A DNA stretch of 63,946 nt, counting the filler, from Reticulomyxa filosa (Eukaryota > Protista > Foraminifera): assembly GCA_000512085.1 (NCBI GenBank). It is 19 parts of 19 records of this genome, joined end to end, with 100 filler letters (N's around TTAATTAATTAA, not from the genome) between each part and the next. Parts side by side here need not be neighbours in the genome. Positions count along the whole stretch, not along the records: positions 22,477 to 24,343 come from ASPP01021922.1; 18 more parts are not named here. One strand, written 5' to 3'. The notes beneath the pieces were generated by a model. The model was not told the DNA's origin and did not search any database. It saw only the letters and a program-made list of their open reading frames with translations. The position numbers and the translations under genes were made by a program. Numbering within the stretch: position 1 is the first letter of the stretch; each line of letters begins with the position of its first letter. Positions 1-63,946 of the stretch are shown one piece after another.

Positions 1-1304
1 TCATTCGAAATTTTTAAAAATCATTTAAAAAAATCATATTTTTTGCAATCTACTGTAAATATATAACACCTTTTAACATTTTCGTTTTTTGGATAACGCA
101 ATTTATCATATTTTAGTTGAAAATTTATTGTAACGATTACAAAATTACTTTTGTACGTGTATTTTTTAATGATAAATGTAAAAAACTCAATTTACAAATA
201 TATCATAACAAGTTAGCTAAACTTATTTTAAACTGTTAATTACTTTTGTTATTTTAGTTCTGTGAAAGACTATTTAAGAAGCAATTTCAGCTCAATACTG
301 ATGCAAATATAAATATTTCTTGACTATATAGTATTAATGTGTTGGCTCGTTGCTAAGTAAGAGAATCAAATCTAGTGATTGTTTGTTTTTTCTTGAAAAA
401 TCAAAAGTATTGCAAATTGCTTCGAAATTTTTTCTCATTCTTTTTTATTACGTTATTTTCGCGCTCACAGTTTTCACGTGCTTACCACCTTTGTTTCCAT
501 TTTTGTTATTGTACTGGTTTTGTGTTTTCTTTGATACTCGCATTTTTGTTTCAGTTGCTTTGCAATTACCTATTGTTACTAGTGTCAGTTGTAACAACCG
601 TTTTGAGATTTCTTTGAGCTGATGTACAATGTATGAGATATTTGCACATCTGGTGGAAATGTTTTATTAAGTCTTGTTTGTGTTGATGATATAATATGGT
701 AAATTAAATTCATTTTTTAAAATTGAATTCAGCAGTATGCAATAACGTGAATGCGTAAAAATGTTTTATCCATAACAACATGATATCATTGTAATTTTCG
801 TTAAACAAAAAGATCTTCGTAATTAATCAAAACAATTCCTTGTTGCAAAGAGGCTCTCCACAAAATTCTTTTTTCCCCCTTTTTTAAAAAAATGGGTATG
901 TAAATGGTAATGCGAGCTAAACACACAAAGTGTTACAGAATGATGTAGCTTGTTGCGATCATATAATTTGTTTTTAAGGACAGCCTGAGGTAATATATGC
1001 GCAAAATGACCTGCGTACTCACAAACGGCACAACAGAAAGAAATGATAGAATGCGAGCTTTTTGAGGGTATTTGTGTCATTATTTCAGAAGAGAGGAGAT
1101 ATAAGCATAACTTTCGAAAGATTTTGAAAAAAAATCAATCATTAATAAGTGAAAGATAATAAGTAACACGGAATATTTGCAAACAAAAGAAACGAAACAA
1201 AAGGAAAAAAAAATAAGATAAAAAGAAAAAACATAGAAATTAAGGATCACCTTGATCTCTACTTGCCTCTCCCACTACAAATGTAAATTAACAAATGAGG
1301 TTCC

Positions 1305-3232
1305 CTATAAAATAGGCCTTCTATTCAGTGTTTTTTCCCTTGAGTTTCTTCTACATTATCATCAAAGGACCCTCTACTCTGAGGATGCAGTTGCAATTCA
1401 AAATATTCTGCAGTTTTAGGTCCACGTTTGTGGGCAAATGATTCAAAGTTCAGTGTGTCCTTGTCGGTCCATTTCTAGATGAAATATGACATATGCCATT
1501 ATTCATATGCATAATTTCATTATATATACGTATACAGTTTCTCTTTTTTAGTTTGTCACAAAAAAAGGGGGGGAAAAAAAGAAGAAAAAGTTTTCACACC
1601 GTGTCTTTTTTGGTTTTGTTTTTGTAAATACGATTCATCGTGTCGGAGCTTTTTTCAAATACGTCCATGGACTGTCGATGCAATTTGCGTTTGAGGACAG
1701 TTTCTTTAAATTTTTTATGTGCCATACGAAAAGCAGTTTTGGTGGATGACACTTTCCATGCAATTTGCAACACATCGTCCACTGTCTTTCGTTTGGAAGG
1801 ATTTTTTTGTAGTAACCCTTTCACCAAATCAACAGTATACGGACTTACATGTTGCCAATCCTCCTCGTCAAAGTTTGCCTCACCAAATCGAATACAATGT
1901 TGAATCTTGATTTTTTTTTTAAAAAAAGATCGCGCACATATGTTAGAAGATAAAAACAAAAGAAACGTATACTGTGCAATGAACGAAAAAAATACGTAGA
2001 ACTTCTGCATCGCTCTCTCCATAGAAAGGAGGACATCCACATAAAAGGATGAACATAATAACACCAATGGCCCAGTAGTCGACACGAAAGTCATATTTCT
2101 TTCCTTCCAAAATCTCAGGGGCAGTGTATGACAATGTACCAACCATTGTTTTCATAGGTTCATTTCCTTTGACCATTTTCGAAATGCCGAAATCGGCAAT
2201 TTTGATGGTTTTGATCGAGTTTTTACGAACACATAAAATATTTTCTGGCTTCAAGTCGCGGTGTACAATACCCCGTGAGTGCATGTACTTGACCCCGGAA
2301 CATATCTGATACATTACATGACAGCAGTCTTCTTCTGTGTAATGATCACCTTCCAAATTTGCGATTTGATCAAACAATTCACCACCCTCGCATCTATTCC
2401 CATTCCATTTGCGCAATAGCTTTGTTTTCTTTCGCTATCCACACTAGTGAACCTTTTTTAAAAAAGGGGGCCCAAAAAAAATCATAAAAAACTTGACGCA
2501 ACTTCTCCATAACAATGTACAAATATTTCTTATTTTCAAATAAATCCAACAATCTGATGATTGATTTGTGATCCAATTGCTTCATAATTTGTATTTCCGA
2601 ACGCAGCGATTTCTGATCACAAGATCTTTTGTCAACGATCTTGATCGCACAGTCGGTACCATTTACGTGATGTTTCGCTGCAACTACTTTGCTGTTTTGG
2701 CTTTCACTTGTGCCCAACGTTTTTAAAAACCTATTTTTCCGTTTTTTTTCCAAAAAAAAAAAGTGTAGTTTTTTAAAAAATGACAAAAAAAAAAATAAAT
2801 AAAGCACCTATATATGTCTTTAATTTTTAAAGTCGATGCTTTTTGAATGTGTTCAGTCCAAATGCGACAAATCTGAGGAGTGGTTGCTCGAAAATGTAAG
2901 TGGTAGTGACGCGTGACTAACTCGAAGCTGAGGTCGTTTTCTGTCACCTCTCTCGCTAAGTTCGTCCCTTCCAACGGTATTACTTTTTCCAACTCTTCCG
3001 AATGCTCTGTTGCTCCACACAGCAAAAAGTTGTTGCTCAGCACAAAGTATCGTCGTCGCCACGTTTTTTTTGGACTCGTTCGAACGTCCAAATACCCTCG
3101 GACTGTTGCCAGTTTTGGGTATGCTGTTTTGCGGTCTTCATGCGCTTGATTCTCACTTTGAAATCGATGTCGAAATTTATTTTGGTTTTTATCAGTCGGA
3201 TCTTCGCTTGTTTTTAATTGTTTGGTCCTCAT
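1305..3232 (-). CDS. PH-domain Ser/Thr protein kinase, CaMK group (5 exons)
   Basis: PH domain RGYLDVRT..KTWRRRYFVLSNNFL...CRIWTEHIQKA. Kinase motifs CAIK, MEKCEGGELFD, HRDLKPEN, IADFG, GTLSYTAPE, DYWAIGVI. Phase-compatible GT-AG introns at 2731-2807, 2394-2502, 1906-2002 and about 1475-1599; TAG at 1305-1307. Confidence 0.88.
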
Positions 3233-3785
3233 TCCTCTCAAAATTAACTAGTTTTCCCAGAAACAGTGGGACTTATTTTCTATCACAATCGCAACCAAGT
3301 AATACTAGTATCTTAGTCCTTTGATAGATTAAGTAAGGAAATTCTTTCTTTTTATAAACTCGCAAGTGTTTGCATTTAAAAATAGTACTTAAAAAACGAA
3401 ACATTTGACTGGTATAACTTTGGAGCCAGTCACGATTCATACCAACTTGCACCGTTTGCAGCGGAGCGGGTAGATCGCAGAAAATATGATTGCTTATTTT
3501 TGTAGTGCAGAATGTTTCATTGTATAAAAATTATCGAAATAGTAATGTTACCTTTACCAATATCAGAAGCAAAAGATTGGCACTTGATAAAACTCGGATC
3601 AACAAAACAGTTTATTTGAATAAATAAACTTACTATGAAAGCCATTACTTTTAATAATTTTTTTTGCAAACATTAAAGTGTCCAGTTTTGTAATTGTACT
3701 CGCGTGAAAAACACGCTAAGAAACGAAAATAGTGATAAGCCCATAAAGATAAAAAATATCTATAAAAAGAAATAACGAATGTGAG

Positions 3786-5034
3786 TCAAAAGCGAATATT
3801 TTGTTCAAAGGAAGCATATTTTAAAGGTTGCCAGCGTGTGTCAATGCTGACTCTAAAGCGATCGCATGTGTTTACCAAAGAAGCATGAATTAGACGAATA
3901 TCAAATATCAGTACATCACCTTCCGCATAGTTGCTCGTCTTCCAGACAGTTGTTGATTTCTTGCAGTACTCTGTAAAACTTGGAGGGAGTTCTTCATTCA
4001 CTGTGTCTGTAGCTTCATCAAAGTCTAAAGAACGAAATAAATGAAGGAGAATAAGAAAAAGTCAAACGATGAGTTTTTACATAAAAATTAAATGCTCAGA
4101 GATTTTTTTTGTGATCAAACAAATAAATCAAACCAGCTAATAAATGACTTTGATCACAGACGGCCAATCCACCTCTGTTGAATGGAATATCCATCAAAGG
4201 TATCCAACAAGTATACAATTGATTCCAGCCGTTGATAAAACGATAGTAATCACAGTGTTCTTCAGTGTACTCGTTCGTGCCTTTGATACGTAGCCACTTG
4301 GAGTCGTATGTTACTATATCGTGGCAATCCAACAGTCCGCGAAATAGAGAGACTAATTCTTTGCAATGGACAACTGATAAAACTTCTGGAGCGTGTGTAA
4401 TTGGTTTAAATCTGCCAATTATATACACGCATATAGCATATATGTACATATACATATATATGTATGCAAAGAAAAGAGTTAAATACTAACCCAGTTAACA
4501 AGACCCCATTACAGTCTTGTTTAATGTATAAATCGTCAATTTTATGCTCTGCTGATGTCTGAATAATACCAAAGGTGTTGTGCAACGCCTTTGCAATACT
4601 ATTTCTCGCTTTAACAATCAAGTCCTTTGGAATGTAATTTTGCAAGTAAATGTACCCCGTTTTGCTTAGCTCTATTTTTGCATGCATATAATATACGTAG
4701 CAACCTCTTTCAAAATGCATTTTTGTTTTTTTATTTGCTTCCGCCTGGGTACTTTTGTTTGCTACTAAAATTTCAAAACTTCTCAAAATTAATCCTTACT
4801 TTCTCTTAGCAAAGGCATATCTTTCAGCGAATTATTGTCGTTGGGCATTAGCTCAAGTTGTTTGTTCCACTGCAGTCTGAGTCTTCCTACTTGCACAGAA
4901 TCTTTGTCTGGAGAGAGCAAAATTTTCTTTGTTTGGTCCGATTTTTCACTCTCCTTTGTTTCTTCAATTTGTTTTTCTTTGGTTATGGAAGTCATGACTT
5001 TCAACTCAAAAAATTCAACTAGAAAAGAGCCCAT
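3786..5034 (-). CDS. Phytanoyl-CoA dioxygenase (PhyH) family Fe(II)/2-oxoglutarate dioxygenase (4 exons)
   Basis: GYIYLQNYIP N-terminal motif, HxD (EHCDYYRF), YTCWIPLMDIP..GGLAVC, and GDVLIFD..LIHAS..N...FRVSID with the distal His and 2OG-binding Arg. Three phase-compatible introns. The start could instead be the second Met near 4995. Confidence 0.85.
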
Positions 5035-6064
5035 AATAACGTTCTTCGGTGAACTGCTTTAACTAAATTTTTTTGTTCGTCTTATTCTTTAAGATTGTTT
5101 TATAACACAAAATAATAATTTGATTTTAATTTGAAATGTATTCCGCTCCTCCGTCATTTTTTTTTTAGTTAAACAATATGTTTTTAAATATAAAAAGTAA
5201 TTTATGATCGATGAACAAGATGAAAATAATTTAAAGTAATTACAAATGTAACCAAAGAAACACTAAATTAACATGAAAAGAAATATAAAAAAAACTTTCG
5301 CTTTTCACAACAAACTATACAAAAAATATAAAAATGAAAGCAAGAAAACAAAAAGGAAGCAAACTAAGAATTGAAAAAAATTGTCAATTGATTACATTTC
5401 TATTTTAACTTTCACATAACAGCGCGCGTTTAAGTAAAAATATTTCCAATTTTAACAATTAACTTTAGATAGAATAGTAGGAAAACAAGAAAATATAACA
5501 AGATGGCAATGCAAATCATACTAAATATTCACAGAATTTCTAGTTTCACAATACTAGCAATTATACGAAAATTCGCAATAACAAAACCCGTAAAGATTGT
5601 ATGATAATGTAGTCAGTAGTACAAATTATTAATGTGACTAAATATAATGTAACCAAATACCAAAAATAAATAACAAGATAATATTTTTTTTAAACATATT
5701 TCAAATTGAAATATCGTGGATGTTTATCTTTTAGTCGTAAAATTTTTGAGAATTTGTTGTTGAATTTTAATTCGATTAGTTATCCTTATTATGTTGAATA
5801 GGTAAAGTAGCTTCTAATTGTTGCGGTTTGTGATAATTGCAGATAACAACATTTTCTTTATTTTTTGTTTATCTTTTGTAATTCGCTATGACTTTGAAAT
5901 AAGTGATAAGTTTATTATTTTCAAGGATTTGTTTCTTTAAGAAAGCATAGCTAAATATGGTCTTTTCTTTTAATTTAGGTAGTAAATTACCTCACAAAGA
6001 AAGTAAAAAATAGACTAAATATCCACACTTAAACGTTAAGTCGAAGCGTCCTTCAAAAAAAAAA

Positions 6065-7611
6065 ATGGAAAGAAAGGTTGACATGTCTGGTATGGAGGAT
6101 GAGACGAAAGGAAGCGCTGGTGAAACCAAATCAAGATCATCATTACTATCAGTGTCAAGTAATTTTACAACAGCAACGTACCGAAAGGCAATTGAAAGTA
6201 AACAATATGGCCGTGTATGTTACGCTGATCCGAATGAATTGTTTCCACAAGCAACATATTATTTGCATCCTGACCTGAAAAGGCCAGATTATCATCAAAA
6301 CGACAACCAAGAGCCAAAAAAAAGCAAAAAAAGGAGAAGTGAAGATAGTTTCGCAAAAAGTGATGAAACCAGCAAAGAGAAAAAATCTGACAATGATAAC
6401 AAAGGTACCTTTTTGTTGTTTCGTGAACTCATACTATTTTTTTGTAATAACAATCAAGAGGAAAAAAAAAACGTTGTGAATAGAAACAATCAAAGAAGAT
6501 AGCGAAAGCAGCACAGAAAAAGGACCAGTGGAAACAGTGGATGTATTAGTAAAAGATGATAATTCGAACCCAACAACGAACAACGCCTCAGAAAAGCAAG
6601 AAAAGAAAAAAGTGACAAAGACAAATGACGCAGCCACGCACGAGCTGTTTGAAGCAGAAGATTCAGTGGACGAAAACGACCTTGACGAAGAACAAGCAAA
6701 ACCGCAAGACGATATGCTCACTAGTTTTGAATGGAGGGGTGGAGTCAAGACAAAAAAAAAAATTTTTTTCAATCAAAGCAAAAACGACAAAAAAATTTTT
6801 TTTAATAGAAAAAAAAAAAGAAATTGGCGACGAAAAAATTTGGTACCTGGGATGGTGTGTTTGTATCATGTTTGTTGAACATCTTTGGTGTATTGATGTT
6901 CATTCGATTGGGATTTGTGGTCGGCCAGGCGGGATTGTGGTACTCATTCATAATTATCCTGTTGTCCACGACAGTTACAACCTTAACAGCGTTGTCTATG
7001 GCAGCCATTGCCACTAATGGTGAGCAGAGAGCAGGCGGTGCGTACTATATGATTAGTCGTACGTTAGGACCTGCTATTGGAGGTGCCGTTGGCATTTTGT
7101 ATTGGTTTGGCATGAGTGTTGCTGTGTCCATGCATATCATTGGCGTGGTTGAAACTATGGTCGACAATTTCGGTCGCAGTACCGATTCCTTAGCTAATGG
7201 TATCCCCTTTCTTTCTTTCTCTTTTTTGGTCAATGACTTTGACTTTGAACTTGTGATCATTTGAGAAAATTACAACATGTTTTGCTTTGTTTAAAATAAA
7301 AGATGTTCGATTGTATGGAATTTTATTGACATCATTATGTCTAGCGTGTACAACATTTGGGATTGGATGGGTGATCAAAATTCAATTGGTATTGGTTGGT
7401 GTATTGGTGATTGCGATTTTGTCTGCTTTGATTGGCTCATTCATTAATCATAACAGCGCTCGATTACCCGGTGGCAAAGGTTGGTCTAATGGTAATTTAG
7501 TTACGAATATGTCACCTCACTTTCGTCGCGTTGATGGGATTGACTATGATTTCTTCCTTTGCTTTGCTTTGTTTTTCCGTTTAGTCCTATCCTTTTTTTT
7601 TTTTTTTTTTT
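6065..7611 (+). CDS. SLC12 cation-chloride cotransporter family protein, 5' part (SLC12A8/CCC9-like TM1), truncated by contig end
   Basis: KFGTWDGVFVSCLLNIFGVLMFIRLGFVVGQAG, TALSMAAIATNG..AGGAYYMISRTLGPAIGGAVG and GWVIKIQLVL are CCC-family TM1-5 signatures. Introns at about 6405-6483, 6744-6820 and 7200-7302. Confidence 0.88.
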
Positions 7612-7711
7612 NNNNNNNNNNNNNNNNNNNNNNNNNNNNNNNNNNNNNNNNNNNNTTAATTAATTAANNNNNNNNNNNNNNNNNNNNNNNNNNNNNNNNN
7701 NNNNNNNNNNN
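7612..7711. other. Artificial contig-joining spacer N44-TTAATTAATTAA-N44 (first of 18)
   Basis: The identical 100-bp spacer also occurs at 11687-11786, 14048-14147, 15786-15885, 16961-17060, 19705-19804, 22377-22476, 24344-24443, 27186-27285, 28628-28727, 31185-31284, 34278-34377, 35677-35776, 37105-37204, 38276-38375, 53529-53628, 61698-61797 and 62798-62897. TTAATTAATTAA gives stops in all six frames, and gene content changes abruptly across each spacer. Confidence 0.98.
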
Positions 7712-7830
7712 CGAGATCGAGATCGAGACAAAGACAAAGATAAAGATAAAGATAAGGATAAAGATCAAGACAAGGATAAAGATCAAGATAAGGATAAAAA
7801 TCAAGATAAAGATAAGAATAAAAACAAAGA
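7712..7830 (+). repeat. Hexanucleotide repeat (GATAAA/GATCAA variants) encoding an RD/KD dipeptide tract
   Basis: cgagatcgagatcgagacaaagacaaagataaagataaagataaggat... is directly visible. Confidence 0.8.
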
Positions 7831-8701
7831 AAATGAACGCGAACATGAAATTACAAATGACAATGACAAAGACGAAAAAGGAGAACAGTCCACCAAAACG
7901 GTAGAGAAAGAAAGTGAACAATCTCAACCTCAACCTCAATCTCAACTACAATCACAATCGCAGCAGCAAGCAAATGCTTCGACAGCACCAATGCCACTGT
8001 TGCAATGCTTGCCCAATTTGATGGAAAAATACGCGGCGCAATCCTTTACGTATGAAGTGTGGGAACGTGTCGATTTCAAATTGGATGACTCACCCGTTCC
8101 TTTCTTGTTAACACTGCAAAGGTGGAAGGAACAGATCGGGGTCAAGTTGAGAGAACTCAATGAACATATTCATACACTCGTCACTACATGTGTTTGCCGC
8201 GATTATTTCTTGCATCAGATTAATTATGTTACCAATACTCCCATTGGTGTGTGTGTATATGTGTGTTTGTTGTTTTTTTTTTTTTTGTACCTGTATGTTC
8301 ATTAGTGATCATTCAGATTTTCTTGTTACCCCTTTTTTCCGTAATCTCTGCTCCACTGCGTTTGGGTGTGTGTACATATACATGTATACATTTATACATT
8401 TATTCTAGTTCGAGGCTGCGGCTTGGTGTTAACGTGCGAAGTGGCATCACGAAAAGGAGTAGCAGAATTGAAGCATTTATGTTCGAAAATCAAAAACGCT
8501 TTTTCTTTGATGCTGCAAGAGTTGATAGTAGCACATTGCATGGAGTGGATTTTTTTGTACGAACTATTTGCATCGGATTTATTTGAAGTTGTTTTTATTC
8601 CGTGGACTGTTGAATTTAATCAAAGATTAAATACCACTGTCGACCAGAAAGAGTTGTCCCAATTGAAAGATTACTTTGCCAACAAAGATGCAGATAACTA
8701 A
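7712..8701 (+). CDS. C-terminal part of a helical protein, possibly a CATCHR-fold tethering (exocyst Sec15/Sec8-like) subunit
   Basis: A low-complexity tract, then TYEVWE...PFLLTL...LRELNEHIHTLV..CVC...SRKGVAEL, with spacing reminiscent of exocyst C-terminal helical bundles. Intron 8247-8408 joins two ORFs in phase. The family call is weak. Confidence 0.4.
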
Positions 8702-9450
8702 AAAAAAAAAAAGAAAAAAAACAAGCAAAATAAACCGAGTATCTTCCAAAGAAGAAACCTGAAAAAAAATGAACGAAAAAAAAAAGTGATTGTGTCTTTT
8801 TTTTCTTTTTTTTTTTTTGTTTTGTTTTGTTTTTTTGCTTTTGTTCGGGGGGGGGGGGGTTTACTTTTGTTTCGTTTTTGTTGGTTTGTTTACGAATTTG
8901 GTGCAGGTTTGAAATTTTTTGTCAGAGTTGTATTTTTTGGGTGTGTAACAAAAACTATTGGAAGGCAAAAAAAACATGCCATAAACAATAAAGTGGTGTT
9001 TTAGTTTTCTCCATTGAGCTCCTTTTTAGTTGTTGAATTCGAATGTTGTTCAAGATCAGTTCAAAGGGAAACGAAAACAATTAGAAGAGGGTCTTTGTGT
9101 TTGTGTTAGAGATTTGCCGTTTTTTTTGTTTGTTTTGTATGTGTGCTTTCATTTGCGTTTTTCCTTTTTTTTTTGTGAAATGCACTTACGTTTATTCTAT
9201 CAACTTTCCAAAAGCACAATATTTTTGAGTCTTGTTGATAAAAAAAAAAAAACATATCCTTTTTTTTTTTTAATTTAGTATCATTGTTTTGTTGTCGTCT
9301 TGCCCCCTTTTCTCGTTGCCAGTGAAAAGTGAACAAACCGATACATATGTAACCAACACTTTGTTTGGTTTGATTCAAATTGGAGAAAAACCAGCCAAAT
9401 GATAAATAAATTTCTTAAAAAACAAAAACAAAACAACTGACAATTCCCAC

Positions 9451-10851
9451 TTATTTCACACTCGACCTTTCTTTGGTCCACACCCAATGAAATTGGGTTA
9501 TCAAATAATTAACGCTCCTGATTAACAGATTTTCACCTAAAGGGATTTGTTTTGTGTTATTCCATCCCGCTTTGATCATTTCTTCATAGCTTAATCCCAA
9601 TTGCGTTTGGAATCTTACCCGCTCAGTCATTTCATATTTTTGCATCAACGAGACCAGCCGTGCTTGCCTTTCCAAATCTCCTACAATCAATTGTAAATGC
9701 CTCAAAGCAATTCGTTTCCAAGGATAGCCAAAGAATATTCGCATATGCGCACTCATTGCAATGACATCAAAATTTTGTGGTTCGTCATGTCTCTCAGTGT
9801 CTTCTTTTGACATTATTACTTCAATGTCAATATAGTCTCTGTACCCTTGTGACTTTGTTGACATGCCGTTCGAATTGTCAGGAAGTATCTAATTTTCAAA
9901 TATTAACACATCAAGCAATCCAATTTTTTTTTTTCTTCACCATGGAACAAAACATTTAAAAAAAAAAAAAGACAGTTACCTCCACAAATACGTTTTGGTG
10001 TTGTTTTAGCACATCCAAGTTCCTTCGCAAATCGAGGACTCCATGGAAGACGTTGATCAACTGGCGCATTAAGTCTTTTTGTAACTGTCCCAAAGACTGG
10101 ATAGGTTTGCACCACTCTTGAACAAAGCTGTCCGAGTTGCACACACTGCAGCACATTTCAATGAGTCGCAAGCTAAACTCGTCGTTTCCTTTTGCGTTTT
10201 CGCTCGGTTTAAACCAAGACAAAAATTGAGTTTGTTGGACTTGTTGTGTTTCTTTGTCATACGTGACATGGAGATAGACACAAGTCATAAACACAAATCC
10301 AATTTCTTTTTCCGTGAATCGAAAAACTTCCGCGCTCGTCACAGCTTGCATGAAGTGGACTTTTTCCATTAAATGTTGATACAGACGGTCATGACTTTGT
10401 TGTGTTTGCACACGTTGCGTAATGTCTTGTAACTTGTCCGACAAGTCCGAATATTGCAATTGTAATTTTTTGATGTGTTCTTTGGATTGGTAGGTCTGTT
10501 CCTCCGCGTTTTCCAGCTCTTGTTTCTTTTCTTTAATGCTCGCGGCATTTCTCAACATTTGCTGATACATACTTTCAATTTTGTGTAGTCTCTTTTGCTT
10601 TTGCAATTGCTCGCCCGCCTCGCGAATCTTCAAAAACGTCGTAGGTAACAGTTGGTCTTTGTCACGTTTCAGCTGTTCAAAATTGTCTTTCATTACTTGC
10701 ATGCAATATTGTCGCATGAACGTCACTTTCGCTTCGTCATAGTCATATTCGGCCTGTCGTTGCCGAATTTTCTTTAGCTCTTCAATGCTTTGGCGGAGGT
10801 ATTTTTGCTTTTCCGTACTGGCGTTTTTTAACAACTGCAGCAATGGAGAGC

Positions 10852-10885
<34 letters not shown>

Positions 10886-11621
10886 CTTGTCAAGCTCGTC
10901 CAACTCGCGTTCCAATGCCTCCGCTTTGGCACGCAGTGCCTCCGTTTTCTGGTCCAATGATCGTCGAAAGTCACTCAAGGCATCGATTTCGATACGATCG
11001 GTGCATTGCTGGTGGATAATATTTGCCTCGTCATCCAAATCTTGATAGCGTCCGCTGTCCAAAAACGCCGCACCACTTGACGGTCTTGTGTGCGGTACAT
11101 AATCACCTGTGAACACATTCCATTGTTTCAACACCTCACGCCATGCTGGTGTGACGCCAGCTTCCTCTTCATCTTCCTCTTCCTCTGCTTCTGCTTCTTG
11201 TTCTTGTTCTTCTTCTTCTTCTTCTTCTGCTCCTGCGTATTTCTCTTCCTCGTCATGGTGTTCTTCGCTGTTTTCTGGTGCGTCTGTTTCCATATGTGTG
11301 TCATCGCCATACGAACCCACTTCCATTTTTTCGTTTGGTTGCTGTGGGTTCAAGTCACGCATAGGGCTGTCCTTGTCTTGCATGTCGTCAAATGAATTTT
11401 CATTCGGATTGCTTATTGCTCGATCAGGCAAATCCTTCAATCATTATATTACATATATTAATTTAATTAAATTAATTCAATTTTTTTTAAAAAAAAAAAA
11501 AAACAACACACACACACACGCAAGCATAACTTCCAGCTTTCCATCAAAGAGATCTCCTAAGCGTTCTCTGACGCGGATTTCTGTCGTTTTTCAAGTCCAT
11601 CGGCTCTGTGTGAGAAATAGT
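9451..11621 (-). CDS. KNL1: KNL1/Spc105-like outer kinetochore protein (coiled coil + tandem RWD C-terminus), 5' truncated
   Basis: Acidic region with MELT-like motifs (EPMDL, EKMEV, THMET), a long coiled coil, then EVFRFTEKEIGFVF, IFFGYPW..I..LQLIVG and KQIPLGENLLIRSVNYL, which parallel the KNL1 C-terminal RWD pair (..YYPSVPL...HVG, ..KVPLENNYLKNVV). Introns 9889-9979 and about 11435-11530; one probable A-run frameshift near 11590. Confidence 0.65.
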
Positions 11622-11786
11622 CTATGATTCCAAAAACGCAATTTCAAATGAAACTTAAGTCAATTCAAAAAAAAAAAAAAAAAAAANNNNNNNNNNNNNN
11701 NNNNNNNNNNNNNNNNNNNNNNNNNNNNNNTTAATTAATTAANNNNNNNNNNNNNNNNNNNNNNNNNNNNNNNNNNNNNNNNNNNN

Positions 11787-14017
11787 ATGCGATTCGCGTC
11801 CACAGCATCACGCATTGAAATCCCCACATGAACATGTACAACGCCGTGAAGGACGTATTCCGCTCCTCCAAGATCGTGCCGCACGTAAAGTTCCCACTTT
11901 TCGCGCATGCTTGCGCCTCGTGTATGGACACGTGGGTCTCGTAGGCATGAGTCGAAAAGAACCGCATAGAAAACAGGCCGATCCATAACACCACAATGCC
12001 CATGTCCCAATAATTGATCCAATTGGCAAAGTAGTGACGTCCTTCAATCACAAACTGGATGGTGTGGAAAGCAATGAATGCCAGATTCATAATCCAAAGT
12101 CCGTATTCCATAAACGTAACTGTCATGTAAGGGTAGATTTGGAAATACGTCACCCACGACACATATGCGACATAAAGGCAATACAAAAAACACCGAGTCA
12201 GATACTTGCCCAAAGGACTGAAATAAAATTTGTTTGGAGTCAGTGCCAGACAACGCAGGATTTGGAAGTGGCTTTTCTCCGTTTGGATGAATGCTCTTTC
12301 GGATCCAAGTACTCAAACTCATACCACATTTGCAACATCAGTGGAGATAGGCGCTGAAAGTCCAGAAATGTGTCCAAATTGAAACGAATTGCTATGTCAT
12401 ACATTGACATTGTATCGATATCGCAAGGAATCTCTAACGCCATTGCTAACAAATAATCGCTATCGATATTTGACAACAAGTCTGTGGATATCTATCTTTC
12501 GTTTATCCAATTTACCAAACCACCACCCCCACCCCCATTCCCAAAAGAAAATTGTTGTTGTTATACCCATACACATTGCGCACATGCACTCATACATGCA
12601 CAGTTAAAATGTATTAACTTTAATGTACTTTTCACTAATTAAGCGAAACGCTTCTTCTTTTTTCAAATCACTTTGTGCTCGTTCTTTCATAATCGCGGCT
12701 AGATATAACGAGATTGCCTCGGGAAATTCACTCGTTTCAATGATGGATTGACATAACTCGTCAAAGGACTTGAGTTGCAATTTACTTAAGCGCTCACGAT
12801 TCTCTTCCAGCAATCTCACGGCAATCGGCGTTGGCAATTGATTTGCCAGATAGATCAAACAATCCCATACGCTGTCGCGATCTTTCAGAACCAACTGATA
12901 CACGCAAAAGTACCACAAGGATTTGCCATAGGTGAACGCGTCCAAGTCGTGAAGCAGTTTCGGAATCAGCGGCTTCGTACGCATGCGAGAGATCATCAAC
13001 ATTCCCTCCGGTGGTGGAGACCCGCTTGCAACCGTCCCATGCAAAGAGGACATACTTCGTTCCAACAGCGTTCCCAAACCTGTTCCTAACAAGTTCCTGT
13101 TCCTGTTCCGGGCATGTTCCCTACGGTGTTAACAGGTGTGTTTGAATTATTGTTTCGAGATTTTTGGATTTGTGATTGCAATTGTGATTGCTGCTGCAGT
13201 GGAGCGATATTGTTAGTAATATCTCTGTTTTGAGAGTCGACAGGCACATTGGCATAATCAAAGCCTTTCAATTTGTAGTTTCTTCGAAACTGCTCGTATC
13301 GAGAGATATGCAAGGCGGTAACCTTTCGCTCACGATTGAATTTGAGTGCGTTGGCCTTGTCAAACTCGGTTTGGTCGAGTTTGAAAAACTTGCGAAACAT
13401 GACTTTGGTGACAATGCTTTCCTCCTTTTTCTGCGGCAGCGTTGGGAGTGGAAGCGACTTGAACTGCGTCAAACCCAACACCGTTTCTCGTACTTTCAGC
13501 AGTTCGTAGATTTGTTCCTCCAAGGTTTCGGGGGGTTTATATTCCGCTATTATTTTGCGAACCTCGGCATAAAATACAAATAAGCGAATGACTTCTTTCA
13601 ATTTGCGTAGTCTCTTTTTTTTTTTAAAAAATGTACGTGTATGTGTATATAATTTTTTTAATGTATATCCAAAAAAAAAAATGTACGAACAGTGCATTCT
13701 TCATCGTGGAACACAAATTGCGCTTGGGCAGACGGCACAAAGAACACAGGGTGCTGTTGTGTCGAATACAAAGGGACGCGACGTCCACAGCCTGTGCAAA
13801 GATACTTCTTCTTATTGAGCTCTTTCATCAACTCGGGCATGGTCAAATTGCCACGGTGTTGAAATTGAAATCCGCTCAGCCATTCCATCGGCAACGAGAC
13901 GTTCGCTGTCTTCCTTTTGTCCCCGTTGTCATCTCCGCGAATCGTTGTCGCTGTCACCAAGCTGTCCAAACCCATTGGCTCCATTAATCCCAAGTCACTT
14001 GCAATTTCAAACGACTG
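11787..14017 (-). CDS. TRP-family cation channel, internal fragment (TRPC/TRPM-like linker helices, pre-S1, S1-S4); two single-base frameshifts
   Basis: LAAIMKERAQSD..EEAFRLISEKYIKISTDLLSN...DIAIRFNLDTFL...LMLQMW follows the group-1 TRP linker-helix/pre-S1 pattern. FYFSPLGKY precedes S1; YFANWINYWDM marks S3; VMLWTRI marks S4. Restoring one base near 13092 and one near 12290 gives a continuous frame. Confidence 0.68.
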
Positions 14018-14147
14018 CTGGGGTTAACGTTTTTTTTTTTTTTTTTTNNNNNNNNNNNNNNNNNNNNNNNNNNNNNNNNNNNNNNNNNNNNTTAATTAAT
14101 TAANNNNNNNNNNNNNNNNNNNNNNNNNNNNNNNNNNNNNNNNNNNN

Positions 14148-14936
14148 ACAACAGACAGCTCTTTCATGTCCATTGAAAACATGTAATGATTTTGATGTTT
14201 CAACATCCCATAAATAAATTTTGTAGTCATATGATCCAGAACATAAATATCTACCACCATTAAATGGTGAAAATTCAATACCATTAACACCATAAGCATA
14301 TCCATCGAATATTTGTAATTGCTTATTATGTTTGAAATCCCAAAAACGAATGGTTTTGTCCCATGATGAAGAACAAGTGACATTCTGATGATGATTATGA
14401 TAATAATATGATGAAAATTTTACACAATTCACATGCCTTGAATGTCCATTGAATGATCGAATTTGTTTGTTGTTATCAACATCCCATACACGAACTGTGT
14501 TATCATGTGATCCAGAACAAATGAATTGACAATCACCAAATGTTGAATAATCAATACTCCTCACCCAATCAGTATGTCCAATAAATGTATTGATTAATTT
14601 GGATGATGAACGAAATGTATCAAACATAAAGAAAGTAGACATCTATGTTAAATAAACATTTAAATATTTGATTGATATTTTTTAAAAAAGAAAGAGCAAA
14701 TAAACTAACATAGTTGACAACAAGTTTGTCAAACTCATGAACCCATCCTAATCTGACTTGCAATATTCGAATCCAATGTTGTATGATTACTTGAACCCTT
14801 TCTTCTTCAGACTGTTTGAATCACAAATTACATAAAATAAAATAATAAAAAAGGCAACAGACTTTCTGAAAGCTTATGCTAAGCTTACCAACGCTAATTG
14901 TGTTGAAGTTCGCTTCTCATTGCTAAGAGTTGTCAT
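14148..14936 (-). CDS. WD40-repeat protein of an expanded family, 3' truncated
   Basis: Exons MTTLSNEKRTSTQLAL / SEEERVQVIIQHWIRILQVRLGWVHEFDKLVVNY / MSTFFMFDTFRSSSKLINTFIGHTDWVRSIDYS..CSGSHDNTVRVWD; at least three GH...WD repeats; phase-0 introns. Confidence 0.9.
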
Positions 14937-15329
14937 TTTTTTTTTCTAAAGTTCGTTTTTGATGATGTAAAATGGAAGATATTGAACAAAAAAAACAGGA
15001 TTTAACAAACATGTTAGTTTTTTTCCAATGAAGATAATAATTTTTAAAAACTTGTTCAAAACTGAGTATGCACGTATAACACAAATTTTTTTTTCAAAAG
15101 ATTTTCAACAAAAACTTTAAAATCAGCCTTTTAAATTTTTTGTGGTTTTAAAGAATGTTTGAAAACAAAAAAGGAATTTTAGTGTTGAGATAAAAAGTGT
15201 AATTTAACACATCTTTTATATACTTTAAATGTGTATGTTTCTTATTTTTAAATTGATTATTACTTTGAAATAGTTGAATAAGTTGTTGCCTCTTTTTCAA
15301 ATTACTTGTTTTATCACGAACATGGCACT

Positions 15330-15720
15330 GATTTTAAATCATCGGATGATAAAAAAATGTAATTAATAACTCCATTATGTCCTTCTAGTACTTTCATTTG
15401 TTTTTCTAAAAACGCATCCCATATTTGAATAGTGTCGTCATTTGAATGTGAAATAACTTTAGAGCCATCTGATGAAATTTGTATTTATCGCATATCATTG
15501 CAATGCCATTGTAATATTTGAATTGATTTTTGAGTCAATATATCACACAATCAAACTGTCTTATCCTTTGGACAAGACGCAACTGTAGTGCAATCTGGAG
15601 AAAATCTTACCTCAGTTACACCTTTATTTCCTTCGATAAAAACAGCTGATTTTTCAGGTGATATACAGTAGGTTGCAAAGAAAACTGAACGCATAAAACG
15701 ATATCTTATGATGATAATTG
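15330..15720 (-). pseudogene. Decayed WD40-repeat fragment
   Basis: GVTEVRFSPDCTTVASCPKDKTV* and SSDGSKVISHSNDDTIQIWD..MKVLEGHNGV are readable across stops and frameshifts. Confidence 0.7.
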
Positions 15721-15976
15721 ATTTTCTCCATGAAAAATCAGCATTTAAACCTAATTTTTTTTTATTTTAAAAAAATATCTACAAANNNNNNNNNNNNNNN
15801 NNNNNNNNNNNNNNNNNNNNNNNNNNNNNTTAATTAATTAANNNNNNNNNNNNNNNNNNNNNNNNNNNNNNNNNNNNNNNNNNNNTTTGCTCTTGATAAA
15901 GTTGTTTTTGTGAATTGAAAGGATAAATCAGACAACTTTGATCACATCATATTTTGCCACGCAACATAAAAAAAAG

Positions 15977-16677
15977 TTAATCAAGACTCGTCAATGCTGT
16001 TTTCACATTCTTTCCCAACGATATTTGTTTGTGCATGTTCAGCAAAGCAATTTCGTCGCCTGCTTTAGCATGACCGGTTTTCGAAAGAATTACTTCAAAC
16101 GGTTGCAATTTTTTATGATCAAAAGGTTTGACAACAGTAGTCAGCAGTTGGATTGGAGTTTTGATGACACCTTTGAATTGGACTCGAATGTGGTCAAATA
16201 ATTTATATGTTTCCTTTTCTCCACCTTTGATGTAACTTTGATTTTCGAAACTGACTCTTCCACTTCTTTGGAAAACTGCTATTATTTTTTCCCCACGTTC
16301 AAAAAAAAAAAGCCAAAACAAATGAATCAACTGAATGGTTAAAACAAAGCGTTTTTAGTTTCACTTCTTGGCTAATTTCACTTGTGTTTGGCTTAATCGA
16401 AGTGCGAATTAGAACTTACAATATTAGATACAATAATGAAAGTGTGGTCCTTAGATTTACTGACACCACTGGGTACATACACAGAAACAGACACGGTCAT
16501 GGACTCTACTTTAAGTTTATCTAATGTTCACACTTTTTTTTAAGTATTGATCGGAGCATTTGTTGGAGTTGTATTAGGGAGATATTGGTATCTTTACATT
16601 GACAAGACTTTTTTAACAAATGTTGATATTTACCTTTTTGAAATTATTTTTATTGTCGAAGTTTTTTCATTTGCCAT
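15977..16677 (-). pseudogene. Small hypothetical gene with two in-frame nonsense codons
   Basis: Exon 1 MANEKTSTIKIISK splices to RYQYLPNTT...INT*KKV*TLDKLKVES...; the stops are TAA at 16540-16542 and TGA at 16528-16530. A 3' ORF ends at 15977. No family recognised. Confidence 0.35.
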
Positions 16678-19600
16678 TTTTTTTGGACAATGAGAAAATA
16701 AAAAGAGCTTCACACTGGCCAATTTTATAAATATGCGAAAATTCGAATTAATTTTTTTGCACCTTAAAAAAAAATTAAATTTCATTTGGAAAAAAGTGAA
16801 ACAAATGCGAACATTGCCACAATTTAAAAAAAAATCCATTTTCAAATTCCGTTGCACTTTTCGTTCTTTGATTTGCGGTCTATTGAAAAACAAGCAAAAA
16901 GTTTAATAAGAACAAAAAAAAAAGACAAAAAAGAAAAAAAAATAGATCAGACAAAAATTTNNNNNNNNNNNNNNNNNNNNNNNNNNNNNNNNNNNNNNNN
17001 NNNNTTAATTAATTAANNNNNNNNNNNNNNNNNNNNNNNNNNNNNNNNNNNNNNNNNNNNGGTTGAAATCCACCCCGTCTCCGGAAGGAGTAAAAAAAGT
17101 ATGTATATGTTATGTTTATGTTTTTGTATATGTTTTATCAAATAATGTGTTTGTGTTTGTAAAGACATACAAAATAGGAATTTCCCCCTCCAAAGAAAAA
17201 AAAATGTATATATCTTTATTTTTTCCCAACTTCCTTAAAAAAAAATTGCGAAAAGTGTACTTAGCAAGAGAAGAAAGGAGTAATATGGGAATATAGAAAA
17301 TACAGCAAATCACTGAAAGATATTGACATATGCTAATCAAGACTATGCGTTATTTATGGATGAATCTATGGAAATGAATTCAAATGTTATGTGATTACAA
17401 TCACAAAGCAACAATCCGCAGTTCATTCAATTCACTCCAAATCAACAATGCGCGTAATCATCAAATATTAGTCATTTCCATTTGCATATATTTGTGATTA
17501 CGTTATATGTACCATCCACTCCAGATATCAACACACCAAAGATGCATCAAGGCATTTTCAAGATATAATTGATGTTAATTTGGTAGAAAATATTAAAATC
17601 GTGATATATTGCCGTCAAGTAAGATTGTCAGGAAAGCATCATTGATGCGAATACTCTTGAAAGAGATTGAGTTAATAACCTTTGATATTTGTGTCTTTCT
17701 TTCAAGACAATTTGAATTAATTTGTTGTTTATTATGTTTGTTTTTTCGACAACTAGAATATGATAAGTCCACAAATGGTGAAGATAATGGAACCACAGAT
17801 GAAGAAGAAGAAGGAAAGGACAAGCACAAAAATGATGAAACAAATACTGCTGTCTTGGTGATAGTTAGAAATGTCACAAAAATTATAAAGAAAATTTATT
17901 TGTAAACGATGTTCAGAAAATAATAATAATATAGCGATCCTTGGATGATAAACAATACCAATAACAGCGAATAACATCAATGAAAAAGACACAGGAGGAG
18001 ATTGGACGGGGAAACAATATTGTGGATATCATTCATACTCAATCAAACACAGATTGGCTGATCTCTTCCAAGGCGACATTCGGATCAAGAAAGTAATTTT
18101 CATCTTTCTCACAATTCATACACGCTCAATGACATGTCTCGTTCTTATGGTAATACCAATGTTCTCAATGGTCATTCTATTTTACCAAATACACGATCGC
18201 TGTTCATCGTTCTGCGTTGAAGCAATGCCGATCCCCTTGCCTTCGTTTATGTCCAGAGACAAAGGATGGCTCAACACATGATACAATGATCAAAGCATTG
18301 TATTAAATGTGACATAAGCACAAGATCACGAATACTACCTTCCAATTGGTTGCCATTATTATTGGTTTCGTTAGTTGCTGTTTCGTCATGGGCAGTTGAT
18401 ATCATGGCGTAATCCTGGAGTCACAATTATATCAACACACCGCCTCTTTCTTATTCTTCGTTTGTTGCATTTGTTGCTGAAAGGTGCTTTGGATTGTATC
18501 ATCATCATCGTCATCATGAAATGTAATCTGTATTGTAAAGCAAACCAAATTCACGTATTATGGACTTGGAATCACGCAAACAATCCGAAATGAAAGACAA
18601 CATTACGACAATATACAAAATTGTGCAATGCTACTCGTCCAATCCCATTCGATAATGGAATACGATGCAACAAGAACACATTTGGTTCTTTCATATTTAT
18701 TTTTTTCTTTTTAGCCTTATTGTAGTAATTTGTTGTTGTTTTCAATATTGTTATTTTTTAATAATCTTTTTTTGCATTTCTCTCTATTCTCGCAGTTGAA
18801 AATATCTTTTGTCTCCAAGTGTTTCCTTTTTAGCGAGTTCGTTTATGCATTCATTTTTTTTTTATCTCACCAAACTTTTGTAATGAATAATGTTACTTGA
18901 GAAAAAAAAAAAAATAGATCATGTTTTGCTATCTTTTCACTTTTGTTGTTTTCAAAAAGAAAAAGATTATTTGTTTTTAATGTGGCTCAACTGATTGAAA
19001 AATATTGGAGAAAAAAAGAATGAACAATAAGTTAACATAGTTCAAACAACGTATGCAAACATGTAAAAAGATACGCTCATTAAAAAAAAATTTTTAAAGA
19101 AAAGAGGAAAAATGCTATAAGAGACAATGGCATGCTGTGATGTGGCCTCAGTGCCATCAAAGTAGAGTAGGAGCTGATAAGATGGTCCAGGCAGGTGGTT
19201 CTTTGTACAATGAAATTATAAATGCACTGCGTCAGTGCCTTGACAAAAGGTCATGAATGTCATTTGTCCCGATTTCCCGCAGCTGTAAACGATCCATCAC
19301 TTTAAGTTACGTATACTTGTGGATCGAAGCAAGTACTGACGTCAACCCGAAAAATGCATGTTCGGAGTAAACAAGTTTGTTTATGTTCGGGCATGCCATG
19401 CGTCAATGCGCTGTTGTTGTAAGAACACTGCGCGAAATGTGAGTGTGATTACATTCGTCAGCCCTTTCAGCTCATTCTCCATTCACAACTCTTCGCTGTG
19501 TGCATCCATGTTGTGTCCATTTACTGATATCGTCACATACAGTCTTCTGTCGAATAGTTTTGTATTTGGTTACGTCCAATGCAAAGGTTGTTTGATGGGC

Positions 19601-19899
19601 ATGTGTTCATAACGCCAGTCGTTACCAGTACCATCCACACAGACAAAGTACCACACCATAACTCCCACCACAATGACACACCTTTTTTCATCATTTTTTT
19701 TTTTNNNNNNNNNNNNNNNNNNNNNNNNNNNNNNNNNNNNNNNNNNNNTTAATTAATTAANNNNNNNNNNNNNNNNNNNNNNNNNNNNNNNNNNNNNNNN
19801 NNNNATTTTTGTTAATTTAATTTCCTTTTACTGAATTTGCTTTTTGGAGCTAAGTTTCTTTCGTATTACACTTAGTCGTCTCACTGTTCCTACAATGAC

Positions 19900-20153
19900 A
19901 CTATCATACCCGCATCATTGATACGATTTTGTACCCTTTAATGAAAATCTTACACCCTTTATTATTTTTAAGTGCCCTTCCAATACTTTTAGCTCTATGA
20001 AAGATCTAGCCTATTAAGTATTTAAATATATTACCAGGCTGGTTTGGGTCCGCTGTTCTTTTTAGCCATTTCGTCACCAAACCTTTCTTTACTTGTATTT
20101 TCATTAACCTGATTTTCAGACGAAAGCGCTATTTTAGAAGTATTTTCATCCAT
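19900..20153 (-). pseudogene. WD40-repeat gene remnant
   Basis: ARSFIELKVLEGHLKIIKGVRFSLKGYKIVS, then stops; preceded by a short ATG exon (MDENTSKIAL...). Confidence 0.6.
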
Positions 20154-21379
20154 TTCAAAATCAACGCACGAAATTGTTAAGCAATTTTTTTGCACTGAAC
20201 CTTGGAAAACTTAACAGTTTTTGTTTTCAAAAACACAAAAGAGTATGAAACTGATTTTTGAAAGCGATAAATTTCATATTTTTTTCAAATAGGTAATTCC
20301 ACAACAGAAACTAAAAATGAAAATTCGAATAAGTTTCATTTATCTAAATGCTTTGTCTTTTTTGTAGCTTAAAAGTAGTATTATTCCTTAATGAATAAAA
20401 AGAAATGCTCACTTTAATCGATTTAATAAACTATGAAGATTTATCTTTGGAGTTGCCTGGTCTCCCATTTCAAATTGGTTATCTTTCAAATGTTTTAAGT
20501 CAATAACTATATAATTTCTAAGAATAAAATAATCCAAGTAATCATTTGACGCTCTTTTTTTTGTGTAAGCACTTGTTGGAGTAATTTTTTTCGAATATTG
20601 TTTCGAGAGCCCAATTACATTCATTCCATAAGTTTGCGTTAGATATCACGCTACATAACACGACAAACGGAATGCTATCCAATTTTAATTCCTCTTAATA
20701 GTGACAACATGTTTTTCATTGCAGTATGACCAATTAAAATAGTTTGTGAAAAATTGCAATTTGCAGATAATAAACACGATAGCAACGAGTGTTGTCACAA
20801 AAATTGATTCAATAAAAGTATTTGAGATGAATTAAACAAACGGAAAGTCTAATATGAGTTAACATGCCAATCATTTATTTAATCAAAATGGCATGTCCTT
20901 TTTTTAAAACGGTCCAAGGGACTATTGATGCGAATTAACGTTTTTTTTTTGTTTGCATATTTAAATTTACATTTCCCCCTTTTAGCTGTACATCGAAAAG
21001 TTTCAACAAAAAATGCAGAATATCAGAAACAAAAAATTTTTTGTTCAGAGTCTGACATAAACAAAACCAAAAACAAATGTTTAACTTTCCAGTCAAAACA
21101 AAAACTACTTTAAACAAAAAGTCAGCAAGATTTAAAAAAAAGCAAAGCCAAAACAAAATGGAGAGAAAAGACGAATTACAACAGGGGGTCAACAAAACAA
21201 AGCAAACATCATTTTTTTTTTTTTTTTTTAATAAAAAAAAAACTAAACTGTTATAAAATTTTTTTTTTTTTAAAAAAAAGTGAAGCAACTAAAAAAAAAA
21301 AAAGCTTGAAGATTTCAAAACAATAAAGGAAAGGTAAAGAAAGAAAAGAAAACATTACAAAAAAAAAAAAAAAAGGGGG

Positions 21380-21971
21380 TCACAGCATATGATGGCACAT
21401 CTTGACGATATCGTTTAGTTCAGCCTCAGTGACAGCGCCTTTGTCGGCAACTTTGAATGTCTTGCACAGATGTATTTTATGTATGTCCGCGAGGACAGCA
21501 TCGTGAGAATCGACATAGAGCAGATGTTGGTGTTGACACTGACAGGCATTGAGGACGCGAAGCAAGACCGTGTTCAAGCTGACAGGACCACCTTGCCGAA
21601 TGGGATGATCCCAGCCAATAATCCTCGCATGTTTTTGGTGTATCCACGCAGTGTCATGTCTGTCTGTTTCAATGGTATTGGTATGTTGTACTTCGACATG
21701 CACATCAGACACTTTGTCCTTGTGCTTATCTTTATCTTTGTCTTTATCTTTGTCTTTGTCGATATCGATCGAAAGCATATCGGATTGAAAGGATTGCAAC
21801 AATCCGTCGATATTATTGTCAAAGTAGGAATACATATCTAACTGTTTCAATAACTGTATTAATAAATCCGAGTTGCCATTGAACAAGATGAATGGGATAG
21901 CTGGGGAATACGAAGAGTTTATTTCCTCTTCATTATTATTATTATCATCATCATTATTATTATCATCATCA

Positions 21972-22011
<40 letters not shown>

Positions 22012-22376
22012 CATCATCGTCGTCATCATAATAATCATTATCATCATTGTCATTGCCATCGTATTCGGAAGAATGGTAACGACGTGGCTTAATAGTTCTA
22101 CTCGTAACCATTTGAAAGTGACGACGTATCACTTGCACGCGACTGTGTCCTCCCACCGAATATGCGATTTCTTGCACACTCGACTCGAGGATATCCTGCT
22201 TTGTCTTACCACTCATCCAACCTTCTCTTTGGAACACGTTCTCCCAAAAGTACAGAATCACTCTCACTCCGTCGTCTTCGCTGCGCTTGTCGTTTGTCAG
22301 CCGGTTCTCCAGTCGCGGCACGTACGTTGGCATGTCCGTTATCGTCGTCCGCTTCACGTCTTGCTGCTGCTGCTGC
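21380..22376 (-). CDS. HAD-fold-like protein with Asn/Asp and KD low-complexity insertions, 5' truncated
   Basis: Single open frame to the contig edge. VRVILYFWENVF sits where HAD motif I would be (no DxD), FILFNG where motif II would be, and LLYVDSHDAVLADI..LCKTFKV resembles motif IV. Confidence 0.45.
21930..22055. repeat. Trinucleotide (TTA/TCA)n microsatellite encoding poly-Asn/Asp on the minus strand
   Basis: cattattattattatcatcatcattattat... is directly visible. Confidence 0.85.
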
Positions 22377-22476
22377 NNNNNNNNNNNNNNNNNNNNNNNN
22401 NNNNNNNNNNNNNNNNNNNNTTAATTAATTAANNNNNNNNNNNNNNNNNNNNNNNNNNNNNNNNNNNNNNNNNNNN

Positions 22477-22519
<43 letters not shown>

Positions 22520-22607
22520 GTTTATATAAATCTTGTTTATATTGTTCATTTTTTCATTGAACTAAATTAATAACGTATAATAATTAATAATATGATGGGG
22601 GCTGTAG

Positions 22608-24290
22608 ACGTCGCTGTCGTGGAGCCGTGAGGGATGCTGGGTACATAACCAAACGACAAACGAAACCACTTGCATTTGCACTCATTTGACCTCGTTCTTT
22701 GCCGCCATTGCGACAAAGGAAACGAATGTCTATCAATGTGGAAAAAAGGTTAAATCCACTTCCAAGTTTATATTGCAAGCCCCGATATCTTGGAATATCT
22801 TTTCTTTCTTGTACGCCTTTATCTTATTTTATGCGCTTTATCAAATGCGACGAATTCGGAAAACCACCAAATCTTTGGTATTATTATTATTGTTTTTTTT
22901 TTTTTTTTTTTGTTTATTTGATTTGATTTGATTTAATTTGATTTGTTTATTTTTTTTTTATTTAAAAAAGACGGAAAAAAATGAATTGGCGACGTTGCGG
23001 AATTTGTTTCAAATTCATCTGCTAGTTGCGTTCACAGCTCTGTTGTGGTTCGTGGTTTGGTACGCGGCCAGCTTCACCAACGCGGTAAACCTGTTTGTAA
23101 TCACAGTGCTAATTCGCTTCGGTGCCCAATTGATCGTCTTTGTGTTAATGTTGATCGCGTGGACGCAGCCGCTGCAAGTGTTCTTGTTCGGAGCCGGGTC
23201 TCGAAACATCCAGAGGATACGTATCCTTTCTTTCTGGTCCGCTGCGATTCTGTTTTGGCTTGTCTTGATTATTTTATGTATCTTATTTTTGGAAAGAATT
23301 ATTGATAGAGTTGCATGTTAAGTTTACATATCAATGTAAATATAAATAAATATATACATATATATATATATGTATATTTATATTTATATATTTATACGTT
23401 TATTTAATTTATAGTTTGGATAATATATTATGTATACGTAATATATTAAAGTGTACTGGGCTCAATTGATCAGTGCGGCGATCGTTGGAGTAATGTATCT
23501 GTTTACAGGACTTGGAATTGTATTTGTATTGATAACGGTAACGTCAAAATCGGGACAAAAGTTAGGGAATAGTGACAAATCAGCAATTTTTTTGGTGCGC
23601 ACGTCGTCCGGGATAATATGCTTATGCTACGCCGTGGAGGTAATAACTCTGATTGTCGGCATTTTGAAAGATAATCCTTTGACCGATACACAGACGATAG
23701 TGTGGAATGCGTTCTTCATATTAAGTGACATCATCGTATCTATCGCTGTCATTAGCTTGTACAAACCGAGAATCGATAAGGTGTACGCAGAGACTTTGCA
23801 CATCCCCGAATTTTACTCGGGACGAGATGCTTGCTATTGTCCCGAGTTCATTGACTGCTTTGTCCTCTGCGGATGTGCGCGCTGCTGCGCGTGCTGCGCA
23901 CAAACAGACTCGGGCTATCGCAGACCTCGGGATGTTCGATGCTACTCGTGGATCTCTCAAAAAATCCAATCCGATTCTTCGCCGCCGCAATTGAATGCAA
24001 CCATGTCTGTTGATGGAGACACGACCACAAACAAACACGTAGAAGAAGTGCCATCTCCTCAAGCCAAACGTTATCGACTAAGTATTAAAGAAACAGAACA
24101 AGAATTAAACAGACATAGTAGCAATCCTTCTCTTGGAGATACACAAACCAGCCAAATTGCTCAAAGTCAAAAAAAGTTAAAATCATCTGTTAACGAACTC
24201 ACAATTGAAACTAGTGCTCCCAATCACTCGGACTTTAGTGAAAAGAAACAGCCTTTTTATACTGCCGACACTCCACAAGATTCATTTTAA
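22608..24290 (+). CDS. GPS(GAIN)-motif 7-transmembrane receptor-like protein (adhesion-GPCR-like architecture, TOM1/GPR137-like 7TM), 5' truncated
   Basis: After the acceptor at 22606-22607 the frame reads TSLSWSREGCWVHNQTTNETTCICTHLTSFFAAIA (GPS consensus W..GC...T.C.C.HL/T.F). Introns 22878-22970 and 23317-23451 join seven hydrophobic helices and a Cys-rich, Ser/Thr-rich tail ending in TAA at 24288-24290. Confidence 0.8.
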
Positions 24291-24599
24291 ACTCTTTCAC
24301 ATTTTATACATTTGTGATACATGTAAATGATTTTTTTTATGTTNNNNNNNNNNNNNNNNNNNNNNNNNNNNNNNNNNNNNNNNNNNNTTAATTAATTAAN
24401 NNNNNNNNNNNNNNNNNNNNNNNNNNNNNNNNNNNNNNNNNNNTTGTTTATTCAATCTTTACTGCAATTCTTAATAAAAATTGCTTTAATTTATATATGT
24501 TGCCTACTTGCAGCAATTGCAAAAAGTATAAAAAACCCTTGGGTGTTTTATATTTTTTCGTTCCGACATGGAAATAGTCATGTGTAAAACAATCAATGT

Positions 24600-24961
24600 T
24601 GTAAGCGATACGTAGTCGAATCTCTGCATGTTTATGATTGCTATCACTTATGTCCACATTATGTGTGGTTTTTATTTCATTTATAAAATGTGTCACTAAC
24701 ATAGTGGTGCACTCATCTCCTCCCGGACCTTGTTGGACTGCCTTTATTTCCATGCCATTCTTTGTTATAGCAATAATGGAGCTAATACATTTCATGATTG
24801 ATCATTGGTCAAATACTTCAATCAAATATAACACTTTCAGGTGTTTCTACGACACGTACTTCTGCATCGACTCCAAAATATTCTTCTTTGTCATCAAATG
24901 CAACACATGAAGGGATCACTTTACTATTTGAACCATTGGCCACAGTTTCCACTGTCCCATC
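24600..24961 (-). pseudogene. Hsp70-family ATPase-domain fragments with internal deletion
   Basis: DGTVETVANGSNSKVIPSCVAFDDKEEYFGVDA...PESVIFD matches the Hsp70 N-terminus. It jumps to VFDQ*S..SIIAI..GMEIKA..GGDECTTMLVTHFINEIK..DIS...RLRIA, the DLGGG to LGGEDFD region; the intervening segment is absent. Confidence 0.75.
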
Positions 24962-25740
24962 TTGGGCCATTCGATATGATAATGCAGCACGACTACGAAT
25001 GATAGATCGATAAAATTGTGTATCAAGGATCTATCCATCTTTTGTCATTTCCCAACTTACACTAAATGTTAATTATTCCACAAATGAACATACAGCAGTT
25101 GATAATAATGATGGTAGCATATCTAAACGTCAATCCACTAAATATGCGATGTACCTTTTGCTTGCTTCATTGTCCAATGGAGTTCCATTTTTTACATAAA
25201 ATGCCACATCTGCAATATGCACACCAATTTCTAGACTACCATTATCCAATTCCAAACAATGTAAAGCATCATCAATATCAGTGCATCCGAGTGGATCAAC
25301 ACTAAATACACATAAATGGCGAATATCTCGTCGTTTGAGATTATTTCGTTCCGATTCAGGAATTTCAACATTTCGAGGCAAGCATTGTAACACTGCATCA
25401 CTCCACAAATTTGTGTTAAGAATATTGTGTTCGATCAACAAACATTGCGTCTGTACTTCAAAGTCTCCAGTTTTTCCAATTGTTTGATTGTAATGACCAT
25501 AAGGAAGCATACTATCTGTCGATGCGTACAACAATGCGTTTATCCAACAGATTATTAACTTGTTGTGTCTCCACCTTTCCTTTGACTGTTTTTGCTTTAT
25601 TATCATTCTTTTGTTCGTCTGCATCTTGCAACAATTGCACTGCGACAATGTCATCGCAAATAATAAACATTTTTCTTTTTTGTTTGAGTTTAATTTGCCA
25701 ACGTGCATTATACCAATGATATGTACGCACGGGCATTTCG
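24962..25740 (-). pseudogene. DIS3: DIS3/RRP44 exosome ribonuclease pseudogene (cold-shock to RNB region)
   Basis: DIVAVQLL, ETQQ..LLDKRIVVRID, PYGHY..IGKTGD.EVQTQCLLIEH, RRDIRHLCVFSVDPLGCTDIDDALHC..GVHIADV, RLDMLP..LS..CS and FYRSIIRSRAALSYRMAQ are present, with frameshifts, stops and deletions. Confidence 0.85.
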
Positions 25741-27354
25741 CTTGAATAATCAAGCAAATAACACAAGCATGGATTCAATTCATTTGAAATGGTGTTGCAA
25801 ATTGCGACGATTGCGTCGATGTATTCCTTTGTATATATATTTATATATCTATTTTTTTTAAAATTTATTTGTTTATTTATAAAAAAAAAAAAAAAAAATC
25901 AAACCATCTCGAAGAATAATTCCAAACAAACATTGCTGATGGAAGAAATCAAAATAAATATAGATATCCAGGATAGCTTAATTTTACTTGTCACGTTGGA
26001 AATTGTGTGAATGACGTGTGCCAAGATATCTGTCTTTTGAACGTGGCTGCCAATACGATCACACGTGGGCTCATAGACATTCATTTCGCGGATTGGTATC
26101 GATTGCTTCTCTGTCTTTGACTCGTCCATTCCTTTATTGGACGCCACATATCTGATATAACTTGATTTGAATCGATGGTCGACGCTGTAGTTTTCCAAAT
26201 CATTCAAACTTGTTGCTAAACACATTGACTTCCAATAGTCGTGCCCTTGCTGCCACTTTTTATTCGTTTCTTTGTTTGCTGTTATTTCCGTTTGCAGATA
26301 TCACAACATTGTGTCATCCATTGGAAGCTTTGCAAACTCGCCCACTAAGTATATTATTCACTGCACTGACTTCAATGCTCCGAACAGAGACATGTCCAAA
26401 TACTGCGATGGACATTCAAATACCACATAACCACGTCGTGTTGATAGGTACTCCTTGTCAGGAACACCTTTCAAAAAAGCCAATTCTAGTTCCTCTTTTT
26501 TCAAATAGTCGTCAATAGTTCTTTCACTTCTCCTAAACATTCTTTTTCTAGCCCAGGAATTGTTGAAAATGCTAAAAATTAGATCATTAATTATTTACGA
26601 GTTTTTTTCAATGTTTCGTCCCTTTCTAACCGTGCCATGACTTGTTGTTGAGTTGTCTACAACTTTGCTAATTTATTACAAATGCGTTTTTGTTATTGAA
26701 AAATGTTGTAATACTATTTTTTTGTCGAACAGACAAAATAAGCAAAAAGGTTTGATTTTATGTATTATTCTGAAGGAGAAATCTCGATTCTTTTTTTTTT
26801 TTTAAAAAATATTGGTAGTTACAAAAAGAAGTGATACTTTGAACATATAGTTGGAAGCAAAAAAAAAAAACTCAATGCTTTGATAAACGAGGTGGAAACG
26901 GAATTCATCGACAAAAACCAAGGGTATAGAAAATACTTTGACCAAGAACAAACCGCACAGTTTTTAAATGATGACCCCGACTAGCTTAACACCTTGCGAA
27001 TCACTTTCTTCGTGTTGGATCCATGGTCCACCATTTATGAGATCGGCTCTAAAGAATATTATTAACTCTTTCATACTTGTTTGTATTTACATTAACAATA
27101 TATTTATTACATATACATATACGTATATCGTGTGGGTCTGCATTGCAATGAATATGATAAAACAACCATAATAACACAATATTAGNNNNNNNNNNNNNNN
27201 NNNNNNNNNNNNNNNNNNNNNNNNNNNNNTTAATTAATTAANNNNNNNNNNNNNNNNNNNNNNNNNNNNNNNNNNNNNNNNNNNNTCGGTGCTGCGGTCG
27301 AGACGACGGGTCTGTTGGCTCGGATTTTTCGATCACAGTGGCCTGAATAAGACC

Positions 27355-27930
27355 TCAGATCACGTGCTCGGGGTCTTCCTTCGCATGGGCCTTGGCGGGC
27401 CGGCCTTCGGCCGCGTCGCGTTCCTGTTCCTTGCGGGCCTTCAGGAGCTTGCGCAGGATCATGTTCCGCTTCAGCGCCGAGATGTGGTCGATGAACAGCA
27501 CGCCGTCGAGATGGTCGATCTCGTGCTGGACGCAGGTCGCCAGCAGGCCGTCGCAGGCAAGGTCCTGCCGTTTGCCGTCGCGGTCGATATAGCGGACCGT
27601 CACCCTGGCCGGGCGGACGACGTCGGAATAATGGTCCGGCACCGAGAGGCAGCCTTCCTCGTAAGAGACGTCCTCGTCGGAGGCCTCGACGATCTCGGGA
27701 TTGGCCATGAACAGCGGGCCGGTCCTGGTGTCCTCGCGGTCGATGTCGAGCACGATCACGCGCTTCAGAACGCCGACCTGCGGCGCGGCCAGGCCGATGC
27801 CCGGGGCGTCGTACATCGTCTCCAGCATGTCATCCATGAGCTGGCGCACGCCGGCGTCGACGGTTTCGACCGGCAGGGATTTCTTCTTCAGGCGCGGATC
27901 GGGCGCGGTCAGGATGGGCAGCAGAGCCAT
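27355..27930 (-). CDS. def: Peptide deformylase (bacterial)
   Basis: MALLPILTAPDPRLKK; motifs GIGLAAPQVG, EGCLS and QHEIDHLDG. ATG at 27930, TGA at 27355. GC-rich and intronless. Confidence 0.96.
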   Translation of the reverse strand: MALLPILTAPDPRLKKKSLPVETVDAGVRQLMDDMLETMYDAPGIGLAAPQVGVLKRVIVLDIDREDTRTGPLFMANPEIVEASDEDVSYEEGCLSVPDHYSDVVRPARVTVRYIDRDGKRQDLACDGLLATCVQHEIDHLDGVLFIDHISALKRNMILRKLLKARKEQERDAAEGRPAKAHAKEDPEHVI

Positions 27931-27979
27931 CGGGCTTAAATATGCAGAGAAACGGGGCTTTTCAAGGTCACGCCCGGGG

Positions 27980-28627
27980 TCAGGTCCGGCGAACCATGGT
28001 GCCGACGCCGGCCTCGGTGAAGACCTCCAGCAGGAGCGCATGGGGCACGCGGCCGTCCATGATGACCGCCGCCTCGACGCCCGAGTTCACGGCATCGATG
28101 CAGTTCTCGACCTTGGGGATCATGCCGCCGGAAATCGTGCCGTCGGCGATCAGGGCGCGGGCCTGGTCGATCGTCATGTCGGAGATCACCTTGCCGTCCT
28201 TGTCGAGCACGCCCGGCACATCGGTCAGGAACAGCAGGCGCTTGGCCCTCAGGGCTCCTGCGATCGCGCCGGCCGAGGTGTCGGCGTTGATGTTGTAGGT
28301 CAGTTCGTCATCGACGCCGAAGCCGATGGGAGCAACCACCGGGATCACGTCGGCGCGGCGCAGCTGCTCCAGCACCATGACGTTGATCTTGGCGGGCTCG
28401 CCCACCTGCTTGAGATCCACCTTCAGGAGCTCGCCGGTCTTGGGATCGCGGATCTGCGTGACCTTCTTGGCCAGGATCAGGTTGCCGTCCTTGCCGCAGA
28501 TGCCGACGGCGATGCCGCCGCATTCGTTGATGTCGGCCACGATCGCCTTGTTGATCGAGCCGGCCAGGACCATCTCGACGATCTCCATGGTCGCGGCGTC
28601 GGTGACGCGCAGCCCGTTCACGAACGT
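27980..28627 (-). CDS. argB: Acetylglutamate kinase (bacterial), 5' truncated
   Basis: [63 protein letters not shown] and [19 protein letters not shown]. Confidence 0.96.
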
Positions 28628-28727
28628 NNNNNNNNNNNNNNNNNNNNNNNNNNNNNNNNNNNNNNNNNNNNTTAATTAATTAANNNNNNNNNNNNNNNNN
28701 NNNNNNNNNNNNNNNNNNNNNNNNNNN

Positions 28728-28768
<41 letters not shown>

Positions 28769-30453
28769 AAGGACAGAGGGAGGAGAGGAGAAGAAGAGAA
28801 GACAAAAGGCAGAGAACAAAAAACAAACAAACAAACAAACTAGGCTTTAAGAAACAACTCAGATTGGAATGATTGGGTTGACATACGAGCTGAAGTTAAA
28901 AGAATTATATGCACCTTTGGGGGATGTATGGTTTATTGTTTGATTTGTTTGATAACATAACAAAACAATTGGTGGGATCAAACAAACTATGGATAAAACA
29001 TACATATATTTACATTGTCAATTAATCCCCGTTTCAAATGGTTGCAAATTTTTGGAGCGTAGTTAAATGATGACAAAAAATCTCGTCGCGAAAAGGGATT
29101 GTCTGATCAAGAGGGCACCAAATTGAGTGTCCAAAACTATCAGTTGTTAAATTCGTATTTTTGATATCTCCCAATATTCCAAACTTTAAAGGCGGTAAGA
29201 AACTAGCAAATATTTTGTTGTTTCAATTGTTTTTTCTCTTCCTCTTTGGTTTTTTTTTTCTTTTTTCTTTCTTTTTTTTTTTTTTTTTTTTTTTAATCAA
29301 CGCTTATATTTAAAAAGTAAGTAAGTTTTTTATATGTGATTACATTATCCTCACTTTGGTTGTTTGTTTTATTTTATCTGTTGTATGTACATTTCAAAAA
29401 GAAAGAAAAAGGGTAAATTAAGTTTTTCTGACTTTTTCATTATTGTTTTGGTGTTTTTTTTTTTTTTTTGAAAAGACTTCAATCAAATAAAATACTCAAA
29501 AAAAAAAAATTGCGTGTTTCATTTCAAAAAATCATTGTTAATTGAAGAACATGGAAGAAACTTCACAATATGGTCACAATTGTTTTTTTTCTATTTCTTC
29601 AATGTGATATTTTTTTTCTTTCTCTTTCATTGATGAATATGACCACTGTTGGTTTGATTTTTTTGGTGATGTTTTTTATTTTGTGTGTTCAATTGTATTG
29701 ATTTGAATTTCGATCAACTATCTTTTGTCTTTGGAATCAATTCAGTTTTTGTCTAACAAATTGGACAAAGGCCTTTATCCTTAAGTGATCGCTAAAGAAA
29801 GAACATTCCTGTCATCTCTTTATTAACTTAAGACGGACTCTTTTTCTTATTCGAAATAAAGATTTATGACAAATAATAAAGAACGAAAAGTTTTGTGTTT
29901 GAATTCGAATAATTGCAAGCTTTCATGGACAAGATTTACATTATGTGCGTAGAAGAACTAGCTATTGTTTGCAAACCTTCATTCATAATCTATTTCATAA
30001 TTGCCATGATTGGTTTCCGGAAAGTGACGACAAAATTAATTAAAATTACGATTATTGAAGAGTCTCAAAAAAAATCAAAATCAAAATAAAAGGATGTTTG
30101 TGAAATTTTAAGTGGGTCAGTACTGAACACAAGTTATTAAAATGAATGAAATTAAGCAAAAATCTAGAATTACTAAAGTGTTCTTACAAATAATTTTTTA
30201 CAAAAATTTATAATTTGAAAGCACAGCAGATTCAATTTGTATTCTCCTTGTCATTAATTTATTTATTCCGTCAAAAAAGATATTTTTTAAGTACCAATAT
30301 TCACACTTGGCCCAAACAAATTGGTTATGGCAATTATCCAATAATTGTGTTGTTTTTTTTCTTTACGGCTTTTTGTCAAGTTATTGTCTAATTTGGACGC
30401 ACTACGAACAACAGACTGTTTTCTGAAACAAAAAAATTTGGTGTTTACCCTGC

Positions 30454-31184
30454 ATGTTCGGTTACAATATGTCAGAGTCACAATCTGTATATGATTTATA
30501 TGAACAATTACAACAGTTTTCTCATTTGCAGGAACTGCATAGTGTGTTGTCTCGAGACATTGGCAACTTGCGAGATAAAGTGAAAAGGGCAATGGAATCT
30601 GTGCGAAAAGAAATGACATTTTTTCGCTGGTGTCTTCATGAGACAGTGAATGAGCCCTATCCATTTCCAAGAAATTCATTCGTTCAATCCTTGTCTTACG
30701 ACCAGGTGAGAAGCAATGACTATTTGAAAATAGAAAGTTTGATTGGAATTTCTTTTAGTTGGATAAAAGAAAGGAAAGAAAGAAAGAAAAAATTTTATTT
30801 ATTGCATTAAAAAAAACAAAAAAGCTATTGTTTTATCGTTCGCTAATATCCTATCTACACGACCACCCCGAAGAAATGGGGGAAATTGTGGTGAGTTTGA
30901 GTGACGTTCGAATACCTCCAAAAGAAGATACATTGGGATATCTATATTTCGACAAGGAATCGAGCCTTGCCGAGTGTGTGGTGTTTGAAATCATGGGCGC
31001 AGATGTGGATGCTTTGGTATTATTGTTACATAAAATCATGTCTTATGGAAACAACATGACAAGAATTTCCCAGAAAATTTTGCGACTGTTTATAATATTG
31101 ACATCTTACAATATCATTGATCGATTATTTAGGTATGAAAAGTTGGAACCGAAAGGGTTTGAATTCCGGGTTTTTAAAAACCCG
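30454..31184 (+). CDS. Protein beginning with a RasGAP-related (IQGAP/GAPVD1-type) N-terminal helical region, 3' truncated
   Basis: Coiled coil, then QLLFYRSLISYLHDHPEEMGEI...LAECVVFEIMG..ALVLLLHKIM.E, resembling the Y..L..L...P..LA / V..LY...LL.L pattern at the start of IQGAP/GAPVD1 GAP domains. Introns 30706-30824 and about 31040-31132. Confidence 0.45.
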
Positions 31185-31284
31185 NNNNNNNNNNNNNNNN
31201 NNNNNNNNNNNNNNNNNNNNNNNNNNNNTTAATTAATTAANNNNNNNNNNNNNNNNNNNNNNNNNNNNNNNNNNNNNNNNNNNN

Positions 31285-32300
31285 AATCGATGATGTTGAT
31301 GAAAGAGGAAGTTCTTGGATCCATTTCGATCGGTTATATGAAAAAATTTGGCTTTTTTGTACGTATCGATAATAACTGCAACCACTTTCGTTATGCCATT
31401 GATCTCACCTTTTACCTAGGGGACTACTTGATTGGAATGAAATTGCCCATTCGTGTCTCGATATGACGCCTTGGAGGCAATGTTCGATTTGTGAAGATGT
31501 TCCAATGCTGCAACAATTGAGATCCTGCGTCGTTGCAAATTGAAGATGATCTCAGAAGTATAGCCAACCAGTGTTCCTATTCTATCGGCAATTGTGGACG
31601 TAATAAAACTGCAAGTTGATGGTTGCAAGAGCATGGAAGCGCAATTTGTTGTTCGGATAGCGATCTTTCTTCAATAAATGAAGTATTCAGATTAATACTT
31701 GGACCAATGGAACTGCATTTATTACTAGCAACCATGCTGGCTTGTGGTGTCTCGATTGGTTTTAGGAAATGCTTGTAGGCTGTTGAACTGGAGAGTTTGT
31801 CGGGGAGGAGATTGTTAGTGAGATTTTGCATAACGTGATATGAAATTGCAGGTACTCCATACAAATTGTGTCATCAGGGTCTAACAAAAAAACGAACGAC
31901 TTGAGATTGGATTACAATAAGTGTATTCCATGAATTGGTGTCTGCGAAAAAGTAGAAGCCAATGGAACATCAGTTGGACGTATACTGGTAAAAAAATTGT
32001 GACACTGTCAGCTGTGTCATGATCATTATATTTCGTCCATAACGCAGTCCACTTGAGCATATATACTTTGACAGATATAACCTTCAATTGTGGGCAAATT
32101 CTGTCATCAGCATATATCGAACAGTTGCAACCACTCCATAAGTTCTGGTTGGACCATTCTATCATTGACTTGGCGGCGCAGTCGCGTATACTTTATTTGC
32201 ACATTTATATGCTGATTATAATAAGACACACAAAATGCAAGTAATCACAAATTCCATCACGACGACAATGAAAGCACAATCCACCGAAAAACGACAATCC
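31285..32300 (+). pseudogene. Decayed coding sequence with S1-like repeats (possibly RRP5-like)
   Basis: EVLG..IGYMKKFGFFVRID and GVCEKVEANG resemble S1 beta-strands. Many stops and frameshifts; coding-like GC content. Confidence 0.3.
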
Positions 32301-34439
32301 TCGTTTCTATAACAACATGCAATAACTTTGACTGTAAAATCATATATCATTTATTTTCAAGCAAACACATAAAAAAAAATTACTTAACTGACATTTGTTA
32401 TCAGCACGTGATAACAATCGTTTTTGGAGCATAGCTCCCATATAAATATAAATTAAAAAATCAAAATTTTAATTATTTCTTTCTTATTCTTGTTCTTTTT
32501 TTTTTATTCTTATTTTTTTTCATTTATTCTTTTTTTCCTTTCACTTATTATCTTTTTTTATTTTCCACTTATCTTTTTTTTCTTTATCCTTTTTTTTATC
32601 TTTTTTTTTCTTTATTATTTTTTCTTTTTCTATACTTTTTTTTTCTTATTATCACTTTTTCCCCCCCCTCCTTATTATCAATTTTTTCCCATCCCCATTA
32701 TAGAACAAAATTACATACTTTGATTGGCCTTTGCTGCACCTGATTATCCAATTCAATCTTTTTTCCTGAGAACACACTGACAATACTTTTTTTTGGAATA
32801 AAGTATAAAAAATATATGTATATATGTATATATGTATATATGTTTTTTTCTTTGCGAGGGGGAATTCCTGTTTCACCAAGCAAACACACAACCACATCGT
32901 ATATCGAAAAAATTATACAAAAAAAAAACAACATACAAACCTTTGTTTTTTCTTTTGCACACTGGATAGATTTCAACCCCAGTTTTTTGGATATTTTTTT
33001 GTGTGTGGAAGTAGTGAAATAAATGGAACTATATTTGGTGGGCGGAGGATTCCTATTACAAACAAACAACAGATTATTATGTTTAAAAAAAGAAAAAACA
33101 AGCAAACCTTGTTTGCTCCTTTCGGAGACTGTGGTGGAATTCTACCCCGTGGTATCTTTTTTTTTTTAATCACAGTATGGCCTACACACACACATAATTA
33201 TGTCACATTTTTTTTATTTATCTTTTTTTAAAAAAATCAACAAAAACAAAGTATGTACATATATTTATTTACATATCACACACACAAAAAAAGAACGATC
33301 TATACTTGGAAGAAACGCAAGTTGTTGAATTAGTTGACGGCATTTGGGTGCGACAACACATAAAGTATTTTGCATTGGTGGCTTGGCGCTGCGAGAGATT
33401 GGGGAGTCTCAACACTATGGGATATTGTTGTGGAGCATGTAATGTAGCCCCACATTCCAATTGCCAAATGAAATGGCTTTGCATTGTTTTTTTTTAGGAG
33501 ATCCGTTCATTTCTTCCATATTTGTTTGGAAAATTCCACTATCAATATTTTCATTGCGTCTGGGTTGCGAGTCACCCACATCACGAATAATTTGTTATGA
33601 CGCATTCACTTGCCACTCGTGTCAGTCGCGTCATCCACCAATTGCTCAACGCTTTGCGCAATATCTTCAACAAGCAGAGCATATTCCATTTGTTAAAATC
33701 GGCCTGAGTATATTATATATTTTAGATACCAAGATCATCATTTTTTTATAAGAGAAATTTTTTTTGCTACTCACTGGACATTTGATTTGCCGACACCATT
33801 GTTATACTGCGAAAGATGATGTCGTTTTCGACGCTATGCCAACAACTAGCACTCCAAATTCTTTTTTAATGTCGACTCTCGCGTACAATGTATATGCATT
33901 TTTATCAACGTGTCGACCTCGCCAAATGCTCCGCCATTGTACTGTTTTATCTATTTTAAGATAATTGTTTTCGTGTAGTTATTTTTTCTATGAAAACGTC
34001 AATTGTAGTGATAAAATGGAAAAAATAGATTGTCATTGAGAAAATGAAAAATAAATATTTCTTTAATTACTCGCGCCAATTCAATGATAAATGAATCGAA
34101 GTTAATCATGACGTCTTTTTTGGTGCCAATTATATCCAACAATCGCCCTCCAGTAATTTCACTCAAATTGAAATAGTCTAAAACTACTTCATTTGTCGTG
34201 ATATTATCCGGAGCTCTGTAAACAGTTGTTCAACCATGAACATACGTACACATTGCAAACACACAACTTGTACAAAANNNNNNNNNNNNNNNNNNNNNNN
34301 NNNNNNNNNNNNNNNNNNNNNTTAATTAATTAANNNNNNNNNNNNNNNNNNNNNNNNNNNNNNNNNNNNNNNNNNNNCACGCACAATTTTTATTTGCTTG
34401 TTATTTATCTATTTATGTGAATATTGTTTGCTTATAGAA

Positions 34440-35676
34440 CCTTTGATGATGCGCGACCAGGTCATTGGCTTGCAAGTGAACATTTATTCTCCATTTCGTG
34501 CGCGCAAATGTCCTATATTGTTGTATGAAGATCAAAAATCATCGACACTGTGATTGTGTCTGTTTGAACATTGATTCTTTTTGCACTCATCTTTTTCGTA
34601 AAAGGAATACGTAGAGTGTGTTGTATATTGCATACCATATGCTGTGAAGCCATGGTTTGGTCTATGTTGAAGGTCTCCATATGCGAAGGTCGCAAATGCG
34701 GGGTCAATGACTTTCATTACAGCGTATACAGTTTCATTGTAGTCTTCAATCTGAGTATTGACTGATTTCCACAAGCGATTGTTCAGCTATCGTTTCAACA
34801 ACTCCTGTGGTGTTAATTGCATAATGTCATCCTCAGATTTACTTGTATCTTTTCGGGCTCTTCTTTCAAGTTGATCAAGTTTTTCAATTTTTTCGTGTGC
34901 AATTTGTTGACCACTTTCTGCAACATCTCAAAATGATTGAAAATATCACTCCATTTCACGAAGGACTCGTCCTTATGTATGAGCAAAAACCACAAGACAA
35001 AGCCTGTGAGTTAAAGAAAACATCAAAGCATGTACACAGACAAAAGAGTTTAATGCAAGAAGAGGTTTACTCATGTTCAATATAAACACCAAAAGCTTTT
35101 AAAGATGCAATGAGCAATTGTACATTTTCTTTGACGTTTTTGTTTGAATTGGATACGGTTTTAAAGCATCAGGTTTATGTGATAACACTAGTTATCTACA
35201 AATTCGGCTTCGACCAAGTTCACCATTTCACACAACAATCCACAATTATACAATGCACTCAACACGCGGTGGGTATCCAATTTTGGTTGTGACGTGTAAT
35301 AAACACATGATTGAGTCGTCGTCACGGTTTGGAATAATCGATTTACATATGTACCAATCGATCCAACATCTTTTTCATTCTTTTATTATTTTTATTATTT
35401 GATTATATTAGTTCATGTTAATGTAGAACCTCATCAGAGAGTTTTAGTCATAGAAAACAAAACAATCATTTGAAAATAGTTAAAAAGTATCTGAAAATGT
35501 ATTTGAACCTTGCAAGCTTTATTTTCGATTATATGTTTCAGTTTTGGCAAATCATTGATTCGGCCATTCAATTCTTCAATCACCACTTGATGCTCTTTCA
35601 CCACGACTTCATTTTGTTGTGAGTTTTGCAGCATTATGTGTAATGACTCCAAAATGCTATCTCGTCTTTGCAGTTC
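34440..35676 (-). pseudogene. Decayed coiled-coil protein gene (weak resemblance to dynactin p150)
   Basis: Coiled-coil ORF 35434-35652, then fragment YICKSIIPNRDDDSIMCLLHV; broken ORFs downstream. Identity uncertain. Confidence 0.25.
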
Positions 35677-35857
35677 NNNNNNNNNNNNNNNNNNNNNNNN
35701 NNNNNNNNNNNNNNNNNNNNTTAATTAATTAANNNNNNNNNNNNNNNNNNNNNNNNNNNNNNNNNNNNNNNNNNNNGAAAAAAAAAAAAAAAGAAAGTGA
35801 CAAATAATCAAAAAATGTACATATACGTACGTACGTATATGGGGGAAAAATTGATAG

Positions 35858-36421
35858 TTCGTGTTCTCTTTGCGGAACTCCTGAATATCTTGCTCCTGAA
35901 ACAATTCAATCACTGCGACAAGAGCCAACCGTTGATTGGTGGGCCTTGGGGATTTTTATCTATGAAATGTTGTATGGAATGCCTCCTTTCCAGGGGGATG
36001 CTCAGTTAAAAATGTACGAAAAAATACTGACCTCACCAGTGGAGTTTCGAGAGCGTCCCAAAGTCTCTGCAAAAGCGCAAGATACTATCACTTCCCTTTT
36101 GAAAAAGCAACCATGCAAAAGACTTGGATATGGCAAAAATGGAACAAGAAATGTCAAGCGACATGCCTGGTTTCATGTTGAGTATTCTTTATATGCTATC
36201 TTTTTTTCTTCTTCCGATGAATGCTTGGTCAATGAATACTGTCACTTTAGAATGTCAACTGGACGGCAATGGCTGCTCAGAAATTGCAAGCTCCTTATGT
36301 CCCTTCTCTTGAAAACAACAAAGATACGAAACATTTTGAACATTTTCATGTAGAAGATATTGAAGAGGCGTTGATAGACGATCCAAATGGCGACATTTAT
36401 CGCTGGTGTGAAAATTTTTGA
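35858..36421 (+). CDS. AGC-group (PKA/PKG-like) protein kinase, C-terminal exons
   Basis: SCSLCGTPEYLAPE, VDWWALGIFIYEMLYGMPPF, RLGYGKNG..VKRHAWF, intron 36177-36250, then NW...KLQAPYVP...DTKHF and a terminal hydrophobic motif WCENF*. Confidence 0.88.
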
Positions 36422-38999
36422 AAGGAAATGTTGATCCCTTCTTATTATCGTAAATGTTTGGAAAAAAAAACACTTGTTGTGTGTCAATAATTTTTTTTGT
36501 TTTGTTTATTGTTGTCTATTTTTTTGTCAACTTTTAAAGAAGAATTAAAAATAATGACACAAAATAAATACATATTCAAGATATTTGAAACATTTTTTTC
36601 TTTTTTTTCTTTCGTATGTGTCTTATTGTGACGTTTGTTTTTTATTCTACTACGGTGTTTATACGTTTTTTTTTCTTTTTTTTAATTATATTTGTCGGTT
36701 TATCTTTATTTGTTTTGTGTGCTTGTGCGTTGTTTTATATTGCTTTAATATTTTGTTTTTGTCTTTGAAAAAGGCAACATAATATTATTGCTTTATTCTG
36801 CTATATTTACTCTTCACGCGTTTTTTCTACAATTTAATAATTTGATTTGTTCATTATTATTTTTTTCACCTACACATTTATTTTGATTCAAGTTGATTAT
36901 GATCTTTTTTAAATGTAAGAACGACACTTGCAAGAGTATAGTTTCCATTACAGTAAGCAGTATTAGTTCATTACAAATGTTGCCAACAATAATACCAAAT
37001 AATGACAACAGTTGCAACTATCTATGCAATTACATACACAACACACATTCAAATATATTTACATATATTGGCCAAAATAAAAAATAAATGTATTGTTTTA
37101 AAAANNNNNNNNNNNNNNNNNNNNNNNNNNNNNNNNNNNNNNNNNNNNTTAATTAATTAANNNNNNNNNNNNNNNNNNNNNNNNNNNNNNNNNNNNNNNN
37201 NNNNAACAAAAAAATTTCACTACAATTCAAAAATTCAGAAAATTCTATTTTCTGCTCCACTTTTATTTTTTCTAAAACATATAATCTAAAAATTGATGAA
37301 AAATTAAAATAAAATACACTGGAGTGACTGAAAATGAGTAAATTCAACTTTTTTTTAAGCACGTGACGTGTAAAAAATTGTGCAATTAAGTTGCGAAAAA
37401 CCGTTCTAAAAAAAAATTAAAAAGCGAAAAAAAATTCTTTCATAATCGCTAACACGTAACAAAATCGAAATTAGAGACAACTTATTTTATTGTTCGTTCT
37501 TTACGTGAACAAAATCAATTAAAAACTGTCTCTGGTAAAAAAAAAGCAAATGCTATTAATAATTTATCCAAAGACATATTGATTTAGTTTTTTTTTAAGA
37601 ACGAAGATTCCCTTTGTGTACGTATTTTGAGTATTTAGGAAAGAGAAAACAGATGAAGATATGTATAAGCCAAGCGTATTAAAAAAAAGATATAGTTGAA
37701 AAATGATTTAGAATTTGAGTTATAAGCGATGTAAAAGAAAAAAAGCAAAGAAAGATGTTGTTCAGCATAGAGGCCAGTGTAATTGAGAACATTATGACTG
37801 TGATTATGCCCCTCCATCCACGTGAGCAATTCAGGATGTTCATCAAGATAATTTGCGAACATATTGAAGACTCTGAAAGTGCGATAATGTTTTCCAGCAA
37901 AAAGAAGCTAAACTCAATGATAAGGAACATATTGTAGCGTGTATTTGTTCCAAGTACTCAGGACTTCTGTTATTGAAAAAAAAAGTTTACAAGCTATATA
38001 CATATATGTATGTATATATGTATATAACTTGTAAATTTGTGGAGTGGCCCAATGCATAGCAAGTCGAAGATGTGTTGAATGGACTTCATCCATGACGAAC
38101 CAGATATCAAGCGATGGTGTGAATGAGGAGAAGGCATAGTATGATCTCGAAAGCGATCGGTATCGACTCTATAATAGTACTGAAAGATGCCACACACGGT
38201 GAAGTGTGATTGAGGATTGTTTGTGAACGAATGCGTGTGAAGAGACAGAGGGAAAGGAAAGACCATCAAATCGGCNNNNNNNNNNNNNNNNNNNNNNNNN
38301 NNNNNNNNNNNNNNNNNNNTTAATTAATTAANNNNNNNNNNNNNNNNNNNNNNNNNNNNNNNNNNNNNNNNNNNNCTCAGAGGATTCGATTGAGCATTAT
38401 CATTGCTCATGTAATTCACCCTGGCCTTCCGTATTGAAGAGCCAAATTTGTTTTCATAACCGTTGATTGATCTCGCCGTACAACATTTGAGATTTTATTT
38501 GTTTTTTTTATATTTTAAAGATTAAATTAAAACTTAAAATTTTTTTTACTTGTTGTTGATTTTGTGTGAGTTTTTGATATGTTGTTGATTTTTGAATATC
38601 TTTTTTTTAAAGTGTATAAAATATCATTTTTCATATGATTTTTGTAAAATTTTAAAAGCAGCACTTAAAAAAAATTACAAATCACATGCAAAAAAAATAT
38701 TAAAGGTAAAAACTATAACATGTATATATTTTTTAAAAAAAAGTTATTAAATATATGATTTTCATTAGAAAATCAATAATCTTCATTTTAAATGTTCCGT
38801 TTTTTATATAACTGACAACACTATTATGTGTTAAATGATTCTATTCAAGACGCATAATCCTCTTTCTGCCTACTGGCCACATAATACAATCACTTGTGTT
38901 CGCAAATTAAATTCATTGGTAACTGCTTTGTTTGCTATCGTTCTGGATTATTCCGCAAATATCACACTCGTCGATCTTCCAAATATCTACCACGCCACC

Positions 39000-39460
39000 T
39001 ATTGCGTCAACCTCACGATAGCAGCTGACCCGATGAAAACATTGTCTACTATCACTATAATGAAATCTTCTCGCATACACTTCAGTAATTGCTAGTTTAT
39101 TTCATCCAGTGACACTACCCTTCTTATTGCGTTCACTACAATACTACACAACACCAACATTATATGTATCACTATCTGGTGATATAAGCAAATTGTAAAT
39201 GTTTGCTTTTTCACTAGTGAATTTTGCAAACTGGTCAATCTTCAACATCACCAGCCTCTTCACTCCATGTGGCTCTCCAAAGTCAATTACTTTCTATCCA
39301 ACTTTGCTGACAGACCCTAACATTGTTTATCAAGATTTTATATTGTAATACATAGCTTTATTTAATCTATAATATGCCCTCCATACGATGCAATCTTCCT
39401 ATCAATCATTAGTTTTATCTGTTCACTATCCAAAAATATTATATTGGCCTTTATTACTCT
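39000..39460 (-). pseudogene. Heavily decayed protein kinase remnant
   Basis: In one frame: YYNIKS**TMLG...KVIDFG (39350-39276), matching the HxDIKPxN..DFG spacing. D.YNVGVV follows downstream. Confidence 0.35.
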
Positions 39461-40641
39461 GTTATTACTGTTTCTCAAATATTGTCATCTGTTCACAAAG
39501 ACACAAACAATATATTGTACTGACAATAAATAACTATACAATTCTATTTCACCAGCACCATCACTGGAGATTTCTTATCTCATTATAAGTTAACTAATAA
39601 TCAGCATATATTCACGTCCCACCAAAAGATTGTTCGATCACCATGTTTAATACTATTTAGTTCTAAATTATTCTTCTCATTCTGCCTCACATGAATTCTA
39701 TGTATATATATCCATGCATCAGTACTTGCGAACAAAAAAATACTCTTTTAACGATCTCTCGCTGTCTTGTTAAATGTGAATTTAATGATTTCTAACCATA
39801 ATCTAGTCTTTGTATGAATGTATAATCCACTCAAGCGTACTCGACTCCACATCAACCTGGGCAATGTATCTGCACAACAACCGTTTATTAGTAATTAGTA
39901 TGAACTGTTCAACAACATCAACTATATTACTATTTGATCATTGAATTATCCAATCACAAGTTTCAAACTATATTAGTATTCTCATTCGGCCGAACATTAC
40001 CCTTATCCAAAATAAGCAATGTAAAGTAAAAGTGTATATGCAAACAAATGAACATTGTATATTATGCATGATGCAACTTGATGCTAGCATAAATCATGCA
40101 AATGTTTCTTTGATAAATTGTTTTATTATATACAACATATCTGTCAGAAGCTCTAAATTGATATATCAAAAGGTAGACCTCCAAAAGGGTAATGCGACGT
40201 CATTTGTACTTATTGAAGATGAAATAGATGGCACAAATTCAATAAAAACTTTGTTTTCTTTTTAGTACTTTGTCCCTTTTGTGACGGTTTGCTCTTTAAC
40301 TAAGATTATATCTCATTTCTAACAAAAAAAAGTTATATTTGTTTTGTAAGTTATTGCTTAACAAATACTTAGGCGTTGTATCAATCAAAAACAAAATATG
40401 ATATCTGCTTCGTTTTTTAATTTGCTCTTGCGTATGATTGTGTTGTCAACAACATTTTTTTCTAATCAAAAATAACAGAAATTGATCAATTTTGTTAGAA
40501 AAAGAGACTTTGACCAACCTAATACAACACAAGTCTTTATTGATATGAAAAGAAGGAACAGCAAAAATGTTATGTTACTTACAAAAAACAAAAGGTTCAA
40601 AATCGAGTAAAGTACTTTAAAATAATTTTCCAAATAAGGAA

Positions 40642-43600
40642 ATGTCCGAATTTAAGACTCAACTATTTGAAGAGACGGACGAGAATGAGAACAAAATTGT
40701 GGGGTTTTGGTCAATGACCTGGTTACTGATATGGAAAAACTACGTTTCTCACTGCAAAAGAGCGCAATTTGCATTTATTTTTAAAATTCTGTGTCCAGTG
40801 TTTTTTTTTGTAATCTTGGCACTGTTAAGACTCGCAGTACCAACAGCAAACGTTGCCACACAGTATGGCTTTGAATTTGACAATTACAATGCAGATTTGA
40901 GAATTGATGTTCAATCAGACCTTTGTAGTAGCCACTATGACTTTACCTTTGGTAACGTTACCGCCATAGGAGACCCAATGTATGTTGCGATAGTCCCAAA
41001 CCCAAACACGGACCCAAGCTCGTTGTTAAGCCAACATATTCGCGGATTGCTACACATCATGCAAAAGAATTGGAGAAATTTTTCCGACTTTTCATTTTGT
41101 AACTATTATTCGAGCCTTTGTGAAGCAGAACTGTGTTACTTGAACTTTACCGAAGGTGTGCACGTATATGCTACATTCACATCAACACAGAGAGGATCAA
41201 ACAATGACTGTCTAATTTTTTTTAAAAAAAGGTGAGTTGATAAAGTTCTTTGATTCGAGTGAAGATTTGTATCAATATTTGACAAGCAACTACTATGGTT
41301 ATGGATGGAACTTGAAGAACACTGGAGAAGGTTATCGACCGGTTGGATTGGCGATTGAATTTAAAAGTGTAAGCGATGACGGACAACAATGGTCATATTC
41401 CTTGCGAGTCAACCAAAGCACTCAAATTCCTTCGACGGACTCTGGCAACATTGTCGATTCATTTACAAAAGACCTGACAACCTTGTGGTACGAAGGTGCT
41501 GGAGTTGAGTAAACCCAAAGAAAAAAAGGAATATACAACTTTTTTTGTTTACGTATTATTCGATATGCACAAATACATTACCATTAACGTGTACGTTTCT
41601 CATGAAAAAAAATTTTAAAAAAGGGATACATCAGTTCGCCTTTTTTAAACTGGCAGTATTTCGTGGATACATCGATAGCACAGTATGTAGGAAATGTGAG
41701 TGCACAAAGCTATGACTCGCATTATACGACAAAAATGGCAAAGGGTTATCATGTGTTCCCTATCACGGAGTATGTGACCGACCCGTATTGGCCGAATCTT
41801 GACTTTTTGTTTGTGTTGTTCGTGGTGATCGGATTTGTGTATCCATTTGCACAAGTGACGTCACATTTGATCCAAGAAAAAGCGTTGCAAACGAAAGAAG
41901 GAATGAAAATGATGGGTGCAACAGTGATGACATATTGGGCATCGTGGTATTGTTGGCTTTGGTTTGAGTGGACACTGACAATGGTTCTGTGTTTCGTGGC
42001 AATGTATGTGGGACACGTGTGTAAGTATTCAGATGGATTTTTGATCTTTGCATGGCTGTATTGTTTCGGGATGAGCATTATGGCCTTGGCCACACTCGCA
42101 TCGACATTGTTCGATAACTCGCGAATGGGATTGGTGTTTGCGATATTGGTGCTACTAGTGACCACATTCGCGGGTTATGCACACTCGGCACTTGACACAG
42201 AGAACCAAAAGAACGGATTGTGTTTGTTGTCACCAGCCTGTTTGACGATATCGGTCTCACTATTAACCGAGTTTGAGTCGGGAGCGGTGGGTATCAATTG
42301 GTTGACAGTGAGTGAGGAATACGATAAGTTTCGATTTGGCACATCGATTTGGATGTTTTGCATCGACACCTGTCTGTACATTGTATTGACATTGTATTTG
42401 GATCGCGTATGGCCAAGTCGATATGGACAGCGCTTGCCATGGTACTTTTTGTTCACCAAGCAGTTTTGGTGTGATCTGCGTTCGTCCACGGTACACACCA
42501 CCCAAGACGTCGCGACGTCGTCACTGGAGCGCATAAGCAGTCTGGCCGACAAAAATGGCTATGAAAAAGTCAAGGAAGTCGACGTCACCACTCGTCCAAT
42601 GATCCAAGTTCGCGACTTGTACAAAGTGTTTCAAGATCCTTTGCAAAGATCGCAAGTCAAGGCCGTCAATGGAGTGTCACTCGACATTTACTCGGGCGAA
42701 GTCTTTTGTCTGTTGGGACATAACGGCGCGGGCAAGACCACGTGCATTGGTATGCTCACTGGTCTGCTTACCATCACCGAAGGACATGCTTTCATCTCAG
42801 GCCACAATGTCTCCACTGACATGCCTCGTATTCGTACTACTCTTGGCGTCTGTCCACAAAAGGTGTTTTTTTTGTTATTATTGTTGCGATTTGCACATCT
42901 CCAACATTCATTTTTTTTTTTTTGTTAGGATGTTCTCTGGCCTCGTTTGACGGTATGGGAACACTTGTATCTATTCGCACGACTAAAAGGGGTTCCCAAG
43001 AATAGAGTGCCCGCCGAAATCGACAAGACGTTGAATACATGTGGGCTGGAAGACAAAAAATATTACTTCCCCATGCAGTTGAGTGGTGGCCAAAAGCGTA
43101 AGTTGTCTTTGGGAATTGCCTTTATCGGTGGAAGCCAAGTGGTCTTTTTGGACGAGGTAACATTTTATCCATCTCACATTTTTGATATAACATCGACATA
43201 AACATTGAAGATTACATGTACAAATATACATATATACAAATATACACATACAAATATATGTACACTAAAATAAGCCAACATCAGGGATGGATCCCCAAAG
43301 TCGACGAGTAACGTGGGATTTGATCGCCAAGGAAAAGAGAAACAGATGCATTGTGTTGACCACGCATTTCATGGACGAGGCCGATATATTGGGCGATCGC
43401 ATTGCAATAATGAGCGACGGAGTAGTGAGGTGCTGTGGCTCTTCATTGTTTTTGAAGCAGCTCTATGGTGTCGGATATACGTTTACAGTATCACTGCAAA
43501 TTGGAATGCGTCCCGATGAGATCCAGAATATTGTCGCCAAGCACGTGACGACGGCGTCAGTGATCGCCATCGCCGCAGGCGAAATCACTTTTCGTTTACC

Positions 43601-46600
43601 GTTTGATGAAACACCACACTTTGCCAAGATGTTTGAAGAGCTGGACGCGAAGAAAAGCCAAATCGGAGTCAGTGCTTACGGAGTGTCGGTGACGACTTTG
43701 GAAGAAGTGTTTCTGCGAATCGGTGAAAAGGCCCAGCCTTCTTCGTCCGACTCTGTCGCCCGCACAAGCAAAGCCAACGACAAGAATATCGATTTGACAA
43801 GTCCAATTGATCAGGATGCCACACTTGAAATGACTGGTCTCAAGACGAGTCAAACACAAATGGATGACAATGCAGAGAAAAAAGAGCAAGAAGAGCAAGA
43901 AGAAAAAAAAGAAGAAAAGGAAGAGGAAGAGGAAGAGAACGAAGAAGAAGAACACCAAACGGAGGCGAACCAATCAACAGCCAGCTCGTATATCCTTTCC
44001 AATGACTATGTGTTTAGTCAACCTACGTTCAAATGGAATGAAAATCCCACTTGGAAAGAGGAAATCGATGTCATCACGCAACATTTTCTCGCCATTTTGT
44101 ATAAACGATTGTGGTGGTCCATTCGAGACCAAAGGGCCATTTTGTGTACAATCTTAGTCCCGTGTCTGTTGACCATGTTTGTATTTTGGATTATGCAAGC
44201 AACCGTTTAAGTGGCTTATCTATGTGTTGTCAAACAATTGCTTTATTAATGTATAAAATAAACCTTTTTTTTTTTTCAATAGATACCGGTAAACGCTCCA
44301 GAGCTGCAAATGAGTATATCGGAACAGTATTATTCAACGAGCAATTATAAATGGCCTTATCTCAATCTATCAGCCAAGCCGATTTCCGAAAACACTGTGT
44401 ACAACAATCTGGGCTCGTGGATGCTCCACTACGATGACAACATGAAAAGTGTGTATGGGACTTTGATCCCCTTTGACGTGAATGAAAGTAATCTCGCGAG
44501 TTATTATTCCTCCAGCGCACAAAATCGCACCCTTTTCGATTGGAAAAACGTGCTCTTGGAACACAACACGGATTCGATTCAATACCCACATTACACGGCT
44601 CTTTATTTTCCAGTTTTGTTTTGTTTTTTTTTCTTACCATTGCCAATCAAACAGATGCTCATCTTACGAAACGTTAGAGGGAAAAAAAAAAAATAGCCCG
44701 GATATTCGAATGCAGTAATGCTGGGCCTCAATGCAAGTGCATTGCATGCTCTTCCAATTTCACTGAACATGTGGGACAATTGGGTGTTGCGTGAAATGTA
44801 TCCGAGTGTCGAAAGTTCGATTGCCATTTCCAGTCATCCATTGCCAGTGACGAAATCGGAACTGGCGATTCGGCAATCGGTCACAGGGTTACTCGCAGGT
44901 CTCATACTAACTATTGCGCTGTCGTTCATTCCAGTTGGCATTGTCCACCCTGTTGTTCAAGAGAGACAACTCCAAATCAAACACCAACAGCTCGTCTCTG
45001 GGGTTTCCATTGTCAGCTATTGGATGGGACAATGGGTTGCAGACTTTCTTGCGTCACTGCCCACTATCGCTTTGATTATTATGTTGGTATACGTATTTGA
45101 CGTCTCGTCGTTCAAAGGAGCAGCCTTGGGCCCCTTTTTGTTGACTAATTTACTCTTTGTTTGTTCCGTCTTTCCACTCACGTATCTGTTGTCTTTGTTC
45201 TTCTTGTCGCCCGATCGAGCGCAAACCGCTATCTGTGGTCTCTACTTATCATGTGGTCTCATTCTGGCTTTGGTTGGCTTTTTTTTGGAACTCTTCCTCA
45301 AGCAAAGTGTCTGGCTCAAGTTTTGCATCCATTTCTTGCTAATCCCTTCTCTCAAATACAAATTGTTGTTTTTATGTCAAAAGAATCCGTTTCGTGTTTC
45401 GATTGCTACCAACTTATTGCTTTTCAAGCAATATCATTTACATTGGATTAAAACCGCTTTCAAATGGGTCTTTGAGCTATTGGGACTATTCTTTGTTTGC
45501 GCAGTCGTATATTTTTATGGCCGTTGAAAGCGTTTGTTATATGGGAGTGTTGCTATTGATTGAATACCTTTCCGGATTCCCTTTTTCCATTTACAAACCT
45601 GATATCAATATTGTTTGTTCTTTGTTATTGTGTTCTTCTCCTCAAAAGAAAGACCACCACTTATAATTTTCTTTTAAATAGAGTCAACCAATGCTTCTCG
45701 ATGAAGACGTAAAGAAAGAGCGAGATCGCATTATCAATGCAACAGTGACGAAAGAGGATGGAACAATAGCTCTGAAAGAAGGTGAAACTTCCCAAGACAC
45801 AGTTAATTTGTGCGGAATTCGAAAAGTGTATGGATTGCCTGGCCTCACTCCGCTTATGTGCGCTGTGCAAGACTTGTGGTTTGGCATACCGCAAGGAGAG
45901 GTTTTCGGATTCTTGGGGTTGAGTCATTTTTCTTTCTCCGTTTGAAGAGCAATTGAAAAAAGATTATTTGAAAATAATAATGTCAATAATTGAACAATTC
46001 ATTATTTATTATTATTATTGTTATTATTATTTATTGCTATTTCTTTGTGACAACAAAATAAATAGCGTAAATGGTGCGGGCAAAACAAGTACGCTGAAAG
46101 TGTTAACAGGAGAGACAGTGGCCACTTCTGGCACGGCCTTCATTTACGGCGTGCCTATTACGAACCAGGCCAAATGTCGTCGGATGATTGGCTATTGCCC
46201 TCAGTCCGATGCTTTATTTGAATTATTGACTGGTTATCAAAACTTAAAGTTTTATGGCCGCATCAAGGGCTTGAAAGGAAAGGAGTTAGAGCGCCAAATT
46301 AAAGTGTTATTGGGGGCCCTGTCTTTGACACCATATCGCAATCAAAAAGCTGGTACGTACTCTGGTGGAAACAAGAGAAAACTGTCTACTGCAATTGCTA
46401 TGATTGGAAATCCTCCAATTGTCTTCTTAGGTTGGTTTGTATTTTTCTCTTTCTCTCCTTCCCTCTCTTGGCAATGTGTTCATTCTAACTTTGCAAGAGA
46501 AAAGCGCAAATGTATATCTTACCATTCCATCTAAAAAGTCTTGTCTTCTCAAAATAGATGAACCTTCAACTGGAATGGATCCAATGTCTCGTCGTCATAT

Positions 46601-47305
46601 GTGGAAGTTTTGTTATTCTGTAACAAACAACAATGTAAAAAAGTAAGAGGGGATTATACGTTATATATGCTGTGGAATGGGTTTGTTTAGCTTCATCAGC
46701 AAGACAATGTCTGGAAGGTGCGTAATTTTGACTACCCATTCCATGGAAGAATGTGAAGCCTTGTGCAGACGATTGGGAATAATGGTGAATGGTCAATTGC
46801 AATGCATTGGCACTCCACAACATCTTAAGTCACGGTTTGGTCAAGGCTACCAACTCGATGTCACGTTTGCTGAACGGTCAGAAGATATCCAAGGAGATCA
46901 ACGAGTGGCCCAAATCAACAACTGTTTACAGATATTGGGCCAGTATTTTGCCATTCGATTGGTTGAACAAAAATTAAACAAAGCCACGTTTCAGGTCACT
47001 TTTGTTAATCAAGCTATTCCTGTTTCTTATATGTTTGGTGTCCTAGAACAAGTCAAAGCACAGCTACATTTGAGTAGCTATGCTCTCAATCAAACAACGT
47101 TAGAACAAATATTTATTCAAATGGCTGGATCGTTACGTCTTTATTTTCCTTTCAACATACAGAAAGCAATACAAATAAAAAAATTTGTTTTGAATATGAC
47201 AGTCAACGACCAGATCTTTTCCAATCACAACGGGCTCTGGGAGATATCTTGTGTGGTTGTTGTTGCAGAGAAACTTCTGGACCTGAATTGGGACAACCTA
47301 ATTAA
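40642..47305 (+). CDS. ABCA: Full-length ABCA-subfamily transporter (TMD-NBD-TMD-NBD, multi-exon)
   Basis: N-terminal LLIWKNY; [11 protein letters not shown]; NBD1 GHNGAGKTT / [10 protein letters not shown] / VVFLDEPTSGMDP / [18 protein letters not shown]; TTLEEVFL; [12 protein letters not shown]; NBD2 GVNGAGKTS / [10 protein letters not shown] / [13 protein letters not shown] / [13 protein letters not shown]; TTLEQIF. The last exon ends ...[17 protein letters not shown] at 47305. Confidence 0.95.
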
Positions 47306-47732
47306 ATAAATAATCTAAATTTTTTGCTTAAATATTAAAATTGTGTAATATTTTCTTAACTATTGTTCGTGTAAAGTACTTTCGTTTTGTGATCAAATTA
47401 ATCACGTTACTTTTAATTAACTTTATTGAAAGAAAAAATTGCTCGGTATATTTATTAGACAAAAAGTTCATCATAGAAATAATATTTTCTACAACAAGTT
47501 ATGTGCGTATTTGAAAAAAGCGTGTCATTAATCAAAATTTGTTTTGATTTGTTATTTCTTAATAGCAAACTTTTGATACCTCATTTGCAAAATACACAAA
47601 ACTTGGATAAAAAAGTAAAAAAATTTGTTCCTTTTTAAATGGATTTTGTTTAAGTCAATGGATTGAATCACAAAATACGAAGTTGGTGGAGCGAACAAGA
47701 ACTTTACAATTGAAATTTCCGCAAAACTTTTT

Positions 47733-48771
47733 TTACAATACAACACAACAACTTTTCTTCTCGGTTATTGTTAACTCATTATTGTCATTATGATTTAATG
47801 ATTTACGAATTTCTCTCACACATTGCTCGAATACTGCTTCTAAGTTAATCTTTTCTTTGGCACTGCATTCATAAAATGGGCAATCCCTGCAAAGAGCATA
47901 AAAAAATCTCTTTTTCATCACCTGTACATCAAGCTTTGTATATGAAAATAGTACATATAACATATCTCAACCAACCATTGCTTTGCCATTTGTTGTCCTT
48001 TTTCTGTTGGTACTTCTCTTTGATCAGACAAATCACACTTGTTTCCTGCTAACACTCTATATTCATTCCACACATTATTTTAACAAAAACAAACAATGGG
48101 GATAGTTGTGTTTACAAAAAGTCTGGCGCTGCATACGTAAACCTTGAAAAACTGCTCTTATGCACGCGTTTTAGAAGTGTTTCCCCCTCTTTTCTCCAGT
48201 ATAAAAAAAAAGGTTTATATTGTTGCACTAAAAAAAATCTGTAAGTTTGGAAAGGAAAAAGGGAGCGAAAAATGAATCAATACATTGGAACTGAGTTGGT
48301 CCCTTTTTCGTTTAATATTTCATTACGAAATCCCACAGCATCTTTAACCAAAGACTCTTCAGTTGTTATCGAATACACAATAATGAATCCTTCACCCTCA
48401 CGGAACCATTCACTTTTCATTGTCACAAATTCATCTTGACCCTTGATTGTCGTAGTCATACAAGCAGTTTTTTAGAATATTCACCCTCTTGGCAATCTTA
48501 TATAAAAACTGCTAAACTGCTGTGTCAAGGATATCAAGCAAAGCTGGCTTGCCATCTACTTCTATCTGTTTTTTGTAATTATCTTCGATTGTAGGGTCAT
48601 ATTCTTTCAGGAACTTGTCATTAATCAGTCGTAACGTTAACGCTGATTTACCCACGGCTCCTGCGCCTGTTCAAGCAAACAAGCTGAAATTCAAAAAAGA
48701 GCTAGAAGAACGGATGATATTGCGTACTGACCCAAGACAACAATTCGATAGGTTCCCTTATCTTCGGACAT
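47733..48771 (-). CDS. Ras-family small GTPase (5 exons)
   Basis: G1 GAGAVGKS, effector loop [10 protein letters not shown]3 DTAGQ, G4 NKCD, G5 SAK, and C-terminal CCVVL CaaX box. Introns checked are phase-compatible. Confidence 0.93.
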
Positions 48772-49127
48772 TTCAAGCCTAACAAAGTCTTACTTCGTTT
48801 TTCAAAAACTTTTCTAAACCCTGGCAGTTAGTCTGCGTACTACGAGTTTCTTTAGCAAAATGTTTTTCTTACATAAATTGGCACAGACCTTTGGATTTTA
48901 TAAGATCAAAAATCTTGTTGCAATTTTTACTACAATGAAACGTGGCTCATTTATAAGGTTTTAGTTTTAACGAGTAATTTAGATTGAGTAACAATTATCC
49001 ACTACAAGTTTGCCGAAAAGTCCAACGCAAATACAATTCAACATTTAATAGTTCTTATTCAAGCAGTTTAATTTTTGCCAAAAACTTACAACTTTTGAAG
49101 TAATTTTAAAAGGGATAATTTTTAACA

Positions 49128-49864
49128 TGATGAAACAATACGATTTAGTTCCTGACCTTGAAAGACACAACGAAAAAGTATCGATTATCCACCCCTGGTT
49201 AAACCAGTATTTTTTCTTCAATCGAATAAAGTGTCAGCTCACCAGTTAAGACAAGAACAACCCAACAAAAACTATCTTTTTAAAAAACAAAATTGATGAG
49301 AACTGGACGGTTCGAGAAAAGGTATAACATTATCTTGGACAGTTTGAATGAAAGGGTTTCTATTGTGACAAAGCAACACTACCCGCCGCAAAATGTGGCA
49401 CAAGCCATGGCGTTTGGGCTGGGACTTTCTAGTGCGCTTTGTCGCAGAAACTGTTAATTAGCCAAAACTGATACAGCTTTTAAATTTTTGTTTGAAATTG
49501 CAATTGATTATTTCAAAAACAAGGACATACTTGTTGTTAACAGAAAACTTATTCTCACCGCTTATTACGAACTCCGCGATTGCGTATGTGTTTGAAGCTA
49601 GAAGTAAAGAATAGGCATCAATCATTTCTGTGCTTGCAAAAAGTTACCTTTTTTTTATTCGTTCAGATATGCGCATTTTACATGTGTGCTATATACTTCA
49701 GTGAAAGTTTTGAAAAACAAGATGAAAGAGGCGATGAGCATTTAAGTAGTATAGCAAAGGGTAAGTGCAACTACCGTTACGAAAAGACGTGGAATAGATA
49801 CTTGGCAGATTTGAGGACAAAAGTACAATCAAAAAGTATTGCAAAGACAACTGAGAAATGTTAA
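49128..49864 (+). CDS. Small hypothetical multi-exon gene or remnant
   Basis: Coding-like segments MMKQYDLVPDLERHNEK, KDILVVNRKLILTAYYELRD and ESFEKQDERGDEHLSS...TEKC*. Splicing not fully resolvable. Confidence 0.25.
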
Positions 49865-50783
49865 CGACATAATCAATATCTAACATGCCTGAATCATACT
49901 AAATAACAGAAGACAGCACACAAATGATAAGAGAAATATATATAATGCAAATCTTAGATCATCCTATATTCAGCTCTATACAGATGAAATGTTAATTGCA
50001 ATATCTTTAAGTGGTTTTTACTTTCAAATTCTGTTCAAGCTTTAATTTTGATAGTTTTTGACATCTCTAAATTTTTTTTATTAGCCGTCTATTTTCAAAT
50101 GTCAATCTTGGAGCTTTTACATAAACAAGGAATTGCTGAGCAGTTTAAGAAATTATGGCAAATATTGATTTTTTTTCATCTAATAAATTAGATGATCTCT
50201 AGATTAATACATAGAATCCTCAAGATCATATGTGAATAGACTTAGACCAAATTTATAACTAAGATATTTTTCACTAAATATGGTTATTATGAAGAAGAAT
50301 AAATCCAATAAATAAATAAAGACGTTAAATTTTTCTTTACGAATTATTAGGGTACATGAGAAAAAATATTAATTATTTTCATAGTTTTCTATACTTTTGT
50401 TAAAAACCAATGCATTTTTAGATTCAATAGATGTAAGATATCTTTTTTAAAGTGTTGATTTTTCATGAATAAAATTACAAATGCTTACAGGAATTTATTT
50501 TAGAGGGATCTTTTTTTTTGCAATGAATTTTACATCATTCCATTTTGCTCAAATATCACACACCGAATTAAAGAAATCAATTCATTGTTAATATGAGCAA
50601 ATAACTCTTATAAATTCGCGAAAATATCCGAATGACAAAGAACAGAAAGCATTTCATTAAAAAGTTTCAAACTTTTGTAAAAGTTAACTTAGAAGTGAAT
50701 GTTTGGGCTGCAAGTTGATGATTGTATAATTTCCTTATATTTTTTTTGTTTAGGCCATTGATTATTTACTTGAAATCTTTCTC

Positions 50784-53528
50784 ATGACCTCCACTCCAGA
50801 TCCAGTTAATATCTGTATTTACTGATTTTTGGAGGTGTAAGGAAGACCGGGAGGGAGAGCAAAACTAGAAAATAAGCGGGAACATGTTTGCATGTGGCTT
50901 TTAATGAAAAAGAATGAGATTGCCAAAGCGGACGTTTGGGTATCACTAATGTTGCAAAAAGGCCATTCAGTGAGTGCAGTAGATTTGATCCAAAAATATG
51001 GAATTGATCCATTCACAGCTCAAAGCATATTGACACGCTTTGAGTCTCGGAGAACCAGCAAAGGTTCCCTTGTCTACAGTCACATTTGTGTCAATTTTGA
51101 AAAAACAAACAATAAAAAGACCCTTGCATGTAGCATATTTTGTGTATCCACCATGATCAAGCGAACAGTATAAAACAATACGAAGCGCACAATAAAAAAA
51201 AAGAGAACGTGACAAAAGGATTAAATACGACAAATTTACAAAAAGACAAACGACCAGTAAATTCGAATCCAAGTTATGGAAAGCAGGGAGATGGTCTAAA
51301 ATCATCGAAAAGTCAAGACCCATTGTCTTCTGGAAAAAGAGGCAATGAAATGAGTACTGACGGTACAGATAATAGTTTACTTCAAACGAATAAAGAAGAT
51401 AATGCTGAGCTGCCTTTGGGTTGGGCTAAATTACAGGACAATGAAGGGTTTTATTATTTCAATGTTATCACCCACCAAAAGACACGACAAAAGCCTGATT
51501 TTGTTGAGTCTTTTGTTATAACGTATATTTTATATTTATTATTAATTTTGGATGTTATTTTCAAACCTACAGAAAGAAAAAGAAAAAAAAAATGGACGAA
51601 CGGATGGCAATGAAGATAATACCAATTCGAATCAAGTGGCGAATATGTTAGGTGTATGTCCACCTGCTTTTTTTTTTTGTTTGTTTGGGTTGTCCTCGAA
51701 CAAATGCAAATAACAAATAAATAAATAAATAAACAAAAAACAGATCCAACGAAGTGATTGGAAATGAACAACAAGCAAATACATCGAACCCACAATCATT
51801 TTCCTCAGTTCAAAATAAAAACAACAATTAAACAAAAAAAAAAAAGTAATGAGGGGCACTATACCTGCAACATATATGTATATGTAGAGTAATTGGGAGT
51901 TATTGATTGGCAATATTGCACAAAGGGCAAAGAAAAGTGAATTATTGACAACGTTGAAGGCAATGAAAGCCGTGGCAAAGAACTTGTTACGCGAAGACCT
52001 CAAGTTTCGAACACTGTATGTCGACAATCGCAAAGTTCAAAAGAAGTTGCTACGCCACGATGGCGGCTATGAATTTTTGTTGTCCTTGGGATTTATTGAA
52101 ACTGAGCCACGCAAACTAATTTGTCAACATCCCAAAATTGACGACGTCAATATTGCCATTCAAGCGTTAGATCGTCGAATCGAACATATCGAACAAAACC
52201 CGCACTTGTATGTTGACAGTGGAAGAAATATCCAGATGAATACGAATACGAATACGAATACAAATACGAGCATGAATATGAATATGAATATGAATATGAA
52301 CATGAATATGAACATGAATATGAATGCAAATGTTGGTGCAAGACCAGGAAACGAATATGCGCGACCATTTTCAATGTCCAACCCAAATATCCCTCGTGTC
52401 AATAATATGGACCCCACGAGGGACAGCTTAGTCTCATTGCAAAGTGTACCACCCAATCACTATCAGAATTTGCAATCTGCTGCATTTGTCCCAGATGGGT
52501 TTGTTTTTTTGTTTTGTTCAAAAAATAATTAAATAAATAAATAAACAAATTGTCAATCTATCGAAAAAAGACCTTTGATTGGGGGGTTTGTGTGAATATA
52601 AAAAAAAAAATGGGGACACCTATGGCAAACACGATTTGGCTCTGAATAAGACATGGGCCTTATCGATCTCAAGCCATAAATCGAGGCGCAATGGAACCAC
52701 ATGAACCAAATATGGCCAACAACAGTTATATGCACGATACAATGACCAATCAATCATTTCCGCGACAAAAAAATAATATGAACAATGCGAATGTGACCCA
52801 ATCGCAGACAATGATACCACCAAATGGTCGCGCAGTGCCACGTTTGCTTGGGAACAACGACCGCATCCATCGGCCTTACAGTGAATCGTCCCCGCAGCCT
52901 TATGTCCCGACTGAGTCCAACGTCAAGTCTCCGGCGTCACGAACTCCAAGCAACATTGTCGAGGCCGTGTTGAATAGTCCGCCATTATTCAGCAAAATGA
53001 AAACCACAAGTGTGCTGGACATTGAAGAAGAAAAAGTTAGTCTGCCATCGCCCACCAATGCTGAAAGCGATGATGAAAAAGCCGACGCATTGATCATCAC
53101 ACAAGACTCGATTACTGACGCTGGACCACAAGAGACTCACGCTTATTTGCAAAATCTAGAAAAATTCAACGTTTAATTTTTTTTTATTGTTGTTGCTCTT
53201 CTGGGTCTTTCTCTTTATTTCTTCAACAACAACAACAACAGTGATAAATAATAAATAATAAAAGGAGCATATTCAAGAAAGAGAACAGCAACTGTTCGGA
53301 GCAGATGATAATGATCTGATGGACGCAGACGCAAACATCCCAAAAAAAGATGAGCAGGACATCTCTGAAGAAAAGGGACAATTGGATAGCAATGAGAAAT
53401 CCCCCGCACTTTCACTTCAGGATGACAACGATGTGGATGGCAAGATAAATAACAATAATGAGAATAATGACAATAATAATAATGATAATAACAATAGTAA
53501 TAATAACAATAATGATAATAATAATAAT
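50784..53528 (+). CDS. WW + PUB domain protein with low-complexity C-terminal region, 3' truncated
   Basis: WW: ELPLGWAKLQDNEGFYYFNVITHQKTRQKP (about 51405-51500). PUB: TLKAMKAVAKNLL..DLKFRTL..DNRKVQKKLL..GGYEFLLSLGFIE (about 51900-52150). Several introns; 5' exon structure uncertain. Confidence 0.72.
52236..52326 (+). repeat. Hexanucleotide repeat (AATACG/AATATG)n encoding NT/NM dipeptides
   Basis: atgaatacgaatacg...aatatgaatatgaatatg is directly visible. Confidence 0.85.
53449..53528 (+). repeat. (AAT/AAC/GAT)n poly-Asn tract at contig end
   Basis: Directly visible; probably the cause of the assembly break. Confidence 0.8.
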
Positions 53529-53725
53529 NNNNNNNNNNNNNNNNNNNNNNNNNNNNNNNNNNNNNNNNNNNNTTAATTAATTAANNNNNNNNNNNNNNNN
53601 NNNNNNNNNNNNNNNNNNNNNNNNNNNNAAAAAAAAAACAGAACAACATCCCTTTTTTTTCTTTTTTTATGAGTTCTGACGAGCCAAAACCCAACAAATC
53701 ATCCCAAAAGAAAAGGAGTTTTATG

Positions 53726-55067
53726 TTATCCCTTCACTGAATTATAGATGTATCCACAAAGAGCCAAAAATATGACAAACAATATCAATATCGGACACCA
53801 TCGTTGCATGCCACCAGACTAAATCCAAGGATGTTTTAAGAGTTGAGTCCATGCAAACAAAAAACAGAACAAATCAAACATAAAATTCATTGTTTCGTTC
53901 GTTTCATGACTCTTTTTTTTAAAAAACATAGTAGAAAAAAACGAAACGGCTTCCAATAATTTCTTCATTTGTTCATTTCTGGTTTCCAATTTATCTTGTA
54001 ATTTGTCCATTTTGTTCTCGATTTCGTCCAACATGACTTCTTGCTTCACTAATTCTTCGTTGATATCATAAGCGATCATGCCCAATTGCTTCACTCCTTG
54101 CAATATCACATCCAATTTTTGATCCAACAATTGGTCTCTTTCAACACTTTCTTGAATGAAAGCTTGTTGTTGTTGCGTCAGTGGAATCGCATCTTGGGAC
54201 ATTGTTCCATCTTCTCTTTGCTTTTGACCTTTTTGATTTTTTTTTAAACAAGGTATACGTCAAATATGTTTGCCCTCCTCCTCACTGAACGTTTTTGTCG
54301 AGCATTTTGCGCAATTTGAAATCCTCCCCCACGGGTCTTCTTTGGTTTGAATTCGGATTCCGTGTATTCCAGATCTCTGCCATTTCACAACATTAACATA
54401 TAATTACAAAATCTGAACAAAAAACCAAACAAAACAATCATATGAAATAACAAACTGTTTGAACAATCCGAGCAATTCTTTTCTTTCATCCAAATCAGGT
54501 TGTGCCAAGGCACCAGCCTATTTTTTTTAATTACATCATTGGTCAAAAAAAAAGGGAAAAAGGACCTTAAAAAAAATCTTTTTTTAAATAGAACTTTATG
54601 TGTGCGTGCTTCCCTTTAATTTTTAAGGGGAAATAAAAAAAAAATTTTGAACTTTTTGTTTTTCAAATTTTTTGATGTCGCCTTCATACGCCTGGGACAT
54701 TTTGCTGTGTAACTCCTGTGCTCTTTTGAAGTCGTTTTCGATTTGGTATTTCATTTCAATTGCTTCTTTGCTTTCTCCTGTTCTTTCTTCCAAATTTTTT
54801 CGCGTTTGGATGTTCTGTTGTGGTTTGTCCATCCCCACCACCCCCCAAATGCACTCATTTACACGATCAAAAATAAAAAATAAAAATACATACATCTTTG
54901 ATTGTTTTCATCAAAATATTCAGTTCTGCTTTGTTTTGCTGGAAATCATCCAATTGATTTCCATCTTTTTTGGGTTTACTTGTCCCACAGTTTTGTTCAA
55001 CAATTTCCACCTCACGCAACAACAGATTTAGTTGTCGAATGGTTCCATTATTTTTTCCTTTGGACAT
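53726..55067 (-). CDS. Qc-SNARE, SYP7-like syntaxin (multi-exon)
   Basis: N-terminal helical bundle; SNARE motif DQLLDQKLDVILQGVKQLGMIAYDINEELVKQEVMLDEIENKMD with zero-layer Q; tail anchor RWCPILILFVIFLALCGYIYNSVKG* similar in pattern to SYP7 C-termini. Confidence 0.82.
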
Positions 55068-57342
55068 AGTTGAAGTAGGAACGGTCTTATATGTTGGCTC
55101 AGTTGCCTGTTTCATCAACAAAAAGAAAAAAAATCTCTAAAGGGATACAAGAACTTCAACTAGACAGTTTTTCTTCTTAGTGTTTGTAATCGCAAATAAT
55201 TACTTACTCGCGTTGGGCTGAGACCTTGTCTAAGAGTCTTTTTTATGTCTTACCTTGTTTTAAATGACTACTTTCTAGCAATTGTCGCATACCTTTCAAG
55301 CACAAAAATTGTTAACTCTTTTCTTAAAAAAAGGTTAAGGTGTACACCTGAATTTTTTACATTTCGTCTTTATTTTAAAGTTGGATTGTATTTTATGGAA
55401 GTGAAAGAGAAAAGACAAGTCGTGAAAGTGAGTAGTGTGTTGTTAGAATAAAGGGTTCCAAAGTTCACTTGTAGTGCGCGAATTACTTATTACTCATGAG
55501 TAATAAATAAGTATAAACAACATACAAAATTGGCATAAGTGTTATATCAATATAAACATAAATGTGTTAGATAAGTGTCACTAATATTACACACATTGCT
55601 ATTCGATGACGTTAATATCAGAACGCAAATGTTTACTTTTTAAAAAAACCAAAAATTAAACAAAATTTTCAAAAATTTCAAATCGAAACTATTTGATTTC
55701 CACATTGTGATATCATATACTTTGATGCCGATTTAAATTTTTTGTTTTCTTTTGTTTGTTTTATAAACACTTTGCTCAAGTCAATATATGCTATATGTTT
55801 TATTAGGTGTGTAATGTATATTTTTTATGTTTATGATTTATGTCAATTTACATTACGATCAATAAGAAGTCAAATATATCTGTGTTACAACATCAAAAAT
55901 GATGTAACGCAATAAAATAAACGTGTAATCTACATGCAAATAAATATAAATTTGTTTGTATTTATGCTGAATAAAATAGACATAAACTACTTCTTTAGAA
56001 CACAAATGAGCTTATTGTTGTTTCATACAATATCATACCAACAAAATTAGCACACGTAAATAAATTTAAGTAATATCTGAAGTAAATTAAAATAGTGTAG
56101 CAGAAGCTCCTACTATATAGATAGAATCGTTAAAGGTGCTGATGAGCTCCCGGTGGGTTAAACTTTTACTAACACTTTTCACTCACCAGTGTTTTCTTTC
56201 CTCATTTTAATTGGTGTTTCGGTGTGCTCATTTCCACACATTTGTTTTCCTTTTCTTTATTTAATCTTTTTTCGTTGATACTTGCTCAAAAGAGCTAATT
56301 AACCTTTCGTATTACATTTGTGTAATATTTCATCGGCAGCATACTCCCACAACAGTTATCACAAGGTAATGTCAAATTCATAAAAATATCATTTAAAAAT
56401 GACAATTGAAATCAATTGAACTATTGTAACAGCTAAAAATAAAGTAAACGATATCTATAATAACAAGATCAAAAAATTTGAAAATAAACATAAATAAACT
56501 ACTAGTATAAGTTATATGACGATCCACAATCGGAAAAAATTGACGTATCACTATAATACATCTGAACAAAATTGATAAATCACTGTCACTAGATCAGACA
56601 AACATACGATTTGCTAAATCTGAAATTGTCAAACGAGACACTGCATAATCATTTCGAAGAATATAAGTTGATATTATATCTGAAGCAATTGGATTTAAAG
56701 CATCAATAACAAACACATTGTATGGAATGTTCACTGTATGATTCAAAGATGTTAGTATGTTGCAACGCCATACTAACTTGATCAAAGTGTGAATGTACTT
56801 GAACCTTTTTATTACAAAACTTTCCTTTTACTTTACGAACAGTCTTTTTATTATTCTTATTTTCACAAAAATAATAAACTGACATATTTAATGCTAATTG
56901 TTTCAAAATCATTACATCTTAATTTAATATTTGAAATTCGAACACAGTATCGAATGACTATATTTATATCTTTTTACGACTTTTTTAGTAACAAATTTAT
57001 GAAAGCTAAACACTTTCTGAAATATATTACGTAGCTACTAACGACTGTGTGGTAGTATCGTCTTCATGTTCATTTCTGTCAATATAATGACTAGTTCCCG
57101 TCAATTACTAAGTTTTGAACTTTACTTTTTCCTTTAGTTTGTTTCCCCTTTTCATTGTTAAATTATAATAGAAAAACAGAAAGATTACAGATAAATTACC
57201 TTTTTGAATTCTCAAAATGCGTAAACATATCATTTTAAGAACTGGGTACGTCATATTTTCATGTTTAACAAATCACGACAAGAAATTTCTAACAAAACGG
57301 AACTTAAGAAAAAGTTGATGACGCAAGTTTGAGGCAGAAGGG

Positions 57343-58674
57343 ATGTCAATGGAAAAAAAATCAGCATTAGTATTAGTAACAGGCGCCTCTGGCTTCATAG
57401 CCGGTCATATAATAAAGCAATTATGTATAGAAGGCTATCGAGTCCGTGGAACAGTGAGAAAAGTTTCCAAACAACACGGCTATCTCTACGAATTGTGCAC
57501 TGACCGCAAAAACCGCCCAATAGAGCTGTTTGAGTGTGACTTGGGAAGTGACAAGAATTGGGACAAGGCAATCGAGGGTTGCGACTTTGTGATCCACACT
57601 GCCAACGTGATGCCAAACACTCGATCAAACGACGAGAAGAAGCGGTTGCCCGTGGAAGAAAAGGAATATGTGGAACCAGTGATGAAGGGAATGGAAAGAA
57701 TTCTGAATCTATGTTTAAAGCATCGTCACACCGTAAAGAAGTTAGTGTACACAACAAGCATTATCGCAATGAATCTAGAAGGTTGGAAGTCACCTACATG
57801 TCAACAAAGAGTACCATTAATCACTGCTGACTCCTGGACGCCTGTGGACAATCCGAAATACACTGTAAAATAATGTGTGTTTGTGTATACGTATATTGCG
57901 TGTGCGTTTTTTTTTTTTTGCGAATTTTTTTTTTATGTTATTGGTTGGGATTCACATGAAGTCGAATAACTTTTTTTTTTGTTTAGACAGGGCCGTATGC
58001 GAAATCGAAAACGTTAGCAGAAAAATTTGCTTGGGAGTTTGTTCAAAAACATAACCACCCTTTTGAATTAGTGACGATTGCTCCTTCGGCAACGCTGGGA
58101 CCACTTTTAACCCCCCGTCTGCCGAGTAGCATGACGTTGCTGACCTCTTTGCTTAATCATCAATTTCCAGTCAACCCCAAAATCCATTGGCAGTTGTGTG
58201 ACGTTCGTGATGTTGCTGCTTGCCACGTCAATGCTTTGGCCTCCTCTCAATGCAATCGCAAAAGATATGTCATTGTCAATAACAATATGTGGACAAGTGA
58301 TATTGCTCAGGTTTTTGTTTGTTTGTTTTGTTTTCATTTTTTTATACTTCTTTGTTTTGCTTGGTCTTTGGATTTATTATATTGTATAGTTTCTCGATGC
58401 TGAATTTGGCCCGAAAGGTTTTTCTGTTACCCAAACAGTTGGATCTTATTGGATGCTCTGGATTATTGGACGCTTTAATCCATTAGTTCGAAATTTTATT
58501 TTGCCACAGTATGGAAAATTACGACTAGTTGATTCTAGTCCCGCTGTCAAAGACTTAAGCATTGTGTATAGAAACTCTCATGACATCTTGTTGGATGCTG
58601 CCAATAGTTTAATTCAACACAAATTGGTCAAAATCCCTCCCAACTTTTGTGAGAGCAACAAAGCCAAGTTGTAA
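57343..58674 (+). CDS. Extended SDR, NAD(P)-dependent aldehyde/cinnamoyl-CoA-reductase-like enzyme (3 exons), C-terminal PTS1
   Basis: VLVTGASGFIAG, GYRVRGTVR, VIHTA, VYTTS, catalytic YAKSK, DVRDVA..H. Introns 57865-57986 and 58311-58389; ends AKL*. Confidence 0.9.
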
Positions 58675-59683
58675 AAAATATCTTTCAGTTCCGTGTGTGT
58701 GACATCGCATGCACAAATAGGAAATGATTTGTTTTTCTTTTTGCTCACATTTTCTGCAAGAACCCACTTTTTCTCACCATATTTTGTCGAAAAAGGTCGT
58801 AATACGATTTTTTAATTTCATCTCTTCTCTTTTTACAAAAAAATACTGCAATTTGTTCCAGATTTTATCAAACTCGTAATCCAAGTGTGTAGCTTCTTTC
58901 AATCGCTGCCAGTTTGCTGATAGCCATATTGCATATAATGTACAATATCCATAAGACGATCAAACTTGTATCAGTTTTTAATCTCGTGTGAGTTTATAAA
59001 AATTAGAAAGATTAAAGAAATTGGAAGTATTCAACAGTGTTAAAAGCCAATTTTGTCATCAGGTAAAAGAATAAAACATTAAAGCACATTAGATTCTTAT
59101 TAAGTTCTAGGATATTAAATTAGTACATCTGTCACGATCTTTTGTTTGCGCTTCAAAGAACATCCTGACTGAGTAAATGATATTTCACTAATGGCAGCGA
59201 GATTGTTCTAGCAAACGGGACAGTGACAAATGAGTTTGTTTCAAAACTTGAGATCTAGTTTTATCATGTAGTGTTCACGAGATGTTTGAGACAATGCGCA
59301 CATATATTATATAACGTTAGTAACATAGTTAACTAAAAACAAAAAATGAAAAAATTTCAATTAATATAAGATTCAACACAGAGCGAATGACCACACACAT
59401 TTTGGAGAGAGAGAAAAAAAATGTAAACTACAAGTGTCATAGACAATGAAAAAAACAACTACATGGGCCAGGAGAAAAAAAAGAAATTACAAAGCCCACT
59501 TTATTAAGAAAACAACAACGCAATAATTCCACCTTTTTTGATGTTTGTTGTTTTCCAACGCAAGATTGATGATTTACTCTCTCAATTAAGTTAGGAGAGG
59601 AAAAAATAAAAAAATAAAAACAAGTAAACAAATAAACATCAACAAAAAATAGTTGACCATTAATCAATGGAGAAATAATGTAT

Positions 59684-60684
59684 TTAAAACAGTGAAAACC
59701 TTCTGTGGTATTTGTTGCCATCGAAATGTGTAGCATTTGTGTCATTTTGATTTCGAGTGGCAATATTTTGATTTTTCGAGAGAGGAAAATCCCAAGGTTT
59801 TTTTTGATTTTTTTCGTGTCGTGCGTGAAGAGATGGAAGGAGAGAGGATGCAGAAATGGAGTGTCGCGTTAATCTCGCCGTTTTCGACGAGTTTATTTCC
59901 GTTGGTTTTGATTGTGAGCATTTTTCAACAAAATACCTCTGATAGTATTTTGATTCACTGAAGCGAGTCAACAAGTTGCCATTGATCAAAGATGACACTT
60001 CACGCACAGCAGAGTTCAAATACAAATCAAATATTGCGATATCCTTTTCTATAAGTACATATATACATATATATATTTATTGAAAAAACCCAATCAATCA
60101 AATGATCCGTGAATTGTCAGCAAGATCGACAATAAAAAAAATAAACTGTTTGTAAAGTATTTAATCGAGTATTGCGAATTGGTCAGATTGGTGTCACTAT
60201 GTCGACGTTGTGAAGCTTGCGTTTCATCGCAGTTGGAACTATCGACGTAAGTGGGATGGAGTGAATGAGACTCATTTGTATTGTGGTAGTCCGTCTCGGG
60301 GGTAGAACCAATGGGTACAAGTGGCATAGGTCCTGGAACCATCACAGTCGCATCACTGTTGGGATTGGTCGCCACAGCCGGCCGCTCTTCCAGTTTCGAC
60401 TCAGTTTCGTCCAATAAAAATTCGGTAATCCCTTCGCGCTGTTCCGCACCCATCCGTCGCAAGAATCTCTCTTGGCACATGTCAGGTTGATACTTGCCAT
60501 GTTTGTTGGCTGTCCATGGAAATAAAAATTGTTGAATGCTTTGATAATTGCCATGGCTAATATTCACCTGCTGTGGCGCATTCGACGATAAAAAGCGACA
60601 CCACAACATTTGAATATGTTCATTCATATCTTTCAATGTTCGTTTATTTTTCAATTCTTTGCATGCTATTTATTGTTATTTGTG

Positions 60685-60717
<33 letters not shown>

Positions 60718-61629
60718 AATTAGTTGCTTATGTGTCACCCCCTTTGGCAGATACGAATATGATGTAAAAAATAACAGTGTGTAAGAGATATGTTGTGTCC
60801 TTTCTCTCATTTTGTTTTGTTTTATTTTATTTTGAAAGAACGAACCTTTGATAAACAATAAGTTTTCCTCACAAAAAACGGTTCGTAGGAATAACTCGAA
60901 TTGATAACATAGCAGATCATCGGCCAAAACTTCGTCCAGAATCGGGACGGTGGAGCAGATACAACTGTCGTCATGCATGTTGATTTCGCGCAGACTGGCT
61001 TGTGGTATTGTTGTTGTTGTTGAGTTGGTAGTGTTGTCACTTGAGCTTGAGTTGTGGCGATCGCCATGGTCGTGAGTCGGTCTGAATTTGTGCGACGACT
61101 GCAACGGCGCCAGCAGATCGATGGACATGGAACGGGTCATTGCTCTCAATGCCGAGTTCATACGAGCGGAGGAGTTTCTGCGTGAATCAATGCTATTTTC
61201 ATTGAGTGGCAGCAAAGTCGGACTGGATTTTCGTTTGCAATACAAGTTGTTGTTATAATTGTCATTGCCATTATTGTTGTTGTTATTGCTACTGAGACTA
61301 CCACTGGATCGTGATGCCAATGACGAGACAGTGGAATGGTAGCACGGGAGGGGACGGTCGATATAGTTTTCGTCGTCACTGGAAGAATCGCGCTCGTGCG
61401 CATTCAAGGCAACTGGCACACATCCCACACGCAAAATTGACGATTGTGACTGTGACTGTGACTGCAATGAGCCACATGAAACCGTGGCTGTCGACGTTAC
61501 GGAACTCAAAGAGCACATCGTGGCGTTCTCGGCTGTCCTCTTTTCATTGTCACACCCCTTCAGCAACACCAAATCCGGCATAAAATGTATACCATCCCAT
61601 TTCGCTTTTGTAGCTGCACACGTAATCAT
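59684..61629 (-). CDS. RGS (regulator of G-protein signalling) domain protein
   Basis: LDEVLADD..CYQFELFLRTVFCEENLLFIKACKELK, WCRFLSSNAPQQVNIS and IFD..AVREVSSLI..NLLTRFSESKYY. Introns about 60666-60845 and 60049-60146; 5' end uncertain. Confidence 0.85.
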
Positions 61630-61797
61630 TTGCGTTTATTCGTCGCAACGTATACACATGCACATTCGCACATACACAGCACAAATCGAAAACAAACNNN
61701 NNNNNNNNNNNNNNNNNNNNNNNNNNNNNNNNNNNNNNNNNTTAATTAATTAANNNNNNNNNNNNNNNNNNNNNNNNNNNNNNNNNNNNNNNNNNNN

Positions 61798-62765
61798 AAT
61801 GCAACGGCGAAAACTTGTTCCAAATTATTTCCGACTTTGGCAGAGCCCCTCCATAACAAAACCGAGCCAGTTTAGGGAACAAAAAGGACTCTGTTTGTTG
61901 TTGGGTCATGCCTCCAAAGTTCCGTATTACAGCCTCCACAAGCAAATCATTGGTGAGTTCATTATGCACATTGCAGGAATATTTCAACGAACTGGCCAAT
62001 GAATAGAAATCTCGATATCCATAAAAGTCAAAATCAAATGGAGAGGTCTGTTTATCTTTCATAATGTTCTGATATAACTGAGTAATTTTGAGAACAGCCA
62101 CGGATAACTCCTGATGCAAATTGTTATTGCCACTATTTTCGCAAATGATTGCCTCTGCAGTTTTAAGCAATTCATCATCGTTGAGCTGCGTGACTTGGTG
62201 CAAGACCATACGATTCATCTTTGCAGCATCCAATTTCCGATCACTCAATCCAACAAAGCCAATTATTCTATCTTCTTCTTCCAATAGTTTGTGCAGCACT
62301 TTCAGTGGCTGAGAAGGACTTTGTTCGGCAAGCCCCATTTCGTCCAACCATAACACAACACTCCGATTCACTTTTGTTGCCATCTCTCCTGACGCATTGG
62401 ACGAGGCCTTCTTTTCTTCCTTTTCGTCGGACTCTCTGCCATTTGTCGCTGCACGTTTCAATTTCTCTTGGAATGCAACTGCGTTATCCCATCGCTTTTG
62501 GATCAGGTCGGCCGTTGTCAACTTGGAACATTGAAACGACATAACAAAGAAATCTTCGAATCCCAACTCCGTCAGTCGCTTATTTTTACTTGAAGAAGAC
62601 AAGTTGCTTTGGACTGTCGCCATTGCGAGAGTCTTGGAAGAGCCTGGTCGTCCCACTACGATTGTCGGCGTCTTCGTGGCCAATCCGACCATCATTACAA
62701 ACAAGTTTTCTGAAAATGCTCGATTTTTTGCTATTCCTGGAGGAATATCCAATGTCCTTATATAT
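61798..62765 (-). CDS. RNF213: RNF213/mysterin-like AAA+ ATPase, internal fragment
   Basis: IAKNRAFSENLFVM, Walker A VGRPGSSKTLA, SFQCS, Walker B WLDEMGLAEQSP.QPLKVLHKLLE, FVGLSD.KLDAAKMNR, FYGYRDFYSL and RNFGG follow the RNF213 AAA module motif for motif. Confidence 0.88.
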
Positions 62766-63055
62766 CTTTTTTTTTTAATCACATTTAAAAAAAAAAANNN
62801 NNNNNNNNNNNNNNNNNNNNNNNNNNNNNNNNNNNNNNNNNTTAATTAATTAANNNNNNNNNNNNNNNNNNNNNNNNNNNNNNNNNNNNNNNNNNNNTTG
62901 CAAAAAAAAAAAAAAAAAAAACGTGATCTCGTTGAAATTACTTCAAGGACGAATAGGTTTATTATAATTTTATTTTGTTTTGTGTATTTAAATGAACAAA
63001 TGACATAATAATAAAAATATATATATACATATTATATACATATATATATATAAAG

Positions 63056-63800
63056 CATTGGAATCGAGTTGGATAAATCACTCGCTCAAGGCCATGATGG
63101 TAAAGGCATGGATGACCAAAGTATTATTGTAATTATCCGAACTAATTTGTGGTTGTGAACAAAGACTATCTTGGAGTGAAACTGTTTATGACGCATTCAC
63201 ATACGAGACTCTTTTTTTTCGCGTCGCCAAAGCATCTCATTGAAAATTTGTAACGCAAAGCAAGATTTGACCGAGCCTATTCAATTCAACTATTTCTTCC
63301 GTCGAAAATCGATAATATGGTCCAGACGTGCGAGTCGAGCACGATGCTGAATATCCTCCTCGAATGTGCCATCTTGGTCGTGAAAGCCATTCTCGATACG
63401 GACGATATTGGCAAAGTTGTGTTTTATGATCAACTTTGACGACAGGGAAATGTTTGGCATTTTATTGGATAATTGATCACTCAATAGTCACAAGATTCCC
63501 TCTTTGAGTCCGTGAAAAGGAGGTCGATGGATATTGAAACCCTCCGTCAACGAAGATGAAATATATTAAATAGTAAAGTATATGGAAAACACAAGCAGAG
63601 CCAATCTCATGATAGATCACTCAATGGAATGCAATATTTAAAAAAAAACAAAACATAATCGGTGATATTTATTGGCAAAGTCAAGTTTTCGCCTGAAGAA
63701 ATGACCAGGCGGAATCCAAATGGACATAACAGCAAGATGTGCGTGTATGTGCGGGAAAAAAAAATCTTTGACACTCCGAAAGAATATGAAAAGAGGGTCC
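63056..63800 (+). pseudogene. Decayed tandem CAP-Gly-like repeat gene
   Basis: IGIELDKSLAQGHDG (about 63057), IGKVVF/FDDREMFGILLDN*SLNSH (about 63410-63495) and VIFIGKVKFSPEEM..RRNPNGHN (about 63660-63730), separated by stops, frameshifts and small deletions. Confidence 0.65.
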
Positions 63801-63946
63801 AAAAATAAAAAGTCGCGGATTGATTCAATGCAGACTGTTCAGCTGCAAATTAAAATATTCGAAATGTATCTCCAAAAGAGATAACAGATGCAATAATTGG
63901 AAATAAAGGAGTTGGATGCCGAAATTCACAATAAACCAGAAGCAAG

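What the first reader, a model, noticed from the sequence alone, without database searches (positions are those of the whole stretch)
22608..24290. GPS autoproteolysis motif fused to a TOM1/GPR137-like 7TM: a possible independently assembled adhesion-type receptor
Seen: the exon starting at 22608, upstream of where the ORF track begins, encodes WSREGCWVHNQTTNETTCICTHL/TSFFAAIA. This has the GPS Trp/Cys pattern, an intact H-L/T cleavage triad (22683-22691) and a hydrophobic Stachel-like peptide. Two in-phase introns link it to exactly seven predicted helices. Known: GPS/GAIN is characteristic of adhesion GPCRs (secretin-like 7tm_2) and PKD1 proteins. Inferred: this 7TM looks more like TOM1/THH1/GPR137 (TM3 ending LIVFVLMLIAW, TM6 IICLCYAVE, TM7 FFILSDIIVS) than 7tm_2. 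The linker from cleavage site to TM1 (about 35 aa) is also long. If correct, this is a self-cleaving tethered-ligand receptor architecture built on a different 7TM scaffold in a protist. I cannot confirm from here that it is undescribed.
Basis: partly seen in the sequence, partly recalled or inferred. Interest (0 to 1): 0.85.

Follow-up and report, generated by a model that had tools for sequence, protein, structure and literature searches.

The report
GPS cleavage motif on orphan 7TM
A foraminifer (Reticulomyxa filosa) gene fragment puts the self-cleaving GPS motif of animal adhesion receptors and polycystin-1 directly in front of seven membrane helices that match no known receptor family, a combination the recent literature places only in animals and their closest relatives.

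Summary
The piece is the whole 1867-bp contig ASPP01021922.1 of Reticulomyxa filosa. It carries three GT-AG exons (22608-22877, 22971-23316, 23452-24290).

Exon A hits Pfam GPS above the curated cut-off (32.5 bits). It has an intact H-L/T triad at 22683-22691, a hydrophobic stalk and TM1. Exons B and C add six more helices and a Cys-rich tail.

The only relative found among 1.84 billion representative proteins is a marine metagenome gene (24-34% identical). It is colinear with all three exons: GPS, a stalk of the same length, TM1, an intron in the same cytosolic loop, then TM2-7. Upstream it has a REJ domain (40.8 bits), the polycystin-1/PKDREJ hallmark, and about 320 residues where a GAIN domain would fit.

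Neither protein's 7TM hits 7tm_2, PKD_channel, THH1/TOM1, GPR137 or any solved structure.

My reading is a REJ/GPS autoproteolytic ectodomain on an orphan 7TM.

Not shown:
- the GAIN fold (both models had low confidence);
- splicing by RNA (no run was listed);
- cleavage.

No search or fold was run on the joined exons.

The parts
22477..22607 (+). 3' end of an upstream intron (T-run, 15% GC) with acceptor AG at 22606-22607. The upstream exons, which hold the rest of the GPS and the ectodomain, lie beyond the contig end.
22608..22877 (+). Exon A (90 codons, phase 0 to 0): C-terminal two thirds of the GPS motif, the stalk and TM1.
   Evidence: aligns to the L002 GPS-TM1 region at 30% identity, E 1e-11
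22614..22697 (+). GPS motif stretch matched by Pfam PF01825 (profile positions 14-42 of 45). It holds W, G-C, C-x-C and two N-x-T sequons.
22683..22691 (+). H-L/T autoproteolysis triad. The predicted scissile bond lies between L (22686-22688) and T (22689-22691).
   Evidence: HLTSFF is identical in the relative
22689..22784 (+). 32-residue stalk with a hydrophobic Stachel-like start (TSFFAAIA). It is a candidate tethered agonist and the last GAIN strand.
   Evidence: same length in the relative, one gap
22785..22847 (+). TM1
22878..22970 (+). Intron 1 (93 nt, GT-AG, phase 0, 10% GC, in-frame TGA), located in the first cytosolic loop.
   Evidence: the relative has a phase-0 intron in the same loop
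22971..23316 (+). Exon B: TM2 (23004-23069), TM3 (23085-23162) and TM4 (23223-23291). There is no in-frame ATG before TM3.
23317..23451 (+). Intron 2 (135 nt, GTTAAG..AG, phase 1, 12% GC, several in-frame stops).
   Evidence: the relative is uninterrupted here and colinear
23452..24290 (+). Exon C: TM5 (23457-23540), TM6 (23583-23666), TM7 (23694-23762), a conserved juxtamembrane stretch, a Cys-rich cluster (23832-23900), an acidic/basic tail and the TAA stop at 24288-24290.

Best explanation
The piece is the 3' part (about 484 codons) of a Reticulomyxa filosa gene for a large surface receptor.

Its extracellular region ends in a GAIN-type autoproteolytic module, of which only the last GPS strands are on this contig. 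By analogy with its one known relative, the missing upstream part should hold a signal peptide, a REJ domain and about 320 residues of GAIN size.

The GPS is followed by a 32-residue stalk, seven TM helices of a family not recognised by any current profile, and a cytosolic tail with a conserved Cys cluster that is probably palmitoylated.

Inferred mechanism:
- The protein cleaves itself between L and T of HL/T in the secretory pathway.
- The two fragments stay associated through the buried TSFF... strand.
- Pulling on the ectodomain, or ligand binding to it, exposes or repositions the stalk.
- The stalk then acts on the 7TM bundle as a tethered agonist, as in adhesion GPCRs and polycystin-1.

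Shown here: the gene model, the GPS motif, the 7TM topology, and conservation of the order with REJ in the relative.

Inferred only: the GAIN fold, cleavage, tethered agonism and the downstream coupling.
For: - GPS above the Pfam cut-off with an intact triad; the same stretch aligns to aGPCR GPS strands in PDB.
- Canonical, frame-keeping introns with a sharp GC contrast.
- Exon B has no start codon of its own.
- An exhaustive HMMER scan found one relative, P0002. Its locus L002 is colinear with all three exons. HLTSFF is identical, the stalk length is equal, and a phase-0 intron sits in the same loop.
- L002 carries REJ at 40.8 bits, GPS at 22.1 bits, a signal-peptide-like first exon and about 320 residues between REJ and the cleavage site.
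- No PLAT, PKD_channel or 7tm_2 hit.
- Positive-inside rule: 13 K/R in cytosolic loops against 3 in outer loops.
- Rhizarians have most GPCR signalling components (PMC3971589).
- The polycystin-1 stalk acts as a tethered agonist (PMC11458180).
Against: - The window holds neither a REJ domain nor the bulk of a GAIN domain; the contig ends in an intron.
- The GAIN fold was not confirmed even in the relative: the single-sequence AlphaFold model had pLDDT 38, and no Pfam GAIN model or PDB hit was found beyond the GPS.
- The family has only two members, so conservation statistics are thin.
- No RNA run was listed, so splicing is not shown directly.
- The HLTSFF conservation can be explained by the structural role of the last GAIN strand alone, without any agonist role.
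Confidence: 0.7

Rival explanations
1. It is a very divergent true adhesion GPCR, with a class B2 (7tm_2) helix bundle. The GAIN-7TM module would then be older than Holozoa, or was transferred into Rhizaria.
For: - The GPS lies directly before seven helices, with a hydrophobic Stachel-like start.
- The best PDB matches of exon A are all aGPCRs.
- By eye, the conserved I/V-H at the cytosolic end of TM2 and M-L-x-x-W in TM3 recall the class B IHxNL and WMLxEG motifs. This comparison rests on my memory of those motifs and was not tested.
Against: - PF00002 gives no hit for any exon, for P0002 or for its sub-pieces at E<=10.
- Single sequences and two-sequence profiles hit none of the many solved aGPCR or class B 7TMs.
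- There is no Cys pair at the TM3 top and ECL2, and no Pro/Gly kink motif in TM6.
- The relative's ectodomain has REJ, which is not an aGPCR domain.
Confidence: 0.12
2. The 7TM is a THH1/TOM1/GPR137-type scaffold onto which a GPS module was grafted.
For: In the ESM Atlas feature search of exon C, the nearest named clusters include THH1_TOM1-3 and GPR137 clusters at 0.77-0.82. Seven of the ten best family-bearing hits share a family or clan.
Against: - All scores are under 0.9, which the tool calls a lead only, with 130-147 shared features where 170 or more is typical of true family hits.
- The search was limited to named clusters.
- Exon B's nearest clusters are unrelated bacterial hypotheticals.
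- Neither PF06454 nor PF27607 hits any piece.
Confidence: 0.13
3. It is a cut-down polycystin-1/PKDREJ homologue, whose membrane part descends from the PC1 11-TM region.
For: REJ plus GPS is the PKD1/PKDREJ/suREJ signature. From my own knowledge, TM number varies in that family: sea-urchin REJ proteins have 1, 2 or 11 TM helices.
Against: - There is no PLAT domain: the loop after TM1 is only about 21 residues.
- PKD_channel does not hit.
- All outer loops are 5-13 residues, leaving no room for a TOP domain or a pore loop.
- There is no PDB hit to PC1 or PC2.
Confidence: 0.08
4. It is a gene-model artefact: the GPS-TM1 exon belongs to a single-pass protein and the six later helices to a separate neighbouring gene.
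For: In L002 the automatic gene caller split the locus into separate ORFs, and P0002 begins with an ATG. No RNA evidence is available.
Against: - In the window, exon B has no in-frame ATG before TM3, and its frame is closed upstream.
- Phases and GT-AG sites fit.
- The same order and spacing hold in two organisms that share only 24-34% identity.
- The L002 ORFs overlap or abut in different frames with GT-AG introns between them.
Confidence: 0.05

Closest known systems
Adhesion GPCRs (class B2; for example ADGRF1, ADGRG6, ADGRL3)
   Same: The GPS has the W/C pattern and an HL/T triad directly before TM1. A hydrophobic Stachel-like peptide follows, then seven helices and a cytosolic tail.
   Different: The 7TM gives no 7tm_2 signal. 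The stalk is somewhat longer at 32 residues. The relative's ectodomain carries REJ rather than aGPCR adhesion or HRM domains. The host is a foraminifer, whereas the GAIN/7TM module is reported as restricted to Holozoa (PMC12716839; PMC10445921).
Polycystin-1 / PKDREJ / sea-urchin REJ proteins
   Same: A REJ domain is followed by a GAIN-sized region and a GPS before the first TM helix. In PC1 the stalk acts as a tethered agonist (PMC11458180).
   Different: There is no PLAT domain after TM1. There are seven helices rather than eleven, with short loops. There is no PKD_channel or TOP domain.
THH1/TOM1/GPR137 seven-pass proteins
   Same: Seven helices with short loops, and a weak language-model proximity for TM5-7.
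   Different: There is no profile hit. To my knowledge those families have no GPS/GAIN ectodomain; this was not checked here.
GAIN-domain proteins of Tetrahymena and Dictyostelium (Arac et al. 2012)
   Same: These are non-holozoan protists that encode GPS/GAIN (PMC3321182).
   Different: The passages I read of that paper do not describe their membrane architecture. I could not fetch those proteins to compare them.

Membership tests
Adhesion GPCR (class B2) | GPS motif with the H-L/T(S) triad immediately N-terminal to TM1 | tested here: met
   PF01825 at 32.5 bits against a cut-off of 22.5; triad at 22683-22691; 32 residues to TM1
Adhesion GPCR (class B2) | Complete GAIN fold (helical subdomain A plus beta subdomain B) enclosing the GPS | tested here: inconclusive
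   This region is not on the contig. In the relative L002 about 320 residues lie between REJ and the cleavage site, but the AlphaFold model had pLDDT 38, and there was no Pfam or PDB hit beyond the GPS.
Adhesion GPCR (class B2) | 7TM domain matching 7tm_2 (PF00002) | tested here: not met
   No hit at E<=10 for exons A-C, P0002 or its sub-pieces. No solved aGPCR or class B chain was hit by sequence or by two-sequence profile. The search was exon by exon only; the joined protein was not searched.
Adhesion GPCR (class B2) | G-protein coupling activated by the tethered agonist | not testable with these tools
   This needs expression and signalling assays.
Polycystin-1 / PKDREJ family | REJ domain upstream of the GPS | tested here: inconclusive
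   Met in the relative: L002:1690-2484 scores PF02010 at 40.8 bits against a cut-off of 25. The corresponding part of the window gene is off the contig.
Polycystin-1 / PKDREJ family | PLAT domain in the first cytosolic loop | tested here: not met
   The loop is about 21 residues in the window and of similar length in L002. No PLAT hit.
Polycystin-1 / PKDREJ family | Eleven TM helices ending in a PKD_channel-like six-helix unit with a large outer loop | tested here: not met
   Seven helices, outer loops of 5-13 residues, no PKD_channel hit.
THH1/TOM1/GPR137 | Match to PF06454 (THH1_TOM1-3_dom) or PF27607 (GPR137_N) | tested here: not met
   Neither family is listed at E<=10 for any piece. The only signal is a feature-space proximity of 0.77-0.82.

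The most novel reading that the evidence does not exclude
Foraminifera and at least one other marine protist carry a third class of GAIN/GPS membrane receptor, beside adhesion GPCRs and polycystin-1. It has a REJ-GAIN ectodomain with a conserved cleavage site and stalk. That ectodomain was joined, independently of the holozoan event, to a 7TM scaffold unrelated to class B. Tethered-agonist receptor design would then have arisen more than once, or predates the split of Rhizaria and Opisthokonta.
Probability: 0.4. Interest if true: 0.8.

Novelty: new variant of a known kind. Interest (0 to 1): 0.6.

Why it matters
Recent surveys say that the GAIN domain and a 7TM were first linked in stem holozoans, and that elsewhere the two occur only in separate genes (PMC12716839, PMC10445921). 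Here a GPS with an intact cleavage triad is joined to seven helices in a rhizarian and conserved in a second protist. The ectodomain is of the polycystin-1 (REJ) type and the helix bundle matches no known family.

If it holds, it gives a natural test of whether self-cleavage plus a tethered stalk is a portable activation module that works on different membrane scaffolds. It also gives a handle on where the aGPCR and PC1 designs came from. In addition, it flags a receptor family that current GPCR mining misses, because that mining relies on 7TM profile hits.

Tried and rejected
**Homologue searches**
- Word-indexed searches with exon C, exon B and P0002 found only self.
- Two metagenome-contig scans, using the TM5-7 alignment and the GPS-TM1 alignment, gave no confirmed relative.
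- L003 is 100% identical to part of L002, so it is not an independent sighting.

**RNA evidence**
- The look-up of sequencing runs listed no run, so read laying could not be used.

**Structure**
- Single-sequence AlphaFold of the L002 GAIN/GPS/TM1 ORF gave pLDDT 38.2.
- Single-sequence AlphaFold of P0002:1-290 gave pLDDT 46.6.
- Foldseek of the latter against PDB gave nothing below E 1.6. I treat that as meaningless, not as evidence of a new fold.
- MAFFT misplaced the exon fragments against P0002 (alignments A1, A4, A5). No family alignment was therefore used for folding.

**Profile and feature searches**
- PDB searches with both 7TM halves, as single sequences and as two-sequence profiles, gave only noise.
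- The Atlas feature search of exon B returned unrelated bacterial clusters.
- Weak Pfam rows (Srg, E 0.023; DUF7027; DUF1218; DUF4750) are rejected as hydrophobic noise.
- Whole-ORF Pfam scans of the L002 ectodomain missed REJ; a sub-piece recovered it.

**Other**
- The 'polycystin' literature hits with Reticulomyxa are the radiolarian name Polycystinea, not the protein.
- The joined spliced protein was not searched or folded.

Full report
**Source and scope**

The piece 22477-24343 is the entire 1867-bp contig ASPP01021922.1 of assembly GCA_000512085.1. That assembly is Reticulomyxa filosa, a freshwater naked foraminifer in Rhizaria (PMC7744380; lineage). Nothing outside the piece was used.

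No search or fold was run on the joined protein, and that step remains to be done.

**Observation**

The frame is closed immediately upstream by TAG at 22605-22607, which overlaps the acceptor AG at 22606-22607. Further upstream there is only 15%-GC sequence and a T-run to the contig end. The exon therefore starts at 22608, and the preceding coding sequence is on another contig.

Pfam GPS (PF01825) matches residues 3-30 at 32.5 bits, E 1.2e-07, against a cut-off of 22.5. It covers profile positions 14-42 of 45. phmmer against PDB aligns the same stretch to the GPS strands of ADGRF1, ADGRG6, ADGRG2, ADGRE5 and ADGRL3, and to nothing else. The H-L-T triad is at 22683-22691.

**Gene model**

| Feature | Coordinates | Notes |
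|---|---|---|
| Exon A | 22608-22877 | GPS end, stalk, TM1 |
| Intron 1 | 22878-22970 | 93 nt, phase 0, 10% GC |
| Exon B | 22971-23316 | TM2-4 |
| Intron 2 | 23317-23451 | 135 nt, phase 1, junction codon TTG, 12% GC |
| Exon C | 23452-24290 | TM5-7, tail, TAA stop |

Both introns are GT-AG and carry in-frame stops. Exons are 42-45% GC.

Exon B has no in-frame ATG before TM3, and its frame is closed upstream. TM2-7 therefore cannot be a separate gene.

The layout is as follows:
- a 32-residue stalk;
- TM1;
- a K/R-rich loop of about 21 residues, split by intron 1;
- TM2 to TM7 with short loops;
- a juxtamembrane stretch, a Cys-rich cluster and a tail of about 130 residues.

Cytosolic loops hold 13 K/R and outer loops hold 3. 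This fits a GPS outside the cell and a tail inside.

**Relatives**

Word-indexed searches found only the contig's own 265-residue call, P0001. An exhaustive HMMER scan of 1.84 billion representatives with exon C found one other protein, P0002 (386 aa, E 6e-14).

P0002 lies on a 5.7-kb Tara Oceans metagenome scaffold, L002. A Logan contig, L003, is 100% identical to part of L002 and is not independent.

All three window exons align colinearly to L002:

| Window exon | Aligns to | Identity | E-value |
|---|---|---|---|
| A | end of the ORF just upstream of P0002 | 30% | 1e-11 |
| B | P0002 residues 16-113 | 24% | 6e-13 |
| C | P0002 residues 137-276 | 32% | 4e-19 |

The exon A alignment has a single gap across GPS, stalk and TM1, and HLTSFF is identical.

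L002 has a GT-AG, phase-0 intron in the same cytosolic loop as window intron 1. It has no intron at the site of window intron 2, where the alignment runs straight through. This comparative evidence takes the place of the missing RNA evidence; no sequencing run was listed.

**The relative's ectodomain**

Read by eye with GT-AG introns, the L002 gene is complete. In order it has:
- a signal-peptide-like first exon;
- a 469-codon exon;
- an 80-codon exon;
- a 292-codon exon ending in GPS, stalk and TM1;
- the P0002 exon.

The precomputed annotation listed REJ for the large ORF. My whole-ORF scans found nothing. The sub-piece L002:1690-2484 hits REJ (PF02010) at 40.8 bits, E 1.4e-10, against a cut-off of 25. 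HMMER's composition filter was probably hiding the domain in this N/I/Y-rich protein.

The L002 GPS scores 22.1 bits, just under the cut-off, and has all four cysteines.

About 320 residues lie between the expected end of REJ and the cleavage site. That is the size of a GAIN domain as defined by Arac et al. (PMC3321182). Whether this region has the GAIN fold is not shown:
- the single-sequence AlphaFold model had pLDDT 38;
- PDB sequence searches were blank.

**The seven-helix bundle**

No Pfam 7TM family appears for any exon, for P0002 or for its sub-pieces, even at E<=10. That includes 7tm_2, Dicty_CAR, Frizzled, PKD_channel, THH1_TOM1-3 and GPR137_N. The weak rows (Srg at E 0.023, several DUFs) are hydrophobic noise.

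Neither single sequences nor two-sequence profiles of TM2-4 and TM5-7 hit any solved membrane protein, although dozens of aGPCR, class B and polycystin chains are in that set.

It returned THH1_TOM1-3 and GPR137 clusters at 0.77-0.82, which the tool calls a lead only. Exon B gave unrelated bacterial clusters.

A single-sequence model of P0002:1-290 had pLDDT 46.6, and its Foldseek search was blank. This says nothing either way.

Features that argue against particular families:
- Against a polycystin-type membrane part: the loop after TM1 is too short for PLAT, and the outer loops of 5-13 residues leave no room for a TOP domain or a pore loop.
- Against class B: there is no Cys pair at the TM3 top and ECL2, and no Pro/Gly kink motif in TM6. 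This comparison with class B motifs rests on my own knowledge.

Both relatives share three motifs after TM7: YK.RID..Y, YCP.FID and CACCA. The last looks like a palmitoylation cluster; this is an inference.

**Interpretation**

The best-supported reading is a receptor with a polycystin-1/REJ-type autoproteolytic ectodomain on an orphan 7TM.

By analogy with aGPCRs and PC1, it should cleave itself at HL/T, hold its two fragments together through the buried TSFF... strand, and use the stalk as a tethered agonist. The PC1 stalk does act this way (PMC11458180). Rhizarians have most GPCR signalling components (PMC3971589), so G-protein coupling is possible but untested.

The identity of HLTSFF at 30% overall identity shows constraint on the site. 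That constraint can be explained by the structural role of the strand alone.

**Novelty**

The 2025 survey of GPCRs in relatives of animals states that the GAIN/7TM module is restricted to Holozoa and arose in stem holozoans, with the two domains in separate genes elsewhere (PMC12716839). The social-amoeba survey found no GAIN on amoebozoan or stramenopile family-2 receptors (PMC10445921). GAIN domains as such are known from Dictyostelium and Tetrahymena. No paper in the held library links Foraminifera with GPS or GAIN.

This case differs from both known GAIN receptor classes. I rate it a new variant of a known kind. How far it goes depends on whether the 7TM is truly unrelated to class B, which two sequences cannot settle.

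**Limits**
- The family has two members.
- The window lacks the ectodomain.
- The GAIN fold, the transcript joins and cleavage are untested.
- The joined protein was not searched.

Noticed in passing
L002:1090-2595: The whole 501-residue ORF gives no Pfam hit even at E<=10, but the sub-piece 1690-2484 hits REJ at 40.8 bits. HMMER's composition filter probably hides domains in N/I/Y-rich proteins of AT-rich protists, so whole-protein scans of such genomes can under-report domains.
   Followed up: yes
window 22878-22970 and 23317-23451: Both introns are exact multiples of three (93 and 135 nt) and extremely AT-rich. Intron 1 has a T-run and GATTT-type repeats. Intron 2 is TA/TATA-rich. Each carries in-frame stops, so retention would truncate the protein.
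   Followed up: partly
L002:3790-3970: The intron in the first cytosolic loop of the marine relative is GC-richer (0.37) than its flanking exons (0.2-0.3). This is the reverse of the R. filosa pattern. An alternative donor 15 nt downstream cannot be excluded without RNA.
   Followed up: no
window 23763-23900; P0002 residues 225-276: Cytosolic motifs after TM7 are conserved in both proteins: YK.RID..Y, YCP.FID and a CACCA cluster. This may be a membrane-proximal helix plus a palmitoylation site, or a docking site for a partner.
   Followed up: no
L002:908-995: A short first exon has a hydrophobic, signal-peptide-like start, followed by a GT-AG intron (996-1075). The marine relative's gene therefore appears complete on one 5.7-kb scaffold. 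Its organism is unknown (coding GC about 25%).
   Followed up: partly
window 22477-22516: The contig begins with a 40-base T-run. The assembly probably broke in a low-complexity intron, which is why the ectodomain exons are missing.
   Followed up: no
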